Assembly: GCA_963660495.1 (NCBI GenBank)
Contig: CAVKYO010000052.1
Span: forward strand, 1-60,089
Origin: Acidaminococcus fermentans
GTDB taxonomy: Bacteria; Bacillota_I; Bacilli_A; RF39; UBA660
Length of the DNA: 60,089 nucleotides
Direction of reading: 5' to 3'
The translations under genes and the position numbers were made by a program. The notes under the pieces are model-generated. The model made no database searches and was not told the DNA's origin. It saw only the letters and a list, made by a program, of their open reading frames with translations. Shown piece after piece: positions 1 to 60,089 of the stretch; position 1 is the stretch's first letter, and each line of letters starts with the position of its first letter.

Positions 1-60
1 ATTTATTATAAACTCAACTTTCTTAACTTTCTCCCCCAAAACTCTTTACACTAACCTTTA

Positions 61-92
61 GAAAAAGAAAAAAACTGGGTAGTTCCAGTTTT
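61..92 (-). terminator. Rho-independent terminator after the 179-aa gene
   Basis: Minus-strand hairpin AAACTGG-aactac-CCAGTTT followed by TTTTCTTTTT; overlaps the stop codon. Confidence 0.5.
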
Positions 93-630
93 AGGTATTA
101 GGACTTTTTGTTAATATTGTTATTTGATATGGAACTTTAATAGGTTGTGCTTGACCATTGTAGTTAAATGTTGCTGCGACATTAAGTTCTGTTTCTTCAC
201 CAGGTGATAGTACTTTACCAATGATATTATTATGTTTTACTTCAACTGGGTAAATGCTTTGAGCTAATACTTTGTTATTTAAGTAGTCAGGATATTCAAC
301 TAAGTTAATTATTTCGGCATCTATAGTTCCTTGATTTTTAATAGTTATTCGATAACTTATTTCATCGCTTGGTGCATATAATTGAAATTCAAAGTTAATT
401 GTTTGACCAGAGTTTGTAATATTTGCAGTTGATGTTGGGACTTTTGTTCCTCCTTGGACTGGAGTTCTAGGATTTATAGTAACGAACGATGTATCATGAA
501 CGGCTTCTGTATTACTTTTTTCTTCTAATTGCATTGAAAGTATGGCAAATCCTATAGCCATAAAAATAATAGTAATACATAATGTTACAATTATCCAATT
601 GCGAGTCGTTACGGTCTTTTTCATGAGCAA
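91..630 (-). CDS. Hypothetical N-terminally membrane-anchored extracytoplasmic protein
   Basis: 179-aa ORF with one N-terminal TM helix (WIIVTLCITIIFMAIGFAILS) and a beta-rich ectodomain. Start overlaps the upstream gene. No recognisable catalytic motif. Confidence 0.5.
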   Translation of the reverse strand: MLMKKTVTTRNWIIVTLCITIIFMAIGFAILSMQLEEKSNTEAVHDTSFVTINPRTPVQGGTKVPTSTANITNSGQTINFEFQLYAPSDEISYRITIKNQGTIDAEIINLVEYPDYLNNKVLAQSIYPVEVKHNNIIGKVLSPGEETELNVAATFNYNGQAQPIKVPYQITILTKSPNT

Positions 631-1472
631 TTTCCTCTTTTCATCTTTTCTATACTACCATTATAACAGAATTCATAGTCATCTGTTAAGCCTGTAAAAT
701 TAATATATGCATAAACTTGATGATTTTTTATGTAATACCAGCTTTCACTAGAAGGATAAATAGTTAAATCTGAGTTAGCTGGTATAGTTTCGATTAATAA
801 AACTTTTGAATTAATTTCTTGATTTTCTACGTCAAGTGCATAAGTTAGTAATTTTTCATATACTTTATTAGCTGCTAAAAGGGATTCCTCTTCAGTCATT
901 CGATTAGTAATGCCTTCATTTAGTTTTTCATTTTTGTATTCACTTATTATTATGTATGAGTATTTCATTATACTTCTTATTTGGCTTTCACCAGTACTCA
1001 CAGATATTTCATATTCATTTATGGTGTCTTGATAGGTTTTGTTTTCTTCATTAATTAAAATCTCTTTACTAATGATACTTTTTATTTCATTATAATTTTT
1101 ATTATCTGGATACATTACAAGTGTGAACTTTTTAGTTTGTAAATAATCTTTTTCTTCTAAAATATTTAGAATCTTATCTAAAGAAGTTTTTATGTTGTTT
1201 TTTTCTATTTCTTTATCATATAAAATAGTTGCTGCCGAATTTAGATATAAAATATTAGTTATTTTGTCATTGTTTGATACTAATAAAAATTCTGGACCTG
1301 ATTCTATTTTTATTCCTACTATTGTGTCATACTCATCAATATTAATAAAATTATCTATGTCACTAATCATTTTTTTGAATTCTGGAAAATGATATATAAA
1401 TGTTCCTAAAAGTATAGCTATCACTACTACGATATATAGTATTTTTGTTAATTTATCATTATTTTCTTTCAT
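621..1472 (-). CDS. Hypothetical N-terminally membrane-anchored protein
   Basis: 283-aa ORF with an N-terminal TM helix (ILYIVVVIAILLGTFIY). Sits directly downstream of pbp2B and overlaps the next gene by 10 nt. Confidence 0.5.
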   Translation of the reverse strand: MKENNDKLTKILYIVVVIAILLGTFIYHFPEFKKMISDIDNFINIDEYDTIVGIKIESGPEFLLVSNNDKITNILYLNSAATILYDKEIEKNNIKTSLDKILNILEEKDYLQTKKFTLVMYPDNKNYNEIKSIISKEILINEENKTYQDTINEYEISVSTGESQIRSIMKYSYIIISEYKNEKLNEGITNRMTEEESLLAANKVYEKLLTYALDVENQEINSKVLLIETIPANSDLTIYPSSESWYYIKNHQVYAYINFTGLTDDYEFCYNGSIEKMKRGNCS

Positions 1473-1484
1473 ATAGCTTTCCTC

Positions 1485-3638
1485 CTAAGGTGTAAATTTA
1501 GGATTTAAAGTCAAGGTTATTTCTAAGCCATCTGTAATTGGTGTATTTTCTGGGATGGACTGGGATGTTACATAGCCTACACCTTCTAGTACTACTTTGA
1601 CATTTAGTTCTTTAAGAAGAGAAGCTGCTATTTTTGATGAAAGCCCTACTACATTTGGAATTGTTAAGTTATTATCATTTGTTATTAAATAAATTGTGTC
1701 TTCTGAAGTCACTAAGCTATTTTTTTCTGGGTACTGTTTTACTATTTTATTACCAGTTCCTAAAACTACATATTTTATTCCTTCTGAATCTAATTCTGTT
1801 TTAGCATCAGCTAATTTTTTATTAACATAATTATCTAGTTCAAATTCTTTTACCTTTAATGATGAGGCTGTATTTTCTTCTGTTCCATAGTATTTCGAAA
1901 GATTCGCAATAATTTCTTTTACAGCATTTGATAATGGTTTTTGACTTCCATTACTTGGTCTTTTTACGGCTGCATAAATTATATATTCTGGATTGCTTTT
2001 TGGATATATTCCAGCAAAAGATGATATTACATCATATTTACTAGTATAATAACCAGTTCCGTCTTCTTTAGCTATTTGTGATGTTCCTGTTTTTCCTATT
2101 AATTCTCCAGAATCTAATCTAAAGCCTGAACCTGTATTACCAGTGCCATTGACACAGTCATCCATTAATTGAATCATTTTCTTAACGGTTAAGCTTGAAG
2201 CTACTCTTTCGCCAGTATTTTTTTTGTTTTCTAATATCACTTCTCCTGTTTCAGAATCTACGATTTTAGAAACAATATATGGCTTTAATAATACTCCATC
2301 ATTAGTTAAGGAAGTCATTGCTTGTACCATTTGAACGGGTGTTGTTGTTATTCCTTGTCCAAAACCAGCATTAAATATTTCTGTTTCATATTTGAAGTCT
2401 AATTTCCCAGTGCTTTCATTTGGTAGATTTATACCTGTTTTTTTACCAAAACCTAGTTTTTTGAAATATTGGCGTAACATCATACTATCCATATGGCGAT
2501 TAATTAAATTTATAATACCAGTATTACTACTCATTGCATATCCTTTATCAAAGGTTATAGTTCCCCATCCTTCACGGTTCCAGTCACCAATTTCTGTGCC
2601 ATCTTTTGTTACGTATACACCTGATTGATAAGTTTCTGATCCATCGTATACACCATTTTCCATAGCGGCCATATAGGTAAATGTTTTCATAGTACTACCG
2701 GGTTCATAAGGAGATGATAAAAATAAGTCTAAGTAGTTAGTGATATTTCTAGTATTTGGATCAAATGAAGGTGATGAAGACGTTCCAAGGACTGCTCCAG
2801 TTTTAGCATCTAGTACAGTTATATGGAACCATTCAAAATCATAGTCTATATCGGCATTTGCTAGAGCCTGTTCAATAAAGAATTGGACATTACTTTCAAT
2901 TGTTAAATAAATGTCTTTTCCTTGAGTTGCTGACTTTTTAATAACAGGAGTATTAGCAATTTGATATCCTTTTAGGTCTTTTTGATATTTAATGTAGCCA
3001 TCTTCTCCTTTTAAGACACTATCATATGCTTTTTCAATACCCATTTCACCGGTAATTGTTTCTTTACTTGTTTCTTCATCTGTTGTTGTTTTTGCATAGC
3101 CAATGGTGTACGAAGCAAAAGTACCTTTTGGATAGTATCTCTTGAAGCTTTCTATAAAACCAAGACCTGGTAAATTTAAATCTTCTATTTGTTTTTTTAC
3201 CAGTTCAGTTAGATTTTTTCCTTTGCTACCAAATTCTGTTTGATAGACGTTTTCTTTACTTAGATATTTTAATATTTCATCTTTTTCCATATTTAATATT
3301 GGTGCTAGAGCTTCAGCAGTCTTTTCTTTATCTACAACGTGTTGCGGATTATTTTTATTTGTTGTTCTGCTTGAATCTAAGTACGCTATTAGTTTATATG
3401 CGGAGACATTTTGGGCTAGGACTTCGCCATCTTTTGAATAAATGTTTCCTCTTTTTGCACTTAGTGTTTGAGTACGTGTTGTTCTTTTACTAGCTAGTTC
3501 TTTTAAGTTAATACCATCTATTTCTTTTGATAGGGCAAGTTGCGTAACTCTTCCAATCATTAAAGCAAACAAAAGAAGAGAAAAAAGTATGATGGTTTTT
3601 GAATACCGTACATTATTTCCCTTCTTTTTGCTTTTCAT
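1485..3638 (-). CDS. pbpB: Class B penicillin-binding protein (PBP2B/FtsI-type transpeptidase) with C-terminal PASTA repeats
   Basis: 717 aa with an N-terminal TM anchor. Motifs SxxK (GSTMKTF), SxN (AMSSNTG) and KTG (GKTGTS). Two C-terminal PASTA-like repeats. Position after ftsL in the dcw cluster. Confidence 0.9.
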   Translation of the reverse strand: MKSKKKGNNVRYSKTIILFSLLLFALMIGRVTQLALSKEIDGINLKELASKRTTRTQTLSAKRGNIYSKDGEVLAQNVSAYKLIAYLDSSRTTNKNNPQHVVDKEKTAEALAPILNMEKDEILKYLSKENVYQTEFGSKGKNLTELVKKQIEDLNLPGLGFIESFKRYYPKGTFASYTIGYAKTTTDEETSKETITGEMGIEKAYDSVLKGEDGYIKYQKDLKGYQIANTPVIKKSATQGKDIYLTIESNVQFFIEQALANADIDYDFEWFHITVLDAKTGAVLGTSSSPSFDPNTRNITNYLDLFLSSPYEPGSTMKTFTYMAAMENGVYDGSETYQSGVYVTKDGTEIGDWNREGWGTITFDKGYAMSSNTGIINLINRHMDSMMLRQYFKKLGFGKKTGINLPNESTGKLDFKYETEIFNAGFGQGITTTPVQMVQAMTSLTNDGVLLKPYIVSKIVDSETGEVILENKKNTGERVASSLTVKKMIQLMDDCVNGTGNTGSGFRLDSGELIGKTGTSQIAKEDGTGYYTSKYDVISSFAGIYPKSNPEYIIYAAVKRPSNGSQKPLSNAVKEIIANLSKYYGTEENTASSLKVKEFELDNYVNKKLADAKTELDSEGIKYVVLGTGNKIVKQYPEKNSLVTSEDTIYLITNDNNLTIPNVVGLSSKIAASLLKELNVKVVLEGVGYVTSQSIPENTPITDGLEITLTLNPKFTP

Positions 3639-3649
3639 TTAATCACTTC

Positions 3650-3949
3650 CTATTTTTCTTCGGTTACTGTTTTTATGTTATCATTATTATAACTCAAACC
3701 TTGTTCTTCTGCAACTTCTTGAATCTTAGTAAGTGAAGCCAATTCATCTATTGTCATTGCTAAACTTTCATTAGTTTTTTCTTGCAGTTCAATATCGTTT
3801 TTCTTTTTTTCAACTTCAAAATTTATTTTAGAAAGAGTTGCTTTTGAGAAAACTATTGATACTGGTGAAAGTACTAGTAAAGTTACCGCTAAAGTATACA
3901 AAAGTTTTTCAAATTTTGAAATTTTGATTCGTTTTTTAACTTTTTTCAC
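3650..3949 (-). CDS. ftsL: Cell division protein FtsL
   Basis: 99 aa, single TM helix followed by a coiled-coil segment. Conserved position between rsmH and pbp2B. Confidence 0.75.
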   Translation of the reverse strand: MKKVKKRIKISKFEKLLYTLAVTLLVLSPVSIVFSKATLSKINFEVEKKKNDIELQEKTNESLAMTIDELASLTKIQEVAEEQGLSYNNDNIKTVTEEK

Positions 3950-3962
3950 CGTATCACCTTTC

Positions 3963-4892
3963 TTATTTTATTCTTTCTATAACGCGAAGTTTGGCACTTC
4001 TTGCTCTGGAATTATTTTTTAGTTCTTCTTCTGTTGGAACTATAGCTTTATTTACAACAAGTTTGAAGTCTGGTAAATATTCATCTGGTATATTAGGCAT
4101 TCCTTGTACTTTTTGATCTATTGCACATTTTTCTTTGAAGAAATTTTTAACTATTCTATCTTCTAAGGAATGAAATGTTATAACTGCTACCCTTCCATGA
4201 ACATTTAGAATTGATAGGGCTTGTTCTAAGGCAGGTTCTATTACATCAAGTTCATGGTTTACTTCAATTCTAATTGCTTGAAATATTTGACGAGCTGGAT
4301 GTTTATCTTTTCTAAACTTCATAGGAACAGCGCTTTTAATTATTTCTACTAATTCTAATGTTGTTTCTATTGATTTATTTTCTCTATACTCAACGATTTT
4401 CTTCGCTATGTTTCTAGAAAATTTATCTTCACCATACTTGTAGAAAATATTAGCCAGTTCCTCTTTTGTATAATTATTAACGATCTCATATGCTGAGATG
4501 GGATTATCTTTATCCATGCGCATGTCTAGTCTAGCATCTTCGTGATAAGAAAATCCACGCGTTTTGTCATCTAATTGAGGTGATGATACTCCTAAATCAA
4601 ATAGGACTCCATCAACCTTATAAATGTTTTGTTTTGCTAATTCTTCTTTTAAATTAACAAAATTGCTTTTGATGATAGTGAAGTTAGTACCGATTGATGA
4701 TAATCTTTCGGTACTATGCCGAATTGCTTCACTATCTTGGTCAAAGGCGAATAAGTACCCTTTTTTTATTCTTGCCAAGATGTTACTACTGTGTCCTCCA
4801 TAACCTAGTGTACAGTCAACAATAATACTAGAATCGTTTAAGTTAAGGGAAGAAATTGATTCTTCTAGTAATACGCTTATATGTTTTTCCAT
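3963..4892 (-). CDS. rsmH: 16S rRNA (cytosine1402-N4)-methyltransferase RsmH (MraW)
   Basis: 309 aa. SAM-binding GYGGHS, DLGVSSPQLD and SLEDRIVK motifs. Follows mraZ with an ATGA-type overlap. Confidence 0.95.
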   Translation of the reverse strand: MEKHISVLLEESISSLNLNDSSIIVDCTLGYGGHSSNILARIKKGYLFAFDQDSEAIRHSTERLSSIGTNFTIIKSNFVNLKEELAKQNIYKVDGVLFDLGVSSPQLDDKTRGFSYHEDARLDMRMDKDNPISAYEIVNNYTKEELANIFYKYGEDKFSRNIAKKIVEYRENKSIETTLELVEIIKSAVPMKFRKDKHPARQIFQAIRIEVNHELDVIEPALEQALSILNVHGRVAVITFHSLEDRIVKNFFKEKCAIDQKVQGMPNIPDEYLPDFKLVVNKAIVPTEEELKNNSRARSAKLRVIERIK

Positions 4893-5326
4893 TATAAATT
4901 CACACTCTCAAATAAATTTTCGGCTATGTCTGACATGCTGTCTTTAGCAGAAATGAAGAAATTATTCCAAGATTCTTCTGACCATATTTCTAGCCTATCT
5001 CCTGTGCCAATAACTACACATTCTTTTGTAATATTGGCATAAGTGATTAATGGGGAGGTAATATTAATACGGCCCTGTTTATCAAATTCTGCTTCACTAG
5101 CACCTGATAAAAAGAAACGAATGAAAGCTCGTGCATCTTTTTTGGTAAATGGAAGTGTTTCTAGTTTATTTACGATTTTTTCCCAAGACTCTAATGAATA
5201 GACAAAAAGGCAATTTTCAATACCTCTAGTTATAATAAATTTTGTGCCTAAATCATCACGAAACTTAGAAGGAATTATTAGTCTTCCTTTATCATCAATA
5301 GAATGATGATATTCACCTATAAACAT
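4892..5326 (-). CDS. mraZ: Transcriptional regulator MraZ
   Basis: 144 aa with the duplicated DxxGR motif ([13 protein letters not shown] and DKQGRINI). First gene of the dcw cluster. Confidence 0.95.
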
Positions 5327-5332
5327 AGAAAT

Positions 5333-5361
5333 CCCCCACTTTTCCCCACAATTTGCCAGTG
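5333..5361 (-). promoter_or_regulatory. Candidate MraZ operator: three direct GTGGG-like repeats with 10-bp period
   Basis: The minus strand reads CTGGC-aaatt-GTGGGG-aaaa-GTGGGGG just 5' of the mraZ ATG. The CAC/CAG ends fall at 5339, 5349 and 5359 on the plus strand. Confidence 0.4.
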
Positions 5362-5486
5362 ATTAATTATATATTACCCAAGTTATAGAAAAATGTAAAT
5401 GACTAAGATTGAAGTTTTTTAGTACTTTACAAAAAATTGACAAAGAAAAAGAAGATTTTTTCATCTTCTTCTTGACCTTTATTTTT

Positions 5487-6977
5487 TTAGTTATTTTTAA
5501 CAGTTTTTTGTTTGTTAACTATTAGTGTACCAATAGAAATTAGGAGTATTATTCCAAGAACGATGTAGCAAGCTGATACTGTTTCAGGATTGGCTATTTT
5601 ATTGTATATTGCTGTAACGGTTACTTTACCTTCTGGCATTATAAAGGTTCCATCATCAGTTACTTCTATTTCTTTGCCAGATTCAGTCATAACAACAATT
5701 CTTTTTAAAGTGTATCCAGCTTTTGGAGTAACATTTACTTTTATTTCTTCACCCGGTATCGCACTTGTTGCGTCTACTGCGATTTGTCCTTCTTCAGTTA
5801 CTTGTTTAGCAATGGCAAAGACTGGATATATAAAGTTTAGCTGAGCAATTCCATCTGCTCCTCTTGATATAAGTATAATTCCATTCTGAGTTCCAGTAGT
5901 ATCATAACTATTTAAAGCATAATTAACAAAATATGTTTCATCTTCATCATAAATTTCTTCCATTATTAGGTTACCTTGTAAATCGTACTTTAAAATAGCA
6001 CTTCCAAATGTTTCAGTATCTAAAGCACTTACTATATAACCGTCATATGTACCATTTGGAAGATGACTACTTTTTATAGTAAATTGTTCATAGCCTGGAA
6101 CTGTCTTTTTAAATACTTCTTTACCTGATAAATCATACTTGGCAAAATATTCATTTTCATAATCTGTTCCTATAACAATGATACCATCTACTTCCCCGGT
6201 AGCTGTATAACTTAGATTCATTTTATTTATGACATAGTCTGTTTCTATTTCAAATAAGTCTTCATCATCATTATATCTATATATTATTGACTCATATTCA
6301 TTATATTCAAATGTTGAATCATATTTTCCATTTTTTATATATATTAGTCCAGACCAAGGTTCGCCGTCAAATTCATGTGTATATAAATCGTTATGAAAAT
6401 CAGTTATATTTTTTTCAAATACAAGATTGCCTTTTAAGTCATATTTAATTAAAACGTCACCATAGCCAGTTGAAGTATTGATTGATGAGGTCCATAGTGA
6501 TATATAATATCCATCATGTTTGCCAGATTCGTCGTAACTTTTAAAGGCTCTATCGATCCATTCGCTACCAGAGCCGCCATATTGTCTTTCAAATATAGTT
6601 TTACCAGTAGTAGAATCTACTGCCGTAACTAAAAGATCGGTTTCTCCTTTTACTTCGTACTTAGAATTACCATTCCATATTTCTGTTACTTCTATACCCG
6701 TTGTTGCATCACCATTTTTTATGTAGTATACTTCATTTTCTCCTAAGTCATGCTTTATTAATTCTAAATTACCATTGGAAAAGAATAGATAGCCATCTGG
6801 TTGTCCTTTATTATTATAACTGGGATAAATTGACTCAATCTTTCCTAAAATATCTGTATTGTTTGTTGTTGATAATTTTATATCAATTGCATTAACATGT
6901 AATGGTAGTATACAAACTGACGTAATAATTAGTATTGATAATATTTTATTAAAACGTTTCATAATCAACCTCTCCAT
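5487..6977 (-). CDS. Secreted repeat protein (beta-propeller-like repeats plus an InlB-B-repeat-like Ig domain) with a C-terminal TM anchor
   Basis: 496 aa with a signal peptide (ILSILIITSVCILPLHVNA). At least 4 repeats of roughly 55-65 aa with the signature DGY...hhKYDL.GN.h.E. Then an AGYTLKRIVV...DGTFIMPEGKVTVTAIY module and a terminal TM helix plus a basic tail. Confidence 0.6.
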   Translation of the reverse strand: MERLIMKRFNKILSILIITSVCILPLHVNAIDIKLSTTNNTDILGKIESIYPSYNNKGQPDGYLFFSNGNLELIKHDLGENEVYYIKNGDATTGIEVTEIWNGNSKYEVKGETDLLVTAVDSTTGKTIFERQYGGSGSEWIDRAFKSYDESGKHDGYYISLWTSSINTSTGYGDVLIKYDLKGNLVFEKNITDFHNDLYTHEFDGEPWSGLIYIKNGKYDSTFEYNEYESIIYRYNDDEDLFEIETDYVINKMNLSYTATGEVDGIIVIGTDYENEYFAKYDLSGKEVFKKTVPGYEQFTIKSSHLPNGTYDGYIVSALDTETFGSAILKYDLQGNLIMEEIYDEDETYFVNYALNSYDTTGTQNGIILISRGADGIAQLNFIYPVFAIAKQVTEEGQIAVDATSAIPGEEIKVNVTPKAGYTLKRIVVMTESGKEIEVTDDGTFIMPEGKVTVTAIYNKIANPETVSACYIVLGIILLISIGTLIVNKQKTVKNN

Positions 6978-7091
6978 CTTAATATAATTGTAGCAATAAA
7001 TTTGAATTTTGTCATTATTTTTATTTTATTAATTTTTAGCCAAGTCATTATAAAAGACTTTAGTATTATCCGCTAAAGTCTTTGTTTTTTA

Positions 7092-8855
7092 TTATTTTCT
7101 AATTGTTTTATTAATAATTTCTTCTTTTATTAACTTTATAAATTCTTCTTTAGATACTGTAGTTGTATCTTTTTGACCAAACAATCTATAACTTATTGTT
7201 TCATTTTCTTTTTCTTGGTCTCCTAATATTAATGTGAATGGAACTTTTTCTGTTTGAGCTTCTCTTAAACGATATCCTAGTTTTTCATTACGGTCATCTA
7301 ATTCCGCTCTAATATCATGTTCTTTTAACATTTCAGTTACTTCTTTGGCATATTCTCCTTGGAATTCTGGATTTACAGGAATTACTTTTACTTGTACAGG
7401 TGAAAGCCATGTTGGAAGTTGACCTTTTGTTTCTTCTAGAATGTAGGCCATAAATCTGTCTAGTGAACCTAGTATTGCTCTATGAAGAACAACTGGTGTT
7501 TTCTTTTCGCCATCTTTATCTACATATTTTAAATCAAATTTAGCTGGTAAGCAGAAATCTAATTGGCAAGTTGATAAAGTATATTCATTTCCAACAGCTG
7601 GTTGAACATTAACATCTAGCTTTGGTCCATAGAATGCTGCTTCACCAAGTTCTTCTGTGTACTCAATTCCTAAATCATTTAAAACTTCTCTTAATTCATT
7701 TTCAGCTTTATTCCACATTGCGTCATCTTGATGATATTTTTCTTTATCTTCTGGATCTCTCAATGATAGAACGCAACGATAGTTTTTGATATCAAAGTCT
7801 TTATATACACTAAATATTAAATCAACAACATTTTTAAATTCATCTTTTATTTGTTCCGGTGTTACAAATAGATGGGCATCGTTTTGACAGAAGTGTCTTC
7901 CTCTTTCAATTCCTTTTAGAGCACCTGATGCTTCATATCTAAAGTCATGAGCAACTTCACCTATTCTAATTGGTAAGTCTTTATATGAATGTAGTTTGTT
8001 AGAATAAATCATCATATGATGCGGACAGTTCATTGGACGTAGAACGAATTCTTCGTCATCAACTTTCATCATAGGAAACATATTTTCTTTATAATGTTCC
8101 CAGTGTCCTGATGTTTTGTATAGTTCTACATTGCCAACGCATGGAGTTAAAACATGTTGATAACCTAGTTTTCTTTCTTTTGCTTTGATGTAGTTTTCCA
8201 ATTCTTCCCAAATGATATATCCATTAGGTAGAAACATTGGTAATCCTCTACCTACTAAATCATCTGTCATGAATATTTCTAATTCTTTACCTATTTTTCT
8301 ATGGTCTCTATTTTTACAGTCTTCTAAATATTCTAAGTGTTTATTTAAGTCTTCTTCTGTTTCAAAACAAATACCATAAATACGTTGAAGCATTTTATTT
8401 TTTGCATCACCTTTCCAGTAAGCTCCTGATACTTTTAGTAATTTAAAATATTTTAATTCTTTTACAGTATCTAAATGTGGTCCACGGCAAAGGTCAGTAA
8501 AATCACCTTGGCTGTAGCAAGAAATAGTAACTTCATTTTCATCCATACGAGAAATTAAATCAATTTTATATGGATCATCTTTAAATTTTTCTAAAGCTTC
8601 TTCTTTTGATAATTCATGACGTACTATTCTTTTTCCATCTTTAGCAATTTTTTTCATTTCTTTTTCAATAGCTGGTAAATCTTCTTCTGTTAATGTTTTG
8701 TCACCTAAGTCTATATCATAATAGAAACCTTCTTCAATTACTGGTCCTACCCAAAATAGTGCGTTTGGATATAAATGTTTAACAGCTTGTGCTAGTAAAT
8801 GGGCACATGAATGATTCATTACACTTAATTTTTCATTTTCTTTTATATTTATCAT
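7092..8855 (-). CDS. thrS: Threonine--tRNA ligase (lacks the N-terminal TGS domain)
   Basis: Editing-domain motif HSCAHLLAQA is near the N-terminus; class II core (RPMNCPHH, FRYEASG, QNDAHLF) is present. An AGGAGG lies inside the first 8 ORF codons, so the start is placed at the second ATG (MINIKEN). A T-box lies upstream. Confidence 0.9.
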   Translation of the reverse strand: MINIKENEKLSVMNHSCAHLLAQAVKHLYPNALFWVGPVIEEGFYYDIDLGDKTLTEEDLPAIEKEMKKIAKDGKRIVRHELSKEEALEKFKDDPYKIDLISRMDENEVTISCYSQGDFTDLCRGPHLDTVKELKYFKLLKVSGAYWKGDAKNKMLQRIYGICFETEEDLNKHLEYLEDCKNRDHRKIGKELEIFMTDDLVGRGLPMFLPNGYIIWEELENYIKAKERKLGYQHVLTPCVGNVELYKTSGHWEHYKENMFPMMKVDDEEFVLRPMNCPHHMMIYSNKLHSYKDLPIRIGEVAHDFRYEASGALKGIERGRHFCQNDAHLFVTPEQIKDEFKNVVDLIFSVYKDFDIKNYRCVLSLRDPEDKEKYHQDDAMWNKAENELREVLNDLGIEYTEELGEAAFYGPKLDVNVQPAVGNEYTLSTCQLDFCLPAKFDLKYVDKDGEKKTPVVLHRAILGSLDRFMAYILEETKGQLPTWLSPVQVKVIPVNPEFQGEYAKEVTEMLKEHDIRAELDDRNEKLGYRLREAQTEKVPFTLILGDQEKENETISYRLFGQKDTTTVSKEEFIKLIKEEIINKTIRK

Positions 8856-8885
8856 ATTTAATCCTCCTCTTTTTTTCATTGACTA

Positions 8886-9085
8886 AAAATAAAACTCCTA
8901 TATCAAAATAGATATAGGAGTGAATTACACGGTACCATCCTTGTGTTTTACTTTATTTAAATAACGGCTTAGCCGGAATTACTTTTAATAATTCTACTCG
9001 AAAGGTAGTAACAAATTAAGATTTTATTCATTTACACCAACCATGAATTCTCTTTAAAAATTACTTAATTTATCGTGTCCTTTGT
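8886..9085 (-). promoter_or_regulatory. T-box leader (Thr specifier) with terminator/antiterminator
   Basis: The minus strand carries an AGAGA box, adjacent Thr codons ACUACC in the specifier region (9004-9009), and the T-box core GGATGGTACCGTG (8928-8940). Terminator hairpin ACTCCTATATC...GATATAGGAGT (8894-8921) is followed by a U-run. Confidence 0.8.
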
Positions 9086-9143
9086 CAATGTAATTAAGTT
9101 ATGTACTAATTATAGCACTTTTTTATTCTTTTGCAAGAATTTT

Positions 9144-9923
9144 TTATCTACTATACCATTGGTATGGAACATCCATAAGACTATATAGTCCATTAAATCC
9201 TTGAGTATATCTTAATTTAACATATTTATAGAATTTACCTAAGTCGGAGCAGTTAGCATCATTTGGATCAAATATAACACAATCTATAATTGCGATATGG
9301 AGATGGACTCCTGTTGAATTACCTGTTGTTCCCATTTGACCTAATGCGTCATTTATTGTTACTTCTTTTCCTACATATATATTAGGTGCATAAGAAGAAA
9401 GGTGAACATACTGGGAGGTATAATTTACACCATCAATTACATGATGTACGGTTACAATTTTTGCTCCGGCATAGTCTGTATAAATTCCTGAAATTGTTCC
9501 ATTAGCGATAGGGAAAATAGTTTCATATACTCCTCTTCTACTTGTTATATCAAAAGCTACATGATTATAACTTGGTCTTTGAGTAATAATTCCATTTTCT
9601 ACCGGTAAATACCAGTTTACTTTGTTCTTTAACGCTAATGAATTGTTCATCATTTGGAGTTCTGCTTCTTCTACTTTAGTGGCGTTTTTTGTATCGGTAG
9701 TTGTTTTTTCACTAGAAACAGCGGTATATGTATTACCATCTGATAAGGCTTTTTTATAGGCTACTTCTACTGTTGCTATATCTTTAGTATTAACATACTC
9801 ATATGCTAGTGAAAAGTTTTTGTCTTCTAAGTCTATATTTTTAGCCAAAACTAAAAACATAGATATTCCGATTAGTATCAGAGATACTCTAACAAATTTT
9901 TTTTGTTTTTCTAATGACTTCAT
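9144..9923 (-). CDS. M23 family (LytM-type) peptidoglycan endopeptidase, membrane anchored
   Basis: Motifs HVAFDI and GNSTGVHLHIAI, with a TM anchor (VSLILIGISMFLVL). Start is set at MKSLEK because a consensus promoter lies inside the first 20 codons of the track ORF. Confidence 0.8.
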   Translation of the reverse strand: MKSLEKQKKFVRVSLILIGISMFLVLAKNIDLEDKNFSLAYEYVNTKDIATVEVAYKKALSDGNTYTAVSSEKTTTDTKNATKVEEAELQMMNNSLALKNKVNWYLPVENGIITQRPSYNHVAFDITSRRGVYETIFPIANGTISGIYTDYAGAKIVTVHHVIDGVNYTSQYVHLSSYAPNIYVGKEVTINDALGQMGTTGNSTGVHLHIAIIDCVIFDPNDANCSDLGKFYKYVKLRYTQGFNGLYSLMDVPYQWYSR

Positions 9924-9954
9924 ACGCACATCCACTCCAAACAAAGCAGTGCCT

Positions 9955-9983
9955 ATTATACCCGAAAATGGCTTATTTGTCAA
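9955..9983 (-). promoter_or_regulatory. Consensus sigma-A promoter of the M23 peptidase gene
   Basis: The minus strand reads TTGACA (9983-9978), a 17-nt spacer, then TATAAT (9960-9955). Confidence 0.65.
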
Positions 9984-9984
9984 G

Positions 9985-10036
9985 AAGAAATGGATTCTTG
10001 GATATCGCTGAAGAAATGGATTCTTGGATATCGCTG
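9985..10036. repeat. Perfect 26-bp tandem duplication abutting the -35 box
   Basis: AAGAAATGGATTCTTGGATATCGCTG occurs twice back to back (9985-10010 and 10011-10036). Each unit contains the internal direct repeat TGGAT-tct-TGGAT. Confidence 0.95.
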
Positions 10037-10119
10037 TTAGCGAATATGTTCACAAAATTTAAAAGTACTTCAAAGATGAATTGTTTAGTTCATATTTTTA
10101 AAGTACTTTATACTTGATT

Positions 10120-11025
10120 TTAGTTTCTTCTATTTTTACTTATTAATTCTAGAGTTACTGTTAGTTGTTTAATTCTTTCTATTATTCTTCTAGCTTTTAC
10201 TTTATCTGCTCCTGATGAAGTTATTGCTAGAGACTGTTCTAATTCATCCATAGTTAAGTTTGAAGTAAAAAATGTAGGTAATTTCTGTTCCATACGATAT
10301 TGAAGTATTGGTCCTAGAACTTCATCTCTTGACCAGGCACTACAATTTTCTGCACCTATATCATCTAACAATAATAATGGTGCTTTTTTGATATATTCAA
10401 ACTTTTCACTATAATTTGTTTGAAATGAAGACTTCAGACTTCTTAAAAATTCTGGATAATATATTAAAGCACTTTGTACTCCTTTTTTAGCCATTTCATT
10501 GAAAAGAGCTGCTATCATGTATGTTTTTCCTGAGCCAAAGGAACCTGTTAAATATAGACCTTTAGCTATTTCTTTATTCGTATAGTTGTCAATGAATTCT
10601 TTAAAATACTTTATTATTGGTAATCTTGCTTTGTCATCTTTATATAAGTTTTTTAATGAAGCTTCTTTAATTTCCTTTGGCAAACAGAATAATTCTAGAT
10701 TTTCCTTGTAGGCATCATCATGATATTTTTTTTCTTGTTTTTTACAAGCTATGTATGAAAATCTAATTAGATTTTGATCTTTTTCAGGACTATATTTATA
10801 TCCATGTACTTTATTAGGACATTCTTCAAGGCCGGGACAGTTCTTGCAATTTTTATATTCTTCAAAACTGTCTTCCAAGCTAGATGTATATTTCTTTAGA
10901 GTGTCTTCTGCTATTCCTAATGAATATACATAATCATAAAATTCTTTATCACTACAGGCATCTTGAAAAGAATGATCTAATTTCACTTCATCTAAATTTG
11001 ATATAACGTTACTAATGTTTTTCAT
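10120..11025 (-). CDS. dnaI: Primosomal helicase loader DnaI
   Basis: 301 aa. N-terminal Cys-rich zinc module (CKNCPGLEECPN), Walker A GSFGSGKTYM, Walker B LLLLDDIGAE. Confidence 0.85.
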   Translation of the reverse strand: MKNISNVISNLDEVKLDHSFQDACSDKEFYDYVYSLGIAEDTLKKYTSSLEDSFEEYKNCKNCPGLEECPNKVHGYKYSPEKDQNLIRFSYIACKKQEKKYHDDAYKENLELFCLPKEIKEASLKNLYKDDKARLPIIKYFKEFIDNYTNKEIAKGLYLTGSFGSGKTYMIAALFNEMAKKGVQSALIYYPEFLRSLKSSFQTNYSEKFEYIKKAPLLLLDDIGAENCSAWSRDEVLGPILQYRMEQKLPTFFTSNLTMDELEQSLAITSSGADKVKARRIIERIKQLTVTLELISKNRRN

Positions 11026-11638
11026 TTAAATCACCATAAATATATTGTATATGAATTTTTATTTTTTGTCTATTATCCAATTGCAATTAGAAGTACTATG
11101 TTTATTATTTTTGTCTTTCTTTATATGAATATTTTTTGACATGTCTTAGTACTTTCAAGTCTTCTTTTTTTTAATCTTCACTTGCTGGTCTATCTTGTGG
11201 ATTATATTTAATATCTACTTGATCAAAATATTCGACAATATATAAACTGGTTTCTCTATTCAGAACAAAAGACAAAGTTCAATTTATAAAATTTCAATTT
11301 GTCGTTTTTTGGTCGTCACCGATCAAATTTCCTACTTCACAGATAGAGTAACCTCTATTCTCCATAGGCTTAAATTCCGACAGTCGCTGCCGTACTAATT
11401 CTTTTATTTATAAATCTTTAATTGTCTTGACAAATCCTTTATATTTATATCAATGCTATTTTTATTATGACTCAAACAGGACATAGTTTAAACTTATAAT
11501 CTTTATACATATCATACATCTCCATAATCTTGTCTTACTATAATAAAAAGCAAATATTTATTTGCCAATAGGGCGATTACATTTTTTTAAAATTAAAAGA
11601 AAATCCCTTATAAACAGAAAAGATCTATTTCTAAATCT

Positions 11639-12136
11639 TTAATACTGTTTTTTTAAAGACATATGAATGTCACCATCGGTTTTTCCTATTCCATCGATAA
11701 CAAACCCAACTTTTTCATAACATTTTATTCCTCTTTGATTAAAATTATAGACATTTAAGTCTAAACCTTCCAATTTTAATACATTGAGTGCATAATCTAT
11801 TAATTTTGAAATTGCTTCTTGCCCAAAATGTTTATTTTGCTTTAATGGAGTAATTGCTATTCCTATTTCTCCAATTTTGTTTTTTATATGCATTATTTCA
11901 ACATTTCCAATAAAATCATTTGTTTCTTTTTCAATCATTGAGAAAATAATTGCCTTTTCTTTTAATTTATTTTTTACCCATTCAATTTCTGAATCTAATT
12001 CAAAATTTTTTCTATTATGGCTTATATATTTTTGAACCTCAATGTCATTAACCATTTTTAAATATTCATCAACCAATTCTGTTGTTAGTTTTACGAAATT
12101 TATTCTTTCTGATTCAAATATTATTTCATATTTCAT
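11639..12136 (-). CDS. GNAT family N-acetyltransferase (RimJ/RimL-like)
   Basis: 165 aa. Acetyl-CoA-binding region (QNKHFGQEAISKLIDYA) and typical GNAT length and layout. Confidence 0.7.
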   Translation of the reverse strand: MKYEIIFESERINFVKLTTELVDEYLKMVNDIEVQKYISHNRKNFELDSEIEWVKNKLKEKAIIFSMIEKETNDFIGNVEIMHIKNKIGEIGIAITPLKQNKHFGQEAISKLIDYALNVLKLEGLDLNVYNFNQRGIKCYEKVGFVIDGIGKTDGDIHMSLKKQY

Positions 12137-12189
12137 TAAAATCAGCCACCTTTCAAGTTACAATAATCTTTTCTTATAGTTCTATTATA

Positions 12190-13107
12190 TCATACTAATT
12201 CATATTCTCTAACAGCAATTCTATCATCTGAGCAATATTCTATTACTAATCTATTTTCTTTTTTACAAATAATAATTCCAATTGTTTTATTTTGATTAAT
12301 TTTTTTAATATTTTTATCTATATAATTCATATATACTTGTATTTGTCCAATATGTTCTTTTTTTAGTTCTGTTACTTTCAACTCTATAACTACATAACAA
12401 TTATATTCAATATTAAATAATAATAAATCAATATAATTATATCTATCACCAAGTTTTATTTTAAATTCATTACCAACATAAGAAAAGCCATAACCTAATT
12501 GTGACAAGAACTCATCTAGATTATTAAGTATTAACTCTTTTAAAGTATATTCACTAAATTTATCATGGTCTTTACTATCTTTTATTAATATTGGATTAGG
12601 AACAATATCACTTACTACTAATCTTTCTTCAGATACTAATTTATTTCTAGTTTCTATGGATAACCTATTATATTCATTACTAATTATTTTTTCATGAAGT
12701 TCTCTTTTAGTTAAATTATTTTTTTCACAAATTTCTATATAATATATTATTTCTTCAATTTTTTTTAACACAAGCAATTCTCTATAATGGCTCCAATTCA
12801 ATTTTGTACCCATTGGGTACAATTTTTCATTACTGAAAACCTCATAAAATTTTCTCATTTTGTATAATGTACTAACTTTATATTTAGAGCCCACTTCAAT
12901 CATTAACTTTTCTGAATATTGTTTAATGATATTTTTACCATATTCTTTTCCTGCTTCATGAAGTAATTTACCAGTTTCAAAATATACTTTAATCTTATTT
13001 CTATCTTTTGAATAATCTTTAACTTTATCATATAATTCACTTTTAATTAAATTTTCTTTTATTTCATCATAATAATTCATAATTTCTTTTCCTTTTCTAT
13101 TGTTCAC
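12190..13107 (-). CDS. PDDEXK nuclease, YhcG/DUF1016 family
   Basis: 305 aa. C-terminal PD-(D/E)xK core (IDLLLF...VVIELKVTELKKEHIGQIQVYMNY) typical of DUF1016. The ORF start overlaps the comEC stop; an alternative start at 13080 follows an AAGGAA. Confidence 0.65.
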   Translation of the reverse strand: MNNRKGKEIMNYYDEIKENLIKSELYDKVKDYSKDRNKIKVYFETGKLLHEAGKEYGKNIIKQYSEKLMIEVGSKYKVSTLYKMRKFYEVFSNEKLYPMGTKLNWSHYRELLVLKKIEEIIYYIEICEKNNLTKRELHEKIISNEYNRLSIETRNKLVSEERLVVSDIVPNPILIKDSKDHDKFSEYTLKELILNNLDEFLSQLGYGFSYVGNEFKIKLGDRYNYIDLLLFNIEYNCYVVIELKVTELKKEHIGQIQVYMNYIDKNIKKINQNKTIGIIICKKENRLVIEYCSDDRIAVREYELV

Positions 13108-15190
13108 ATGTTTCTATCGTGTACCCATCACTTTTAATCTTAATTTCTATACTTCCATCCTTATCAGTTCGATAAATTTTACTATTCTTTAAAGTATTCA
13201 ACACAGACTTTTTTGGATGTCCATACTTATTGTTCTCTCCTACACTAATTAAACTATATTTAGGATTAATACTATTTATAAATTCCTTACTGCTACTTGT
13301 ATCAGAACCATGATGTCCTACCTTTAAAAAATCTATATTTTCAATATTATATTCATTTAAAATATCTTTTTCCTTCTTAGTGCTGGCATCTCCCATGAAT
13401 AAAAATTGATAATTATTATAATTAAAATAAGTAACAGTTGAATTATCATTTTCATTGTCATATACACTTGTATTTAAAAATAAAAATTTATTATTAAAGA
13501 CACTTAATTCACTTATATTTTGATAATAATTTATTTTCTTTTTGTTTAAAACTTCAATAATATTTTCTTCTAAATAATTATAATCTCCAACATTAAAAAT
13601 GACATTTTTCACAGAAAAATTATTTATTAAATTAATGGTCTCACCTAAATGATCTTGATCACCATGAGTTAAAATTAAATAATCTATTTTTCTTATACCA
13701 GAAGATTTAAATACTGGTATCGTAGTATTTTTAACAAGAGAATATTCCTTATTGCTTTTAGACCATGATGGCTTATTATAAGTTACTTTGCCTCCCGTAT
13801 CTATTAGTACAGTTTCTCTGCCAGAATATATAAGAATAGAATCTCCTTGGCCTATATCTATCATCTTTATTATTAAATCTTTTTGAAAATATGGATAAAT
13901 GTAATGAATTAGTAATAAAAAAAATAAAGGGATTAATTTAAAATAATTTTTTTTTAATAATCCTTTAATAAAAATAATTATTAAGACATAATAACTAATA
14001 TAAAAAATAAAATTAATTCTTGGAAAAGTTATTATTAATAATCTGTTGTTACTAAAAAGTAGTGATACTTCTTCTAAAATTTTAATTAGTACCTCATATA
14101 TTGGCAAAATAACTGGGACAACAAGAGTAATTAATGATAAGGGAAAAACAATGATACTTACATATGGAATAAAAAATAAATTATAAAATATACTTGAAAT
14201 ATTAATTTGATAAAAACTATATAGACTAATTGGTATACTTACTAGAAATGATATAATAGAAGTCTTTAATAGACCTAGTAAATAATTACTACTTGTTAGA
14301 TACTTTGCAGTTACAATTAAAGAGAAACTTATAACAAAGGAATACCAAAATCCAACATCGAATATGTAATTATAATTAATAAGTAAAGATAATGATAATA
14401 TTATAATAAAAATATTTACGGGTTTTACATAAAAATAATAAACTTTATTTAAAGTAAATAATATGTAGAATAATACGCCTCTTAAGATAGAGGGAGAAAA
14501 GCCTACTAAAAGTAAATATATTATTAAAATTAAGGAGGTAATATAATAACGTTTTTCTTCTTTCACTTTAAATCTTTTTAATATTTTTGTAATAATTGAT
14601 GATAATAAAGTTATATGCATACCGGATATAGCGAATAAGTGACTTATACCATTTTCTTGATAACTTGACATTACTTTAGTACTTAAATTCGACTTATCTC
14701 CTAATAAAAATGTTTTTAAATAAGCATTTTTTTCTGATAAATTGACGATTATATTTTTTAATATGTAATAAATGTTTTTATTACTAGATATTTTTTTTAT
14801 ACTTGTTGAGGTTATTGTATAATGAATATTTTTATGTTTTAAATATGAATGATAATTAAAAAGATATTTAGAGGTATTTTTCTTAGGTTTTGTTAATTCT
14901 CCAGTTACTTCTATGGTGTCTCCAAGATGAAATTCTTCTTTAAAATTTGCTTTTTCTTCTTCAGTTTCAAAATAATATGTTACTAATAACTTTTCTTTAT
15001 TTTTAATTGTTAGACTTAGTTTATTACCAGAAATTGATGAAGATATTATCTTGGCTTTTATACTTTTTATATTTTCATTATATATACTTTCTCTTGGTAT
15101 GCAGAGATTTATTATTGTGATAAATATAGTAATTAAAAGTAAAATATAATATATATAATCATGTAGTAATAGAGTCCTTAATTTGAGCAT
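13097..15190 (-). CDS. comEC: DNA internalisation competence protein ComEC/Rec2
   Basis: 697 aa. Polytopic competence domain plus a C-terminal metallo-beta-lactamase domain (LTHGDQDHLG, GHHGS). Confidence 0.9.
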   Translation of the reverse strand: MLKLRTLLLHDYIYYILLLITIFITIINLCIPRESIYNENIKSIKAKIISSSISGNKLSLTIKNKEKLLVTYYFETEEEKANFKEEFHLGDTIEVTGELTKPKKNTSKYLFNYHSYLKHKNIHYTITSTSIKKISSNKNIYYILKNIIVNLSEKNAYLKTFLLGDKSNLSTKVMSSYQENGISHLFAISGMHITLLSSIITKILKRFKVKEEKRYYITSLILIIYLLLVGFSPSILRGVLFYILFTLNKVYYFYVKPVNIFIIILSLSLLINYNYIFDVGFWYSFVISFSLIVTAKYLTSSNYLLGLLKTSIISFLVSIPISLYSFYQINISSIFYNLFFIPYVSIIVFPLSLITLVVPVILPIYEVLIKILEEVSLLFSNNRLLIITFPRINFIFYISYYVLIIIFIKGLLKKNYFKLIPLFFLLLIHYIYPYFQKDLIIKMIDIGQGDSILIYSGRETVLIDTGGKVTYNKPSWSKSNKEYSLVKNTTIPVFKSSGIRKIDYLILTHGDQDHLGETINLINNFSVKNVIFNVGDYNYLEENIIEVLNKKKINYYQNISELSVFNNKFLFLNTSVYDNENDNSTVTYFNYNNYQFLFMGDASTKKEKDILNEYNIENIDFLKVGHHGSDTSSSKEFINSINPKYSLISVGENNKYGHPKKSVLNTLKNSKIYRTDKDGSIEIKIKSDGYTIETCEQ

Positions 15191-15830
15191 ATATACTATC
15201 TCCTATACCGGGTACTTGTTTGATATCTTCAATTGTTTTAAATGGACCATTGGTATTTCGATATTCTATTATTTGTTTAGCTTTTGATTGACCTATTCCT
15301 GTTAAAGTTGATAGTTCTTCTTCTGTTGCGGTATTTATTGATATTAAATTGTTACTATCAGATGATTGTTCTATACAAGCATCATTTTTTAAAGAGTTTT
15401 CATCTTTTTGGACGCATGATTCTTGGACTTGTTTTTCTATTTCTTTAGTCTTTTTAAAGTCTTCTACTTCAGAATTACTATAGACTATAATTACCATTTC
15501 ATCAGTTATTTTTTTACTTAAATTTAGAACAGTCGTATTGGCATTTTCTGTTAAGCCGCCAGCTAATTCTATACAATCTATTATTCTAGATGTACTTTTT
15601 AAAGTATAAATACCGGGATTTACTACTTCTCCTTTGATATCAATTTTATATTCTTCACTTATCACCTCTTTAGTTTCTTCTTTTTTTAGTGAGACTTTTT
15701 CTTCTTTTATCTTTTTTTCTTTAGGTCTATTACATACATATATTACTGAAATAGTTGTGATAAAGATTAAGATAAGACTCACTATAATTATTTGTTTACG
15801 ATATCGATAATGAAATGTTATTTTTATCAC
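15159..15830 (-). CDS. comEA: Competence DNA receptor ComEA (SLBB plus helix-hairpin-helix)
   Basis: TM anchor, SLBB motif (IKGEVVNPGIYTL), C-terminal HhH pair (LSTLTGIGQSKAKQIIEYR...IKQVPGIG). The exact start is uncertain because the GTG abuts an AGGAGG. Confidence 0.85.
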   Translation of the reverse strand: MIKITFHYRYRKQIIIVSLILIFITTISVIYVCNRPKEKKIKEEKVSLKKEETKEVISEEYKIDIKGEVVNPGIYTLKSTSRIIDCIELAGGLTENANTTVLNLSKKITDEMVIIVYSNSEVEDFKKTKEIEKQVQESCVQKDENSLKNDACIEQSSDSNNLISINTATEEELSTLTGIGQSKAKQIIEYRNTNGPFKTIEDIKQVPGIGDSIYAQIKDSITT

Positions 15831-15851
15831 CTCCTACTTTATTATTCGAAA
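15827..15851 (-). promoter_or_regulatory. 25-nt shared element (copy 1), cin-box-like TTCGAATA, upstream of comEA
   Basis: The minus strand reads TTTCGAATAATAAAGTAGGAGGTGA, identical over 25 nt to 50362-50386. It directly follows the terminator of the DHH gene. Confidence 0.5.
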
Positions 15852-15887
15852 AAAAAAGAAAAGTCTTAAAGAAATTTTAAAACTTTT

Positions 15888-16967
15888 CTAATCTTTTACT
15901 TTTACATACTGTTTTTCAGTCATTATAGACGAATCTGTAGGATAATCTGTAGAAGTATTATTTAGTTTTTCTTCTAAAATACTTTTTAGTTTTTCTTCTA
16001 CAGAAATTACATCTGTTGATTGTATTTTACAAGCTGCACTTCTAGTATTGCCTCCTCCTGTAAACTCTTCCATTATTTCACCGACATCAATGTATCCTTT
16101 GCTTCTAGCACTTATAGATATTAATCCATCATTTACAAATCCAATAGCAAAAGAGGCATCTGTTTGATATTTTTGGGCTTTATCAGCTGCTTTTGCTAGA
16201 TCTTCTTTTCTGTATCTTTTATTTGGATTTTCTCTATTTAAAGTAAAACTTATTTGATAGTGCTGGTAATGAGCAAATAAAGTACCATTGTAAACTAAGT
16301 TATTAACACGCTTGTCAGCTTCGAATTCAGCTAAGAAAAGTTCATTAACATAGTCAGGATTAGCACCATGGATTATTAATTTTTCAGCGACATCGTGTGT
16401 AACGGAGCTAGTATTTTTTTTGTACCTATTAGTATCCAGCTCTATTCCAGCTAATAAGTAATTAGCAACATTAGCGTCATATCTTACCTTACAAGAATTT
16501 AATAGTTTAGAAACTAGTTCAGCTGATGATGAGGCTTTTGAATTTATGTAACTAGCTGTTGCGGGAATAGTATGTTGGTCTGGATTATGGTGATCAATTA
16601 TTACAACATTTTGAAATCTATCAAGAAAAGGAGTAGCCGATACTTGATACTTTTTATTAGCGTCTACTACTATTAATGTAGAATCTTTATCATCTCTTGT
16701 TAAATCTATAAAGTCATTTAATTTTATGATATGATATTGTCCCTTGTTGATATCTATTATTCTTTTTACTCCAGGTTCTAAACTAACATCATCATCGTCT
16801 ACTATTATATATGATTCTTTTCCAAAAGACTGACACAACGTAAGCATCCCAATTGCTGATCCTATGGAGTCAAAGTCTGGTTCACTGTGTCCTGTTATAA
16901 ATATTTTGGATGACATTTTTATAATTCTAAGTAATTCTGGTTTGAGATCTCTACATACCTCAGGCAT
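15888..16967 (-). CDS. DHH/DHHA1 family phosphoesterase (NrnA-like)
   Basis: 359 aa. Motifs ITGHSEPDFDSIGS, VVDAN, IIDHH and the DHHA1 motif GGGNTRSAA. Confidence 0.75.
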   Translation of the reverse strand: MPEVCRDLKPELLRIIKMSSKIFITGHSEPDFDSIGSAIGMLTLCQSFGKESYIIVDDDDVSLEPGVKRIIDINKGQYHIIKLNDFIDLTRDDKDSTLIVVDANKKYQVSATPFLDRFQNVVIIDHHNPDQHTIPATASYINSKASSSAELVSKLLNSCKVRYDANVANYLLAGIELDTNRYKKNTSSVTHDVAEKLIIHGANPDYVNELFLAEFEADKRVNNLVYNGTLFAHYQHYQISFTLNRENPNKRYRKEDLAKAADKAQKYQTDASFAIGFVNDGLISISARSKGYIDVGEIMEEFTGGGNTRSAACKIQSTDVISVEEKLKSILEEKLNNTSTDYPTDSSIMTEKQYVKVKD

Positions 16968-16994
16968 TTTTCATCTTCTCCTTGTTAGTTTTGT

Positions 16995-17023
16995 ATTATA
17001 GCACTACTGGATAAACATGTCAA
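16995..17023 (-). promoter_or_regulatory. Consensus sigma-A promoter of the DHH phosphoesterase gene
   Basis: The minus strand reads TTGACA (17023-17018), a 17-nt spacer, then TATAAT (17000-16995). Confidence 0.6.
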
Positions 17024-17499
17024 AGATGTCTTTAAAAATTATTGTTTCGCTGTTCTTTAGAATTTTCATCCTTCATTACTTGATTATATGGTCTTAATGA
17101 TAATTCTATAACCTTTTCTAATAAATCACAAGCAGCTGAAATATTATCATTTTTAACATATATATCACTTCTTTTATCTATATTTCTAAATATTTCGCCC
17201 TTTTTTATTAAATTTTTCTACTTCTAGTGTTTTCAGCTAATGCCATTCCTATGAACTTATTGCATCTATCATATGTTTTTTTGTATTAATTGATAATTAG
17301 CATCATTTTTTATTTTACTTTTTTATCATATTTTGACTTGAATATAGTTGACAGTTTCATCTTCCATCCCTAAAAAAATTAAGTCTGATAAAAAGTATTT
17401 ATTACCATCAATATTAAGTCCATTTTTATTACATCCTTTATTTAAATATATTTTATAGTAATAAATTACACAAGATAATTGACAGACAATGAACAATTT

Positions 17500-17530
17500 A
17501 AAAAGTGAAGCTTTTTTCACTTCACTTTAC
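17500..17530 (-). terminator. Rho-independent terminator of paralog A
   Basis: Minus-strand hairpin AGTGAAG-tgaaaaaag-CTTCACT followed by TTTTAAA. Confidence 0.5.
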
Positions 17531-17539
17531 GTTTATTTA

Positions 17540-18214
17540 TTAATAATTCCCAGTATCTTTTAGAGCATACCATAAATCATAGAATGTTCCATCAAGTTTA
17601 ACTGCTAAAGTAGTAACACCATTAGAAGTTTCTGCATTAGAAAGTTTAATTACTTCGTCTACACCTGATATTTTTCCATATGAAACTGGTCTGTCTTGTG
17701 CATTATTAAACATATGAACAATAGGAATATATTCTACTGTACCATCTTCTAATAATATAAATAGTGTATCACCTTGTGCATCTTGTCCCATTCCACCAAA
17801 TAATACCTCTACAATTTTTTTATCAAAGTTAATTGTAGAACTTACACGATCAGTTCTATTACTTGTCCAATTTAATCCGTAAGCTTCTACTGCTTTAGAT
17901 GGAATATAACTGAAAGTTAATACTTTCTGAGTAGTATCTACTTGTGCATTTATTCCATTTGGACCAAAATCAGCTATTAGATATTCACTTACGCTACTAT
18001 TTAATGCTTTTTTATTATCAAATGGACTTACTGCATTCTTAAAATTTGAAGCATTTACTTCTACCTTATCACTTTTTGTTACTGTAGTTTCCTTATCAGA
18101 TGTTTTTTCAGATTCTAAGTAAAAGTATGCTGTACTACCTAATGCACATACTAGTAATATTACTAGAACAACAATTACTGTTAATGAATTTTTCCCTTCT
18201 TTTTTCTTTTCCAT
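17540..18214 (-). CDS. Membrane-anchored protein, paralog A of a tandem pair
   Basis: 224 aa. The N-terminal 35 aa (MEKKKEGKNSLTVIVVLVILLVCALGSTAYFYLESE) are almost identical to paralog B. Shared C-terminal motifs: GG.GQ, DGT.EY.PI, VIKL, DG.FYDL. Confidence 0.7.
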   Translation of the reverse strand: MEKKKEGKNSLTVIVVLVILLVCALGSTAYFYLESEKTSDKETTVTKSDKVEVNASNFKNAVSPFDNKKALNSSVSEYLIADFGPNGINAQVDTTQKVLTFSYIPSKAVEAYGLNWTSNRTDRVSSTINFDKKIVEVLFGGMGQDAQGDTLFILLEDGTVEYIPIVHMFNNAQDRPVSYGKISGVDEVIKLSNAETSNGVTTLAVKLDGTFYDLWYALKDTGNY

Positions 18215-18262
18215 ACACTTTTTCCTCCTTCACACCATTTATTATATACTAATTTAGTTTTT
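18109..18262. repeat. Near-identical 5' module, copy A (promoter, RBS and signal-anchor codons)
   Basis: About 154 nt match 19070-19224 with only a handful of mismatches or indels. The rest of the two genes has diverged strongly. Confidence 0.9.
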
Positions 18263-18295
18263 AGAAAAGCTTTTTTAGCAAATGATTTTTTACTT

Positions 18296-18415
18296 TACGT
18301 AAAGTATTAGTTTACAATTTCAAAGTTTTTTTTTACTAACTTGAACAGTCATTTTTTTATTAAATCATCTGTAATATATGGATTCTTTTTCAGTGATGAT
18401 TCATTATATTTTAAT
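18296..18415 (-). pseudogene. Dead 3' fragment duplicated from the phospholipase-C-like gene at 19256-19873
   Basis: About 75% nucleotide identity to 19256-19375 (TTACGTAAAGTA...CATCTGTAATATATGGATT...). Same 960-961 bp offset as the paralog pair. No intact ORF. Confidence 0.7.
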
Positions 18416-18420
18416 TATTT

Positions 18421-18437
18421 TTTCGAATAATAAAGTA
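18421..18437 (+). promoter_or_regulatory. Third, partial copy (17 nt) of the shared TTTCGAATAATAAAGTA element, opposite orientation
   Basis: Exact 17-nt match on the plus strand, preceded by a T-rich tract like the other two copies. Confidence 0.35.
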
Positions 18438-18476
18438 AAAAGTCAGCACGCTAGGTACTGACAGTTATGTTTTTTA

Positions 18477-19175
18477 TTATTCCCAAGCTTTGATACTTGT
18501 TAGGGATTCATGTAAATCATAGAAAGAACCATCTGCTTTTTGTGCAAGTACTGTTACATAGCTTCCAGCAGATACTTGATATAATTTAATTACATCTTTT
18601 ACTTCTGGAATAGTACCATAAGTTGTTTTAATATTATCTGGACTATCAGCTTTATATGCCTTTGCTATAGGAAGATATTCAATAGTTCCATCTTTCATTA
18701 AGAATAACATTGTGTCATGGCTTGCCTCTTGACCAAAGCCACCAATCATAACTTCTGATACTTCTTGTTCAAAAGTCATTTCTCCACGTCTTTCTTGTAT
18801 TCCATAGTCACAACTTTCTTCATTTGCAGTTACCCAACCTAGACTATATGTGAAATTTACTCCACAAGGTGATAGAGATACTGTTGCTTTTTTTCTATTG
18901 ACATCCAAAGCTAAATTTATTACTCTATTACCTGCCATTAAAGTATAAGTCTTATCAGTAGTATTTAAAGATTTACTATTGTCAAAGCCATTTACGGCTA
19001 CAGCTTTTTCAGTATTATCATTCTTACTAGCTTTACCCGTAACTACAGTTTCCTTTCCAGTTGCTCTTTCAGATTCTAAGTAAAAGTATGCTGTGCTACC
19101 TAATGCACATACTAGTAATATTACTAGAACAACAATTACTGTTATTAAATTTTTCCCTTCCTTTTTCTTTTCCAT
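18477..19175 (-). CDS. Membrane-anchored protein, paralog B of a tandem pair
   Basis: 232 aa. Same N-terminal module and C-terminal motifs as paralog A. Its own terminator is GTCAG-tacctagcgtg-CTGAC plus a T-run at about 18440-18470. Confidence 0.7.
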   Translation of the reverse strand: MEKKKEGKNLITVIVVLVILLVCALGSTAYFYLESERATGKETVVTGKASKNDNTEKAVAVNGFDNSKSLNTTDKTYTLMAGNRVINLALDVNRKKATVSLSPCGVNFTYSLGWVTANEESCDYGIQERRGEMTFEQEVSEVMIGGFGQEASHDTMLFLMKDGTIEYLPIAKAYKADSPDNIKTTYGTIPEVKDVIKLYQVSAGSYVTVLAQKADGSFYDLHESLTSIKAWE

Positions 19176-19224
19176 ACACTTTTTCCTCCTTCACACCATT
19201 TATTATATACTAATTTAGTTTTTT
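19070..19224. repeat. Near-identical 5' module, copy B
   Basis: Partner of 18109-18262. Confidence 0.9.
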
Positions 19225-19255
19225 TTATATGATTTTTACCATTTTTTATTTTGTT

Positions 19256-19873
19256 TTACGTAAAGTAGCTATTTACAGTATCAAAATATTCTTTACTTAC
19301 TTTAATAGTCAATTTTTCTATTAAGTCATCTGTAATATATGGATTAATATTCGTAGATTTTTCATTATAGTTTAATTGTTTCTTTGACCAGGAAAGTAAT
19401 TGTTCTTTTGAAATATTTCTAATACTTATGTAGTTAGCCTTAGCTAATTCATTCTTTATATATTCTACTATCTTATCATTTTTGTTTTCTATAGCGTATT
19501 CATCCATTGACTTTCTTAATATTGGGTGAGCATCTTCTAAATCTTTATAATCTTTTTTTATTAGGTCTATGACACCATCGTAAAAATAATCATCAAATAT
19601 AATATCTGTTAAAATATGAATTAAGTAGCCAGATAAGAACTTAGTGTCATAGTTGTTCTTTTCCTTATTATAAAAGCTTATAATATTTTGACGCCATGTT
19701 GAAAGATTTTTATCTCTTAAGTGAGAAGTCCATCTTTCTTCTTTAGGAGCAAAGCCATTTAAATTTACAGCATCTGGTGCTAGAACTCCTAAATAGAAAT
19801 TAGGTGTATCTAAATATTTATTTTCTTTAGCGATATTATAAGCTACTTTTTCATGAATAAATATATTAGGCAC
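19256..19873 (-). CDS. Zinc-dependent phospholipase C-like family protein (putative metal hydrolase)
   Basis: 205 aa. N-terminal MPNIFIHEKV...GVLAPD and HILTDIIFD His/Asp pattern typical of this family. Overlaps the end of the SEDS gene. Confidence 0.5.
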   Translation of the reverse strand: MPNIFIHEKVAYNIAKENKYLDTPNFYLGVLAPDAVNLNGFAPKEERWTSHLRDKNLSTWRQNIISFYNKEKNNYDTKFLSGYLIHILTDIIFDDYFYDGVIDLIKKDYKDLEDAHPILRKSMDEYAIENKNDKIVEYIKNELAKANYISIRNISKEQLLSWSKKQLNYNEKSTNINPYITDDLIEKLTIKVSKEYFDTVNSYFT

Positions 19874-21011
19874 GTTTTACACCTCTTTCTTTAGCTAAAG
19901 CTGTTTCTACACTAACTCTTTGAACAGCTGTTAAAGCGGCAATTAAACAAATTGTGAAACTACCACCATAACTAATAAATGGTAATGGAACACCAGTCAT
20001 TGGCATTAAACCTAGTATACCCATTAAGTTTACAGCTACATGAAGAAATATGTATATAGCAACACCATAACATATGGCACTTCCTTTATTTGAAGGACTG
20101 TTTCTGCCAATAATTAATATTCTATATAAAACTATCATATAACCTATTAGTAATAAAACTCCAGCAACTAGTCCTAACTCTTCTACAACTACGGCATAAA
20201 TAAAGTCTGTATATGGTTCTGGTAAGTATAAATACTTTTGTGTTGAATTACCAAGACCAGTTCCTGTTAAGCCACCTTTATTAATAGCAATGTAACTGTT
20301 ACAAACTTGGTTTCCAGAATCTAATAAGTCAGCACATGGATTAGTAAAGTTTAGACGTTCTTGTTGTCTTTCTTGAAGAAGAGTTCTACCTGATGAGATA
20401 AAAGCTACAAAAATAAAAAGCATTGATCCGAGGGCGGCAAAGGTTGTCTTTACTTTTATCTCTTTACTTATCGGTACAGCAAAAAATATAGCAGCAACGA
20501 TACAAACAAAGATAATCATAGTACCAAGGTCTGGTTGTAAAAATATTAAGAAGGCAATTCCGGCACATACACATATCGGAAATAAACTTGTACTATATTT
20601 ATTTAATTGTTTCTGATGCTTATCATAAAAACATGATAGCCAGATTATAACAATAACTTTTACAAATTCACTGGGCTGAATGGATATAGGTCCTATTTCA
20701 AACCAGCTTTGTGCTTGGTTTTTTGGTTTAATTATTGCTAGTAAAACTACTAGACTTATTGAAAAAACAATTAAAAGAAACCAGGAGACAAATCCATAAC
20801 TTTTAGTTGAGAAATTTATCATTACAAGGAACATGAAAAATCCTGCAAGTAGAAAAACACCTTGTCTAATGAAGTAGTAATAAGCACTTACTTCGTGCGA
20901 CATATAGGCTACTACGTTTGAAGCTGAAAAAACCATGATTAGTCCAAAGATAAATAGTAATATAGAAATAATTAATAATGGTTTATCTAAATGCTTAAAT
21001 ATTTTTCCCAT
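19866..21011 (-). CDS. SEDS family peptidoglycan polymerase (FtsW/RodA/SpoVE)
   Basis: 381 aa, about 10 TM helices. Motifs QPSEFVK, LQPDLGT and PLPFISYGGS. Confidence 0.9.
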   Translation of the reverse strand: MGKIFKHLDKPLLIISILLFIFGLIMVFSASNVVAYMSHEVSAYYYFIRQGVFLLAGFFMFLVMINFSTKSYGFVSWFLLIVFSISLVVLLAIIKPKNQAQSWFEIGPISIQPSEFVKVIVIIWLSCFYDKHQKQLNKYSTSLFPICVCAGIAFLIFLQPDLGTMIIFVCIVAAIFFAVPISKEIKVKTTFAALGSMLFIFVAFISSGRTLLQERQQERLNFTNPCADLLDSGNQVCNSYIAINKGGLTGTGLGNSTQKYLYLPEPYTDFIYAVVVEELGLVAGVLLLIGYMIVLYRILIIGRNSPSNKGSAICYGVAIYIFLHVAVNLMGILGLMPMTGVPLPFISYGGSFTICLIAALTAVQRVSVETALAKERGVKRA

Positions 21012-21155
21012 ACCTTTTTACATCCTTCCAATATAATATAATAATATCATAATTTGTTAGAATAATTCTAATTAATTATATTATAGGTCAGTTTTATTAA
21101 CATATTTTGTCAATTTACATATTTTATAATAGATTAAGAAAAGGAGGCTTTAGCT

Positions 21156-21320
21156 ATGTATTATTACGGTGGAGGTTCAGGATGTTGTTCTAATCAAGCT
21201 GGTTATCAAGTTCCTTATTATCCAGTTTATAATACTGGTAATAATAACTCAACTTATGCTATTATTTTAGTTTTATTTATATTATTAGTAATCGTAATTG
21301 GCACTCGTTTTTCAGCATAA
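21156..21320 (+). CDS. Tiny transmembrane protein of the YjcZ family (Gly/Cys-rich N-terminus, one TM helix)
   Basis: 54 aa, not in the ORF track: MYYYGGGSGCCSNQAGYQVPYYPVYNTGNNNSTYAIILVLFILLVIVIGTRFSA. An AAGGAGG lies 7 nt upstream and a terminator lies downstream. Confidence 0.65.
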   Translation: MYYYGGGSGCCSNQAGYQVPYYPVYNTGNNNSTYAIILVLFILLVIVIGTRFSA

Positions 21321-21323
21321 GTT

Positions 21324-21357
21324 AAACGTATAAGTTCTCCTTATACGTTTTTATTTG
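21324..21357 (+). terminator. Rho-independent terminator
   Basis: AAACGTATAAG-ttctc-CTTATACGTTT followed by TTATTTG. Confidence 0.7.
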
Positions 21358-21428
21358 GGTATTTGTAAGTTAGACTTTATTTTTTTGTTTTTTTTTGCTA
21401 AAATATATGCAGTGCGAGGTGGAGTAGT

Positions 21429-21977
21429 ATGTTAAAGACCAAGGATATTTTAGATGAAAAGGATAAACGTCTTAGACAAGTTAGTAAAGAAGTAGAATTT
21501 CCTTTAACTCAAAAAGATAAAGATTTAATTAATACAATGATTAAATATTTACATGACAGTCAAATTGAAGAGTTAGCAGAAAAGTATGATTTACGTCCTG
21601 GTATGGGTATGGCTGCTGTCCAACTTGGTGTTTTAAAAAGATACTTTGTTGTAGTTAATGAATTTGATGAAGGTGAATTTGAAACTTATATTTTAATAAA
21701 TCCAAAAATCATTAGTAACTCTTTAGAAAAAATTTATGTGGAACTTGGTGAAGGTTGCCTTAGTGTTAATAGAGCTGTTGAAGGAATTGTTCCTAGATAT
21801 GCAAGAGTTACAATGGAAGCTTATGATATGGAAGGAAAGAAAATACATGTAAGAGCACGTGAGGAGTTAGCTATTGCGATGCAACATGAACTTGATCATT
21901 TAAATGGAATTATGTTTACTGACCATATTGATAAAAAAGATCCTTATAAAGGAAAAGACGAGATGCGTGCCATCTAG
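21429..21977 (+). CDS. def: Peptide deformylase
   Basis: 182 aa. Motifs GMAAVQLG, EGCLS, QHELDHL. Confidence 0.95.
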   Translation: MLKTKDILDEKDKRLRQVSKEVEFPLTQKDKDLINTMIKYLHDSQIEELAEKYDLRPGMGMAAVQLGVLKRYFVVVNEFDEGEFETYILINPKIISNSLEKIYVELGEGCLSVNRAVEGIVPRYARVTMEAYDMEGKKIHVRAREELAIAMQHELDHLNGIMFTDHIDKKDPYKGKDEMRAI

Positions 21978-21985
21978 TCTTTTTT

Positions 21986-24940
21986 TTATACTACTTCTTC
22001 TCTATCGGTTAATTTTACACTAACTAGTTTTGAAACACCAGACTCTTGCATAGTTATTCCATATAGAGTATTGGCGTATTCCATAGTTTTCTTTTTATGT
22101 GTAATTATTAGGAATTGAGTTTTATCGCGATAATGATCTAAGTATTTACCAAATCCTGATACATTTGCTTCATCTAGGGCAGCTTCTACTTCATCGAATA
22201 AACAGAATGGTACACTTCTAACATTTAATATAGCGAATAATAATGATATTGCGGTTAGAGTTTTTTCGCCACCTGATAATAAGGAAATGGTAGTTAGTTT
22301 TTTACCTGGAGGTGAGGCAACAATTTCTACTCCCGTTGTTAACATATCTTTAGGATCTGTTAGTTTTAGTGTTGCTTGTCCACCAGAGAATAATTCTTTA
22401 AATACTTTTTGGAATTCTGTTTGGATGGCTAAGAAAGTAGTTTTAAATTCTTCTTTCATAACATCATCCATTTCATTCATAATTTCAAGTAACGTGTTTT
22501 CAGCTTTTAGTAAGTCTTCTCTTTGATTTGTTAAGAAACTATATCTAGTATTTACTCTTTCATACTCTTCTATTGCGGATATATTAACCATGCCTATTCT
22601 TTTAATATTAGCTCGATATGTATTTACTTTTATTCTTGCTTCTTCTGGTTCTATATCAAGTTTATAATTACTTTGAGCTTTTTCAAAAGTAAGTTCATAA
22701 TCTTCGGATAGAATATTTAACATATTATCTATTTTAACATCTAATCTATTAATTGTAATTTCTAACTCTCTTGATGTTTTTTCTAGATTTCTTAAAGTAG
22801 AATTTTTCAATTTATAAGTAGCTTGATTTTCTTCTATTTTTACTTTTAATTCTTCTATTTCTTTTGTTTTTGATTTTATGCTTAGTAATAATTGTTCTTT
22901 TTTAGAATTCATTTCATGGAATAGTTTAATTAATTCTTGTTCTTTAGAAGATACATTGTTACTACTAATTGCTTCTAAACTTTCCCAGTCTTTTCCAATG
23001 TTTACTAGGGCTTCTTTTTGTTTAGATAATTCGTTATTTTTGTTATTGTAAATTTCCGCTAAGGATACTTTTTCTTTAGTTATTTGATAGTTTTTTTCTT
23101 CTAATGCAGAAATTATAGTGTTTAGTTTTTCTAATTCTGTTTTAATTTTTTCTAGTTCATTTTTTATAATTTGTTCTTTTTCTTCTTTGTATTTTAACTC
23201 TTGTTTTATAATAATTGAACTTCTTGTTTTGTTTAGAGAACCACCGGTCATAGAACCGCCAATGTTGATAACGTCTCCTTCTAAAGTGATAATTTTGTAA
23301 CGATTTTTAATTATTCTACTTAGTCTATTGGCTGAATCTATATCTTTAGAAATTATGATGTTTCCAAATTGATTTTTGATAATATTTTCATACTTTTTAT
23401 TATAAGTTATTAGGTCACTTAAGATTGCGACAAAGTCAGGTGATGATTTAATTAGACTAAGAGTTGCCTCATCAACATTACGTTCTTTTATAACGTTCAT
23501 AGGAAAGAAGGTTGCTCTGCCTAAATGATTATCTTTTAAGTAGTTAATTGCGGCTTTAGCACTTTCTTCATCTGTTGTGATTATGAAGTTTTTATTAGCA
23601 GCTGATGCTACATTTAAGGCTTTTACATATTCATCTTCTATATTTATAATGTTACCGATAGTGTTATGAATGCCAGTTAAACTTGTTGATTTTAAAATGA
23701 TTCTAACACTACTTGGTAAATCAGTTGACTCTTCTATTTCATTTTTTAATGAAGCAATTTGATGACCAATGGTGATTAAGTTTCGATCATTTTGAGAATA
23801 CTCAGAGTTTAATAAATTTCTTTTAGACTTCATAGTATCTATTTCTTTGTTTAGAGAAGTCGCTTTTTGTTCTTGAAGTCTAGCTTCTTCTGTTATATTT
23901 TTAATTTCTTCAGTAATTAAATTTATGTTTCCTTGTAGTTCACTTTTTTTCTCTAGAACGCTTCTTATTTCTTCTTTTATTTCGTCTTCTTCTTTTGTCG
24001 TTTTACTACGTTCTTTTAAAAGATTCTTCTCACCGTTTATTTTTTCAACTTCTTGAGTTACGGTTAATAATTCACTATTTAGACTAGCCTTTTCTTTTTC
24101 TAGTTTTTCGAGCTTATTACTATCTTCTAAAGTAGAGACATCTGTTTTAGAGTTTTCACTTGAAAGTGTAACTATTTCTTTATCTACTTTTTCTTTTTCT
24201 TCTTTTGCTGTTTGTAGTTTTTGGTTACATGAGGCAATATCATAAGCTAGTAAAGCTACTTCATAGTTATCTAGTCCTTTTTTATTTTCTAGATATTCTT
24301 TAGCCTTTTCACTTTGTTCTTTCAATGGTTCTACTTGTACGGCTAATTCCGAAATTATATCATTAACACGATCTAGGTTATTATGAGTTCTATCTAGTTT
24401 TCTTAGCGCCTCTTCTTTTCTTTTTTTGTATTTTAAGACTCCGGCTGCTTCTTCAAAGATAACTCTCCTGTCGCTTGGTGAATTACTAAGAATTTTATCT
24501 ACTTCACCTTGAGAGATAATATTAAATGACTCTTTACCTAGTCCGGTATCTAACAATAAATTAGTTATGTCCTTTAAACGACATTTTTCGCCATTAAGGT
24601 AATATTCATTTTCTCCTGTACGGTACACTTTTCTTTTTATTGATATTTCAGTGTATGGTATATTTAAAAAATGATCATTATTATCAAATATTAATTCAAC
24701 ACTAGCTACATTTAATGGATTACGACTTTTACTACCAGAAAATATTACGTCGCTCATAGAACCTTCGCCACGAAGGGATTTTACTGATTGTTCACCTAAT
24801 ACCCAACGAACAGCGTCTACAACATTACTCTTTCCAGAGCCATTTGGTCCAACAATACAAGTTATTTTATCATCTAATTTTATATCCAATTTATCAGCAA
24901 AGGATTTAAATCCAGTGGCGATTATTTCTTTTAAGTACAT
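21986..24940 (-). CDS. smc: Chromosome partition protein SMC (short form, 984 aa)
   Basis: Walker A GPNGSGKSN, long coiled coils flanking a hinge, signature LSGGEKTLTAISL, Walker B LFDEVEAALD. Confidence 0.9.
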   Translation of the reverse strand: MYLKEIIATGFKSFADKLDIKLDDKITCIVGPNGSGKSNVVDAVRWVLGEQSVKSLRGEGSMSDVIFSGSKSRNPLNVASVELIFDNNDHFLNIPYTEISIKRKVYRTGENEYYLNGEKCRLKDITNLLLDTGLGKESFNIISQGEVDKILSNSPSDRRVIFEEAAGVLKYKKRKEEALRKLDRTHNNLDRVNDIISELAVQVEPLKEQSEKAKEYLENKKGLDNYEVALLAYDIASCNQKLQTAKEEKEKVDKEIVTLSSENSKTDVSTLEDSNKLEKLEKEKASLNSELLTVTQEVEKINGEKNLLKERSKTTKEEDEIKEEIRSVLEKKSELQGNINLITEEIKNITEEARLQEQKATSLNKEIDTMKSKRNLLNSEYSQNDRNLITIGHQIASLKNEIEESTDLPSSVRIILKSTSLTGIHNTIGNIINIEDEYVKALNVASAANKNFIITTDEESAKAAINYLKDNHLGRATFFPMNVIKERNVDEATLSLIKSSPDFVAILSDLITYNKKYENIIKNQFGNIIISKDIDSANRLSRIIKNRYKIITLEGDVINIGGSMTGGSLNKTRSSIIIKQELKYKEEKEQIIKNELEKIKTELEKLNTIISALEEKNYQITKEKVSLAEIYNNKNNELSKQKEALVNIGKDWESLEAISSNNVSSKEQELIKLFHEMNSKKEQLLLSIKSKTKEIEELKVKIEENQATYKLKNSTLRNLEKTSRELEITINRLDVKIDNMLNILSEDYELTFEKAQSNYKLDIEPEEARIKVNTYRANIKRIGMVNISAIEEYERVNTRYSFLTNQREDLLKAENTLLEIMNEMDDVMKEEFKTTFLAIQTEFQKVFKELFSGGQATLKLTDPKDMLTTGVEIVASPPGKKLTTISLLSGGEKTLTAISLLFAILNVRSVPFCLFDEVEAALDEANVSGFGKYLDHYRDKTQFLIITHKKKTMEYANTLYGITMQESGVSKLVSVKLTDREEVV

Positions 24941-25055
24941 ACACTTTCACCCTACTAATAAGTATACTATAAATCACATTGTTAGACAAGAAGTTCTTTA
25001 TATACAAAGAAAAAAGGAAGATTTATACCTTTTTAAAATGTTTTAGTATTAATAT

Positions 25056-25919
25056 TTATTTTTCATCATTTTCACTTAATAAAGCTTCTAGACTTAAGAA
25101 TGTGTATCCTTTTTGTTTTATGTAGTCTATTATGGCTGGAAGTTGTTCTTTTGTTATATTTGATAGAGGCAGAGATATGATGGCGGAATTATAGAGTTTA
25201 TCTTTTATTTCTTTGTATGGCATAGTTGTTGTTTTTATAGTTGGTATTATGGTATGTAGTTTTAATTTTGAACACAGTTCAATTACTTCTTTTTGATCAT
25301 ATTCAGCGTAACAATACTTAGCTTCTTTCTTAGTAATAGAAGATAGATAATTTAAGGTGCTATTAAAATAAATTTCATCATATTTATTATCGTAATTTAA
25401 AATTTCCAGTTCATGATTATTTTTAGTCATGGTTTCAAAAAGTGAGGTATTATTTTCTAAAAGTAGTCCGTCAACGAAAAAAGTTGCAGGGATATTTTTC
25501 TGATTTAATATATTTAAAATTGCTGGTAAGTTTGACGTTGTATCGGTTTTAAAAACTAGTGAAACGTTTTTACTTTCAGCATTTCCTTGAACGATGTATT
25601 TGTCATAATAATCATCAACAGAAACGGCTGGTTCTATTTCTTTTAAGATAGTTAAGACTTCGTTGTAAGCACCGTATTTTTTCATTTTAGTATACGTTTT
25701 TTGATAGTCAATTTCTTTACCCGACTTTCCTGGTATTATTTTGTTTCCTATTATGGTAGCGTTTACTGGATCTACTTTATACTTTGTATTTGTTTCTTTT
25801 ATTTGTTTCATTATAGGATCGTTTTCACGGATTAATTCAATTGATTTATTTGTATAAAAGAAACTAAATAACATTAAAAGTGTAACACTTATTACTTGAA
25901 TAAACTTTTTCTTATTCAT
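25056..25919 (-). CDS. YlxY/SwsB-like polysaccharide deacetylase-family protein (degenerate NodB motif)
   Basis: 287 aa with a signal anchor. NodB-like VSLVFKTD...IPATFFVDG. Position directly after pnp, as ylxY is in Bacillus. Confidence 0.55.
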   Translation of the reverse strand: MNKKKFIQVISVTLLMLFSFFYTNKSIELIRENDPIMKQIKETNTKYKVDPVNATIIGNKIIPGKSGKEIDYQKTYTKMKKYGAYNEVLTILKEIEPAVSVDDYYDKYIVQGNAESKNVSLVFKTDTTSNLPAILNILNQKNIPATFFVDGLLLENNTSLFETMTKNNHELEILNYDNKYDEIYFNSTLNYLSSITKKEAKYCYAEYDQKEVIELCSKLKLHTIIPTIKTTTMPYKEIKDKLYNSAIISLPLSNITKEQLPAIIDYIKQKGYTFLSLEALLSENDEK

Positions 25920-25942
25920 ATAATCACCTAGTCTAGTATATG

Positions 25943-25969
25943 AAAAAAAAGTTCAAATTGAACTTTTTT
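25943..25969 (-). terminator. Bidirectional hairpin terminator after pnp
   Basis: AAAAGTTCA-aat-TGAACTTTT flanked by an A-run and a T-run. Confidence 0.6.
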
Positions 25970-25973
25970 AGTC

Positions 25974-28142
25974 TTATTTATCAGTTTTCTTTTTCTTTGT
26001 GTCCTTTTTTGGTAGAGCATCTTTTCTTGAGAAGTTTTGACGACCCTTTTTATCTGGTCCTAGGGCTTTGACAATTATTTCATCGCCTAGTTTAACAACA
26101 TCTTCAACTTTATCTACTCTTGTGTCGGCAAGTTGTGATACATGAACTAGTCCTTCACATCCTGGCCATAGTTGAACAAAGCAACCAAAGTCTTCTATTT
26201 TTACGACTTTTGCTTCATAGATTTTTCCAACTTCTACTTCACGAACAATTGACTCTATCATTTCTTTTGTCTTATTAATGATATCACGGTCTGTATGATA
26301 AATTACTACACGACCATCATCTTCTAAGTCTACTTTAACAGCATTTACGTTTGTTACTTCTGTAACATTTGATGCTTCACAAATTATTTTTGTTATTGTT
26401 TCTCCACCACGACCGATAACATCTTTTATCTTAGCTGGGTTAATCATAAATGTTTCCATCTTTGGTGCATATTTTGAAACTTCTTTTCTAGGTTCTTTTA
26501 TTTGTTTAGCAATTACTTTTAAGATTTCTAGACGAGCTTTTTTAGCTTGAGCTAAGGCTTCTTTTAAGATTTCTTCAGTAATACCTTTTATTTTTATATC
26601 CATTTGTAAAGCTGTAATACCATCTTTAGTTCCAGCAACTTTAAAGTCCATGTCTCCTAAATGGTCTTCCATACCTTGAATATCTGTTAGAATTGTATAA
26701 TCATCTTCATGAGTAATTAATCCCATGGCAATTCCAGCTACAGGAGCTTTTATTGGAACACCAGCAGCCATTAATGACATACATCCAGCACAAATAGATG
26801 CTTGTGATGATGAACCATTTGATTCCAATATTTCTGATACGACACGAATTGTATATGGGAACTCATCTTCAGATGGAATTACTTGCGCTAAAGCTTTTTC
26901 ACCTAAAGCACCATGTCCGATTTCTCTTCTACCTGGTGCACCATAACGTCCTGTTTCTCCTACTGAGAATTGTGGAAAGTTATAATGTAACATAAATCTT
27001 TTTTGATCTTCTAGACCTAGACCATCAATTATTTGATGTTCTCCTAAAGCACCTAGTGTAGTTATTGAAAGAGCTTGTGTTTCACCTCTTGTAAATAAAG
27101 CTGAACCATGAGTTCTTGGTAATAAATCAATACCTGTTGATAATGGTCTTATCTCATCCATTTTACGTCCGTCAGCACGTTTTTTCTCTTTTACAACAAT
27201 ACTTCTGAATAATTGATATTCAATATCTGATAAAACCATGTTTACTTTAGCAAGTAATTCTTTTAGTTCTTGTTCTTTTAAAATATCTTCATTTTCTTTT
27301 GTATAGATATCTATTACTTCTTCTTTAACTTCATCTATTGCGGCATATTTTTTAAGTTTATCTTTTATACGTAAAGCCTTATCCATTTTTTTAGTTGCAA
27401 GAGACTTAATTCTTTCAATCATTTCTTCATCTGGTGTTAGAGTTTCATATTCCATCTTCTCTTCACCAATTTCTTTAATGATTTTCTCTTCAAATTTTAT
27501 TAATTCTTTGACAGCTTTATGTCCAAACATTAAGGCTTCTAGCATAATATCTTCAGGTACTTGTTTAGCACTTGATTCTACCATGTTGATAGCGTCTTTT
27601 GTTCCAGCTACTGTTAGATCTAATTCTGATCTTTCTAATTGCTCTGGAGTTGGATTGATTACAAATTTACCATCTACGCGACCTACTTTTACTCCAGCAA
27701 TTGGTCCATGAAATGGAATCTTTGAAATACTAACAGCAAGGGAAGAAGCTAACATTGCTGTTAACTCTGGTGAACAGTCTTGGTCTACTGATAAAACTGT
27801 TGAGATAACTTGTACTTCATTTTTAAATCCTTCTGGGAATAATGGTCTCATTGGTCTATCAATCATTCTAGCGGCTAGAGTTGCTGCTTCTGAAGGACGA
27901 CCTTCTCTTTTTATAAATCCTCCTGGAATCTTACCTACTGAATATAGTTTTTCTTGATAATTTACAGTTAATGGGAAGAAATCTGATAATAAGTTTACAG
28001 ATTTACTTACTACAGCAGCAGTTAAAACTACAGTATCGTTATATCTAACTAATACGGCTCCATCTGCTTGTTTAGCTAATTCTCCATGCTCAACTATAAT
28101 TTTACGGCCATGAAAATCTAATTCAAATACTTTTTTCTTCAT
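25974..28142 (-). CDS. pnp: Polyribonucleotide nucleotidyltransferase (PNPase)
   Basis: 722 aa. Two RNase PH domains, then KH (GRGGETI) and S1 ([18 protein letters not shown]) domains, then a Lys-rich tail. Confidence 0.95.
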
Positions 28143-28163
28143 TAAAACACCTCAAAACTTTCT

Positions 28164-28191
28164 AAAAAAAAGACACTAAAAATAAGTGTCT
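28164..28191 (-). terminator. rpsO terminator/attenuator hairpin
   Basis: The minus strand reads AGACACT-tattttt-AGTGTCT followed by TTTTTTT, between rpsO and pnp. Confidence 0.65.
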
Positions 28192-28459
28192 ACTTTCTTA
28201 ATCCTAATTTTTTAATTACTTCACGATAACTTTGAATATCTTTCTTAGCTAAGTATTGTAACATATTTCTACGTTGACCAACTTTCTTTAAAAGACCTCT
28301 ACGTGAATGATAATCATGAGTATGTACTTTTAAATGTTCTGTTAAATCGTTAATTTCTTTAGTTAAAATTGCGATTTGTACTTCTGCAGAACCTGTATCT
28401 TTTTCATTCTTTGCAAAATCTTTAACAATTTTTGCTTTTTCTTCTTTTGTTAATGCCAT
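28190..28459 (-). CDS. rpsO: 30S ribosomal protein S15
   Basis: [15 protein letters not shown]...[17 protein letters not shown]. Start is set at MALT rather than the 6-codon extension in the track. Confidence 0.95.
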
Positions 28460-28681
28460 ATTAACACTTCCTTTCATATTATATTAGCCAAGGCCAAGTA
28501 AGAAGTCGGAAATTCTTCAAACTGGGAATTGGTAAGTAATTGTATTATACTATTAAAGATATGCTTTTTCAAGTGTTTTTTGGCTTTATTAATAAATTAT
28601 TTTACATAAACGATAACACTTTTCTTGGTAGTTTCTTTTATTTTTTTAGATTTTATGGTATGTTAATAATGGTGATATTTA

Positions 28682-29365
28682 GTGAAAGATAAAAAAAAGA
28701 TATTTAAATATTTATTAAAAGGAGTTTTAATTTTCCTATTATTTTATTATAGTGCTTATTTACAATTAATACCTATTTATTTATTTAAATTGGATCCACA
28801 CAATATTTCAAGTTCTTTAAATGTATTACTGAGTTGTTTTTCAAATATTATTTTAGTTATGATACTTTGGTTTATATATAGAAAAGAATTAAAAGCCGAA
28901 TGGAAAATATTTAAAGATAAGGCTGCTTGGAATACGGATATCATGGTTAAATATTGGATGACAGGTTTAGCTGTTATGATGGTTAGTAATATAATTATTA
29001 GTTCTTTCCTTAATGCTGGTCAGGCTGAGAATGAACAAGCTGTTCAAAGTATGATAAATGCATTACCTTGGGCTATGTTAATTGATGCTGGTATACTTGC
29101 TCCATTTATTGAAGAAATTGTTTTTAGAAAAAGTTTTAAAGATATTTTTCAAAATAAATGGGCTTTTGCGATAGCTTCTGCTTTAGTCTTTGGTGGTATG
29201 CATGTTGTTAATGCTAGTAGCGCTGTTGGATACTTATTTATAATACCATATGGTTGTCTTGGATTTGTATTTGCTTTAATGTATAATAAAACAAATACTG
29301 TATACACTTCAGTATTTGCTCATATGTTGCATAATTCAATATTAACTCTTATATCAATATTATAA
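28682..29365 (+). CDS. CPBP family intramembrane glutamic endopeptidase (CAAX protease/Abi-like)
   Basis: 227 aa, polytopic. Motifs EEIVFR, FGGMH and HMLHN. GTG start with a GGTGA 7 nt upstream. Confidence 0.8.
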   Translation: MKDKKKIFKYLLKGVLIFLLFYYSAYLQLIPIYLFKLDPHNISSSLNVLLSCFSNIILVMILWFIYRKELKAEWKIFKDKAAWNTDIMVKYWMTGLAVMMVSNIIISSFLNAGQAENEQAVQSMINALPWAMLIDAGILAPFIEEIVFRKSFKDIFQNKWAFAIASALVFGGMHVVNASSAVGYLFIIPYGCLGFVFALMYNKTNTVYTSVFAHMLHNSILTLISIL

Positions 29366-29388
29366 GTAATAATAAAACGTTGAAAAAG

Positions 29389-29964
29389 TTACTCTCTTCC
29401 AACGTTTATTTTTTTGTCTATAATTGTTAAGACTAAGCATACCAATGACTGTATTCCTATTGTTATAAAGTATCCTTTCCAATAATTATCTAAAATAAGC
29501 ATATTTAAATGTATCAATGTGTAGAATAAGTAAAATACTACTAGTGAAAAAAGATATGTTAAGAATATTAGTATAGCTGGAGCTTTAGTATTACTTATTA
29601 AGAATTGATATATTAGTAAGTTAATTAAATGTGATACTACTAGTGCACAAAAATGTCCTGAGAAAGTATTTATATCAGTTGGCTTACCTAGTGCAAAGTT
29701 CATGATTAAAGTAAATACTACAATGGATATACTTGATACCGAAATTGCTAATAGCGTTTTTCCATAGCTATATTTTTTAGTTATATAGTTTGAAATTAAA
29801 TATAGTATTGGCAATAAGAATATGGAATAAGTTAGTCTTATATCTGTTAATTTAAATGTGTATGTTGCTAGTGAATAAGTTAGTATTGTTAGTGTTGTTA
29901 ATAGTAAGATATACATCCAACTGTCATCATAATTATCTACTTTTTTTGTTTTCTTTTTTGGCAT
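29389..29964 (-). CDS. Polytopic membrane protein, possibly VUT/YhhQ (queuosine precursor transporter) family
   Basis: 191 aa with 5-6 TM helices. The LISNYITKKYSYGKT segment resembles the VUT D..E.YG region. The assignment is weak. Confidence 0.35.
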   Translation of the reverse strand: MPKKKTKKVDNYDDSWMYILLLTTLTILTYSLATYTFKLTDIRLTYSIFLLPILYLISNYITKKYSYGKTLLAISVSSISIVVFTLIMNFALGKPTDINTFSGHFCALVVSHLINLLIYQFLISNTKAPAILIFLTYLFSLVVFYLFYTLIHLNMLILDNYWKGYFITIGIQSLVCLVLTIIDKKINVGRE

Positions 29965-29988
29965 ATTTTGTTCCTCTTTTCTTTCTTT

Positions 29989-31155
29989 TTATTCAATAAT
30001 ACTACTTACAAAGTAATATTTATTTGTTGTTTTATCTAATTTAAATGTATAATTTATTGTTTTAGCTTTATCTAAAAATGGTTCTATATCTATATCATAA
30101 TTGTTTGAATTAGCAATTTGTACAAATCCTATTTGATTCTTTAATGATTTGTCCGAATAGACTCCTACGGTATTTGTTTTTCCCGGATATAATTCATAAT
30201 AAATTGTTTTTTTAGTAAAAGTTATTACTCCATTATTCTCTACTTGATTTATATATTTGTGTTTTTCTCCAGGTCCACCAGTTGAACCAGGTGAATAGTT
30301 TGAAGCTTTAATACTGTATTCTTTTGTTCCTGCGTCATATGAATTTACTTCAATACTGCTGGCAAGAATTTTTATTGTTGATAATTTAGCAGAATCCTTA
30401 GTATATATTTCTTTTCCAACAGGGAGGTTAAAGTCTACTTTTGTTTCACTTCCGAAAATTTTCTTTAATGAATTTTCATAGGCACTATCTTTTAAAAGAA
30501 TGTCATATTCTTGTATCATTCCATGTAACGCTCTTGATTTTAGACAAGTAAGATTATTCATATTATAATCGGCATATTTAAATGCTAATTCTAAAATTTC
30601 TGCATCACTGAATGATTTAATACCATCTTCTCTACTTTTATCAGAAGTATAATCAATTAGATAATAATATAATTCTGCAATTTTTGAATTTACAGGTATT
30701 TTTGTATATCGTTCTTGAATATCTTTTTCTCTATAAGGTATTGAATCAAGAATATTGCATTCCAATCCTTCCATTACGTCGCTGTATTCTTGTTTCTGTG
30801 TCTGTTCTGTACTTTGTGATTCATCTTCTTCTACTGTTTCTTTTTCTTCTTCCACCTCTTTTTCAGTTTTTTCTTCATCTTTTTCTATGGTAGTTTCTTC
30901 GATGGTTGTTGGAGTTGAAGTTTGATTATCATTTTTTATTTCTTCAGTTTTATTACTTTGTATGAATAGTCCTACTAAATCTAAAAAAACTAAAAAAATA
31001 AGTATTGCTAGTAAAGCTCTTTTGTTTTTCTTTTTAGTTAAATCTTCTTTTTCGATATTTTGATTATCGTCAGGCTCTTGTTTTTTATCAAAATTTTGTT
31101 TTAAGTTATTTTTGTTAATGTCTTCACTTTCCTTTTTTATATCTTTACGCTCCAT
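29989..31155 (-). CDS. Hypothetical membrane-anchored protein with Glu/Lys-rich low-complexity linker
   Basis: 388 aa. Charged N-terminus, one TM helix (ALLAILIFLVFLDLVGLFI), an E-rich linker, then a globular C-terminal domain. Confidence 0.5.
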   Translation of the reverse strand: MERKDIKKESEDINKNNLKQNFDKKQEPDDNQNIEKEDLTKKKNKRALLAILIFLVFLDLVGLFIQSNKTEEIKNDNQTSTPTTIEETTIEKDEEKTEKEVEEEKETVEEDESQSTEQTQKQEYSDVMEGLECNILDSIPYREKDIQERYTKIPVNSKIAELYYYLIDYTSDKSREDGIKSFSDAEILELAFKYADYNMNNLTCLKSRALHGMIQEYDILLKDSAYENSLKKIFGSETKVDFNLPVGKEIYTKDSAKLSTIKILASSIEVNSYDAGTKEYSIKASNYSPGSTGGPGEKHKYINQVENNGVITFTKKTIYYELYPGKTNTVGVYSDKSLKNQIGFVQIANSNNYDIDIEPFLDKAKTINYTFKLDKTTNKYYFVSSIIE

Positions 31156-31257
31156 TTGACTACTCCTTACTTATTATAAAAAAATTATAACATAAAAGGA
31201 TAGTTTAAAATAGTCCTATTTCTATTTTTTATTAAAATGTAATTTATTCCTGCTATT

Positions 31258-32222
31258 CTATTTACTTTTTTCATTAATAATAATGTTTATTATGTCTTGA
31301 CCAGATGATTCTATTTTCTTATCACCAAAACCGGGAATTTTCTTCAAATCATCTAAAGTACTTGGCATTATGCTTAATATTTCTTCTAATGTTTGATCAT
31401 TAAATATAAAATATGGTTTATAGTTTAGACTTTTAGCTTTTTGAAGACGATATTTTTTTAATTCAGCTCTTATTACTTCCTTATTATCGTCTTTAATATT
31501 TTTATTTTCTTCTTCTATAAATTTCTTTAATAAAGGTCTTTCTATGTTACTTTCAACATAGGCATCTGCCACTTTCTTTATATCTTTTTCAAATCTAAAT
31601 GGTTCTCTTTTTGATTCTAGTTTCTTTAGGCATTCAATTATTTGATCAGCTTTGACAAGTCTTTCTTTTACGTTTCTTGGTGCATACTTGTCATTTATGA
31701 TAGTTTTAGGATTAGCCATAACGACAATGTAATCGTGAAAGTTTTCAAATTTTTTTCAAAGTTCATTTTATATAATATATTAGCGTTATCGTAATTTTCT
31801 TCTTTTATTATTTCCAAGTGTCTTTTACTTTGGGTTATAGGATTATATGTTCCTTCTGTAACTTTTTTATTATTTTTCATGTAAGTTCTAACAAAATCAC
31901 CTTTACTGTTAATGGTTATATTTCCAATAAAGTTTTTACATTCAATAAAATATGTACATCTTGCCGTTATAACAACGAAATCTATCTGCGCTGATTTTCC
32001 TTTATATTCAAAATTAACATTATGAAGGATATACATACCTATTCCAGAATGTAAAAGTTCATATAAAACTTGTTTTTCGCCAGCTAGACCATATTCGAAC
32101 AGTTTTACTTTATTTTCATAATCTTTGTTAGGATGAGTCTTTAAATATTCCTTCATCCTATCTAACTCTTTTTGTGTTGTAGTGTCTTCTTTATATAATA
32201 CTTGCTTTTTAAAACTGTACAT
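31258..32222 (-). pseudogene. NERD-domain/HRDC-domain protein split by a frameshift in an A7 tract
   Basis: ORF 31695-32222 has a NERD core (GKSAQIDFVVITARCTYFIECKNF). ORF 31258-31719 has an HRDC-like end (YFIFNDQTLEEI...IPGFGDKKIE). One extra A at 31750-31756 fuses them into about 321 aa. Confidence 0.7.
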
Positions 32223-32306
32223 TGCGTTTTTTTATAAGTCTATCAATTATGTCTAACATATTATCACCAAGTCTATTATAATATAGAGAAAAAAAGAAAA
32301 CAATAA

Positions 32307-32657
32307 TTACTTGTTTTCCTCTTTGTTAATACTATCGATAATTTCTTCTATATGGTTTCCATATTCTATTGATGTATCATATATAAATTTTAATTCTGGA
32401 GTATGTCTTATTTCTACTCTTTCAGCTAGTTTACTTCTTATAAATGATGCTGCTCCATTTAAAGCTTCAAGTGTTGTTTCTTTCTTTGTTTCATCAAGTA
32501 CTGTGAAATATACTTTGGCATAACTTAAATCTGAAGTTGTATCTACACCTGTGATAGTTACAAACTTAATATCTTCATCTTTTATTTCAGTCATTATAAT
32601 CATACTTATTTCTTCTTGAAAAGCATGATTTAAACGTTCTATTTTAATATTTGCCAT
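32307..32657 (-). CDS. rbfA: Ribosome-binding factor A
   Basis: 116 aa (TITGVDTTSDLSYAKVYF, RHTPELKFIYD). Follows infB. Confidence 0.9.
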   Translation of the reverse strand: MANIKIERLNHAFQEEISMIIMTEIKDEDIKFVTITGVDTTSDLSYAKVYFTVLDETKKETTLEALNGAASFIRSKLAERVEIRHTPELKFIYDTSIEYGNHIEEIIDSINKEENK

Positions 32658-32666
32658 GATTTATTA

Positions 32667-34802
32667 TTACCTTTTTATTTCTACAAGGTCATATACTTCA
32701 ATAATATCTTTTTCCTTATAGTCTTGACAATTTTCTAAAGTTATACCACAGTCCATATCTTTTTTTACTTCTTTTACTTGATCTTTTTCATGTTGAAGAG
32801 ATTTTACTGAGCCATTGTATACTACAACGTCATCTCTTATAATTCTAGCTTTTTGATTATTCTTTATAGTTCCTGATAAGACATGACAACCTGCAATTAG
32901 ACCTATTTTTGAGAATTTAAATATTTGTCTAATTTCTAGTGTACCAGTTACTTTTTCTTCATATTCAGGATCTAACATACCCTTCATAGCTTTTTCCATA
33001 TCTTCTACTACTTTATATATAATATCGTATGTTTTTATTGGAATATTGTATTGCTTAGCCATATCCATGGTCTTTTGATTAGCTCTTACATTGAATCCGA
33101 TAATTAAAGCATCTGATGCACTTGCTAGAACGATATCACTTTCAGTTATAGCACCAACTGCACCTCTTATAACTGATACTTTTACACCGTCTACAGATAT
33201 TTTTTCTAAAGAATTTTTTACAGCTTCTAAGCTTCCATTTACATCGGCTTTTAAAACTATTTTTATTTCTTTTATGCCTTCTTGGATTCTTCCAAATAAG
33301 TCTTCTAAAGTCATACCTGAGAAATTACTGTCTTTTTCACGACTACGTAATTTTCTTTCTTCTGCTATTTGTTTAGCTTGTTTTTCTGATTCAAAGGCCA
33401 TGAACTTATCACCAGCACTTGGTACTTCAGATATTCCAGTTACTTCAACTGGTGTTGATGGAGAAGCTTCTACAATATTTTGACCTAAGTCATTCTTTAG
33501 AGTACGAACCTTTCCAAATGAGTTTCCTATAACTATAGGGTCTCCTAAACGAAGAGTACCATTTTGAATTAGTAGTGTTATTACTGATCCAACTTTACTA
33601 TCTTTTCTAGATTCAATTACCGCGCCTGTTGCGTAACGTGAAGGATTAGCTTTATAACCTTCCATTTCAGCAACTAATAGTATGTTGTCTAATAATTCAT
33701 TTACATTTTCACCTGTTGCGGCTGATATTTTATTAACGATGACATTGCCACCCCATTCTTCTGGAGTTAATCCATTTTCTACTAGGGCTGTCATAATTCT
33801 TTCGATATTAGCGTCTGGTTTATCAATTTTATTTATGGCTACTATTATAGGTACTCCAGCAGCTTTGGCATGATCAATTGCTTCTTTTGTTTGTGGCATT
33901 ACACCATCATCTGCTGCTACTATGATGATAACTATATCAGTAATTGAAGCACCTCTAGCACGCATTTCTGTAAATGCTTCATGACCCGGTGTATCAATAA
34001 ATGTAATCGACTTGTCTTTATATTTAACTGAATAAGCACCAATAGCTTGAGTAATTCCACCTGCTTCACCTGAAGCTACATTTGATTTTCTTATGTAGTC
34101 TAGTAAAGTAGTTTTACCATGGTCAACATGTCCCATGATAGTTACAACTGGTGGACGTTCTACTAAGTCTTCTTCAGCATCTGAAATTTCATAGTTTTCA
34201 AAGTTAGAAATATCTGCTGTTTCAGCTTTCTTTAATACTTTGTCATAATCTGATGCTACAACCTCAGCACTATCATAATCTATTGACTGATTAACTGAAG
34301 CCATAATTCCTAGGGTCATTAATTTTTTAACTACTTCTACTGGTCCTACTTCTAAGGCTTTTGCTAAGTCAGAAACAGTCATGCCATTTTCATATAAAAT
34401 TACGTTATCTTCCTGTGTTTTTTCATTACTTTGTAATTTTTCACGATGTTTGTAAATCTTTTTTCTTTCTTTTAAGAATTCTTTTTTATTTTCAGTCTTT
34501 TTTACTTGTTTTGTTTTAACTTTTTCAAAGTTTGTTTCATTATCTAAATCGAATTTAGTATCCATAGCAAGCTTTTCAGCTTTATCAATAACTTCTTCTT
34601 CATAGTCTTTAGTTTCTAAGTCTTCTATATCCCCTGTTATATAATCTTCAGCATCTTGTAATTCATTATCAAGTAAAATAATATCAGTTTCATCTAAAGG
34701 AGTTGTTTCGTCTTCGTAGTTGATACCAATTTTATCACATAAAGCTTTAATCTCATCTATAGTTTTTCCAACATCTAATGCATAGTCTTCTATAGTCATC
34801 AT
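32667..34802 (-). CDS. infB: Translation initiation factor IF-2
   Basis: 711 aa. G domain: GHVDHGKTTLLD, DTPGHEAF, NKID. Confidence 0.95.
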   Translation of the reverse strand: MMTIEDYALDVGKTIDEIKALCDKIGINYEDETTPLDETDIILLDNELQDAEDYITGDIEDLETKDYEEEVIDKAEKLAMDTKFDLDNETNFEKVKTKQVKKTENKKEFLKERKKIYKHREKLQSNEKTQEDNVILYENGMTVSDLAKALEVGPVEVVKKLMTLGIMASVNQSIDYDSAEVVASDYDKVLKKAETADISNFENYEISDAEEDLVERPPVVTIMGHVDHGKTTLLDYIRKSNVASGEAGGITQAIGAYSVKYKDKSITFIDTPGHEAFTEMRARGASITDIVIIIVAADDGVMPQTKEAIDHAKAAGVPIIVAINKIDKPDANIERIMTALVENGLTPEEWGGNVIVNKISAATGENVNELLDNILLVAEMEGYKANPSRYATGAVIESRKDSKVGSVITLLIQNGTLRLGDPIVIGNSFGKVRTLKNDLGQNIVEASPSTPVEVTGISEVPSAGDKFMAFESEKQAKQIAEERKLRSREKDSNFSGMTLEDLFGRIQEGIKEIKIVLKADVNGSLEAVKNSLEKISVDGVKVSVIRGAVGAITESDIVLASASDALIIGFNVRANQKTMDMAKQYNIPIKTYDIIYKVVEDMEKAMKGMLDPEYEEKVTGTLEIRQIFKFSKIGLIAGCHVLSGTIKNNQKARIIRDDVVVYNGSVKSLQHEKDQVKEVKKDMDCGITLENCQDYKEKDIIEVYDLVEIKR

Positions 34803-34813
34803 AAAGACTCACC

Positions 34814-35077
34814 TCACTTTTCTATAATTTTTCTTATTTCTTCATATACACTATCCTCTATATTGCATTCTAGCTTTTTATCTAATATTTTTGTCTTTTT
34901 GGCCTTTTCTAATATTGCAATATCTTTTTTAATATATGCACCATGACCATTTATTTTTCCTGTTTCATCAGGAACTACATTACCTTCTTTAGTTCTTACT
35001 ATACGAAGCAACTCTTGTTTAGGTAATTTTTCTTTTGTAATTATACATGTTCTTAGAGGAATTTTCTTTACTTTCAT
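34814..35077 (-). CDS. ylxR: YlxR/RnpM family RNA-binding protein (DUF448)
   Basis: 87 aa (PLRTCIITKEKLPKQELLRIV, GHGAYI). Lies between nusA and infB. Confidence 0.85.
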   Translation of the reverse strand: MKVKKIPLRTCIITKEKLPKQELLRIVRTKEGNVVPDETGKINGHGAYIKKDIAILEKAKKTKILDKKLECNIEDSVYEEIRKIIEK

Positions 35078-35087
35078 AATAGTCCTC

Positions 35088-36278
35088 CTATCTAAAGTTT
35101 ATACCTGCTTCTCTAGCTTGTTCAGTTGTCTTAATATCAATTTTATAATGTGTTAATTTGCTAGCTAAACGGGCATTTTGTCCTTTTTTACCTATAGCTA
35201 GAGAGAAGTTGTCTCCATCGGCAATTACCATTGCTTCTTGTTTCTTTGGATCGGTTATCGCAACAGTTAATTCTTTTGCTGGTGATAGAGCGTTTTCAAT
35301 AAATACAGCCGGATCTTTATCATATCTTACAACATCTAGTTTTTCGCCATGTAATTCTTCAATGATTCTAGCTATACGGCTACCCTTTTCACCAATGCAC
35401 GCTCCAATTGGATCAACATTTGGTCTTTCTGAATATACAGCAACTTTACTTCTGTTTCCTGGGTCTCTTGCTACACTGTATAACATTACTGTTCCATCAG
35501 CTAATTCTGGGATTTCTAGTTCAAATAATCTTTTTACAAAGCCGTAATGACTTCTACTTAATAGGATTAATAAGTTTTTACCATTGTTATCTACTTTAGT
35601 AACATAAACTTTTATTTGAGAACCCATGACAATTTTTTCACCTGGAATAATATCTTTCTTTGGTAATATTCCGTTTGTTCTTCCTAAGTCAATGAAGTAA
35701 TTGTCTGTATCTTCTAAGGCAACAGTACCAATTAATAATTCATCTTGTTTATCACCGAATTCATCAAGGATACTATTTCTTTCAGCCTCTCTTATTTTTT
35801 GTACTACAACTTGTTTTGCAGTTGAAGCTGCTACACGTCCAAACTCTTTAGGAGTTACTTCATGGTCAATTGTATCTCCTAGTTCTAATGTTTTATCAAT
35901 TTTCTTAGCTTCGCTTAATTTAATTTCTGTTTCAGGATTGAAGTACTCATAAGCTGGCTTCTTTTCTTTTTCTGTGTCTTCTCCTTCTTCTTCAGTTTCT
36001 TCTTCCTCTTCTTCATCTTCATCAGTATAATGTTCAAATAAGTAATCTTCATACTCATCTTTTGTCATTTTGTCATCAGGTACAACTGTAAGATATGAAT
36101 ATACTTTTATTTCTCCTGTTGCTCTATCGAATAAGACTTTAACATTAGTTTTAGAATTGAAATTTTTCTTGTATGCTGAAGTTAGAGCTAATTCCATTGC
36201 TTCATATACTACTTCTGGATCAATGTCTTTTTCTTTAACGATATTATCAAGTGCTTTTTTAAATTCTTTTCCGTTCAT
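35088..36278 (-). CDS. nusA: Transcription termination/antitermination factor NusA
   Basis: 396 aa. N-terminal domain with an acidic insert (DEDEEEEEETEEEGEDTE), then S1 and two KH domains (GACIGEKGSRI, AIGKKGQNARL). Confidence 0.95.
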   Translation of the reverse strand: MNGKEFKKALDNIVKEKDIDPEVVYEAMELALTSAYKKNFNSKTNVKVLFDRATGEIKVYSYLTVVPDDKMTKDEYEDYLFEHYTDEDEEEEEETEEEGEDTEKEKKPAYEYFNPETEIKLSEAKKIDKTLELGDTIDHEVTPKEFGRVAASTAKQVVVQKIREAERNSILDEFGDKQDELLIGTVALEDTDNYFIDLGRTNGILPKKDIIPGEKIVMGSQIKVYVTKVDNNGKNLLILLSRSHYGFVKRLFELEIPELADGTVMLYSVARDPGNRSKVAVYSERPNVDPIGACIGEKGSRIARIIEELHGEKLDVVRYDKDPAVFIENALSPAKELTVAITDPKKQEAMVIADGDNFSLAIGKKGQNARLASKLTHYKIDIKTTEQAREAGINFR

Positions 36279-36280
36279 TT

Positions 36281-36535
36281 TTATTCTCCTTTCTCTTTAG
36301 AGTAAATATCTAATTCATCTACTTCTTCTAGTATTTTATTATTTTCATCCATTATTTTATTAATTATTCTTGATGCCTCTGTAATAAGGTTTAAATCAAT
36401 TACATCTTCACTATCAAGTACTATGTTAAATATTTTTTTTCCTTCTTGTTCCTCATAAAATGCATCTGATACAAATACGTTTAAATCTTTGATTTTATCA
36501 TCTACAAGTTCACTAATTTGCTCTTTCATGGCCAC
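36281..36535 (-). CDS. rimP: Ribosome maturation factor RimP, N-terminal domain only (84 aa)
   Basis: Position immediately 5' of nusA and RimP-N-like sequence (FNIVLDSEDVIDLNLITEASRII...ELDIYS). No room for the C-terminal Sm-like domain. Confidence 0.6.
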   Translation of the reverse strand: MAMKEQISELVDDKIKDLNVFVSDAFYEEQEGKKIFNIVLDSEDVIDLNLITEASRIINKIMDENNKILEEVDELDIYSKEKGE

Positions 36536-36551
36536 CTCCTACAAATAATAA

Positions 36552-36599
36552 GAGTGGGAATTTTTTCTTTCCCACTCCTTTCTCAAGTGTATTATACCA
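36552..36599 (-). promoter_or_regulatory. rimP-nusA-infB promoter (extended -10) plus leader terminator-like hairpin
   Basis: The minus strand has TGGTATAAT (36599-36591). About 14 nt later comes GAGTGGGAA-agaaaaaa-TTCCCACTC (36577-36552), followed by TTATTATTTG and the RBS. Confidence 0.5.
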
Positions 36600-36620
36600 T
36601 AGTTTAGCTAAAATACAAAC

Positions 36621-36642
36621 ATTTATTTTGGATTTATTTTGG
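36621..36642. repeat. 11-bp tandem direct repeat upstream of the rimP promoter
   Basis: ATTTATTTTGG occurs twice (36621-36631 and 36632-36642). Nearby TTAGTATAA-type repeats lie at about 36657-36688. Confidence 0.8.
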
Positions 36643-36691
36643 ATTATGGCTGTAAACTTAGTATAAATTTAGTATAATTTTAGTAATCTGT

Positions 36692-37654
36692 TTAGAAAAA
36701 TATTACTGATACATAATATACAGCAAATATTAGTAACATCATTAAACCTTCTATTTTAGATATTGTTCTTTCACTTCTAGCAAATAAGTATAAGTCTAGT
36801 GAAGTTAGAAAAACAGCAATAATATCTATTATTGAAAAATTACTCAAAGCAATATCTCCATATATAGTAATTGGTAATCCTAATACAATACATATATTGA
36901 AGATATTTGTACCGATGATGTTACCTATAGCCATGTCAAATTCACCTTTTCTAGCACTACTTACAGTCATAAACATTTCTGGTAAACTTGTACCAATTAC
37001 TATGGCGGTCATGGTGATTAATTTTTCACTTATGTTTAGACTTTTGGCTATTTTTACTGCGTTATCTACAATGATATTACTACTTAAGGATATTAAGACA
37101 ATGGAGAGAATTAAGATTATTATGGCAATTGGTATATTATCATATTTGATATCTACTTTTTGCGGATTTTTTTCTTTTCGATGAAGCATTTGTACTAAAT
37201 ATGTCACAAACATTAAGAATAGTAGCATTAAAATTATTCCATCTATTCTTGAAAATACATTAGGATTATATTTATTAAATAGACCATCTAACATTAGTAC
37301 TGAAAATGATGTTGTTATTAAAAAGAGAATGGGTAGTTCTTTCTTTACCGTTTCATGTTTTACTTTTATGGGATGTAGTAATGATGCTAGTCCTATAATT
37401 AGAAAGACATTTACAATACAGCTTCCAATTACATTAGCAAAAGCTATAGTACCATTTTTGTTAGCTACGCTTGTAAATGAAATAGCTATTTCTGGAGCAC
37501 AAGTACCAAAGGATACTATAGTAAGTGCTACTAACATTTTAGGCACTTTACATTTTATAGCTATAGATGATGCACTATCTACTAAGACATCACTTGCTTT
37601 AATGATAACTATAAAGCCAATCAACAAAAATATATATTTAAGCATTAATATCAC
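36692..37654 (-). CDS. Calcium/sodium antiporter (CaCA / YrbG family)
   Basis: 320 aa, about 10 TM helices. Duplicated alpha-repeat motifs GTCAPE and GTSLPE. Confidence 0.8.
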   Translation of the reverse strand: MILMLKYIFLLIGFIVIIKASDVLVDSASSIAIKCKVPKMLVALTIVSFGTCAPEIAISFTSVANKNGTIAFANVIGSCIVNVFLIIGLASLLHPIKVKHETVKKELPILFLITTSFSVLMLDGLFNKYNPNVFSRIDGIILMLLFLMFVTYLVQMLHRKEKNPQKVDIKYDNIPIAIIILILSIVLISLSSNIIVDNAVKIAKSLNISEKLITMTAIVIGTSLPEMFMTVSSARKGEFDMAIGNIIGTNIFNICIVLGLPITIYGDIALSNFSIIDIIAVFLTSLDLYLFARSERTISKIEGLMMLLIFAVYYVSVIFF

Positions 37655-37754
37655 TACCCTTTAGTTTATTATAGCAAAATACATCATTCAAAAAAAGAAG
37701 TATTTTGTTGCTAAAGAAAATAAGTCTACTTAAGTGTAAACTTATTTATAGTTT

Positions 37755-39254
37755 TTAGTTATTTTGATTTGTTTTTGTATATACTTCTGTTTGTGTTTTT
37801 ATTGATTTGTATTCACTTTTAGAAAGGAATTCTGGGACTCTTAGTGAATCTGATATTACACTATATGTAGGATTCTTTGATTCTTTATTTTTTATTTCTA
37901 TTGCTTCAGGATTTAAAAGTAATAATGTATCAATGTCTGTTTCATTAATACTAGCAAATGTTTCTAGAGGAAGAGATGGTTGATATGTTTTACTAGATGT
38001 ATAGTAAGATAAGTCTTCTTTATCTATAACATATGGAACAGTTATTTTTTGTCCAGCTTGAATATTTACACTGTTATCATAATTTACTGTTAAATCATTT
38101 GTTTTAGCAATATATTCTATTGTAGAATTAGAGTCTACTGAATAATCATAAACTGTATCACCGTATTCAACTAAAAATACTCTATTTAATGTAATTGTTC
38201 CTTCTTCTACTGGTATTGCAGTTTCTTCTTTTTCTATCGTCTCAGTTATCTTTGGAACTTCAATCTCTATTTCTTTAGGAACTTCATTAGAGGAAGCTTG
38301 TTTCGGTATTGCTATTAAAGCTCCTGCTAATAATAGTGAACCTATAGTTACACGATTTCTGATAATAAATTTAGGTAAGTTGTCTTCTGTAATATAGCGA
38401 AGTTTATATAATTGATACCATGTTTCTGCTACTACATGTATAGCTCCTGAACTAACATTAAAAATAATTGGATTAGCATCTGCTAATTTTGAATGAGCAA
38501 GATGCGTGCTAACATTTTTATGACGTTCTTTAAATGGCTCAGTTTTTTCATCTTCTCTTACTTCTTTCCAACCTTTTTTTACTGTTTCTGTGAAGTTTTT
38601 AGTCTTAACATCAGAATACCTTGGTCTTCCCTCTTTAGTTTTGAAGTTATCCTTTTTTCCTTTGTTTTCGCCTTTTTTTTGATTTAAATAAGTCTTTTTA
38701 TAAATTTCATCATATTTTTCTTTGCTTTCTCTGTTGCTTAATACAATATAGGCATTTTTCATACACATATAAATATCTTCATTTATTGCTTTCATTTCTT
38801 CTTTGGCTTTTTTATTACTTGGCAATGAAGGATGATATGTTGTTATTCTTTCAAAGAAGGCTTTTTCTATTTCAGCTTCTGTAGCGTAATATTTTATACC
38901 TAGTAAAGAGTAAAAATCAACTATTTTTCCAGTGTCTAGGCAGTTATCTATTTCTTGTAAAATAGCATAATTATACAAATATTTTTCTTTATCTGTCATT
39001 TCATCTGACGATAATTCGGCGTCATACTGACAACTTTTATAAAAGTCTGATAGTGTTTCATAAGCTTCATTTATTTGTCTTAAAATATTTTCACGTATTT
39101 TTAATTCTAATTCACTTACCTCTTCATTGTTTTGATATAAGTCAGGATGGAATTCTTTAACACAATTACGATAAGCTTTTTTTATTTCTTCTGGAGATGA
39201 TAAATTACTTACGCCTAGCAGTTCATAATAATTTAATTTTTTTGTAGGTTTCAT
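37755..39254 (-). CDS. Membrane protein with two N-terminal J domains and an extracytoplasmic LysM region
   Basis: 499 aa. J1: YYELLGV...KKAYRNCVKEFHPD. J2: FYSLLGI...YHPS (degenerate HPD). TM helix IGSLLLAGALIAI at about aa 305. LysM-like: VEYGDTVYDYSV...IAKTNDL...IQAGQKITVP. Confidence 0.65.
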   Translation of the reverse strand: MKPTKKLNYYELLGVSNLSSPEEIKKAYRNCVKEFHPDLYQNNEEVSELELKIRENILRQINEAYETLSDFYKSCQYDAELSSDEMTDKEKYLYNYAILQEIDNCLDTGKIVDFYSLLGIKYYATEAEIEKAFFERITTYHPSLPSNKKAKEEMKAINEDIYMCMKNAYIVLSNRESKEKYDEIYKKTYLNQKKGENKGKKDNFKTKEGRPRYSDVKTKNFTETVKKGWKEVREDEKTEPFKERHKNVSTHLAHSKLADANPIIFNVSSGAIHVVAETWYQLYKLRYITEDNLPKFIIRNRVTIGSLLLAGALIAIPKQASSNEVPKEIEIEVPKITETIEKEETAIPVEEGTITLNRVFLVEYGDTVYDYSVDSNSTIEYIAKTNDLTVNYDNSVNIQAGQKITVPYVIDKEDLSYYTSSKTYQPSLPLETFASINETDIDTLLLLNPEAIEIKNKESKNPTYSVISDSLRVPEFLSKSEYKSIKTQTEVYTKTNQNN

Positions 39255-39351
39255 AACTACTTTTCCCTTCTTTCAATTGCTGTATGATTATATCATATTT
39301 TTGTTATTTTGTAAAGGAAAAACGTGTCTGTTCAGCACAGCTTTTGCTCTG

Positions 39352-40749
39352 TTATACAAAGTTTTTCCATACTTTTAGGGCTTCATTTTCGACTTGATAT
39401 ATGCCTAATAGTTTATTATTTTGATCCATAAAAAGAACTTTGTCTTTTATATTATATTCATTTTTTAGTTTTTGTCCTGTCTTTATTTTGAAACTTGTAT
39501 TTTCATCAACTACTACTTTTGGATAATCAAGAACGTCTTCTATTTTTAATAAATTAAAGTTTCCAGAAGCCATATCCTCTAATGTATAGGCATCAGCTAA
39601 TGTATATTTTCCTTGCTTTGTTCTTGTTAGGTTTGTCATTGTAGCGTAAGTATTTAAGCTAGTGCCAAGGTCTTTAATTAGACTTCTTATGTAACAGCCT
39701 TTTGACACTAAAGTTTTGAAAATAAAAGTGTTACGGTCTGTTGAAATTAATTCTATTTCTTTAATTGTTACTTCTTTTTTAGGCAATTCTACAGTTTTAT
39801 TTTCTCTTGCGTATTCATATAATTTTTTTCCTTTTACTTTAACTGCTGAATATATTGGTACCTCTTGAAGATATGTCTTTTTGAAACTTTTTAGTACTTT
39901 TTCAATTGGCAAATTATCGGGTACAATTTTACTATTTATTATTTTACCAGTAATATCTAAGGTATCAGTTTCTACACCAAGAATAACTCCTGCCTGATAC
40001 TCTTTATAAGTTGCGGTTAGAAGTTCAGCTATCTTGGTAGCTTTTCCTACTGTTACTACTAGAACTCCTTCAGCTAAAGGATCAAGTGTTCCAGTATGAC
40101 CTATTCTTTTTATTCCTAAAATTTTACTTATTTCATTTACTACATCAAATGAAGTCATATTAGATTTTTTATTTACAACTATAACTCCTGAGTAATTGGA
40201 TAAATACTCTTCTAAGGTATAGTTTTCTTTTTCAATTATTTTGGCTACGGTTTTACCAATATATCTAATATGCCATGGTTCATATGGATAGCCAGTAATG
40301 TCTTCTTTTCCTTCTGGATAACGAAGAATGAAACCATAATCAGCTAAGTATTTATGAATTGCTTTGCAATGTTCATCTTGTTTTATTAGTTCATTGTTAT
40401 CACTTAGCCAAGTTCCATCTATTTTTATATTAATGTCTATTGCAAGACCGGTATGATGTTCAGAACAACCTACTGGTGCGACAAATTTAGTAGCATAATT
40501 CTTGCCATATTTCTCGATGAATTCGTCATATATTTCTTGTTGTTCTTCTTTACTTCTATAGGCTGATGAGATACCAATGATGATATTTTTAGTTGCTAGA
40601 AAGTCTTTTAACTTTAAATAGGCATCGTAAGTTTCTTTTTCTACTTGAACATCTAAATCGTCTATATTTTTAGTAGTTATTAATTCTATTTTAGAAAAGA
40701 ATTTATCTTTTATTCTGTTTTCTTTATTTACTAAAACTTTGTATTTCAT
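39352..40749 (-). CDS. truB: Fusion protein: VanY-type M15 D-Ala-D-Ala carboxypeptidase domain plus tRNA pseudouridine55 synthase TruB
   Basis: aa 1-185 carry SAYRS, SEHHTGLAIDI and EPWHIRYIG (M15B/VanY zinc-ligand pattern) with no signal peptide. aa ~188-465 are TruB (VVNKKSNMTSFDVV, GHTGTLDPLAEGVL, PIYSAVKVKGKKLYEYAR). It is one uninterrupted frame with no internal start. Confidence 0.8.
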   Translation of the reverse strand: MKYKVLVNKENRIKDKFFSKIELITTKNIDDLDVQVEKETYDAYLKLKDFLATKNIIIGISSAYRSKEEQQEIYDEFIEKYGKNYATKFVAPVGCSEHHTGLAIDINIKIDGTWLSDNNELIKQDEHCKAIHKYLADYGFILRYPEGKEDITGYPYEPWHIRYIGKTVAKIIEKENYTLEEYLSNYSGVIVVNKKSNMTSFDVVNEISKILGIKRIGHTGTLDPLAEGVLVVTVGKATKIAELLTATYKEYQAGVILGVETDTLDITGKIINSKIVPDNLPIEKVLKSFKKTYLQEVPIYSAVKVKGKKLYEYARENKTVELPKKEVTIKEIELISTDRNTFIFKTLVSKGCYIRSLIKDLGTSLNTYATMTNLTRTKQGKYTLADAYTLEDMASGNFNLLKIEDVLDYPKVVVDENTSFKIKTGQKLKNEYNIKDKVLFMDQNNKLLGIYQVENEALKVWKNFV

Positions 40750-40810
40750 ATAATCAGTCCTCGATACAATTATAAGTGAATTTTATATTAAAACGCAAAT
40801 TTTAATTTTA

Positions 40811-40845
40811 AAAGTATATATCTAAGCGAAGATATATACTTTTAT
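40811..40845 (-). terminator. Rho-independent terminator of the frameshifted membrane-protein gene
   Basis: The minus strand reads AAGTATATATC-ttcgctta-GATATATACTT followed by TTTAAAATT. Confidence 0.55.
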
Positions 40846-40848
40846 TTC

Positions 40849-41413
40849 TTACTTTTCTGTTTGCTTGTATATCATTGTATTTAAAATATTTTGAACTTCA
40901 TCACTATTTATAACGTCTTTTAAATTAGTTTCAATACTTGAGTTTTTCTTTTCTAAACTTATATATAGCATAATACAGTCGTACATTTCATCATCATCTT
41001 TACTATAATCATATACATCGATGTATACATCATAAGTACTTGTTACTTTTGTTTGAGAATAAGAAAACCCTTTGTATTTGCCTTTGTTAAAAGATAGTTC
41101 TTGATATCCAGTTTTATCTTTATATCTGTCCTTGGTGCTTTCAATACTATCGTTTTGTATAAAGTAAACTTTTGCATCAAAATTTAGTTTTTCACTTGAA
41201 AAACGGTATTCAGAAGATTTATTATCATCTTCTTCTTTACTATCAAGCTTAATACTAGTTTCTTTATCATAAGTAAACTCTACTGTTCCATATTTTGCAT
41301 CTTCTATTAAGTATTTTTCGCCATTTTTACCTGTTATGGTAACTATAATAACTCCTAATAATAAGACTACAACTATGGCAAATGTTACTCCGATTATAGT
41401 GTTTTTTTCATTT
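40849..41413 (-). pseudogene. Membrane-anchored protein gene disrupted by an A7 tract directly after the start codon
   Basis: AGGAGA RBS, then ATG AAAAAAA (T7 at 41404-41410 on the plus strand). As written it stops after 27 codons. With A6 it reads MKKHTIIGVTFAIVVVLLLGVIIV... for 187 aa, down to TAA at 40849. It is absent from the ORF track. Confidence 0.6.
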
Positions 41414-41542
41414 GCGTCTCCTTCCTTTAAATTATCAATTAGTCTTTACATCTACGTCTAACATTTAAAATTCGTCATTTCTAATTAATTTACTTTATAT
41501 TATCATTAACAATATATTATATCAACAAATTTTTAACTGTTT

Positions 41543-42082
41543 TTACTTATGGCGTGATATATCATATTCCCATCCAGGTTGCCAATCACCAGTATTACGC
41601 CAATCATTTTTAATGGCTTCTTCAAAACTAATATTCTTAGTTAGAACTTCTATTGCTAACTGTGGAGCTCTATGAGCAACAATACCTACAGTCTTATCAC
41701 TATACTTAGTAACTAAATCATCTAAAAAAGATTTAACTCTACATCTTACATCTTCTAAAGATTCTCCATTCGGAAATGGTTCATTAATATGTTCCTCATA
41801 CACTACTAAATTCTTAGCTTCTCCATCTAAATCTCCATAATTACATTCTCTAAGTCTTTCATCTTGAACCTTTAAAACATCAGGAAAAGCAATATTACTA
41901 GACTCAATTGCTCTTATCAAATCAGATGTAAATATAACATCAAACTTAACATCACTACGTACCTTACCTAAATTCCTAGCTTGTTCTCTTCCCAAGTCAT
42001 TAAGTTCGACTTGTTTCCAACCCGAACATTTCTTACTAGCATTGTCATAAGTAGTACCATGTACAAAATAAATAATCTTCAT
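41543..42082 (-). CDS. Histidine phosphatase (phosphoglycerate mutase-like) family protein
   Basis: IIYFVHGTTYDN (RHG-like, with Arg replaced by Val), SDLIRAIES, VAHRAP. Start is placed at MKIIYF after GAAGGA. Confidence 0.6.
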   Translation of the reverse strand: MKIIYFVHGTTYDNASKKCSGWKQVELNDLGREQARNLGKVRSDVKFDVIFTSDLIRAIESSNIAFPDVLKVQDERLRECNYGDLDGEAKNLVVYEEHINEPFPNGESLEDVRCRVKSFLDDLVTKYSDKTVGIVAHRAPQLAIEVLTKNISFEEAIKNDWRNTGDWQPGWEYDISRHK

Positions 42083-42087
42083 ACACA

Positions 42088-42831
42088 TCATCCTTCTACT
42101 AATTGATTAATTCTCTTTACAAAATCCTTACTCTTTAAATATAAACCTGTATATTTTTGATAGTATTCATCTAAGAACTGATTAATTTCTTTACTAACTA
42201 AACTTGAAACATCTAACTTAGTAATATTTTTTATATCAACATAATAATATAACCTAATCATCTTAATAGTCTTTTCACTTACTAATCCTTCATTGCTGTA
42301 GCAGTTCCTACAAATATATCCTGATGATGTAGTACTAAGTGTAACAATTCCTTTATCGGAGCCACAGTTGCTGCAACAATCAATACTAGGTTTAACTCCT
42401 AAATAATCTAATAGTTTTAATTCCAAAATATTTGTAAGAACTAAAGGATTAAATCCTTCTTCTAACTTTTCTAATGAATCTTTTAGTAAATAGAAAATAC
42501 TATTATCATCATTTTGTTTAAATACTTGAGTAACAAGATCTATCATATAAGAAGCATAACTAACTCTTTCTAAATCTGAAAGTATATTAGAATATGCATT
42601 AATAACGTCAACACCAATTAAAGTAGAAAGTCCATTTTCTTTATAGTACACATGAAAGGTACCATAAATCATTTTCCTACTAACACTTCTAAGTTTACTT
42701 TTCATATTTCTAGAACCTTTGGACATAATACCTATAAGTCCATATTTATAAGTTAAAACATTAAGTATTTTGCTTGATTCACTATAATTAGTTTCACTTA
42801 AAACAATTCCTTCAAAACTTTCAATTGTCAA
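42088..42831 (-). CDS. recO: DNA repair protein RecO
   Basis: 247 aa. OB-fold N-terminus and zinc module CSNCGS...CRNC. TTG start. Position after era-yqzL. Confidence 0.85.
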   Translation of the reverse strand: MTIESFEGIVLSETNYSESSKILNVLTYKYGLIGIMSKGSRNMKSKLRSVSRKMIYGTFHVYYKENGLSTLIGVDVINAYSNILSDLERVSYASYMIDLVTQVFKQNDDNSIFYLLKDSLEKLEEGFNPLVLTNILELKLLDYLGVKPSIDCCSNCGSDKGIVTLSTTSSGYICRNCYSNEGLVSEKTIKMIRLYYYVDIKNITKLDVSSLVSKEINQFLDEYYQKYTGLYLKSKDFVKRINQLVEG

Positions 42832-42837
42832 ATCACA

Positions 42838-42921
42838 TCACTTCTTCTTTATTTGTTGTAACAAATTATAATATTTAATATCTCCAGTTTTCTTAAATAA
42901 ATCCCAAAGTATTTGACTCAT
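42838..42921 (-). CDS. yqzL: YqzL-family small protein
   Basis: 27 aa, not in the ORF track: MSQILWDLFKKTGDIKYYNLLQQIKKK. A GAGGTGA RBS lies upstream. It sits between era and recO, as yqzL does in Bacillus. Confidence 0.6.
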   Translation of the reverse strand: MSQILWDLFKKTGDIKYYNLLQQIKKK

Positions 42922-42976
42922 AAAATCACCTCTATTAATATAGTGATAATTTTATAAAAATCTTATACATAATTAC

Positions 42977-43867
42977 TTACATATCTTCTTCTTTTAATCC
43001 TAATTCTAAAAAGTACTTTTCTTGATCACGCCAATTTTTTAAAGTTTTTACATAGGTTTCTAAATATACTTTTTTGCCTAAAAACTTTTCGATATCGTAT
43101 CTTGCTCTTGTACCGATTTCTTTTAACATTTGCCCTTGTTTACCAATGATTATTTTCTTTATATTATCTCTATCAACAACTATCAAGACTTGAATATGAA
43201 CGGTCTTTTCTTCTTCTTCATAATTTTCTACATAACAAGTTACTGTATGTGGAACTTCATCTCTTGTAAGTTCTAATATTTTTTCTCTTACAAACTCACT
43301 AATAATAAATCTTGTTGTAACATTAGTAAGTTCTTCTTCAGAATATATTGCTTCTGACTCTGGTAAATATTTTTTTATACAGTCTATTAATAGTTTAATA
43401 TTGTCATCTTTTAAAGCTGATATTGGTATTATTTCTTTAAAGTCATATAATTCTTTTAACTTATTGATTCTTTCCAATAAAACATTTTTATCTTTTACTA
43501 AATCAATTTTATTAAGTAGTAAGAACACTGGTGCATCTTTTTCTTTAATTTTGTCTAATATAAACTTATCGCCTTTTCCAAATCCTTTTGAAATATCTAC
43601 TAAAAACAATATTACGTCTACATCTTCAGTATACGTATAAGCTTTCTTATTCATTAAAGTTCCAAGTTTATCATTAGGTTTATGAATACCAGGTGTATCT
43701 ACAAATATAATTTGTGCTTCATCATCATTATAAATTCCTTGAATAATATTTCTTGTTGTACCAGACACGTTAGATGTAATAGCAAGTTTCATTCCTAATA
43801 CACTGTTAAGCAATGTACTTTTACCAACGTTTGGTCTTCCAACTAAACTAACAAATCCACATTTCAT
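42977..43867 (-). CDS. era: GTPase Era
   Basis: GRPNVGKSTL, DTPG, NKID and a C-terminal KH domain (IIGKQGQMLK). Confidence 0.95.
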   Translation of the reverse strand: MKCGFVSLVGRPNVGKSTLLNSVLGMKLAITSNVSGTTRNIIQGIYNDDEAQIIFVDTPGIHKPNDKLGTLMNKKAYTYTEDVDVILFLVDISKGFGKGDKFILDKIKEKDAPVFLLLNKIDLVKDKNVLLERINKLKELYDFKEIIPISALKDDNIKLLIDCIKKYLPESEAIYSEEELTNVTTRFIISEFVREKILELTRDEVPHTVTCYVENYEEEEKTVHIQVLIVVDRDNIKKIIIGKQGQMLKEIGTRARYDIEKFLGKKVYLETYVKTLKNWRDQEKYFLELGLKEEDM

Positions 43868-44250
43868 TTTAAATCATCACTTCCAAATGGATAAGGACAA
43901 ATATCCTCTACTTTATATTCCTTATATTCACCTGTTGTTGCATAACATCTAATAATAGCGTCCTTATCAAACAACTCAGAAATTACTTGTCTACATAAAA
44001 AACAAGGCATTCCTATCTTACCTGATGAAACCATTATATTTAATTCTTTAAAGTCATATCTTTTATACCCGGCAGTGATTGCGGAAACTATTGCACTTCT
44101 TTCCGCACATATTGCTGCTCCATAACTAGCATTTTCTACGTTAACACCATAAAAACCTTTACCATCCTTAGTAACTAAAACAGCACTAACTGCATAATTA
44201 GAATAAGGTGAATAACTATTATTTAATAACTCTAATAACTTTTCTTTCAT
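43864..44250 (-). CDS. cdd: Cytidine deaminase
   Basis: 128 aa. Zinc motifs CAERSA and PCFLCRQ. Confidence 0.9.
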   Translation of the reverse strand: MKEKLLELLNNSYSPYSNYAVSAVLVTKDGKGFYGVNVENASYGAAICAERSAIVSAITAGYKRYDFKELNIMVSSGKIGMPCFLCRQVISELFDKDAIIRCYATTGEYKEYKVEDICPYPFGSDDLK

Positions 44251-44657
44251 AATAAGCCTCCTACAAAACTAATTAACTTTGGTACAAATATAATTAAACC
44301 AATGATAGCTGAAATAATAGCCATCATAAGTACTCCAGCACTCGCTGTATCTTTAGTCGCTTTTGCTAAAGGATGAATTTCAGGTGATACTAGATCAACT
44401 AAATACTCTATTGAAGTATTAAAAAACTCTGCCATTAAAACTAAGCCAATTAATATTAAACAGACTAGCCATTCGGCATAACTTATTTTTAAAATGAAGC
44501 CAAACAAGATAACAAAACAAGCTATAACAGTATGTATTTTTAAATTTTGTTCACCGATAAAAGCTTGTATAATTCCTTCAAAAGCATACTTAAAACTATT
44601 AGTTAATCTTTTTTTATCTAACTTTAAATTTTTAATTTTTTTATCTTGTGATTCCAT
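44247..44657 (-). CDS. dgkA: Diacylglycerol/undecaprenol kinase
   Basis: 136 aa, 3 TM helices. Motifs NTSIE and AKDTASAGV. Operon position between ybeY and cdd. Confidence 0.85.
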   Translation of the reverse strand: MESQDKKIKNLKLDKKRLTNSFKYAFEGIIQAFIGEQNLKIHTVIACFVILFGFILKISYAEWLVCLILIGLVLMAEFFNTSIEYLVDLVSPEIHPLAKATKDTASAGVLMMAIISAIIGLIIFVPKLISFVGGLL

Positions 44658-45090
44658 ATGAGTCTAATACCTCCTCCTGTTTAGTAAACATGACTTTCTC
44701 ATCTTCTTTAGTCATATGATCATAGCCAAGTAAATGATAAAAACCATGAACTGCTAAAAATGACAATTCACGAAGTAAAGAATGACCATATTCCTCTGCT
44801 TGAGATATAGCTTTATCTATTGAAATATAAATATCCCCAAGAATTCTCTCATCAGTAGGCATAATTAAACTATCATCATCTTCTAATGCAAAAGTAATAA
44901 CATCAGTTTCCCTATCTATATGACGATAATTTTTATTAAGTTCATGAATATAGTCATTATCAACTATAATTAAATTAAACGTTGTATTAACCAGGTTTTC
45001 CTTTTTAACAGCACTCTTTAATACATCTTCTACTGTCTTTAATTCTTCAATCTCTCTATCAGTCTGATTAAAAATACTAATACTACCCAT
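44641..45090 (-). CDS. ybeY: rRNA maturation endoribonuclease YbeY
   Basis: HGFYHLLGYDH zinc motif. Start is set at MGSISIF, preceded by an AGGAGG. Confidence 0.9.
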   Translation of the reverse strand: MGSISIFNQTDREIEELKTVEDVLKSAVKKENLVNTTFNLIIVDNDYIHELNKNYRHIDRETDVITFALEDDDSLIMPTDERILGDIYISIDKAISQAEEYGHSLLRELSFLAVHGFYHLLGYDHMTKEDEKVMFTKQEEVLDSYGITR

Positions 45091-45098
45091 TTTTCCTC

Positions 45099-45710
45099 CT
45101 ATAATAAAATAAATACTAATCCAAGTAATACCAAAATTGAAATAATATTTAAGAACCATTCGCTCTTTAATACATTAGGTAACTTATCACCAAGAATATC
45201 GAGTATATGGTATATATAAAAACCAAGTACACCACCTAATATATTTAAAATAATATCATCAACATCAAAAACTCTTCCTATAATTAATTGAACAGTCTCA
45301 ATAGAAACTGATGTCAAAATAGTTAAAACTAATGGCAAAGTCAGCTTCTTACTTTTTAAATAATAACTTGCAAAAAATCCATATGGTAAAAACATAATCA
45401 TATTACCTAATACATTTTTGAAAAAAAGTCGACTGCCCATATTATAACGCAATATTTCTCTAAAAGGAATAAAATTATTACTAGACCAGGTTACATCATC
45501 TTGGAAAGTAACAACTTGGAACAAAGACATAATATAAATCAAAAATGATAAGCTTAATAGCTCATTATATAAAACTACTTTTTCTTTATTTTTAATTAAA
45601 TAACTAAGTCTTAAAGAAACTATCACAACACAAGCTATTAAAACCATTGGCCAAGTAATATCAATAACACCCTGTAATGTAGTAGTAATTGGTCCTAACA
45701 TTAGTATCAC
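45099..45710 (-). CDS. VanZ family membrane protein
   Basis: 203 aa. Motifs NFIPFREI, NMIMFLPYGFF and FDVDDIILNILGGVLG. Confidence 0.75.
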   Translation of the reverse strand: MILMLGPITTTLQGVIDITWPMVLIACVVIVSLRLSYLIKNKEKVVLYNELLSLSFLIYIMSLFQVVTFQDDVTWSSNNFIPFREILRYNMGSRLFFKNVLGNMIMFLPYGFFASYYLKSKKLTLPLVLTILTSVSIETVQLIIGRVFDVDDIILNILGGVLGFYIYHILDILGDKLPNVLKSEWFLNIISILVLLGLVFILL

Positions 45711-46855
45711 TCCCCTTGTACAATTTCTTCATATTCTAAATATTCTGTAATATCTTCTTTTACTTTAAAAAACACTTCTACTATTATTTTACTATTTTTC
45801 TGATACTTTTTCAAAACTTTTTTACTTACTATTAGACTGTCTTTTTCTATCTTATTTGTAAGTTTATTTGTTGCTAAAGAAATAGCGTCTTTTTCTATAT
45901 TATTCAAAGTATAATTTTTACGCTTCACCTTTGTTTCAAAATAACTGGTAAAGTCTAAACTAATAGGTAGTAAATTATTAGAAATTATTGAATAAGATTT
46001 CCTCTTATAACTCTTAAAATGTGAAAATAAGTGAAACTCTTTATTTAAAAACTTGAATTCTAGTTGCCTCTTAACTCTACCAGTAACATTTTCTTCCTTA
46101 TAATTAACTGGTATATCTAGTGAAACTAAATACCAAACTTCTCCATAAACTTTACCCGTAGCACATTTTTGAGCAACTATTTTCTCTTTATTATAAATAA
46201 CACCCGATACTATAATATCTCCCTTTTTTACATAATCCAACTTCTTTTTTAGTATTTGCCCTTCTGTAGCTTCTATTCCAAGTATCATAGCGTCTTTCTT
46301 TGCTACAATATTTCTTCTAGTACAAGGATTTTTATCTTTATTTTTCTTTCTTTGTTCTACTTTTACAATATACTTAGTACCAATATTTTCTATCTCTAAC
46401 CATTCAATGTCATTCTTCTCATCACTTAATATTTTATTAACAATTTTTTCTTTTTTAGCATAACTAACTTTAAAATTATATTTTTTAATTCCATACTTTT
46501 TCAAATCATTAAACACTAATTCTCTAATATAAGGATTACTATGAACAACATCTACATCAAAAATAATATTACTTAAAAATATATTCACAAAAATACCAAA
46601 CACAAAAAATATTAAAAATAACAAATATTTTTTAATAACATATTTAACTCTTGCTAAACCAAGTCTTCCTACTATTTGAATTTTATAACTAGTTTTAATA
46701 CTCCTAATATTATCAAGTCCCTCATCATCGACAACAATATACATTTTTTGATGGGTCTTTTCTAAATCATAAATATTAATATTTTTCTTGATAAGTTGCT
46801 TTAAAAAATAATCGGGATTTCTTCCTATGATAGCTAATTTATATCTATTAATCAT
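45707..46855 (-). CDS. yqfD: Sporulation protein YqfD
   Basis: 382 aa with a central TM helix. Conserved position after yqfC. The KGDIIVSGVIY segment is typical of the family. Confidence 0.75.
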   Translation of the reverse strand: MINRYKLAIIGRNPDYFLKQLIKKNINIYDLEKTHQKMYIVVDDEGLDNIRSIKTSYKIQIVGRLGLARVKYVIKKYLLFLIFFVFGIFVNIFLSNIIFDVDVVHSNPYIRELVFNDLKKYGIKKYNFKVSYAKKEKIVNKILSDEKNDIEWLEIENIGTKYIVKVEQRKKNKDKNPCTRRNIVAKKDAMILGIEATEGQILKKKLDYVKKGDIIVSGVIYNKEKIVAQKCATGKVYGEVWYLVSLDIPVNYKEENVTGRVKRQLEFKFLNKEFHLFSHFKSYKRKSYSIISNNLLPISLDFTSYFETKVKRKNYTLNNIEKDAISLATNKLTNKIEKDSLIVSKKVLKKYQKNSKIIVEVFFKVKEDITEYLEYEEIVQGE

Positions 46856-47096
46856 ATAATTCCTCTACGGTATATATCTTTCCCGTAATTAATATTTCAT
46901 TATCTAAAAGTTTATTAAGAATCAAATTTTCTCCATGTATAACAATTAAATTACTACCTGTATCAATAGAAACTTGTTTATTACTAAGTGTCAAAATTTC
47001 CAAATAATTAATTATATGTAGTTGATTTTTAAAAATAGTTAATCTAAATTCATCATCTTTTATGTACTCTCTAATCTTATCTATCAATATTATCAC
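46848..47096 (-). CDS. yqfC: Sporulation protein YqfC (YabP family)
   Basis: 82 aa. LHIINYLEILTLSNKQVSIDTG...IHGENL pattern. Lies between rpsU and yqfD. Confidence 0.7.
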   Translation of the reverse strand: MIILIDKIREYIKDDEFRLTIFKNQLHIINYLEILTLSNKQVSIDTGSNLIVIHGENLILNKLLDNEILITGKIYTVEELYD

Positions 47097-47137
47097 CTAT
47101 AAAAGTATATGATGAATATAAAAAAAATAGAGATTAA

Positions 47138-47338
47138 TTAATAATCCCTATTATTAGCACGATTTCTCTTTTGAGAATTTTTAATTCCTTCTTTTTTAGC
47201 AGCTCTTCTTCTAACACCTGGTTTATCATAAGCTTCTCTTTTTCTACATTCTGAAGGGACACCATCTCTTGCCACTTTTTGTTTGAACTTTCTTAGAGCT
47301 TGGTCCAAATTACCTCTAACAGTTACTTTAGTTGCCAT
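47138..47338 (-). CDS. rpsU: 30S ribosomal protein S21
   Basis: MATKVTVRGNLDQALRKFKQKVARDGV...REAYDKPGVRRR. Confidence 0.9.
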   Translation of the reverse strand: MATKVTVRGNLDQALRKFKQKVARDGVPSECRKREAYDKPGVRRRAAKKEGIKNSQKRNRANNRDY

Positions 47339-47417
47339 CATTATCCCTCCCTTCGTTTTTAACTAAAAAGAATTATAGCAAAACTTATCTTATTTTTCAA
47401 CAGATTTTTAGTTTTTT

Positions 47418-47582
47418 TTAACAAAAAGTCCTAAATTTCAACAAATATCGACATAAAGTGCCTACAAAAGTACCAAATTCATATAAGGATTTAATTATTT
47501 CATATATAAAAGGTATACTAAAAATTACAATTATTGCAACTATTAGTTTCCAATATTTTTTTATAATTATTCTAAAGGACAT
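47418..47582 (-). CDS. 54-aa single-TM protein, candidate bacteriocin immunity protein
   Basis: Not in the ORF track: MSFRIIIKKYWKLIVAIIVIFSIPFIYEIIKSLYEFGTFVGTLCRYLLKFRTFC. Its ATG is embedded in the last codons of peptide B (16-nt overlap), with a GGTGA 9 nt upstream. Confidence 0.4.
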   Translation of the reverse strand: MSFRIIIKKYWKLIVAIIVIFSIPFIYEIIKSLYEFGTFVGTLCRYLLKFRTFC

Positions 47583-47743
47583 AAATTATTTTCACCAAGT
47601 CTTCTTATTGATGATCCAAATCCTTTACCAGCGTCATACATCATTCCAATTATTTTAGTAAATGCACTAATAACAGTTCCTGAAATACTACTGCTACTAC
47701 CTGCATATATTTTTTTTAAGTCCATATCACTTTCCTTTTTCAA
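47567..47743 (-). CDS. Bacteriocin precursor peptide B (double-glycine-type leader ending AG)
   Basis: Not in the ORF track. The TTG start overlaps the TGA of peptide A (GGTTGA), with a GGGAGGTG 6 nt upstream. Leader (M)KKESDMDLKKIYAG, mature SSSSISGTVISAFTKIIGMMYDAGKGFGSSIRRLGENNLCPLE. The alternative ATG at 47725 has a weaker RBS. Confidence 0.6.
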   Translation of the reverse strand: MKKESDMDLKKIYAGSSSSISGTVISAFTKIIGMMYDAGKGFGSSIRRLGENNLCPLE

Positions 47744-47880
47744 CCATTACACCTCCCTGGATTAGTGAAGCCATCAAGTACACCTGAAATAAAAATTATT
47801 AAAGCTGCTATGCCAACAAGGGCTAAGACTGATACACCACCTGTTACCTTTTGTAATTCTAAATTATTAACTTTTTTCAT
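47740..47880 (-). CDS. Bacteriocin precursor peptide A (double-glycine leader)
   Basis: Not in the ORF track. The ATG lies 3 nt after the accessory-gene stop, with a GGGTGAG RBS. Leader MKKVNNLELQKVTGG, mature VSVLALVGIAALIIFISGVLDGFTNPGRCNG. Confidence 0.7.
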   Translation of the reverse strand: MKKVNNLELQKVTGGVSVLALVGIAALIIFISGVLDGFTNPGRCNG

Positions 47881-47883
47881 TAC

Positions 47884-48285
47884 TCACCCTTCCCATATAA
47901 TATTAAATATTTTAAATAATCCTATACGCTTATCTTTAAAACTTAGTTCTACTATATCGCCATCATTTAAAGACAAGCTTGTTTCCAATAAAACTAAATT
48001 GTATTTATCATTACTTGAAACAAATATATTATTATCTACTTTTCTAATAGAAAAGCTTTTCTTCTTATTATCTATATATAAATTACTATTTTTATAAATA
48101 ATATTCATATCCTTATCTTTAATATAAAGTTCTACTAAATTCTTTTTTTTAACTCTACCAATAATCAAACTATAACTATTAATTTTCTTACTATAAGTAT
48201 AAAAACAAAGTCCAAAAAACAGTGTAAATAAAAGTACTACTAAAAATATAACAATTCCTTTCTTCTCATAATTTACTAATTTCAT
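47884..48285 (-). CDS. Small membrane-anchored accessory protein of the bacteriocin exporter (putative)
   Basis: 133 aa with an N-terminal TM helix (IVIFLVVLLFTLFFGLCFY) and a beta-rich ectodomain. Overlaps the exporter stop by 20 nt. It occupies the LcnD/HlyD-type accessory slot but is much shorter. Confidence 0.45.
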   Translation of the reverse strand: MKLVNYEKKGIVIFLVVLLFTLFFGLCFYTYSKKINSYSLIIGRVKKKNLVELYIKDKDMNIIYKNSNLYIDNKKKSFSIRKVDNNIFVSSNDKYNLVLLETSLSLNDGDIVELSFKDKRIGLFKIFNIIWEG

Positions 48286-50347
48286 ATATTCTACCTTTTT
48301 CCAATTTTAAGACTCGATTAAACAACTTATTAAAATTATTTCTATGACTAATAACAATAACTGTCTTATCTTTTAAATATTCTAATACATTTTTTAGAAT
48401 AACTCTTGTTTTGTCTATATCTATCTGGCTAAAAGCCTCATCAAAAATATAAATATCACTCTTCCTAGTTAATGACCTAGCTAATATAATTCTTTGTTTC
48501 TCACCAGAACTAAAGTTAAATCCATTCTCTTCTACTAATTTTTGATAACCTAATCTGTCGTTTTTAACAATTTCATCAACTTTAGTAATCTTTGTAATCT
48601 TTAAAAACTCTTCTTTAGAAACATTCTGATTAAGCGTAATATTATTATAAAGTGTATCTGTAAATAAAGAATCATTATTACTAATATACGTAATATTATT
48701 TCTTATGTTATCCAAATGATAATGATTTATATCAATATTCTTAATCGATATAAAACCATATGGTACATTAATATATCTCATAAGCAATTTAACTAATGTA
48801 CTTTTTCCAGATCCAGATTCGCCTGTTAATAATACTTTATCCATATAAGAAATATTAAGTCTTAAGTTATTAAATAAATGTTTTTCTCCCAAATTATAAT
48901 TCAAATTGTTTATAATAACATCTCCATCTAAACGACACATTAAATAATATCCTTTACCATTAAACCTTTCCGTCCTAATGGTAAATAAATCTTCGATTCT
49001 TTCTAATGATAATTTAAAATCATGATAGCCAGTGTATAGGTTCAATAAATTTTCAAAGCAATATAGATAATAACTAAATATATTTTGATACACAAATAGT
49101 TGCCCTAAACTCATCTTATCAGATACAACAAAAAAGCATCCATAGCCAAGTATTACAATTAGCAACAAATTATTACTAATATTTTTTAGAAATAAAAATA
49201 ATTCTTCGAATAAATTAGAACTATAACTTTTTTCTAATAATTTCTGATACTTTATTTTAAAAACATCTGTGATTTTCTTTTCTAAATGACTACCTTTAAT
49301 AGTCTCAATATTAGTAATAGACTCAATCAAATAAGAATTGATTCTATCATTATAAACATTGACCTTTCTAACTTTTATAACTCTAAAATGGTTAAATATT
49401 ATTTGTGTAAAAAATAAAACAGTGCATATTAGAAAAACTATAATAAATATTTTTTTATTTAATCTAAACATTATAAAACTAAATAAAAGAAAACCTATCA
49501 AATCTGAAAATAACATACAACAAAATTGTCCTAATAAGTTCTTAATAATGTTTAAATCCCTAATTCTAGAAATAATCTCACCCGTTGTTCGATTCTTAAA
49601 ATATAAATACGGAAGTAAGAGAATATGCTTAAACGTTATAAAAGTAATTTCTAAATCCAGTTTACTTAAAATTTTTGTTAATAAAATATTTCTCATAAAA
49701 TTAGTAAATTCTTTGAAACAATAAAGGCAAAAAATGTAGATGCTCAAAAAAGTAATCAAGTTGCTTATTTTATAATTAACTGAAAATTCTAATAAATATT
49801 TAAAATGGAAGGTAGTTATGATTTGAAATAAAAAATAAATAAAAGTTAAAATGACAATTAATATTACAAACATTTTATTTTTCTTAATAAATTCTTTTAA
49901 TATCTTACGAATAATTTTACTTTTATTAAAAACTGGCAATGCTTTAACTGGCTTTAAAAATATATAATTCATACTAGACATTAATTTAAATTCACTAATA
50001 TTTAAAACTACTTTTCCCTTTGCTGGATCCATAATAAGCATTTTATTTTTTTTTAAATCAATGTCATAAATAACAACAAAGTGCTTATAGCCTTTATTAA
50101 CGATAATATGAGCAAGACAAGGTAAGTTATTTTTTTCTATTTTTGACAGGTCTCCTTTCATACCTATCGCATCAAATCCCACACTTTTAGCACCTTCTAT
50201 TAAATCATAAGCTGACACTCCAGACTTGTTTGTATTAGTAAGTTCTCTCAAATATTCCTTAGATACATCCCCATCATAAAATCTAATAACAGAAAGTAAA
50301 CAACAAATACCACAGTCTTTAATGCCATCTTGTAATACAACTTTCAT
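48266..50347 (-). CDS. Bacteriocin-processing ABC exporter with N-terminal C39 peptidase domain
   Basis: The N-terminus MKVVLQDGIKDCGICC carries the catalytic Cys; the His lies in KHFVVIYD. Six-TM domain, Walker A GESGSGKST, signature FSSGEKQRI, Walker B IYIFDEAFS. The ATG at 50347 is preferred over the track GTG at 50365. Confidence 0.9.
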   Translation of the reverse strand: MKVVLQDGIKDCGICCLLSVIRFYDGDVSKEYLRELTNTNKSGVSAYDLIEGAKSVGFDAIGMKGDLSKIEKNNLPCLAHIIVNKGYKHFVVIYDIDLKKNKMLIMDPAKGKVVLNISEFKLMSSMNYIFLKPVKALPVFNKSKIIRKILKEFIKKNKMFVILIVILTFIYFLFQIITTFHFKYLLEFSVNYKISNLITFLSIYIFCLYCFKEFTNFMRNILLTKILSKLDLEITFITFKHILLLPYLYFKNRTTGEIISRIRDLNIIKNLLGQFCCMLFSDLIGFLLFSFIMFRLNKKIFIIVFLICTVLFFTQIIFNHFRVIKVRKVNVYNDRINSYLIESITNIETIKGSHLEKKITDVFKIKYQKLLEKSYSSNLFEELFLFLKNISNNLLLIVILGYGCFFVVSDKMSLGQLFVYQNIFSYYLYCFENLLNLYTGYHDFKLSLERIEDLFTIRTERFNGKGYYLMCRLDGDVIINNLNYNLGEKHLFNNLRLNISYMDKVLLTGESGSGKSTLVKLLMRYINVPYGFISIKNIDINHYHLDNIRNNITYISNNDSLFTDTLYNNITLNQNVSKEEFLKITKITKVDEIVKNDRLGYQKLVEENGFNFSSGEKQRIILARSLTRKSDIYIFDEAFSQIDIDKTRVILKNVLEYLKDKTVIVISHRNNFNKLFNRVLKLEKGRIYEISKL

Positions 50348-50361
50348 AACGTCTTTTTCTC

Positions 50362-50386
50362 TCACCTCCTACTTTATTATTCGAAA
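50362..50386 (-). promoter_or_regulatory. 25-nt shared element (copy 2), cin-box-like TTCGAATA, upstream of the bacteriocin exporter
   Basis: The minus strand reads TTTCGAATAATAAAGTAGGAGGTGA, identical to 15827-15851. A T-rich tract lies immediately 5'. Confidence 0.5.
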
Positions 50387-50413
50387 TAAAATTAACTTTC
50401 CCACAGAAAAATG

Positions 50414-50441
50414 CAAAAAAAAGAAACAATTTCTTGTTTCT
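50414..50441 (-). terminator. Rho-independent terminator upstream of the bacteriocin operon
   Basis: The minus strand reads AGAAACAA-gaaa-TTGTTTCT followed by TTTTTTT. Confidence 0.65.
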
Positions 50442-50780
50442 TAATGTAGGGAGTGATTAGTCGTGTTATTCTAAAAAATATATTTTAACATGAGAAACAA
50501 ATATTAGTTAAAATAATCTCCCTACAGCTTTATAATAACACAGTTTCTTTTTGTAAACAAGTACTTTACTGAACAAAAATTTTGGCATTCATATAAAAGT
50601 CCTTTTATATATAAAAATATGATAAGTCTAATTATAGTATAATAAAATTCTTGTAATGCTGTGTAATTTTTATAATGATTCCATGAAGTTGCGGAAAATG
50701 TTGGTGATACCGTAGAAACATTAAATAATTTAAAAAAGTCTTAAAAATAAGATGTAAATAAGACGTAAAAATAACAAAGC

Positions 50781-50805
50781 AAAAAAAAACCTTGTAAAAC
50801 AAGGG
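50781..50805 (-). terminator. Terminator after tRNA-Arg
   Basis: The minus strand reads CCTTGT-ttt-ACAAGG followed by T9. Confidence 0.6.
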
Positions 50806-50817
50806 TAATTTTTTAAA

Positions 50818-50894
50818 TGGTGTCCGCGAGGCGACTCGAACGCCTGACCGATCGCTTAGAAGGCGATTGCTCTATCCAGCTGAGCTACGCAGAC
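50818..50894 (-). tRNA. tRNA-Arg (anticodon UCU), CCA encoded
   Basis: 77 nt: GTCTGCG-TA-GCTC-AGCTGGATA-GAGC-A-ATCGC-CTTCTAA-GCGAT-CGGTC-AGGCG-TTCGAGT-CGCCT-CGCGGAC-A-CCA. All four stems pair. Confidence 0.9.
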
Positions 50895-50913
50895 ATATCA
50901 GCTGACAAATAGA

Positions 50914-50942
50914 ATTATACAATAAAAGCTCTATTCTTGCAA
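50914..50942 (-). promoter_or_regulatory. Promoter of tRNA-Arg
   Basis: The minus strand reads TTGCAA, a 17-nt spacer, then TATAAT, about 13-20 nt upstream of the mature tRNA 5' end. It overlaps the hairpin after the upstream ABC gene. Confidence 0.55.
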
Positions 50943-51024
50943 GAGCTTTTTTTACTTTTTCTAAACAACTATATTCTATCTATATTCTAAAACACACGAT
51001 TATGTAAATATTTTGTTTCTTTCT

Positions 51025-52758
51025 TTAATGCTGTTTTTTTAATTCAGCTTCATATAGTTGATGATAAGTTTTACTATTTTTCAATAGTTTTTCATGAGTT
51101 CCTTCATCTACTATGGTTCCGTCTTCTACTAATAGTATTCTATCACTATTTATTACAGTACTTAATCTGTGTGCAATTATTAGTATTGTGTATTCATTTT
51201 TCATATTGTCTATGGCCTGTTTTATACTTGACTGAGTTTCATTGTCTAGAGCTGATGTAGCTTCATCAAATAGAATTATTTCTGTTTTTTGAACTAGGGC
51301 ACGTGCTATTGCTAGACGCTGACGTTCTCCGCCTGATAAATTAATTCCACCTTCTCCAATCATGGTATCATATCCTTCTGGCAGTGAATTAATGAACTCA
51401 TCTAAGCAAGCTGTTTTACAGGCTTCAACCATGTCTTCATCTGTTAAGTTTTCTTTTACAAGACGTAAATTTTCCCTAATACTCATGTTAAATATGTATG
51501 GGTTTTGACTGATAATAGTTATATTCCCGCGAATAGAGTCCTTATCTAATTCTTTAATACTTATCCCATCTATCGTTATATCTCCAGAATTGATATCATA
51601 CATTTTACATAATAAGCTAAATACCGTACTTTTTCCAGCACCGGATTTTCCTACAAAAGCTACCGTTGAATTTGCTTTTACTTTAAAACTCATATTTTTA
51701 ATAGTTAACTGTTCTTTCTTATACCCAAAGTAAACATTTTTGAATTCAAAGTCTCCATGAATCTTTTTGAGCTTCTTCTTGCCAAACTTTTCTTTTGGAA
51801 ACTCTTCGCTGTCAATGATACTAAATATTCTTTCTGAAGATAGGTTAAAATCTTTTACCTTTTCTAAAAACTCACTAATATAAAATACGACCGAAGCAAG
51901 ATTGCTCATGTAATTATTTATGACTAAAGCGTTAGCAATAGTAAGATTTCCTGTTGCTATTAAAAGCAGTGAAGTAAATATACGACCGGCATCAAATAAG
52001 TCATGTAGTGTTCCTGATATAAATCGATAGTTTCTGTTTATTGAGTCCATATTATATTTTTCTTGATTTAAGTTAGTTATTCTTTCGCCTAGCTCTTTTA
52101 TAAAACTTTCTTCGGCATTTAACATTTTAATATCATGTGCTCCATGAACTAGTTCTCCTATAAAGCCAGATAATTTTTCATGATTTTTTCGATAAATTTT
52201 ATCTTTATTATTTACTATAGTAATGCGTTTTTTTTCAACTATAAAAATAGTAATTATCATAATAACTAAGTATAAAAACATTATTTTATTAATAATGAAG
52301 ACAGCTAAAAATATACCTATATTTGTTACTATGTTTGTTAAGTAGACATTTAGGACTACAAAGATATCAGCAACTTTACTAGCATCATTCGTTAATCTCT
52401 GTATGAACAATCCCGAACCATTTTCGTTTAGGCAACTATTTTCTATTTTTAATATTTCTGTTCCTAAACTGATTTCAATTTCATTAAATGTTTCCCTAAA
52501 TATTCGTTGTCTAAAGTAACTTGTGGCATAATATGCAGTATTTCTAAATATTTCAACTATTAAAATAACTATTCCTATAAATAGTACTTGTTTGAACTGA
52601 TTGCTTGTTAAATTAACAATTATTTTTGCACTTAAAATTGGTATAAATAAATTTATAAAGATAAATACTACATTAAATGCTATATAGCCAATGATATATT
52701 TCTTTTGATTTTTTCCATATTTCCAGGCTTTCTTGACATTTTTTAGGAATTCTTTCAT
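51025..52758 (-). CDS. ABC exporter, fused permease/ATPase (MsbA/multidrug type, no peptidase domain)
   Basis: 577 aa, six TM helices. Walker A GKSGAGKST, signature LSGGERQRLAIARA, Walker B ILFDEATSALD. Confidence 0.85.
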   Translation of the reverse strand: MKEFLKNVKKAWKYGKNQKKYIIGYIAFNVVFIFINLFIPILSAKIIVNLTSNQFKQVLFIGIVILIVEIFRNTAYYATSYFRQRIFRETFNEIEISLGTEILKIENSCLNENGSGLFIQRLTNDASKVADIFVVLNVYLTNIVTNIGIFLAVFIINKIMFLYLVIMIITIFIVEKKRITIVNNKDKIYRKNHEKLSGFIGELVHGAHDIKMLNAEESFIKELGERITNLNQEKYNMDSINRNYRFISGTLHDLFDAGRIFTSLLLIATGNLTIANALVINNYMSNLASVVFYISEFLEKVKDFNLSSERIFSIIDSEEFPKEKFGKKKLKKIHGDFEFKNVYFGYKKEQLTIKNMSFKVKANSTVAFVGKSGAGKSTVFSLLCKMYDINSGDITIDGISIKELDKDSIRGNITIISQNPYIFNMSIRENLRLVKENLTDEDMVEACKTACLDEFINSLPEGYDTMIGEGGINLSGGERQRLAIARALVQKTEIILFDEATSALDNETQSSIKQAIDNMKNEYTILIIAHRLSTVINSDRILLVEDGTIVDEGTHEKLLKNSKTYHQLYEAELKKQH

Positions 52759-52870
52759 TACACTTCACCTGACTTTACTTTATTTTCAAATATTATTATA
52801 TTATATTTTTACTTTAATGTAAATTGATATAGGATGTACTTTTGTGTTAAAATGTTTGTAGGAGGGATAT

Positions 52871-53398
52871 ATGAAAACAGTTAATAATACACAAACAGTA
52901 AAGCGCGATGACTATATTTCTTGGGATGAATATTTTATTGGAATTGCTAAACTGTCATCTATGCGAAGTAAAGATCCAAGTACACAAGTTGGATGTTGTA
53001 TAGTTAGTCAGGATAACAGAATTTTATCTGTCGGATATAATGGTGCTCCTAATGGTTTTGATGATGATTCTTTTCCTTGGGCACGCATTGGTGAAAAACT
53101 AGAGACAAAATACATGTATGTTTGTCATAGTGAGTTAAATGCAATTTTAAATTATCGTGGAAATACGCAAGATTTACAGGGTTCTAAGATATATGTTAGA
53201 TATTTTCCTTGTAACGAATGTGCTAAGGCTATAATTCAGTCTGGTATAAGAGAAGTTATTTATTCACATTCTTATGACTATGATAATCATAGTGAGGAAA
53301 TGGAAGCTTCTATTAGAATGTTTGATAAATGTGGTGTTAAGTATAGAAAGTTTGTGCCAGAGAATAAAAAGGAAATTGTTTTACATTTGGAAGATTAG
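52871..53398 (+). CDS. dCMP deaminase (ComEB-type)
   Basis: 175 aa. Zinc motifs HSELNAI and PCNECAKAI. Confidence 0.85.
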   Translation: MKTVNNTQTVKRDDYISWDEYFIGIAKLSSMRSKDPSTQVGCCIVSQDNRILSVGYNGAPNGFDDDSFPWARIGEKLETKYMYVCHSELNAILNYRGNTQDLQGSKIYVRYFPCNECAKAIIQSGIREVIYSHSYDYDNHSEEMEASIRMFDKCGVKYRKFVPENKKEIVLHLED

Positions 53399-53479
53399 TA
53401 GTTTTTATGGCTACTTTTTTTGTAATGTTGTTGGATTTGATGTGGATGAAGATGTTTGTACTGATTTGTGTTTAAATAA

Positions 53480-53524
53480 AAAGACCGTTTCTATTTTGGA
53501 TAAGAAACGGTCTTTATTTTTGTT
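53480..53524. terminator. Bidirectional terminator between convergent genes
   Basis: 13-bp stem AAAGACCGTTTCT / AGAAACGGTCTTT with a 10-nt loop, flanked by A-rich and T-rich tracts. Confidence 0.75.
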
Positions 53525-53600
53525 TAGTTTGGCTGTGTTTGATGAAACTGGTTATTACTTGGGTGCTTTTTTCTGGATGATTTTTTTGATTTTATTGATT

Positions 53601-54290
53601 CTACTCTTCTATTTTTTCAACTTCATTGTACTCTTTACCTTTTAGGTCTATTAAGGCTTTTTTTATTGTTAAGTTGTTTTTTAATTGACCAGTATTTTGA
53701 TTGGCTACAGTTTCATTTTTTTCAATATTTTCTATTGTTGTCCAGCCGTCGATTACTTTTCCAAATGCGGCATATTGTCCATCTAAATGTTCAGCTGTAC
53801 CTAGCATTATGAAAAATTGACTTCCAGCAGTATCGTTTGAAGCAGATGTTCTTGCCATGGAGATTATTCCTTTTTCATGTTTTAAGTCATTTTCAAAATC
53901 GTTTGCGGCAAACTCACCTTTTATTGTATAGCCAGGGCCTCCAGTACCAGTTCCAGTTGGGTCGCCACCTTGTAAGACGAATCCTGGTATTAATCTGTGA
54001 AATGTGTTATTGTCATAAAATCCTGTTTTTACTAGTGAAATGAAGTTTGATACTGTATTTGGTGCAATTTGAGGATATAATTCCATAACTACTGAGCCAT
54101 AATTTTCTATGTACATTGCTACTACGGGATTTGTTGTGTCATATTGTGATAGTTCAACTTTGTTTGATGTCGTGTCATAATTTATTCCTAGTAAGTCTTC
54201 TTTTACAGTTTCTTTTTTGTTACTGCAACCAGAAATAGAGGCGACGACTATTAATAATGTTATTATTAAATATATTTTCTTATTTTGCAT
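53601..54290 (-). CDS. Cyclophilin-type peptidyl-prolyl isomerase, lipoprotein
   Basis: Lipobox VASISGC. Motifs FHRLIPGFVLQGGDPTGTGTGGPGY and SQFFI. Confidence 0.9.
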   Translation of the reverse strand: MQNKKIYLIITLLIVVASISGCSNKKETVKEDLLGINYDTTSNKVELSQYDTTNPVVAMYIENYGSVVMELYPQIAPNTVSNFISLVKTGFYDNNTFHRLIPGFVLQGGDPTGTGTGGPGYTIKGEFAANDFENDLKHEKGIISMARTSASNDTAGSQFFIMLGTAEHLDGQYAAFGKVIDGWTTIENIEKNETVANQNTGQLKNNLTIKKALIDLKGKEYNEVEKIEE

Positions 54291-55692
54291 TTTTCTTTGT
54301 CCTTTCTAGTATGTCTCTTGCTGCTACTAATCCAGTTGCGGCAGCTGTTACGATATTTCCAGCTTTTCCGGCACCATCACCAATGAAATATATGTTATCA
54401 TTATTTAGTTTAAAATTGTTGTCGGTAGCAATTTCGTTGCTGAAAAATTTAATTTCTGGTCCATATAGTAATGTATCATCATTGGCAACTCCTGGTATTA
54501 TTTTGTCAAGTGTTTCTAAACCTTCTAAAATATTGGTAATGATTCTATGTGGCATAACTAGTGCTAAGTCTCCAGCAACGCAGTCTTTTAAGGTTGGCTC
54601 AATAAAACCTTTATTTATACGATGCCATTCACTGCGTCGTCCATTTTTTAAGTCTTTTAGAGATTGTATTATTGGTTTACCATCACCTAGTACATTGGCA
54701 ATTTTAGCAATTGATTCGCCATATAGTCTGGTGTTGGTAACTGGCTCTGTTAAATTAATTTTTGTTATAAAAGCAAAATTGGCATTGTTACTTTTTATAT
54801 CTTTTAAGGCGTGACCATTGACGCATATGTAACCATAATAGTTTTCTTTTGCTACAAATCCGCCTGGATTCGTACAAAATGTTCTAATTTCATCTGAGTA
54901 TGTTTTTGTTTTTATAAATATAGTTGGATCATATATTACATTTGTAATTTCCTCCATTATGTCTTTTCTAACTTCTACTCGAACACCAATTTCTATACTT
55001 TGTGACAGATATGGTATATTGTGCTTGTCAGCAAATTCCTGTATCCATTTTGCTCCTGTACGACCTGGTGCAATGACAACATTTTTTGATATTATGGATT
55101 TTTCCTTTTTTGCTGGATTCAAATAAGTTATTTCGTGTTCTTCTTCGTTTATTGTTTTTATATCTGTAACATCTGATTTTTCTATTAATGTAACTCCTTT
55201 ATCAGCTAAGAACTTGCAAATTCCTTCTATGTATTCTGGCAAATGGTCACTGCCTAGATGTTTTTGTTTTATAATTAGGAGTTTTGCACCTGCTACTGTT
55301 ACTTTTTTTCTTATTTCTGAGGCAAAATCTAAATTACTTGGGTATACTTCAGCATCCATATTAAATTTGTTAAATATTGCTTCTGTTTCGTCTATTAATT
55401 TATAAGCTTCGCTCTCGCTCATGTACTTTGTTAGGTCACTTTTACCAAGTTTTGGTATAAAATTCAGCTTGCCGTCTGAAAAGGTTCCTGCTCCACCGTA
55501 GCCAGATAATATGGCACACGGATTACAGTTTTGACATGGCACTCCTTGCTTTATCATTGGACAAACTCTTTTCTTTACAGAAAAGCCTTTTTCTAAAATT
55601 GCTATTTTTAGTTTTGGATTATTGATTATTAGTTCATAAGCATTAAATAGACCAGCTGGTCCAGCACCTATGATTACAACATCATATTTCAT
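54280..55692 (-). CDS. FAD-dependent oxidoreductase (COG2509-like)
   Basis: 470 aa. N-terminal dinucleotide fold YDVVIIGAGPAGLF and C-terminal GDGAG motif. Confidence 0.7.
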   Translation of the reverse strand: MKYDVVIIGAGPAGLFNAYELIINNPKLKIAILEKGFSVKKRVCPMIKQGVPCQNCNPCAILSGYGGAGTFSDGKLNFIPKLGKSDLTKYMSESEAYKLIDETEAIFNKFNMDAEVYPSNLDFASEIRKKVTVAGAKLLIIKQKHLGSDHLPEYIEGICKFLADKGVTLIEKSDVTDIKTINEEEHEITYLNPAKKEKSIISKNVVIAPGRTGAKWIQEFADKHNIPYLSQSIEIGVRVEVRKDIMEEITNVIYDPTIFIKTKTYSDEIRTFCTNPGGFVAKENYYGYICVNGHALKDIKSNNANFAFITKINLTEPVTNTRLYGESIAKIANVLGDGKPIIQSLKDLKNGRRSEWHRINKGFIEPTLKDCVAGDLALVMPHRIITNILEGLETLDKIIPGVANDDTLLYGPEIKFFSNEIATDNNFKLNNDNIYFIGDGAGKAGNIVTAAATGLVAARDILERTKKNAK

Positions 55693-55780
55693 TTTATCAC
55701 CCAGTATAATTTTACCATAACTTTTATTTTTTTACTAATTAATTATAAAATGTATGATACAATATACTTGGTGATAATAA

Positions 55781-56698
55781 ATGACTAGAGAGGAACTGAA
55801 TAAGGCTAAACAGTCCGAAATTATTAGTGAAGAACGAAGAGAAAAAAGAAAAAAAGTAGTATGTATTACTTTTAAGATAATTCTTGCTTTAGTAATTATT
55901 TTTTCTACTTTTTATATTTTAAATGATTATATATTTACGAAAAAAATATTGATCAAAGAAGAACGAATTGTAAGTGAGAAAATTCCAGATAGTTTTAATG
56001 GACTTAAAGTTGTACAATTTTCTGACTTGCATTATGGTTCTACTGTTTTTCTAGATGATGTTAAAAGACTTGTGAAGCTGATTAATTCTAGAAACCCTGA
56101 TATTGTTATTTTTACTGGCGATTTAATTGATATTGATTATGACATTTCTGATAAGGAAAAGGAAAGTCTTATACATGAAGTTTCAAAGTTAAAAGCTAGC
56201 ATTGGTAAATACGCGATTTTTGGTGATGAGGATAGTGATGATTATTCAAGTATTATTAAGCAAGCAAATTTTATTCTGCTCGATAATTCTTATGATTTAA
56301 TTTATGATGGTGATAATAAGCCAATAATTATAATTGGAATTTCTAGTTTGTTAAGCAATAGTTATGATATTGATGAGGCTTTTAGTTATTTTAAGGAAAG
56401 CAATAGTAATTCTAATTTATATAGTATTATTGCTTTTCATGAACCCGATTTAACTGATTATGTATTAAAAAATAATAATGCTGATTTGTTGTTGGCGGGT
56501 CATTCTCAAAATGGCTATGTAAGATTACCTTTTATTAATGGTTTGGTTAAGAGTGATGGGGCAATGGAATATTATGAAGAAAAATATGAGTTTTCAAATA
56601 GTAAACTGTTTATATCTTCTGGAATTGGCACCAATGGTTCTGGTATTAGATTTATGTGTCAACCAAGTATCAACTTTTTTAGACTTTCAAGTAAATAG
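55781..56698 (+). CDS. Membrane-anchored metallophosphoesterase (YkuE-like)
   Basis: 305 aa with a TM helix. Motifs FSDLHYG, FTGDLID and AGHSQNG. Confidence 0.8.
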   Translation: MTREELNKAKQSEIISEERREKRKKVVCITFKIILALVIIFSTFYILNDYIFTKKILIKEERIVSEKIPDSFNGLKVVQFSDLHYGSTVFLDDVKRLVKLINSRNPDIVIFTGDLIDIDYDISDKEKESLIHEVSKLKASIGKYAIFGDEDSDDYSSIIKQANFILLDNSYDLIYDGDNKPIIIIGISSLLSNSYDIDEAFSYFKESNSNSNLYSIIAFHEPDLTDYVLKNNNADLLLAGHSQNGYVRLPFINGLVKSDGAMEYYEEKYEFSNSKLFISSGIGTNGSGIRFMCQPSINFFRLSSK

Positions 56699-57745
56699 TT
56701 TTTTAATTTTTTGAAGGATGTTCTCCTTCTTTTTTTTGGCTTTTTTATAAATGTCTAGTTGTCCTATTTTTTTGTTGTCTAGGTATATGGTTATGGTCCC
56801 GGCTGTAATTTTTGATTTATCTGTAAAAGTTATTATGGTTTTTATTTTATCTATTTCTTTCTCATTTAATGGATATGAAAAAGATTTTTTTAAATATAAC
56901 ACTTCATTTTTATTTTTGCTAACTTCAAAATTATTTTTATCAACTATTATGTAGTTTCTATATTCAGAAAATAATTGTTCATATAATTTTTGATGAGTTT
57001 CGTATTTACTATCGTCATTTAATGTTACTATAGTTAGATTTAATTTATTTTTTGTTGCTGTTGTTATTAGTGTTTTTCCCGCACTTGGAGTATATCCGTT
57101 TTTTCCTCCTGTCGCGTAATTATAGTTGTTGAGTAATCTATTTCTGTTATACCAAAGATAAGTTTTATTAAATGTCTTGGTTTCATATTTTTTAGTTGAT
57201 GAGATTTGTCTGTATGTTTTATTTTTATATGCGTATTTGGACAGCAGAGCCATATCATATGCTGTTGAGTAATTTTTTGTATCTTCGTCTAATCCATGTG
57301 GGTTTTTGAAAGTGCTGTTGTGCATTCCTATTTCTTTTGCCTTTTTATTCATTAGTTCTACAAATTTTTCTTCACTTCCAGATGTTGCTACAGCTAATGC
57401 TACTGCTGCATCATTACCAGATCTTAGTAATAGACCATATAGCAAGTCTTTTATAGTTATTTTTTCTCCTGGCTCTATGTATATATTTGTACCATACATC
57501 TTTAATACTTCTTGACCTACTTCAATTTCTTTTTCTATATCTGTTGTTTCTAAAACTATTATAGCTGTTAAAACCTTTGTTATTGATGCTATAAGTCTTT
57601 TTTCATTTATATTGTTACCATATAATATTCTTCCTGTGTCTAAATCTATTGCAATTGTTGATGTAGCTTTTGCATAAATTTTAATTGGAAATAAAATTGT
57701 CATAATTATCATTATTGTTAAACTAACTTTTTTCATCTTATCCAC
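56687..57745 (-). CDS. Serine-type D-Ala-D-Ala carboxypeptidase (S11, PBP5/DacA-like)
   Basis: Signal peptide plus motifs SITK, SGN (RSGNDAA) and KNG (GGKNGYT). Confidence 0.85.
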   Translation of the reverse strand: MDKMKKVSLTIMIIMTILFPIKIYAKATSTIAIDLDTGRILYGNNINEKRLIASITKVLTAIIVLETTDIEKEIEVGQEVLKMYGTNIYIEPGEKITIKDLLYGLLLRSGNDAAVALAVATSGSEEKFVELMNKKAKEIGMHNSTFKNPHGLDEDTKNYSTAYDMALLSKYAYKNKTYRQISSTKKYETKTFNKTYLWYNRNRLLNNYNYATGGKNGYTPSAGKTLITTATKNKLNLTIVTLNDDSKYETHQKLYEQLFSEYRNYIIVDKNNFEVSKNKNEVLYLKKSFSYPLNEKEIDKIKTIITFTDKSKITAGTITIYLDNKKIGQLDIYKKAKKKKENILQKIKKLFT

Positions 57746-57850
57746 CTAAATAATTATATGCTATTAAAATAAAATTTTTGTTGCTAGTTTTTTGTTTTTT
57801 CTAGGAAAAATTATTTTTTTCAGAATAATAAGTATGAGGAGATGTTAATT

Positions 57851-58588
57851 ATGGATGAAAATATTGTTACTTTCAAGTCTAAATTTGAAGAAATTAAAAG
57901 TAAAGGTTGGATAGAAGCCAGTTCTAACGGTCGTGGAAATGTGGGCATCACATTTGAAAAAGAGCTTGGTCTCAGTGCCAACCGTTCTGAAAACCCAGAT
58001 TTTAAAGGTATTGAAATAAAAACTAAGCAAAGCAATTTGTATGAGTATGTTACTCTTTTTAGTTCTTCTTTTGATGGTATGTTTCCATTTGAAATGAAAA
58101 GAATTTCTGAAAATTATGGTATGTACGATGAAATATGCCAGAATGCAAAAGTCTTTTTTGGTATTATGCGTGCTAGCGAATTTACAAGAATTGGTAAAAA
58201 ATGGAAATTTAAATTAGATGTTGACTACATCGAAAGGAAAGTATATTTAGCTGTATATGACAATAATAATGTCATTATTGATAGACAAAGTTATTGGAGT
58301 TTTGAACTACTAAAAAGACGTCTAGAAACTAAATTAAATTATTTAGCTTTTGTTTCTGCTAAAAGAAATTTTTTTCATAACAAGGTTTATTTTTTATATT
58401 ATGACGCTAAGCTATTGAAACTAAAGGATTTTGAAACATTTCTTTTCTTACTTGAAAAAGGTATCATTCGTGTTAGCTTTAAAGTTGGTGTATATAGATC
58501 AGGTCCTAAATATGGAAACTATTATGATCACGGAACAAGTTTTGAAATACGTGCTGACGATCTTAACTGTTTGTTTTATACTTTATAG
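57851..58588 (+). CDS. MvaI/BcnI-family type II restriction endonuclease-like protein (solitary)
   Basis: KGWIEASSNGRGNVGITFEKELGLSANRSENPDFKGIEIKTK and the C-terminal YDHGTSFEIR match the family layout as I remember BcnI. Start is taken at the second ATG, 9 nt after AGGAG. Confidence 0.55.
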   Translation: MDENIVTFKSKFEEIKSKGWIEASSNGRGNVGITFEKELGLSANRSENPDFKGIEIKTKQSNLYEYVTLFSSSFDGMFPFEMKRISENYGMYDEICQNAKVFFGIMRASEFTRIGKKWKFKLDVDYIERKVYLAVYDNNNVIIDRQSYWSFELLKRRLETKLNYLAFVSAKRNFFHNKVYFLYYDAKLLKLKDFETFLFLLEKGIIRVSFKVGVYRSGPKYGNYYDHGTSFEIRADDLNCLFYTL

Positions 58589-58611
58589 ACTTGAAATATA
58601 AATCGTTTAAT

Positions 58612-58887
58612 TTAGATATATAAATTAAATGTTTTTTTATTTTCATTATTTTTTGCATAATATTGGATTATTGGAAAAATTTTCCATTTTTGTAAGAAGA
58701 TGTCAATTAATAATAAAAATTTAATCTTATTAAAACTCAAATCATTATAATAAGTTTGTACTAACTTTAAAACTGCTAAGCAAATTTGGTTTAATATTTC
58801 TAAATTGCTTACTTCATTTTCTTCTAAATTAATATTTTTATCTTCTTTGAAGACAATACCTAATAGTACAGGTAAATTATTTACCAA
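58612..58887 (-). CDS. Hypothetical protein, possibly a gene fragment
   Basis: 91-aa ORF with a TTG start. The open frame continues upstream to about 58960 without a start codon. No recognisable motif. Confidence 0.25.
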   Translation of the reverse strand: MVNNLPVLLGIVFKEDKNINLEENEVSNLEILNQICLAVLKLVQTYYNDLSFNKIKFLLLIDIFLQKWKIFPIIQYYAKNNENKKTFNLYI

Positions 58888-58990
58888 TTTCCTACATTTT
58901 ATTTTACCATTTACAACTAATGATAAAGGATCTATTTTTCCTCTATAATTTCCAAATTTGAAGTGACTAGATTATTTTTTCGTTTTTTAA

Positions 58991-60018
58991 TATCAATACA
59001 TAATCCCTTTTTACTTTTTCATTGTCAAACCTGCTTTTTTTGGAGTGTCTGAGGCATTTGTAGTAAGAATACAATTTGTTAAATCATATTTTGAATATCT
59101 ATCCAATACTGGAAAATCATCTGCAGTGAATTCATATATAAAGGATTCTAAGAATCATATTAGTTCCTACTTTCAGGATTATTTTGTGGATGATAATATA
59201 TTCAAGTAATTCGTTTATGAGCAGAGAAAATGGATAAAAAGTACTTTTCAATAGCATATAAAAATAAAATATATAATATTCTTTGTAAAATCTTTGATTA
59301 TGCTATAAGGCAATATGACTTAAATAATAATCCAGCAAGAGATTTTGGATGTTTTCAACAAAAACAAGATACTGTTATTAGAGATGAATATAAAATCAGT
59401 TATATTACTTTTGATGAATTTAATAAATTCTTATCTGTAATTAATGATTTGTGAGATAGAACATTTTTTATATTTGCATATTACACTGGTTGCAGTTCTG
59501 GTGAAATTCAAGCAATTACATGGGAAGATATTAACTTTAATACAAATGAAATATCAATTAATAAAACACTATATGAATAGACAGCTGGTAAAATTGATAT
59601 AACTTCCACTAAAAATAACCAAAACAGAAAAATTAAAATGAGTAAGTTTTTGGTTGAATCCTTACTCATATATAAAAATGAAGTAAAAAAATATACCGAT
59701 TTTAAAGAGACATGGTTTGTATTTGGTAATACCAGATTTCTTCCAAAGACCACTATAAATAGGCATAAAGACTACTATTTCAAACTAATTGGTGTACATA
59801 GAATAACTATGCATGAGTTTAGACATAGTCATGTATCACTATTAATAAATGAATATGTAAAAACATCAAAAGAAAAAAATATGAAAGTAGATACAGCAAA
59901 GTTTTTCCTAATGATGTCTAACAGAATGGGGCACACTATCCAAGTAATGCAAAATACATATATGCATCTATTTCCAACAATACAAGATGAGATTGTCGAC
60001 TTATTAGACAATCTTTAA
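58991..60018 (+). pseudogene. Decayed tyrosine recombinase (phage-type integrase)
   Basis: An N-terminal SAM-like segment (frame 2, ends TAA 59207) shifts into the core frame. In-frame TGA at 59452 and TAG at 59578. The catalytic tail is intact (HEFRHSH...GHT...YMH). Confidence 0.8.
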
Positions 60019-60089
60019 AAAGTATCAAAAATTAAGAAAGACTCTTATAATAAAAACTGGATAAGTCAAGTTATGCAAAATTTGATAAA

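Follow-up and report, generated by a model that had tools for sequence, protein, structure and literature searches.

The five genes between rpsU and tRNA-Arg in this window (the whole 60,089-nt stretch of DNA analysed) are laid out like a two-peptide bacteriocin locus, and we give an even chance to the combined reading that they form a class IIb-like bacteriocin operon that is probably co-expressed with DNA-uptake genes. The parts of this reading differ in strength. Cleavage and export of two small precursors, A and B, by the adjacent PCAT exporter appear very probable from the make-up of the genes. That A and B act as an antimicrobial pair is slightly favoured over its opposite, and co-regulation of the operon with comEA-comEC is likewise given a little better than an even chance. 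The most likely target, judged from sequence, would be neighbouring bacteria, reached by a two-part toxin. If this is true, the operon would free DNA from neighbouring cells, as pneumococcal cibABC does. The host belongs to the uncultured low-GC gut Bacilli and has sporulation genes.

Organization of the locus

The initial annotation had proposed a C39-peptidase exporter, a 133-aa protein and three small open reading frames (ORFs), and all five are present on the minus strand where it placed them. These genes and the features around them are as follows.

47138-47341: rpsU, flank of the five-gene cassette
47418..47582, minus strand: C, 54 aa, with its ATG within the last codons of B
47567..47743, minus strand: peptide B precursor, 58 aa, TTG start
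47740..47880, minus strand: peptide A precursor, 46 aa, ATG start
47884..48285, minus strand: accessory protein, 133 aa, whose start overlaps the end of the exporter gene by 20 nt
48266..50347, minus strand: PCAT exporter, likely from ATG 50347 (the mechanical ORF reaches GTG 50365)
50362..50391, minus strand: promoter-like element TTTTATTTCGAATAATAAAGTAGGAGGTGA, directly upstream of the exporter gene
50415..50526, minus strand: structured RNA of ~110 nt, between tRNA-Arg and the promoter-like element
50818-50894: tRNA-Arg(tct), flank of the five-gene cassette
13097..15856, minus strand: comEA-comEC DNA-uptake operon, with a twin of the promoter-like element at 15827-15856

The stop of A and the start of B share 4 nt (GGTTGA), with GGGAGGTG 6 nt 5' of the TTG of B, both as originally described. 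We infer that translational coupling would favour similar amounts of the two peptides. Support for the TTG start of B comes from orthologues, for example P0006 (MKKESDINLKEIYAG), which keep the same 15-residue leader yet lack the internal ATG; a public gene call on the same contig begins B at that internal ATG (P0011, 52 aa). The exporter likely starts at ATG 50347 and not at GTG 50365; in the related locus L005 the GTG further upstream lies in a different frame from the ATG.

Peptides A and B

The precursor of A consists of a 15-aa double-glycine leader (MKKVNNLELQKVTGG) and a 31-aa hydrophobic mature peptide with G33xxxG37, P41 and C44. That of B has a 15-aa leader ending in AG, followed by a 43-aa amphipathic mature peptide with G39xxxG43-S-x-x-R47-R48 and LC55PL. 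Both 15-residue leaders are hydrophobic at positions -4 and -7; the leader of A ends in GG, and the Ala-Gly that ends the B leader in the window is Gly-Gly in most orthologues. A regular expression for double-glycine leaders matched only A and B among the 30-90-aa ORFs in six frames of the 60-kb window, and 100 dinucleotide shuffles gave a mean of 0.08 matches (maximum 1). The paired double-glycine leaders exceed chance.

GxxxG-like motifs had been noticed in both mature peptides, and they are invariant or nearly so across the two families. Among 114 A sequences, G37 and C44 are invariant and G33 is kept in at least 90%; among 48 B sequences, G43, S44, R47, R48 and C55 are invariant and G39 is kept in at least 90%. 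Mature A has exactly one Cys in 106 of 114 sequences, and mature B in all 47 of 47. The median charge is near neutral (A -0.2, B +0.5); class II bacteriocins are usually cationic. Neither the charge nor the single conserved Cys had been remarked on before. Mature A is predicted to be a hydrophobic helix of transmembrane (TM) type (GRAVY 1.37), which would pair with the amphipathic helix of mature B through the invariant GxxxG motifs in the target membrane, possibly with a disulfide link between the single conserved C-terminal Cys residues of the two peptides. Given the near absence of charge on both peptides and the strong hydrophobicity of A, the active form probably stays with the cell, and cell contact may be required for killing.

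Neither mature peptide had been assigned to a recognised family, and profile searches against curated models (Pfam, NCBIfam) likewise gave none; homology to characterised bacteriocins was not detectable in mature A or B. Window A and B do not match Pfam PF10439 Bacteriocin_IIc at E<=1, and 51 of 114 A relatives match it at E<=0.01 (best E 4.5e-5). Against TIGR03949 (lactobin A/cerein 7B family), window A scores 16.9 bits, below the cut-off of 21.5; 35 of 114 A-family members reach E<=1.8e-4, the estimated E-value equivalent of the 21.5-bit cut-off, and ten mature-only A peptides gave no match to this model. For NF038034 (lactococcin G-beta/enterocin 1071B), A scores 21.9 bits and B 12.4 bits against a cut-off of 37, with a best mature-only E of 0.13. 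Since the weak matches to TIGR03949, NF038034 and PF10439 vanish without the leader, the similarity is leader-driven; with scores also below the cut-offs, membership of the window peptides in these three families was rejected. No NCBIfam or Pfam model ties A, B or C to CibA, CibB or CibC, and A and B had no plasmid matches.

Exporter and accessory protein

The exporter carries the Pfam domains Peptidase_C39 (7.9e-30), ABC_membrane (2.5e-29) and ABC_tran (3.6e-22). Its best solved relative is PCAT1 of Clostridium thermocellum (4ry2, E 7e-89), and ComA is matched at 6e-77; the match is full-length, and the catalytic Cys (DCG) and His (HFVV) are intact in the alignment to PCAT1. C39-domain exporters of the PCAT1/ComA type couple cleavage after the double-glycine site to export. 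Against TIGR01193 (peptide cleavage/export ABC transporter) it scores 363.1 bits, short of the curated 523.85; the architecture and catalytic residues are present. The next-best NCBIfam model is NF045998, the mycoplasma Mbov_0121 family (317.5 bits against a cut-off of 500, E 1.6e-94).

The 133-aa protein adjoins the exporter in every related locus and is modelled as an N-terminal TM helix with a small beta-rich extracytoplasmic domain (AF2 model, pLDDT 85). It is, as first reported, far shorter than accessory proteins of LcnD/ComB types. An LcnD/ComB/HlyD-type accessory (~400-470 aa) is ruled out by this length and by the lack of an HlyD Pfam match. A PDB fold search with the model returned nothing significant, with AcrA and CusB beta-barrels only at E ~1. 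The window protein matches NF045999 (MAG1140) at 23.4 bits (E 5.3e-5), below the 35-bit cut-off, and 10 of 16 accessory-family members match this model weakly at E<=0.01 (best E 4e-6). Profile similarity thus places the 133-aa protein in a distant relationship to the MAG1140 family. In the proposed mechanism it may aid export, or provide immunity as well.

Unlike PCAT1 and ComA, the exporter is paired here with a MAG1140-like mini accessory. Because the exporter matches NF045998 and the accessory family matches NF045999, in both cases below curated cut-offs, the pairing of a PCAT with a ~130-aa protein appears to be shared with Mycoplasmopsis. Titles and abstracts that contain these locus names do not address the function of the Mbov_0121/MAG1140 pair.

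Protein C

The C-terminal half of C resembles that of B (Y-[DE]-x-G-x-x-x-G-x-x-x-R-x-L). The hhalign score of B against C is 27.6 over 29 columns; 200 column shuffles averaged 8.2 and reached 16 at most. Profile comparison of A with C gave nothing. The GxxxG in C is invariant or nearly so, and C is kept in most related loci, across three chromosomal contexts. Profile searches (Pfam, NCBIfam) found no homology to known immunity families in C. From its profile, C resembles a copy of the C-terminal module of B on a membrane anchor and is a candidate immunity or decoy protein, which could plausibly guard the producer by occupying A or the receptor of A instead of B. C, alone of the small genes, is shortened in the L013 lineage, the commonest of the related lineages, in which the most frequent B variant (P0044) is found. 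Only 22 codons of C are left there, with A, B, the exporter and the accessory protein intact; C is thus no indispensable immunity factor.

Upstream element shared with comEA-comEC

A T-rich tract, CGAATA and AATAAAGTAGGAGGTG make up the exporter element. It is identical to the element upstream of comEA at 29 of 30 positions, and its 22-mer (50365-50386) occurs exactly upstream of both the exporter and comEA-comEC (chance expectation 0.00). The only other occurrence in the 60 kb is a copy with three mismatches at 18421-18442, with no gene downstream. ComEA was identified by the Pfam domains SLBB and HHH_3, and ComEC by Competence and Lactamase_B. Variants of the element (nGAATAAT, CTAATAAT, TACGAATA) stand at the same place in related loci, and the position of the motif upstream of the exporter is kept even where the flanking sequence has diverged, with an exact TACGAATA in L022. 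In a comparison that covers one comEA promoter per lineage, that of the relative L031 has AGAATAAT instead of CGAATAAT, and the exporter elements of L001, L002 and L004 show the same C-to-A change.

The pneumococcal ComX motif is a com-box, TACGAATA, with an upstream T-tract (quoted in PMC6560143). The T-tract, CGAATA and ATAAAGT of the 22-mer fit the 13 positions of this pneumococcal consensus from the CGAATA core onward (CGAATADWNWRRD; PMC6560143), and the full 29-nt consensus has 5 mismatches to the exporter element, which is not significant in the AT-rich window. The T-tract and CGAATA may correspond to something like the -10 of ComX/sigma-H family promoters. Since the 22-nt element is common to the exporter and comEA-comEC, the operon is probably switched on with the competence genes. 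A scan of 10 window ORFs found no sigma factor gene. As had been observed, no histidine kinase, response regulator or pheromone gene is present at this locus, and sensor kinases and response regulators are missing from the operon and its flanks in every chromosomal context; the element shared with comEA-comEC is a candidate explanation for their lack.

The ~110-nt RNA further upstream is predicted to have an intrinsic terminator and to be transcribed from a promoter of its own, with an extended -10 and the palindromic GTAAAGTACTTGTTTACA at 50552-50569. The window and eight related loci share this architecture, where outer-stem variants were read off individual folds and not counted on an alignment. 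The fold of the window RNA has z = -3.05, and no Rfam family matches it. By its predicted structure the RNA may be either an sRNA or an upstream attenuator.

These features bear on an alternative that we consider unlikely, in which the genes are an ordinary stand-alone class IIb bacteriocin locus, functionally unlinked to competence. The shared element would then be a common strong promoter/5' leader module or the result of local sequence copying, and expression would be constitutive or set by the upstream structured RNA and palindromic promoter. Every class IIb feature fits such a locus, and the operon could be regulated by read-through from the conserved structured RNA, with its sigma-A-type promoter and terminator, immediately upstream. 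The fit to the pneumococcal ComX consensus, not significant by itself, and the element copy that precedes no gene point the same way. The confinement of the exact 22-mer (29/30 nt) to the operon and comEA-comEC, plus the one mismatched copy, and the retention of the motif upstream of the exporter despite diverged flanks argue against this alternative.

Comparison with known systems

Class IIb bacteriocins are characterized by GxxxG motifs, adjacent genes, leaders of 15-30 residues, an in-operon immunity gene and a dedicated ABC transporter (PMC2850506). Adjacent precursors, 15-residue leaders, a dedicated C39 ABC transporter and GxxxG in both peptides are all found here. Lactococcin G (lagA, lagB, lagC immunity, lagD ABC), enterocin 1071 and plantaricin EF/JK likewise have a pair of leader peptides, a C39 exporter and an accessory, and class IIb operons further resemble this one in encoding a small membrane protein and a helical hydrophobic/amphipathic GxxxG pair. 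The present locus differs from them in that mature A and B have no detectable homology and are near-neutral rather than cationic, with a single cysteine in almost all mature A and in all mature B peptides. In addition, the accessory protein has 133 aa and is not of the ~450 aa HlyD/LcnD type, the small membrane protein corresponds to a B-like module, and the locus has a fixed core-genome position.

The ComX regulon of S. pneumoniae includes both cibABC and comEA/EC. Like the operon described here, cibABC (the CibAB two-peptide bacteriocin with CibC immunity, which serves fratricide) joins a two-peptide unit and a small protein in one operon; this likeness is drawn from layout and the shared comEA-comEC element. 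Unlike many strain-variable bacteriocins, cibABC is universal in S. pneumoniae, much as the present cassette keeps a fixed position. It has no transporter gene, whereas a PCAT and an accessory protein are encoded within the operon described here. Its host is a streptococcus and not an uncultured low-GC gut member of the Bacilli, for which regulation is read from one shared element. The activity of the cassette is probably cell-associated, like that of cibABC.

Conservation in related genomes

All five genes follow one another in the same sequence even in relatives with only 57-60% exporter identity. Conservation of the small frames, a check called for in the initial annotation, was found, with A, B and C in order, and sequence comparison confirms the three ORFs as real genes. 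The proposed architecture of two double-glycine leader peptides, a C39 exporter, a short accessory protein and a single-TM third gene is likewise kept. Both peptides are under purifying selection (pN/pS 0.07-0.10 for A, in close relatives, and 0.11-0.14 for B). The A family comprises at least 200 clusters at 50% identity (E<=1e-3), and B has at least 64 relatives. A and B are adjacent in all related loci except L017/L018, where a gene is inserted between them. The cassette occurs in three different chromosomal contexts, with fixed core-genome positions beside rpsU and sporulation genes or beside ftsA-ftsZ. By these comparisons, it is a large family in fixed chromosomal positions and no isolated oddity. 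Bacteriocin loci are not usually conserved so deeply at core-genome positions.

This conservation favours another alternative, which we also consider improbable. Exported A and B would stay in the membrane of the producer beside C and the 133-aa protein, possibly joined to each other by a disulfide as a heterodimer, and would have a conserved envelope function during transition phase, competence or sporulation. Common ancestry with the Mycoplasma PCAT/MAG1140 gene pair is conceivable for such a system. The invariant C-terminal motifs, the one Cys in nearly every mature peptide, the near-neutral charge, the likeness of A to a TM anchor and the loss of C where A and B stay are all consistent with this, as are the mycoplasma models NF045998 and NF045999, which are the best or only non-generic NCBIfam matches of the exporter and accessory protein. 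However, we know of no precedent for PCAT-exported structural membrane peptides, and the architecture, GxxxG motifs and B-like small membrane protein have the look of a two-peptide bacteriocin with immunity. Pneumococcal cibABC, moreover, is a bacteriocin universally conserved in one species.

ComAB exports ComC and BlpC, and double-glycine leaders with PCAT export are also found in ComC/BlpC-type pheromones. That A, B or both are pheromones secreted through a ComAB-like transporter is suggested by these shared features and by the possible tie to competence genes, but it is very unlikely, as neither the operon nor its flanks include a sensor kinase or response regulator in any context, a hydrophobic TM-like helix such as the 31-aa mature A would make a poor diffusible signal, and the GxxxG and Cys that stay invariant in both co-translated peptides suggest a heteromeric membrane-active unit.

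Operon architecture and conservation

The operon (47418-50391, minus strand) is a compact cassette in which a peptidase-containing ABC exporter (PCAT) and its 133-aa partner, the accessory protein, are followed by three small coupled genes, A, B and C. An ORF check placed every reading frame described in the initial annotation on the minus strand, and the overlap between the stop codon of A and the TTG of B was borne out, with GGGAGGTG 6 nt upstream of the TTG. The genes and their flanks are as follows.

48266-50365, minus strand: exporter, 699 codons, with Peptidase_C39, ABC_membrane and ABC_tran domains
47884-48285, minus strand: accessory gene, 133 aa, overlapping the end of the exporter
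47740-47880, minus strand: peptide A, 46 aa
47567-47743, minus strand: peptide B, 58 aa, TTG start
47418-47582, minus strand: C, 54 aa, ATG within the Leu-Cys codons of B (TTA-TGT)
50818-50894: tRNA-Arg(tct), flank of the operon
47138-47341: rpsU, flank of the operon

The exporter is homologous over its full length to PCAT1 (4ry2, E 7e-89) and to ComA, and its catalytic Cys (DCG) and His (HFVV) align with those of PCAT1. Its start is probably the ATG at 50347 because a relative (L005) has the GTG ahead of it in another frame, and the TTG start of B is confirmed by orthologues that lack an internal ATG. The double-glycine leaders (15 aa) first proposed by eye also hold: a leader regular expression run over all six-frame ORFs of 30-90 aa in this window of 27.9% GC matches A and B only, compared with 0.08 matches on average in dinucleotide-shuffled sequence. 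Two stretches are dual coding. At 47745-47759 the conserved P-G-R-C codons of A encode the ribosome-binding site of B (GGGAGGTG), and at 47567-47590 the Leu-Cys codons of B create the ATG of C, whose own ribosome-binding site, GGAGAA, is created by Gly-Glu codons of B.

Scanning the genome collection with the exporter yielded five related loci, each belonging to uncultured gut 'Bacilli' or to an unnamed MAG, with exporter identities to the window of 90% in three and 57-60% in two. The small frames are conserved: exporter, accessory gene, A, B, C and rpsU keep the same order and overlaps in 5/5 loci. Purifying selection acts on A and B and more weakly on C. Measured against the 90% group, pN/pS is 0.07-0.10 for A, 0.11-0.14 for B and 0.37 for C, and the differences at codon positions 1/2/3 number 2-3/1/12-13, 4-5/1/11-12 and 7/1/8, respectively. 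The cassette holds fixed, housekeeping-type chromosomal positions. In one context it lies directly upstream of rpsU-yqeY-yqfC-yqfD with a variable 5' flank, often with spoIIIAH-gerE-gerM and tRNA-Arg ahead of it; in another it is downstream of recD2; in a third it has a xanthine permease gene on one side and ftsA-ftsZ on the other. Searches of plasmids by tblastn with A and with B gave no match. Database fusions of A to B (P0095) and of the accessory protein to A (P0124, P0232) exist, and adjacency of these genes is therefore widespread.

In one lineage, two contigs (L017, 5363-5944, and L018, same coordinates) carry a 193-aa 2'-5' RNA ligase family gene inserted between A and B, which are adjacent in the sister contig L019. 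In a further contig, L016, the exporter, gerM and yqfD are each broken up into several ORFs; the contig name points to a long-read assembly, and the breaks look like assembly frameshifts rather than cassette decay.

Peptide families

A, B and C represent three uncharacterised small-protein families, for the most part without a name in gene calls and in curated libraries. The A profile, scored against 1.84 billion cluster representatives (threshold E<=1e-3), recovers at least 200 clusters at 50% identity, and a B profile search recovers at least 64 relatives. G37 and C44 are invariant in the A family (n=114), with G14, G15, G33 and P41 in at least 90%, and the consensus is a leader ending in GG, ~20 hydrophobic residues and then G-[VI]-[IL]-[DE]-G-x-x-[NR]-P-x-x-C-N. 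G43, S44, R47, R48 and C55 are invariant in the B family (n=48), and G39, L54, P56 and L57 nearly so. The GxxxG motifs noticed in the window peptides are conserved throughout both sets. Exactly one Cys occurs per mature peptide in 106/114 A and 47/47 B sequences, and both peptides are close to neutral (median net charge -0.2 in A, +0.5 in B).

The mature peptides were initially said to match no recognised family, and database comparison agrees. The A of the window scores 21.9 bits against NF038034 (cut-off 37) and 16.9 bits against TIGR03949 (cut-off 21.5), and neither B nor C matched any curated family; the B family as a whole has no curated match. Across the A family, 80/114 members match TIGR03949 at E<=0.01 (35/114 at about the cut-off), 59/114 match NF038034, 51/114 match Pfam Bacteriocin_IIc and nine match NF045747 MPN313 weakly. 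Ten mature-only A peptides gave no meaningful match to TIGR03949, NF038034 or Bacteriocin_IIc, so the likeness of A to curated bacteriocin families comes from its leader. Judged by sequence, A and B are a new mature-peptide set riding on a standard double-glycine export signal. A literature search for the motifs NLCPLE, NPGRCN, RPLKCN and GSSIRR gave irrelevant matches only.

Two other readings of the peptides were rejected. For CaaX-type prenylation at the C-terminal CPLE of B, the neighbourhood lacks both a prenyltransferase and a CPBP gene, and Cys does not stand at a constant distance from the C-terminus (CPL, CNL, CKI). A short leader ending in Gly before a hydrophobic helix gives A a prepilin-like appearance; the F-T-L-I-E motif is absent and the leader fits the double-glycine consensus.

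Third gene and accessory protein

Homologues of C (54, 47, 45 or 56 aa) occur in the lineage of the window and in two other chromosomal contexts, with G37 invariant and G41, R45 and L47 nearly so. The arrangement G-x3-G-x3-R-x-L with Y-[DE] ahead has the same spacing in C and B. When the B and C profiles are compared, 29 columns (B 27-55, C 25-53) align at 80% probability with a score of 27.6, against an average of 8.2 and a maximum of 16 for 200 column-shuffled C profiles and 6.3 for a reversed alignment; comparison of A with C gave nothing. C has a basic N-terminus followed by one TM helix, and by the positive-inside rule its B-like part should face outward. C is accordingly best described, from these comparisons, as a putative tethered B-like module. 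Conservation of its ATG is not independent evidence because the TTA-TGT codons of B force it. C is cut to 22 codons in L013 (6156-6224) and to 37 codons in L022, two related loci in which the other four genes are intact. The L013 lineage carries the most abundant B variant, P0044 (in 213 collection blocks); its C frame begins MSFR, as in the window, and rpsU follows B after 112 nt.

The accessory gene is always present and translationally coupled to the exporter. Its AF2 model (pLDDT 85) combines a TM helix with a small beta domain and a helix at the C-terminus. The 133-aa protein, noted earlier as far shorter than LcnD/ComB types, is not of the LcnD/ComB/HlyD type. Foldseek against the PDB returned nothing at E<=0.001, and a membrane-fusion-protein reading was not upheld, the beta-barrels of AcrA and CusB matching at E ~1. 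NCBIfam NF045999 (MAG1140 family) matches 10/16 accessory family members weakly, and the second-best NCBIfam model for the exporter is the mycoplasma PCAT family NF045998. Titles and abstracts of literature matching the mycoplasma PCAT/MAG1140 locus names do not address function, and the present finding is a first functional handle on this type of gene pair, which NCBI has modelled in mycoplasmas.

An element shared with comEA-comEC

A promoter-like element, TTTTATTTCGAATAATAAAGTAGGAGGTGA, lies directly upstream of the exporter (50362-50391). A local window search matched it at 29/30 positions to 15827-15856, directly upstream of comEA (SLBB and HHH_3 domains), which is followed by comEC (Competence and Lactamase_B domains). 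Both sites carry the 22-mer TTTCGAATAATAAAGTAGGAGG without a mismatch (chance expectation 0.00), and a third copy with 3 mismatches is found at 18421-18442. Within the element are a T-tract, CGAATA and ATAAAGT; in search form the motif is TTTnGAATAATAAAGTAGGAGG. From the CGAATA core on, it agrees with the extended ComX motif of pneumococcus, TTTTTNHNNNYTHTTMCGAATADWNWRRD-[TSS] (PMC6560143), over the corresponding 13 positions (CGAATADWNWRRD). The exporter element reads TACGAATA in L022. The comEA element of L031, a relative whose ComEC is 77% identical, reads AGAATAATAAAGTAGGAGGTGA, and the exporter elements of L001, L002 and L004, whose lineage L031 may share, carry the same C-to-A change.

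The exporter site departs from the full 29-nt pneumococcal ComX consensus by 5 mismatches, and ~17 such sites turn up in shuffles. At the 28% GC of the window the consensus by itself does not discriminate, and the evidence is therefore the shared element and not the consensus match. No sigma factor gene was found among ten candidate window ORFs scanned, two of them read by eye. On balance, the shared element makes co-regulation of the operon with comEA-comEC somewhat probable, and an ordinary bacteriocin locus with no competence link is unlikely.

The comEA-comEC operon (13097-15856, minus strand) occurs in an organism with sporulation genes (yqfC and yqfD; spoIIIAH, gerE and gerM in relatives), and its mechanical ORF has a single candidate start, a GTG inside AGGAGGTG. 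Upstream of comEA in the distant relative L034 (2100-2175; ComEC 42% identical) stands GAGGTATTT-N11-CTGATAAT, which we take to resemble sigma-H/SigH-type promoters (RNAGGAWWW-N11-12-RNNGAATWW).

Proposed function

At the level of sequence the operon has two double-glycine precursors, a catalytically intact PCAT, coupling of five genes, and GxxxG motifs with a single Cys family-wide. A and B are very probably cleaved and exported by the PCAT, which would cut after GG in A and AG in B and release a 31-aa TM-type and a 43-aa amphipathic peptide. A would pair with B through GxxxG, as has been proposed for class IIb bacteriocins (PMC2850506). The pair, perhaps locked by a C-terminal disulfide, would permeabilise related cells, and C would mimic B and so shield the producer. 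We know of no interchain disulfide in any two-peptide bacteriocin, and none appears in the titles or abstracts from a two-term full-text search.

That A and B form an antimicrobial pair is somewhat more likely than not. A non-toxic, conserved membrane heterodimer is an improbable alternative; it is favoured by the near-neutral charge of the peptides, by how deeply they are conserved in the core genome and by the fact that C can be dispensed with. Signalling pheromones are a very remote prospect; no kinase or response regulator gene lies near the cassette in any of its three contexts, as had been noted for the window.

The ComX regulon of S. pneumoniae includes comEA/EC and cibABC; the latter encodes a two-peptide bacteriocin, which lyses non-competent cells, and its immunity protein, CibC (PMC5295010, PMC6560143), and is present in that species universally (PMC13059744). 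Expression of the antimicrobial pair is probably linked to that of the DNA-uptake genes, and the system would then operate in the manner of cibABC. A fuller picture, offered tentatively and rather doubtful as a whole, is that A and B form a disulfide-linked, essentially uncharged heterodimer retained on the surface of the producer and acting as a contact-dependent 'fratricin' induced with the DNA-uptake genes, that C, as a membrane-tethered mimic of B, protects the producer by capping A, and that this non-streptococcal competence-predation module is widespread in uncultured gut Bacilli and shares its export pair with mycoplasmas.

The double-glycine two-peptide bacteriocin locus and competence-induced bacteriocins are known kinds. 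New here are the mature peptide families, their near-neutral charge and the one Cys in nearly every mature peptide; the B-like tethered third protein and the mini accessory protein shared with mycoplasma models; and a PCAT of the operon's own behind a competence-type element, in uncultured gut Bacilli bearing sporulation genes. To our knowledge, competence-coupled killing has so far been known essentially from streptococci (cibABC, cab clusters). If the proposal is true, it is not confined to them and occurs in a large uncultured low-GC group of gut Bacilli through a self-contained five-gene module. The immunity principle it offers, which can be tested, is a copy of one of the toxin subunits tethered to the membrane.

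Upstream structured RNA and neighbouring sequences

Between tRNA-Arg and the exporter element (50415-50569, minus strand) lie a promoter, a ~110-nt structured RNA and an intrinsic terminator, with the same architecture in the window and eight related loci. The promoter is conserved and of sigma-A type, and it combines an extended -10 with the palindrome GTAAAGTACTTGTTTACA. The RNA folds into an outer stem and an inner hairpin, in which the loop AAUAUUUGUUUCUCA is conserved; the terminator is AAGAAACAA-GAAA-UUGUUUCUU followed by a U-run. The outer-stem arms vary on both sides (GGGAG/CUCCC, GGAAG/CUUCC, GGAAGUG/CACUUCC, GGAAGC/GCUUCC), as read from individual folds and not counted on the alignment, in which MAFFT misaligns the 3' arm between subgroups. 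No Rfam family matches. The RNA could be an sRNA or an attenuator. An antiterminator, for which the conserved loop UUUGUUUCUC mimics the terminator 3' arm in the window, was dropped when the match was found to be lost in L003 and L029.

A second copy of the palindrome, GTAAAGTATTAGTTTACA, occurs on the plus strand at 18299-18316, and 100 nt on is the third com-box-like copy (18408-18442), which with 2 mismatches fits the pneumococcal ComX consensus better than any other site in the window. This copy precedes no ORF; it is directed antisense into a 232-aa gene (18477-19175) and runs into a hairpin. That gene and its neighbour (17540-18214), both on the minus strand, are tandem paralogues encoding membrane-anchored proteins of 232 and 224 aa, with nearly identical N-termini (MEKKKEGKN...VIVVLVILLVCALGSTAYFYLESE) and no Pfam match. 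An unrelated 54-aa ORF (21156-21320, plus strand), beginning MYYYGGGSGCCSNQAGYQVPYYPVYNTGNNN, is rich in Gly, Cys and Tyr at its N-terminus and carries a TM helix at its C-terminus.

Follow-up and report, generated by a model that had tools for sequence, protein, structure and literature searches.

A 25-nt sequence, TTTCGAATAATAAAGTAGGAGGTGA, is found in identical form on the minus strand at 50386 to 50362 and at 15851 to 15827 of the 60,089-nt stretch of DNA analysed in this work (hereafter the window), in front of an operon encoding a C39-peptidase ABC exporter and of the comEA-comEC operon, respectively. We propose, with reasonable confidence, that this 25-mer combines a promoter of the ComX (SigX)/SigH type, independent of a -35, with a 5'-terminal SD sequence, and that it would co-induce the two operons under the direction of a sigma factor whose existence we assume. 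DNA uptake and bacteriocin export would probably be switched on together, as they are in streptococci.

Results

The identity of the two sites over 25 nt, noticed in a preliminary description of this DNA, was confirmed. When up to 3 mismatches were allowed, the matches to TTTCGAATAATAAAGTAGGAGGTGA in the whole window were these two copies only, and 0 of 100 dinucleotide-preserving shuffles contained any match. A third exact copy, restricted to the first 17 nt of TTTCGAATAATAAAGTAGGAGGTGA, occurs at 18421-18437 on the plus strand. The signal is the long identity: the core 8-mers TTCGAATA (n = 5) and TACGAATA (n = 3) are present in the window at approximately chance expectation for DNA of 28% G+C, in which the 8-mer core carries no significance by itself. 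A T-rich tract lies 5' of both 25-nt copies (15827-15851 and 50362-50386), each of which sits between an intrinsic terminator and a coding region; the sequence and the Pfam assignments bear out the T-rich tract and the place before the first gene of two operons, both of which had been claimed previously. Copy A (15827..15851, minus strand) is composed of a T-run, TTTCGAATAA, ATAAAGT and AGGAGGTGA, with the predicted transcript start at the A in position 15835; for copy B (50362..50386, minus strand), which precedes the exporter operon, the start is predicted at the A in position 50370. The 16 nt that extend beyond the ribosome binding site, considered earlier to be beyond chance, can be accounted for as an extended sigma recognition site.

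Other identities of the element were considered and rejected. The flanks are too asymmetric for a palindromic operator centred on TTCGAA, the copy number is too low and flanking homology is absent for a DNA uptake sequence or a mobile-element end, and the -10/-35 patterns of the sporulation sigma factors (E/F/G/K) show no consistent fit.

The generalised cross-clade streptococcal cin-box at -10 is TTNCGAATAA (PMC9300618). The TTTCGAATAA of the window, present in all three copies, matches it exactly and differs from TMCGAATA (PMC6560143) by one mismatch, a T for M, which substantiates the likeness to the cin-box proposed in the preliminary description. The agreement extends beyond the box. The RNA-seq-based pneumococcal ComX motif is TTTTTNHNNNYTHTTMCGAATADWNWRRD-[TSS] (PMC6560143); compared with TTMCGAATADWNWRRD-[TSS], the element fits all specified positions from YTHTT onward except M. 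ATAAAGT, the 7 nt after CGAATA, agrees with DWNWRRD at 7/7 positions and the proximal YTHTT positions fit too, while the distal TTTTT of the motif is matched at 3/5 positions at comEA and at 1/5 at the exporter. This fit to the extended ComX motif predicts that transcription starts with the A of AGGAGG (15835 and 50370). Scoring of the whole motif with the IUPAC pneumococcal ComX consensus does not discriminate at 28% G+C, where shuffles score alike, and was left out of the regulon prediction.

The element also conforms to the SigH-type -10 RnnGAATww; GAATAA is invariant in 10 comEA regions and present in 5 of 8 exporter lineages. That GAAT is a feature of SigH-type -10 elements, as suggested before, agrees with the Listeria SigH promoters, which carry GGCGAAT or GnAGAAT at -10 and lie 19-22 nt from comGA and comEA (PMC4754846). 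The C of CGAATA is variable in the relatives, which fits the Listeria SigH -10 better than a strict ComX site, as far as the aligned sequences tell. A SigH-type -35 (RnAGGAwWW, separated from the -10 block by 11-12 nt) is not conserved. Motifs resembling a -35 occur at 10-nt spacing, AGGAC in L006, AAGAC at comEA and GGGAAAG at the exporter of the window, and the AGGAC/AAGAC motifs of comEA are part of the terminator stem; nothing like a SigH -35 is seen in L139, L145, L154 and L157. An AGGA-type SigH -35 at fixed spacing, which looked promising at the exporter of the window and in L006/L040, was ruled out for this lack of conservation. Neither copy has a conserved -35 element, the upstream regions being alike in T-richness only. 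The comEA site, read as a sigma-A promoter, agrees at 9/12 positions, no better than chance, and the sigma-A promoters of the window score 12/12 (17023-16995), 11/12 (rpsU) and 10/12 (tRNA-Arg), with a perfect TTGACA-17-TATAAT at the neighbouring DHH gene. No sigma factor gene of any kind was found in the 60-kb window or in about 200 kb of related loci.

A scan for the 17-mer, using one genome per species, returned at least 117 loci, about 85% of which are noise. In the related genomes the matches listed stand at comEA only, which, the listing being cut short, is no reliable sign that other sites are absent. Among the matches listed, all those of the Streptococcus type immediately precede a competence-related gene: dprA (L002 and L051), comGA (L068), an ssbB-type gene (L087) and paratox (L016), the species including S. 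equinus (dprA) and S. ictaluri (comGA). In two prepilin peptidase genes (L039 and L084) the ATG directly follows AAAGT, as expected if transcription starts there. Metagenome and viral scans for the box together with the SD yielded 6 and 8 further streptococcal or phage sites, mostly before paratox genes, and the first 22 nt of the 25-mer are unchanged before prx genes. Of the kinds of gene with the 17-mer, four, paratox excepted, are ComX late genes, and the late genes controlled by ComX include dprA, cclA, ssbB, comEA/EC and cibABC (PMC6560143). Paratox (prx) is SigX-dependent, its cin-box promoters being induced about 100-fold by XIP and lying no more than 21 nt from the start codon (PMC6224593). 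The reservation expressed in the preliminary description, that the box stands too near the SD, is resolved by these promoters, since short spacing is normal in both prx (at most 21 nt; PMC6224593) and Listeria (19-22 nt; PMC4754846).

The operon downstream of copy A begins with comEA (15159..15821, minus strand), whose product carries the Pfam domains SLBB and HHH_3 and matches NCBIfam TIGR01259 with E = 1.3e-30 and 105.8 bits, below the cut-off of 152.35. The end of comEA is overlapped by comEC (13097..15190, minus strand; Pfam Competence, Lactamase_B and DUF4131), the end of which in turn shares an 11-nt overlap with a YhcG/DUF1016 PD-(D/E)XK nuclease gene (12190..13107, minus strand). The latter, yhcG, is probably in one transcript with comEC, and the same comEC/yhcG arrangement is found in L127. 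No protein identical to the ComEC of the window is on record. Upstream of copy A, at 15857..15889 on the minus strand, lies the intrinsic terminator of a DHH-family gene, an AT-rich hairpin (-16 kcal/mol, z = -3.9) with a T-run behind it. The hairpin is 3' of the stop codon of the DHH-family gene and its U-tail is the T-tract of module A; the relatives have the same hairpin-plus-T-run layout upstream of comEA.

Both start codons had been described as ambiguous, a GTG abutting the SD in each case, but they are not really so. For comEA, the start is taken as ATA (15821-15819), which stands 8 nt after AGGAGG; at the aligned position L009 has ATG, L001 TTG, L139 ATT and the others ATA. The GTG that lies in the SD falls out of frame in L139, L145 and L001. 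The exporter starts with the ATG at 50347, its C39 domain running from residue 2 and its relatives being called at 693 aa, and the GTG at 50365 inside its SD is out of frame in L123.

All 10 comEA upstream regions compared keep the T-run, GAATAAT, 4-5 A/T-rich bases and TAGGAGG, and the block GAATAAT..TAGGAGG, in particular GAATAAT and TAG, is invariant among them over about 57-99% ComEC identity. Most of these sites came from the genome scan and were ascertained by an exact motif match; three regions were chosen via ComEC homology (L125, 76%; L126, 64%; L158, 57% identity). The base before GAAT at comEA is C, A (L125) or T (L145 and L158).

The operon downstream of copy B starts with the exporter gene (48266..50347, minus strand; ATG start), which encodes the Pfam domains Peptidase_C39, ABC_membrane and ABC_tran and whose closest NCBIfam models are bacteriocin_ABC and the Mbov_0121 family, both below cut-off. 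It is followed by the gene of a 133-aa membrane-anchored accessory protein (47884..48285, minus strand), conserved in all relatives and weakly matching the MAG1140 family of NCBIfam. Two small genes encode putative peptide precursors. Peptide 1 (47740..47880, minus strand) has the double-glycine leader MKKVNNLELQKVTGG and matches NF038034 (lactococcin G-beta/enterocin 1071B) with E = 1.4e-4 and 21.9 bits, below the cut-off of 37, and TIGR03949 with E = 0.004. Peptide 2 (47567..47725, minus strand) has the leader MDLKKIYAG, which ends in GG in L119 and L123, and gave no match in NCBIfam. One Cys is conserved in each peptide, and conservation of the peptides extends to lineages with 55% exporter identity. 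A C39 exporter with two adjacent double-glycine-leader peptides corresponds to the class IIb two-peptide layout. A 54-aa hydrophobic ORF (47418..47582, minus strand), at the same position as a 54-aa gene called in L157, is a weak candidate for an immunity protein. The four-gene exporter operon, followed on its 3' side by rpsU, yabP and yqfD, is syntenic down to 55% identity and forms a well conserved core locus flanked by gerM/tRNA-Arg and rpsU. A terminator hairpin, GAAACAAGAAATTGTTTC, with its T-run is located at 50415..50440 (minus strand), about 30 nt on the 5' side of module B; GAAACAAGAAATTGTTTC is identical in L118, L119, L121 and L128. An Rfam search upstream of the exporter gave tRNA-Arg and the S15 leader only, with no match for a structured element.

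The module precedes the exporter orthologues in L128-L135, L143, L147 and L154-L157. Upstream of the exporter, L118, a 99% identical contig, reads TTTTGAATAAT..., with T in place of C, and eight contigs of a 90% identical species read TTTAGAATAAT..., carrying AGAATAAT..., with A for C; A is also the base at this place in the L128 exporter. At 55-57% identity (L154-L157, two lineages) the region is TGCGAATAATAAAGTAGGAGGTG and carries CGAATAATAAAGTAGGAGGTG. The module is degenerate in L121 (CATAATAATAAAAGTAGGAGG), L119 (TCGAAAGATATATATAGGAGG) and L123 (TTGATAATAATATAGTAGGAGG), which are devoid of GAAT and keep an AATAAT/ATATAT-like hexamer and TAGGAGGTG. The element shared by comEA and the exporter, as the preliminary description had it, is conserved in lineages with 55-57% protein identity, while three lineages have a degenerate exporter copy. 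In the exporter alignment TAGGAGGTG is the sole fully invariant block. AGGAGG and the exporter ATG are 15-17 nt apart, more than a normal SD allows, and the conserved AGGAGGTG at this place needs another explanation. The invariance of TAGGAGGTG 15-17 nt from the ATG suggests an added role at the RNA level, as a 5' stabiliser or a standby site.

The relatives are uncultured, spore-forming organisms of 25-30% G+C (spoIIIAH, gerE, gerM, yabP and yqfD are nearby). In other species 21 of the 25 nt are common to comEA and the exporter, and only the C by which the identity reaches 25 nt is strain-specific. In GCA_029099845.1 the module stands at both comEA (L158) and the exporter (L157), which implies that the pairing of the two genes is old and no quirk of this strain. 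Two further gene families carry the element: the same 22-25-mer occurs in six related contigs before a PDDEXK_2 (Rpn-like) gene, and in L142 before a DUF1016_N (YhcG-like) gene, each of the two genes starting with ATT. In the comEA, PDDEXK_2 and DUF1016 genes ATA or ATT is positioned 7-8 nt after AGGAGG, and this systematic use of ATA/ATT suggests a translational gate. The recA gene in L142 is without the box, and tblastn with streptococcal ComGA, DprA, SsbB and CclA against the window and the related loci found no other competence gene of the lineage. Before an MvaI/BcnI endonuclease gene of the window, a box-like CAGAATAATAAGTA (57812-57841) has its C displaced and its AAAGT segment shortened; it is treated as unproven.

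Discussion

The mechanism that we propose is as follows. The T-tract, which at comEA is the tail of the upstream terminator, would come first; TTTCGAATAA would be the -10 element read by an alternative sigma factor and ATAAAGT the A-rich segment ahead of the transcript start. The first transcribed base would be the A of AGGAGGTGA, at 15835 and at 50370 on the minus strand, the SD becoming the 5' end of the mRNA. Because a terminator lies just upstream of each copy, each operon would need its own promoter within those few dozen bases, and because the same module comes directly after the terminator at both operons, both would be silent until the sigma factor appears and would then be switched on together. 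The first operon, comEA-comEC-yhcG, would supply a DNA receptor, a DNA channel and a PD-(D/E)XK nuclease, and the second the C39 exporter, the 133-aa accessory protein and two class IIb-type double-glycine-leader peptides. Competence would in this manner be coupled to the killing of neighbours or to DNA release, comparably to the ComX-dependent cibABC of Streptococcus pneumoniae. Confidence in this reading is limited by the features compatible with sigma-A, by the SigH -35, which is not conserved, and by the lack of a sigma gene in the window.

These sigma-A-compatible features deserve attention. Both the C that varies and the three exporter promoters that are degenerate are also compatible with AATAAT acting as the -10 hexamer of an ordinary sigma-A promoter whose -35 is weak or missing, with a UP-like T-tract and a strong SD; there would be no competence co-regulation, the two operons being alike merely because both need a compact promoter-plus-RBS layout. 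In the exporter relatives AATAAT is indeed found 17 nt downstream of a conserved GTGGGA/TAGGGA, where GAAT is lost the hexamer persists as CATAAT, GATAAT or ATATAT (L121, L123 and L119, respectively), TAGAAT at comEA of L125 is a 5/6 match to the sigma-A -10, and the base preceding GAAT varies freely. Nevertheless, we hold this explanation unlikely: a TTGACA-like -35 is absent at both operons, although the real sigma-A promoters of the window are canonical, and the G of GAAT and AAAGT are conserved far beyond the needs of a -10 hexamer. Moreover, experiments in streptococci have shown promoters with this 22-mer to depend on SigX (PMC6224593), and the genes that carry the module (comEA/EC, nucleases and bacteriocin export) make up a competence-like rather than a housekeeping set.

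The conserved block might, alternatively, act in the RNA, as an A/U-rich enhancer joined to the perfect 10-nt SD AGGAGGUGAU, complementary to the 16S rRNA 3' end over 10 nt, that would serve weak AUA/AUU starts or give a STAB-SD-like 5' protection to transcripts initiated elsewhere. Such a role would agree with the ATA/ATT starts of the comEA, PDDEXK_2 and DUF1016 genes 7-8 nt after AGGAGG, and with TAGGAGGTG, the sole invariant exporter block, which at 15-17 nt from the ATG is not a normal SD. The terminators immediately 5' of both copies, however, mean that the transcript must begin inside the module, an invariant GAAT is no requirement of an A/U-rich enhancer, the partial plus-strand copy is a box without any SD, and the streptococcal counterparts are proven promoters. 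We regard an exclusively RNA-level function as improbable; it is probably a layer added to the promoter and not an alternative to it. A chance match, or a recent copying or gene conversion confined to the strain and devoid of function, is hardly credible and already contradicted, in our reading of the alignments, by the conservation data. The C that completes the identity is strain-specific, being T in the 99% identical L118 and A in the eight contigs of the 90% species, and cin-box-like 8-mers abound in AT-rich DNA; yet none of the 100 shuffles gave a match, 21 of the 25 nt are common to both genes in other species, the module recurs at both in a lineage of 57% protein identity, and the identity ends at the module edges, with no flanking homology that would suggest a duplication.

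A bolder version of the ComX/SigH-type promoter reading, which we consider unlikely, is that the lineage has no separate ComX and that SigH, the factor of sporulation initiation, or a close derivative of it reads a streptococcal-style, -35-independent cin-box, in a small, translation-gated regulon of DNA uptake genes, PD-(D/E)XK nucleases and the conserved two-peptide exporter. A perfect 10-nt SD would then stand at the head of each mRNA and translation of most would start at AUA or AUU, which would render the regulon sensitive to initiation fidelity (IF3), and competence, allolysis and entry into sporulation would be on one switch. A SigH-type factor is to be expected in a spore former.

In its cin-box (TTNCGAATAA), T-tract, A-rich DWNWRRD segment and predicted start, and in the lack of a -35, the module resembles the streptococcal SigX/prx promoters. 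As in these, the SD is (by prediction, in the window) at or beside +1, the start codon is within about 25 nt, the T-tract is often supplied by an upstream terminator and comEA-comEC is a target. The host is different, belonging to uncultured, spore-forming Bacilli of about 28% G+C outside Lactobacillales. In addition, T and not A/C precedes CGAATA, the C that is fixed in the published consensus is variable, and non-AUG start codons are the rule, unlike in streptococcal SigX targets. Similarly to the SigH promoters of Listeria monocytogenes (comGA, comEA and coiA; PMC4754846), the -10 ends with GAAT after a variable base, the promoter is near the gene (19-22 nt in Listeria) and comEA is a target, whereas the -35 that defines the Listeria promoters, AAAGGAWTT at an 11-nt spacing, finds no conserved counterpart. 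Competence genes are driven by SigH in Staphylococcus aureus and Latilactobacillus sakei as well.

The cibABC operon of S. pneumoniae encodes a ComX-dependent two-peptide bacteriocin with its immunity protein and acts in fratricide. The exporter operon shares with it two adjacent double-glycine-leader peptides, possibly a small hydrophobic ORF, and a cin-box-type promoter. Unlike cibABC, it opens with the genes of the C39 ABC exporter and of the accessory protein, and it is a syntenic core locus rather than a variable island; killing by its peptides is a presumed function. STAB-SD, a 5' mRNA stabiliser, is known from cry3A of Bacillus thuringiensis. The predicted SD-like 5' end of the exporter mRNA is comparable to it, lying 15-17 nt from the ATG, too far for initiation, while the comEA copy differs from a STAB-SD in being correctly spaced (8 nt) and is presumably a real SD.

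ComX/SigH-type competence regulons have been described in Streptococcus, Lactococcus, lactobacilli, Staphylococcus and Listeria. What is new here is a cis element that agrees nearly base for base in an uncultured, low-G+C, spore-forming gut lineage. Its conservation defines a small candidate regulon, composed of comEA-comEC-yhcG, the two-peptide export operon and two PD-(D/E)XK nuclease gene families, and suggests that DNA uptake became linked with peptide-mediated killing earlier, or in more lineages, than the streptococcal examples indicate. The element might be used to predict, and perhaps to induce, natural transformation in this uncultured group, and the predicted 5' ends, 15835 and 50370, are precise and testable.

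The partial plus-strand copy (copy C, TTTTTTCGAATAATAAAGTA, 18418..18437) is without an SD and without a downstream ORF. Together with its T-run it has 20 nt in common with the comEA copy. It overlaps the terminator T-tail of a minus-strand gene (18477..19175) and points antisense into that gene. No other site of the window agrees as well as copy C with the extended ComX motif, a motif for which shuffles reach similar scores. The site homologous to copy C in L006 reads TTTTTTGAATAATAAAATA. In pneumococcus, ComX sites have been reported before non-coding RNAs (PMC6560143), and copy C may be a candidate promoter of a short, small or antisense RNA.

Genes associated with the module

The module, a cin-box-like -10 element joined to a Shine-Dalgarno (SD) sequence, goes together with PD-(D/E)XK nuclease genes, both in the window and in related contigs. 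In the window a YhcG/DUF1016 gene (12190-13107, minus strand) overlaps the end of comEC, an arrangement that recurs in L127, one of the loci from other genomes and contigs compared with the window. In related contigs a DUF1016_N gene and a PDDEXK_2 gene have module copies of their own upstream (loci L142 and L040/L136).

Start codons were compared in the window and in L040, L136, L139, L142, L145 and L158. The apparent start of comEA is an ATA (window 15819-15821, minus strand) located 8 nt after the AGGAGG; at the aligned position L009 has ATG, L001 TTG and L139 ATT, and at least seven genomes have ATA. ATT is the start codon of the module-driven PDDEXK_2 and DUF1016 genes. A non-AUG start following a perfect 10-nt SD looks like a rule for the module-driven genes.

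The exporter operon and the RNA unit upstream of it

The operon comprising the C39-peptidase ABC exporter, the accessory gene and the two peptide genes (window 47567-50347, minus strand) is syntenic in L118-L124, L128 and L154-L157, and is a core locus adjoining rpsU rather than a variable island. The two mature peptides stay well conserved even at 55% exporter identity, and each carries one conserved Cys close to its C-terminus (NPGRCN and NLCPLE). The second-best NCBIfam match of the exporter is the Mycoplasma family Mbov_0121 and the sole NCBIfam match of the accessory protein is the Mycoplasma family MAG1140, both scoring below the cut-off.

Between the exporter and tRNA-Arg(TCT) (window 50818-50894, minus strand), which has its own promoter and terminator, lies a conserved unit (about 50413-50557, minus strand) in which a sigma-A-like promoter (TTTACA-17-TATAAA) and a terminator flank an RNA of ~110 nt. 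The RNA, which could be a small RNA or an exporter leader, has a folding z of -3.3 and contains a long-range stem, GTAGGGAG/CTCCCTAC, that reads GTAGGAAG/CTTCCTAC in L119, L121 and L128, amounting to one compensatory change. This stem was not selected by RNAalifold, and no Rfam match was found for the RNA.

Box-like sequences and neighboring genes

The third box copy (18418-18437, plus strand) is situated between the genes of two tandem paralogues of 224 and 232 amino acids (17540-18214 and 18477-19175, minus strand), each with an N-terminal membrane helix and neither matching a Pfam family; the two genes are identical in the 40 nt upstream and in their first codons. Immediately 5' of the gene for a restriction endonuclease of the MvaI/BcnI family (57842-58588), the box-like TTTTTTTCAGAATAATAAGTATGAGGAG (57812-57841, plus strand) differs from the box in a C that is out of place and in a shorter A-rich segment. 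A perfect TACGAATAAT lies antisense within the exporter gene (49906-49915, plus strand), probably by chance, since such 8-mers are frequent in the DNA of the window.

On the strand opposite to the exporter and 2.5 kb away, a dCMP deaminase gene (52871-53398, plus strand) has no box upstream; the TGTTAAAAT preceding it is interpreted as an extended -10. The deaminase shares its family with B. subtilis ComEB. In L142, a metagenome contig, recA is broken into two overlapping ORFs (6575-7628, minus strand), through a frameshift or else a fault in the assembly. A ribosomal S15 leader (Rfam RF00114; window 28403-28517, minus strand) is located upstream of rpsO.
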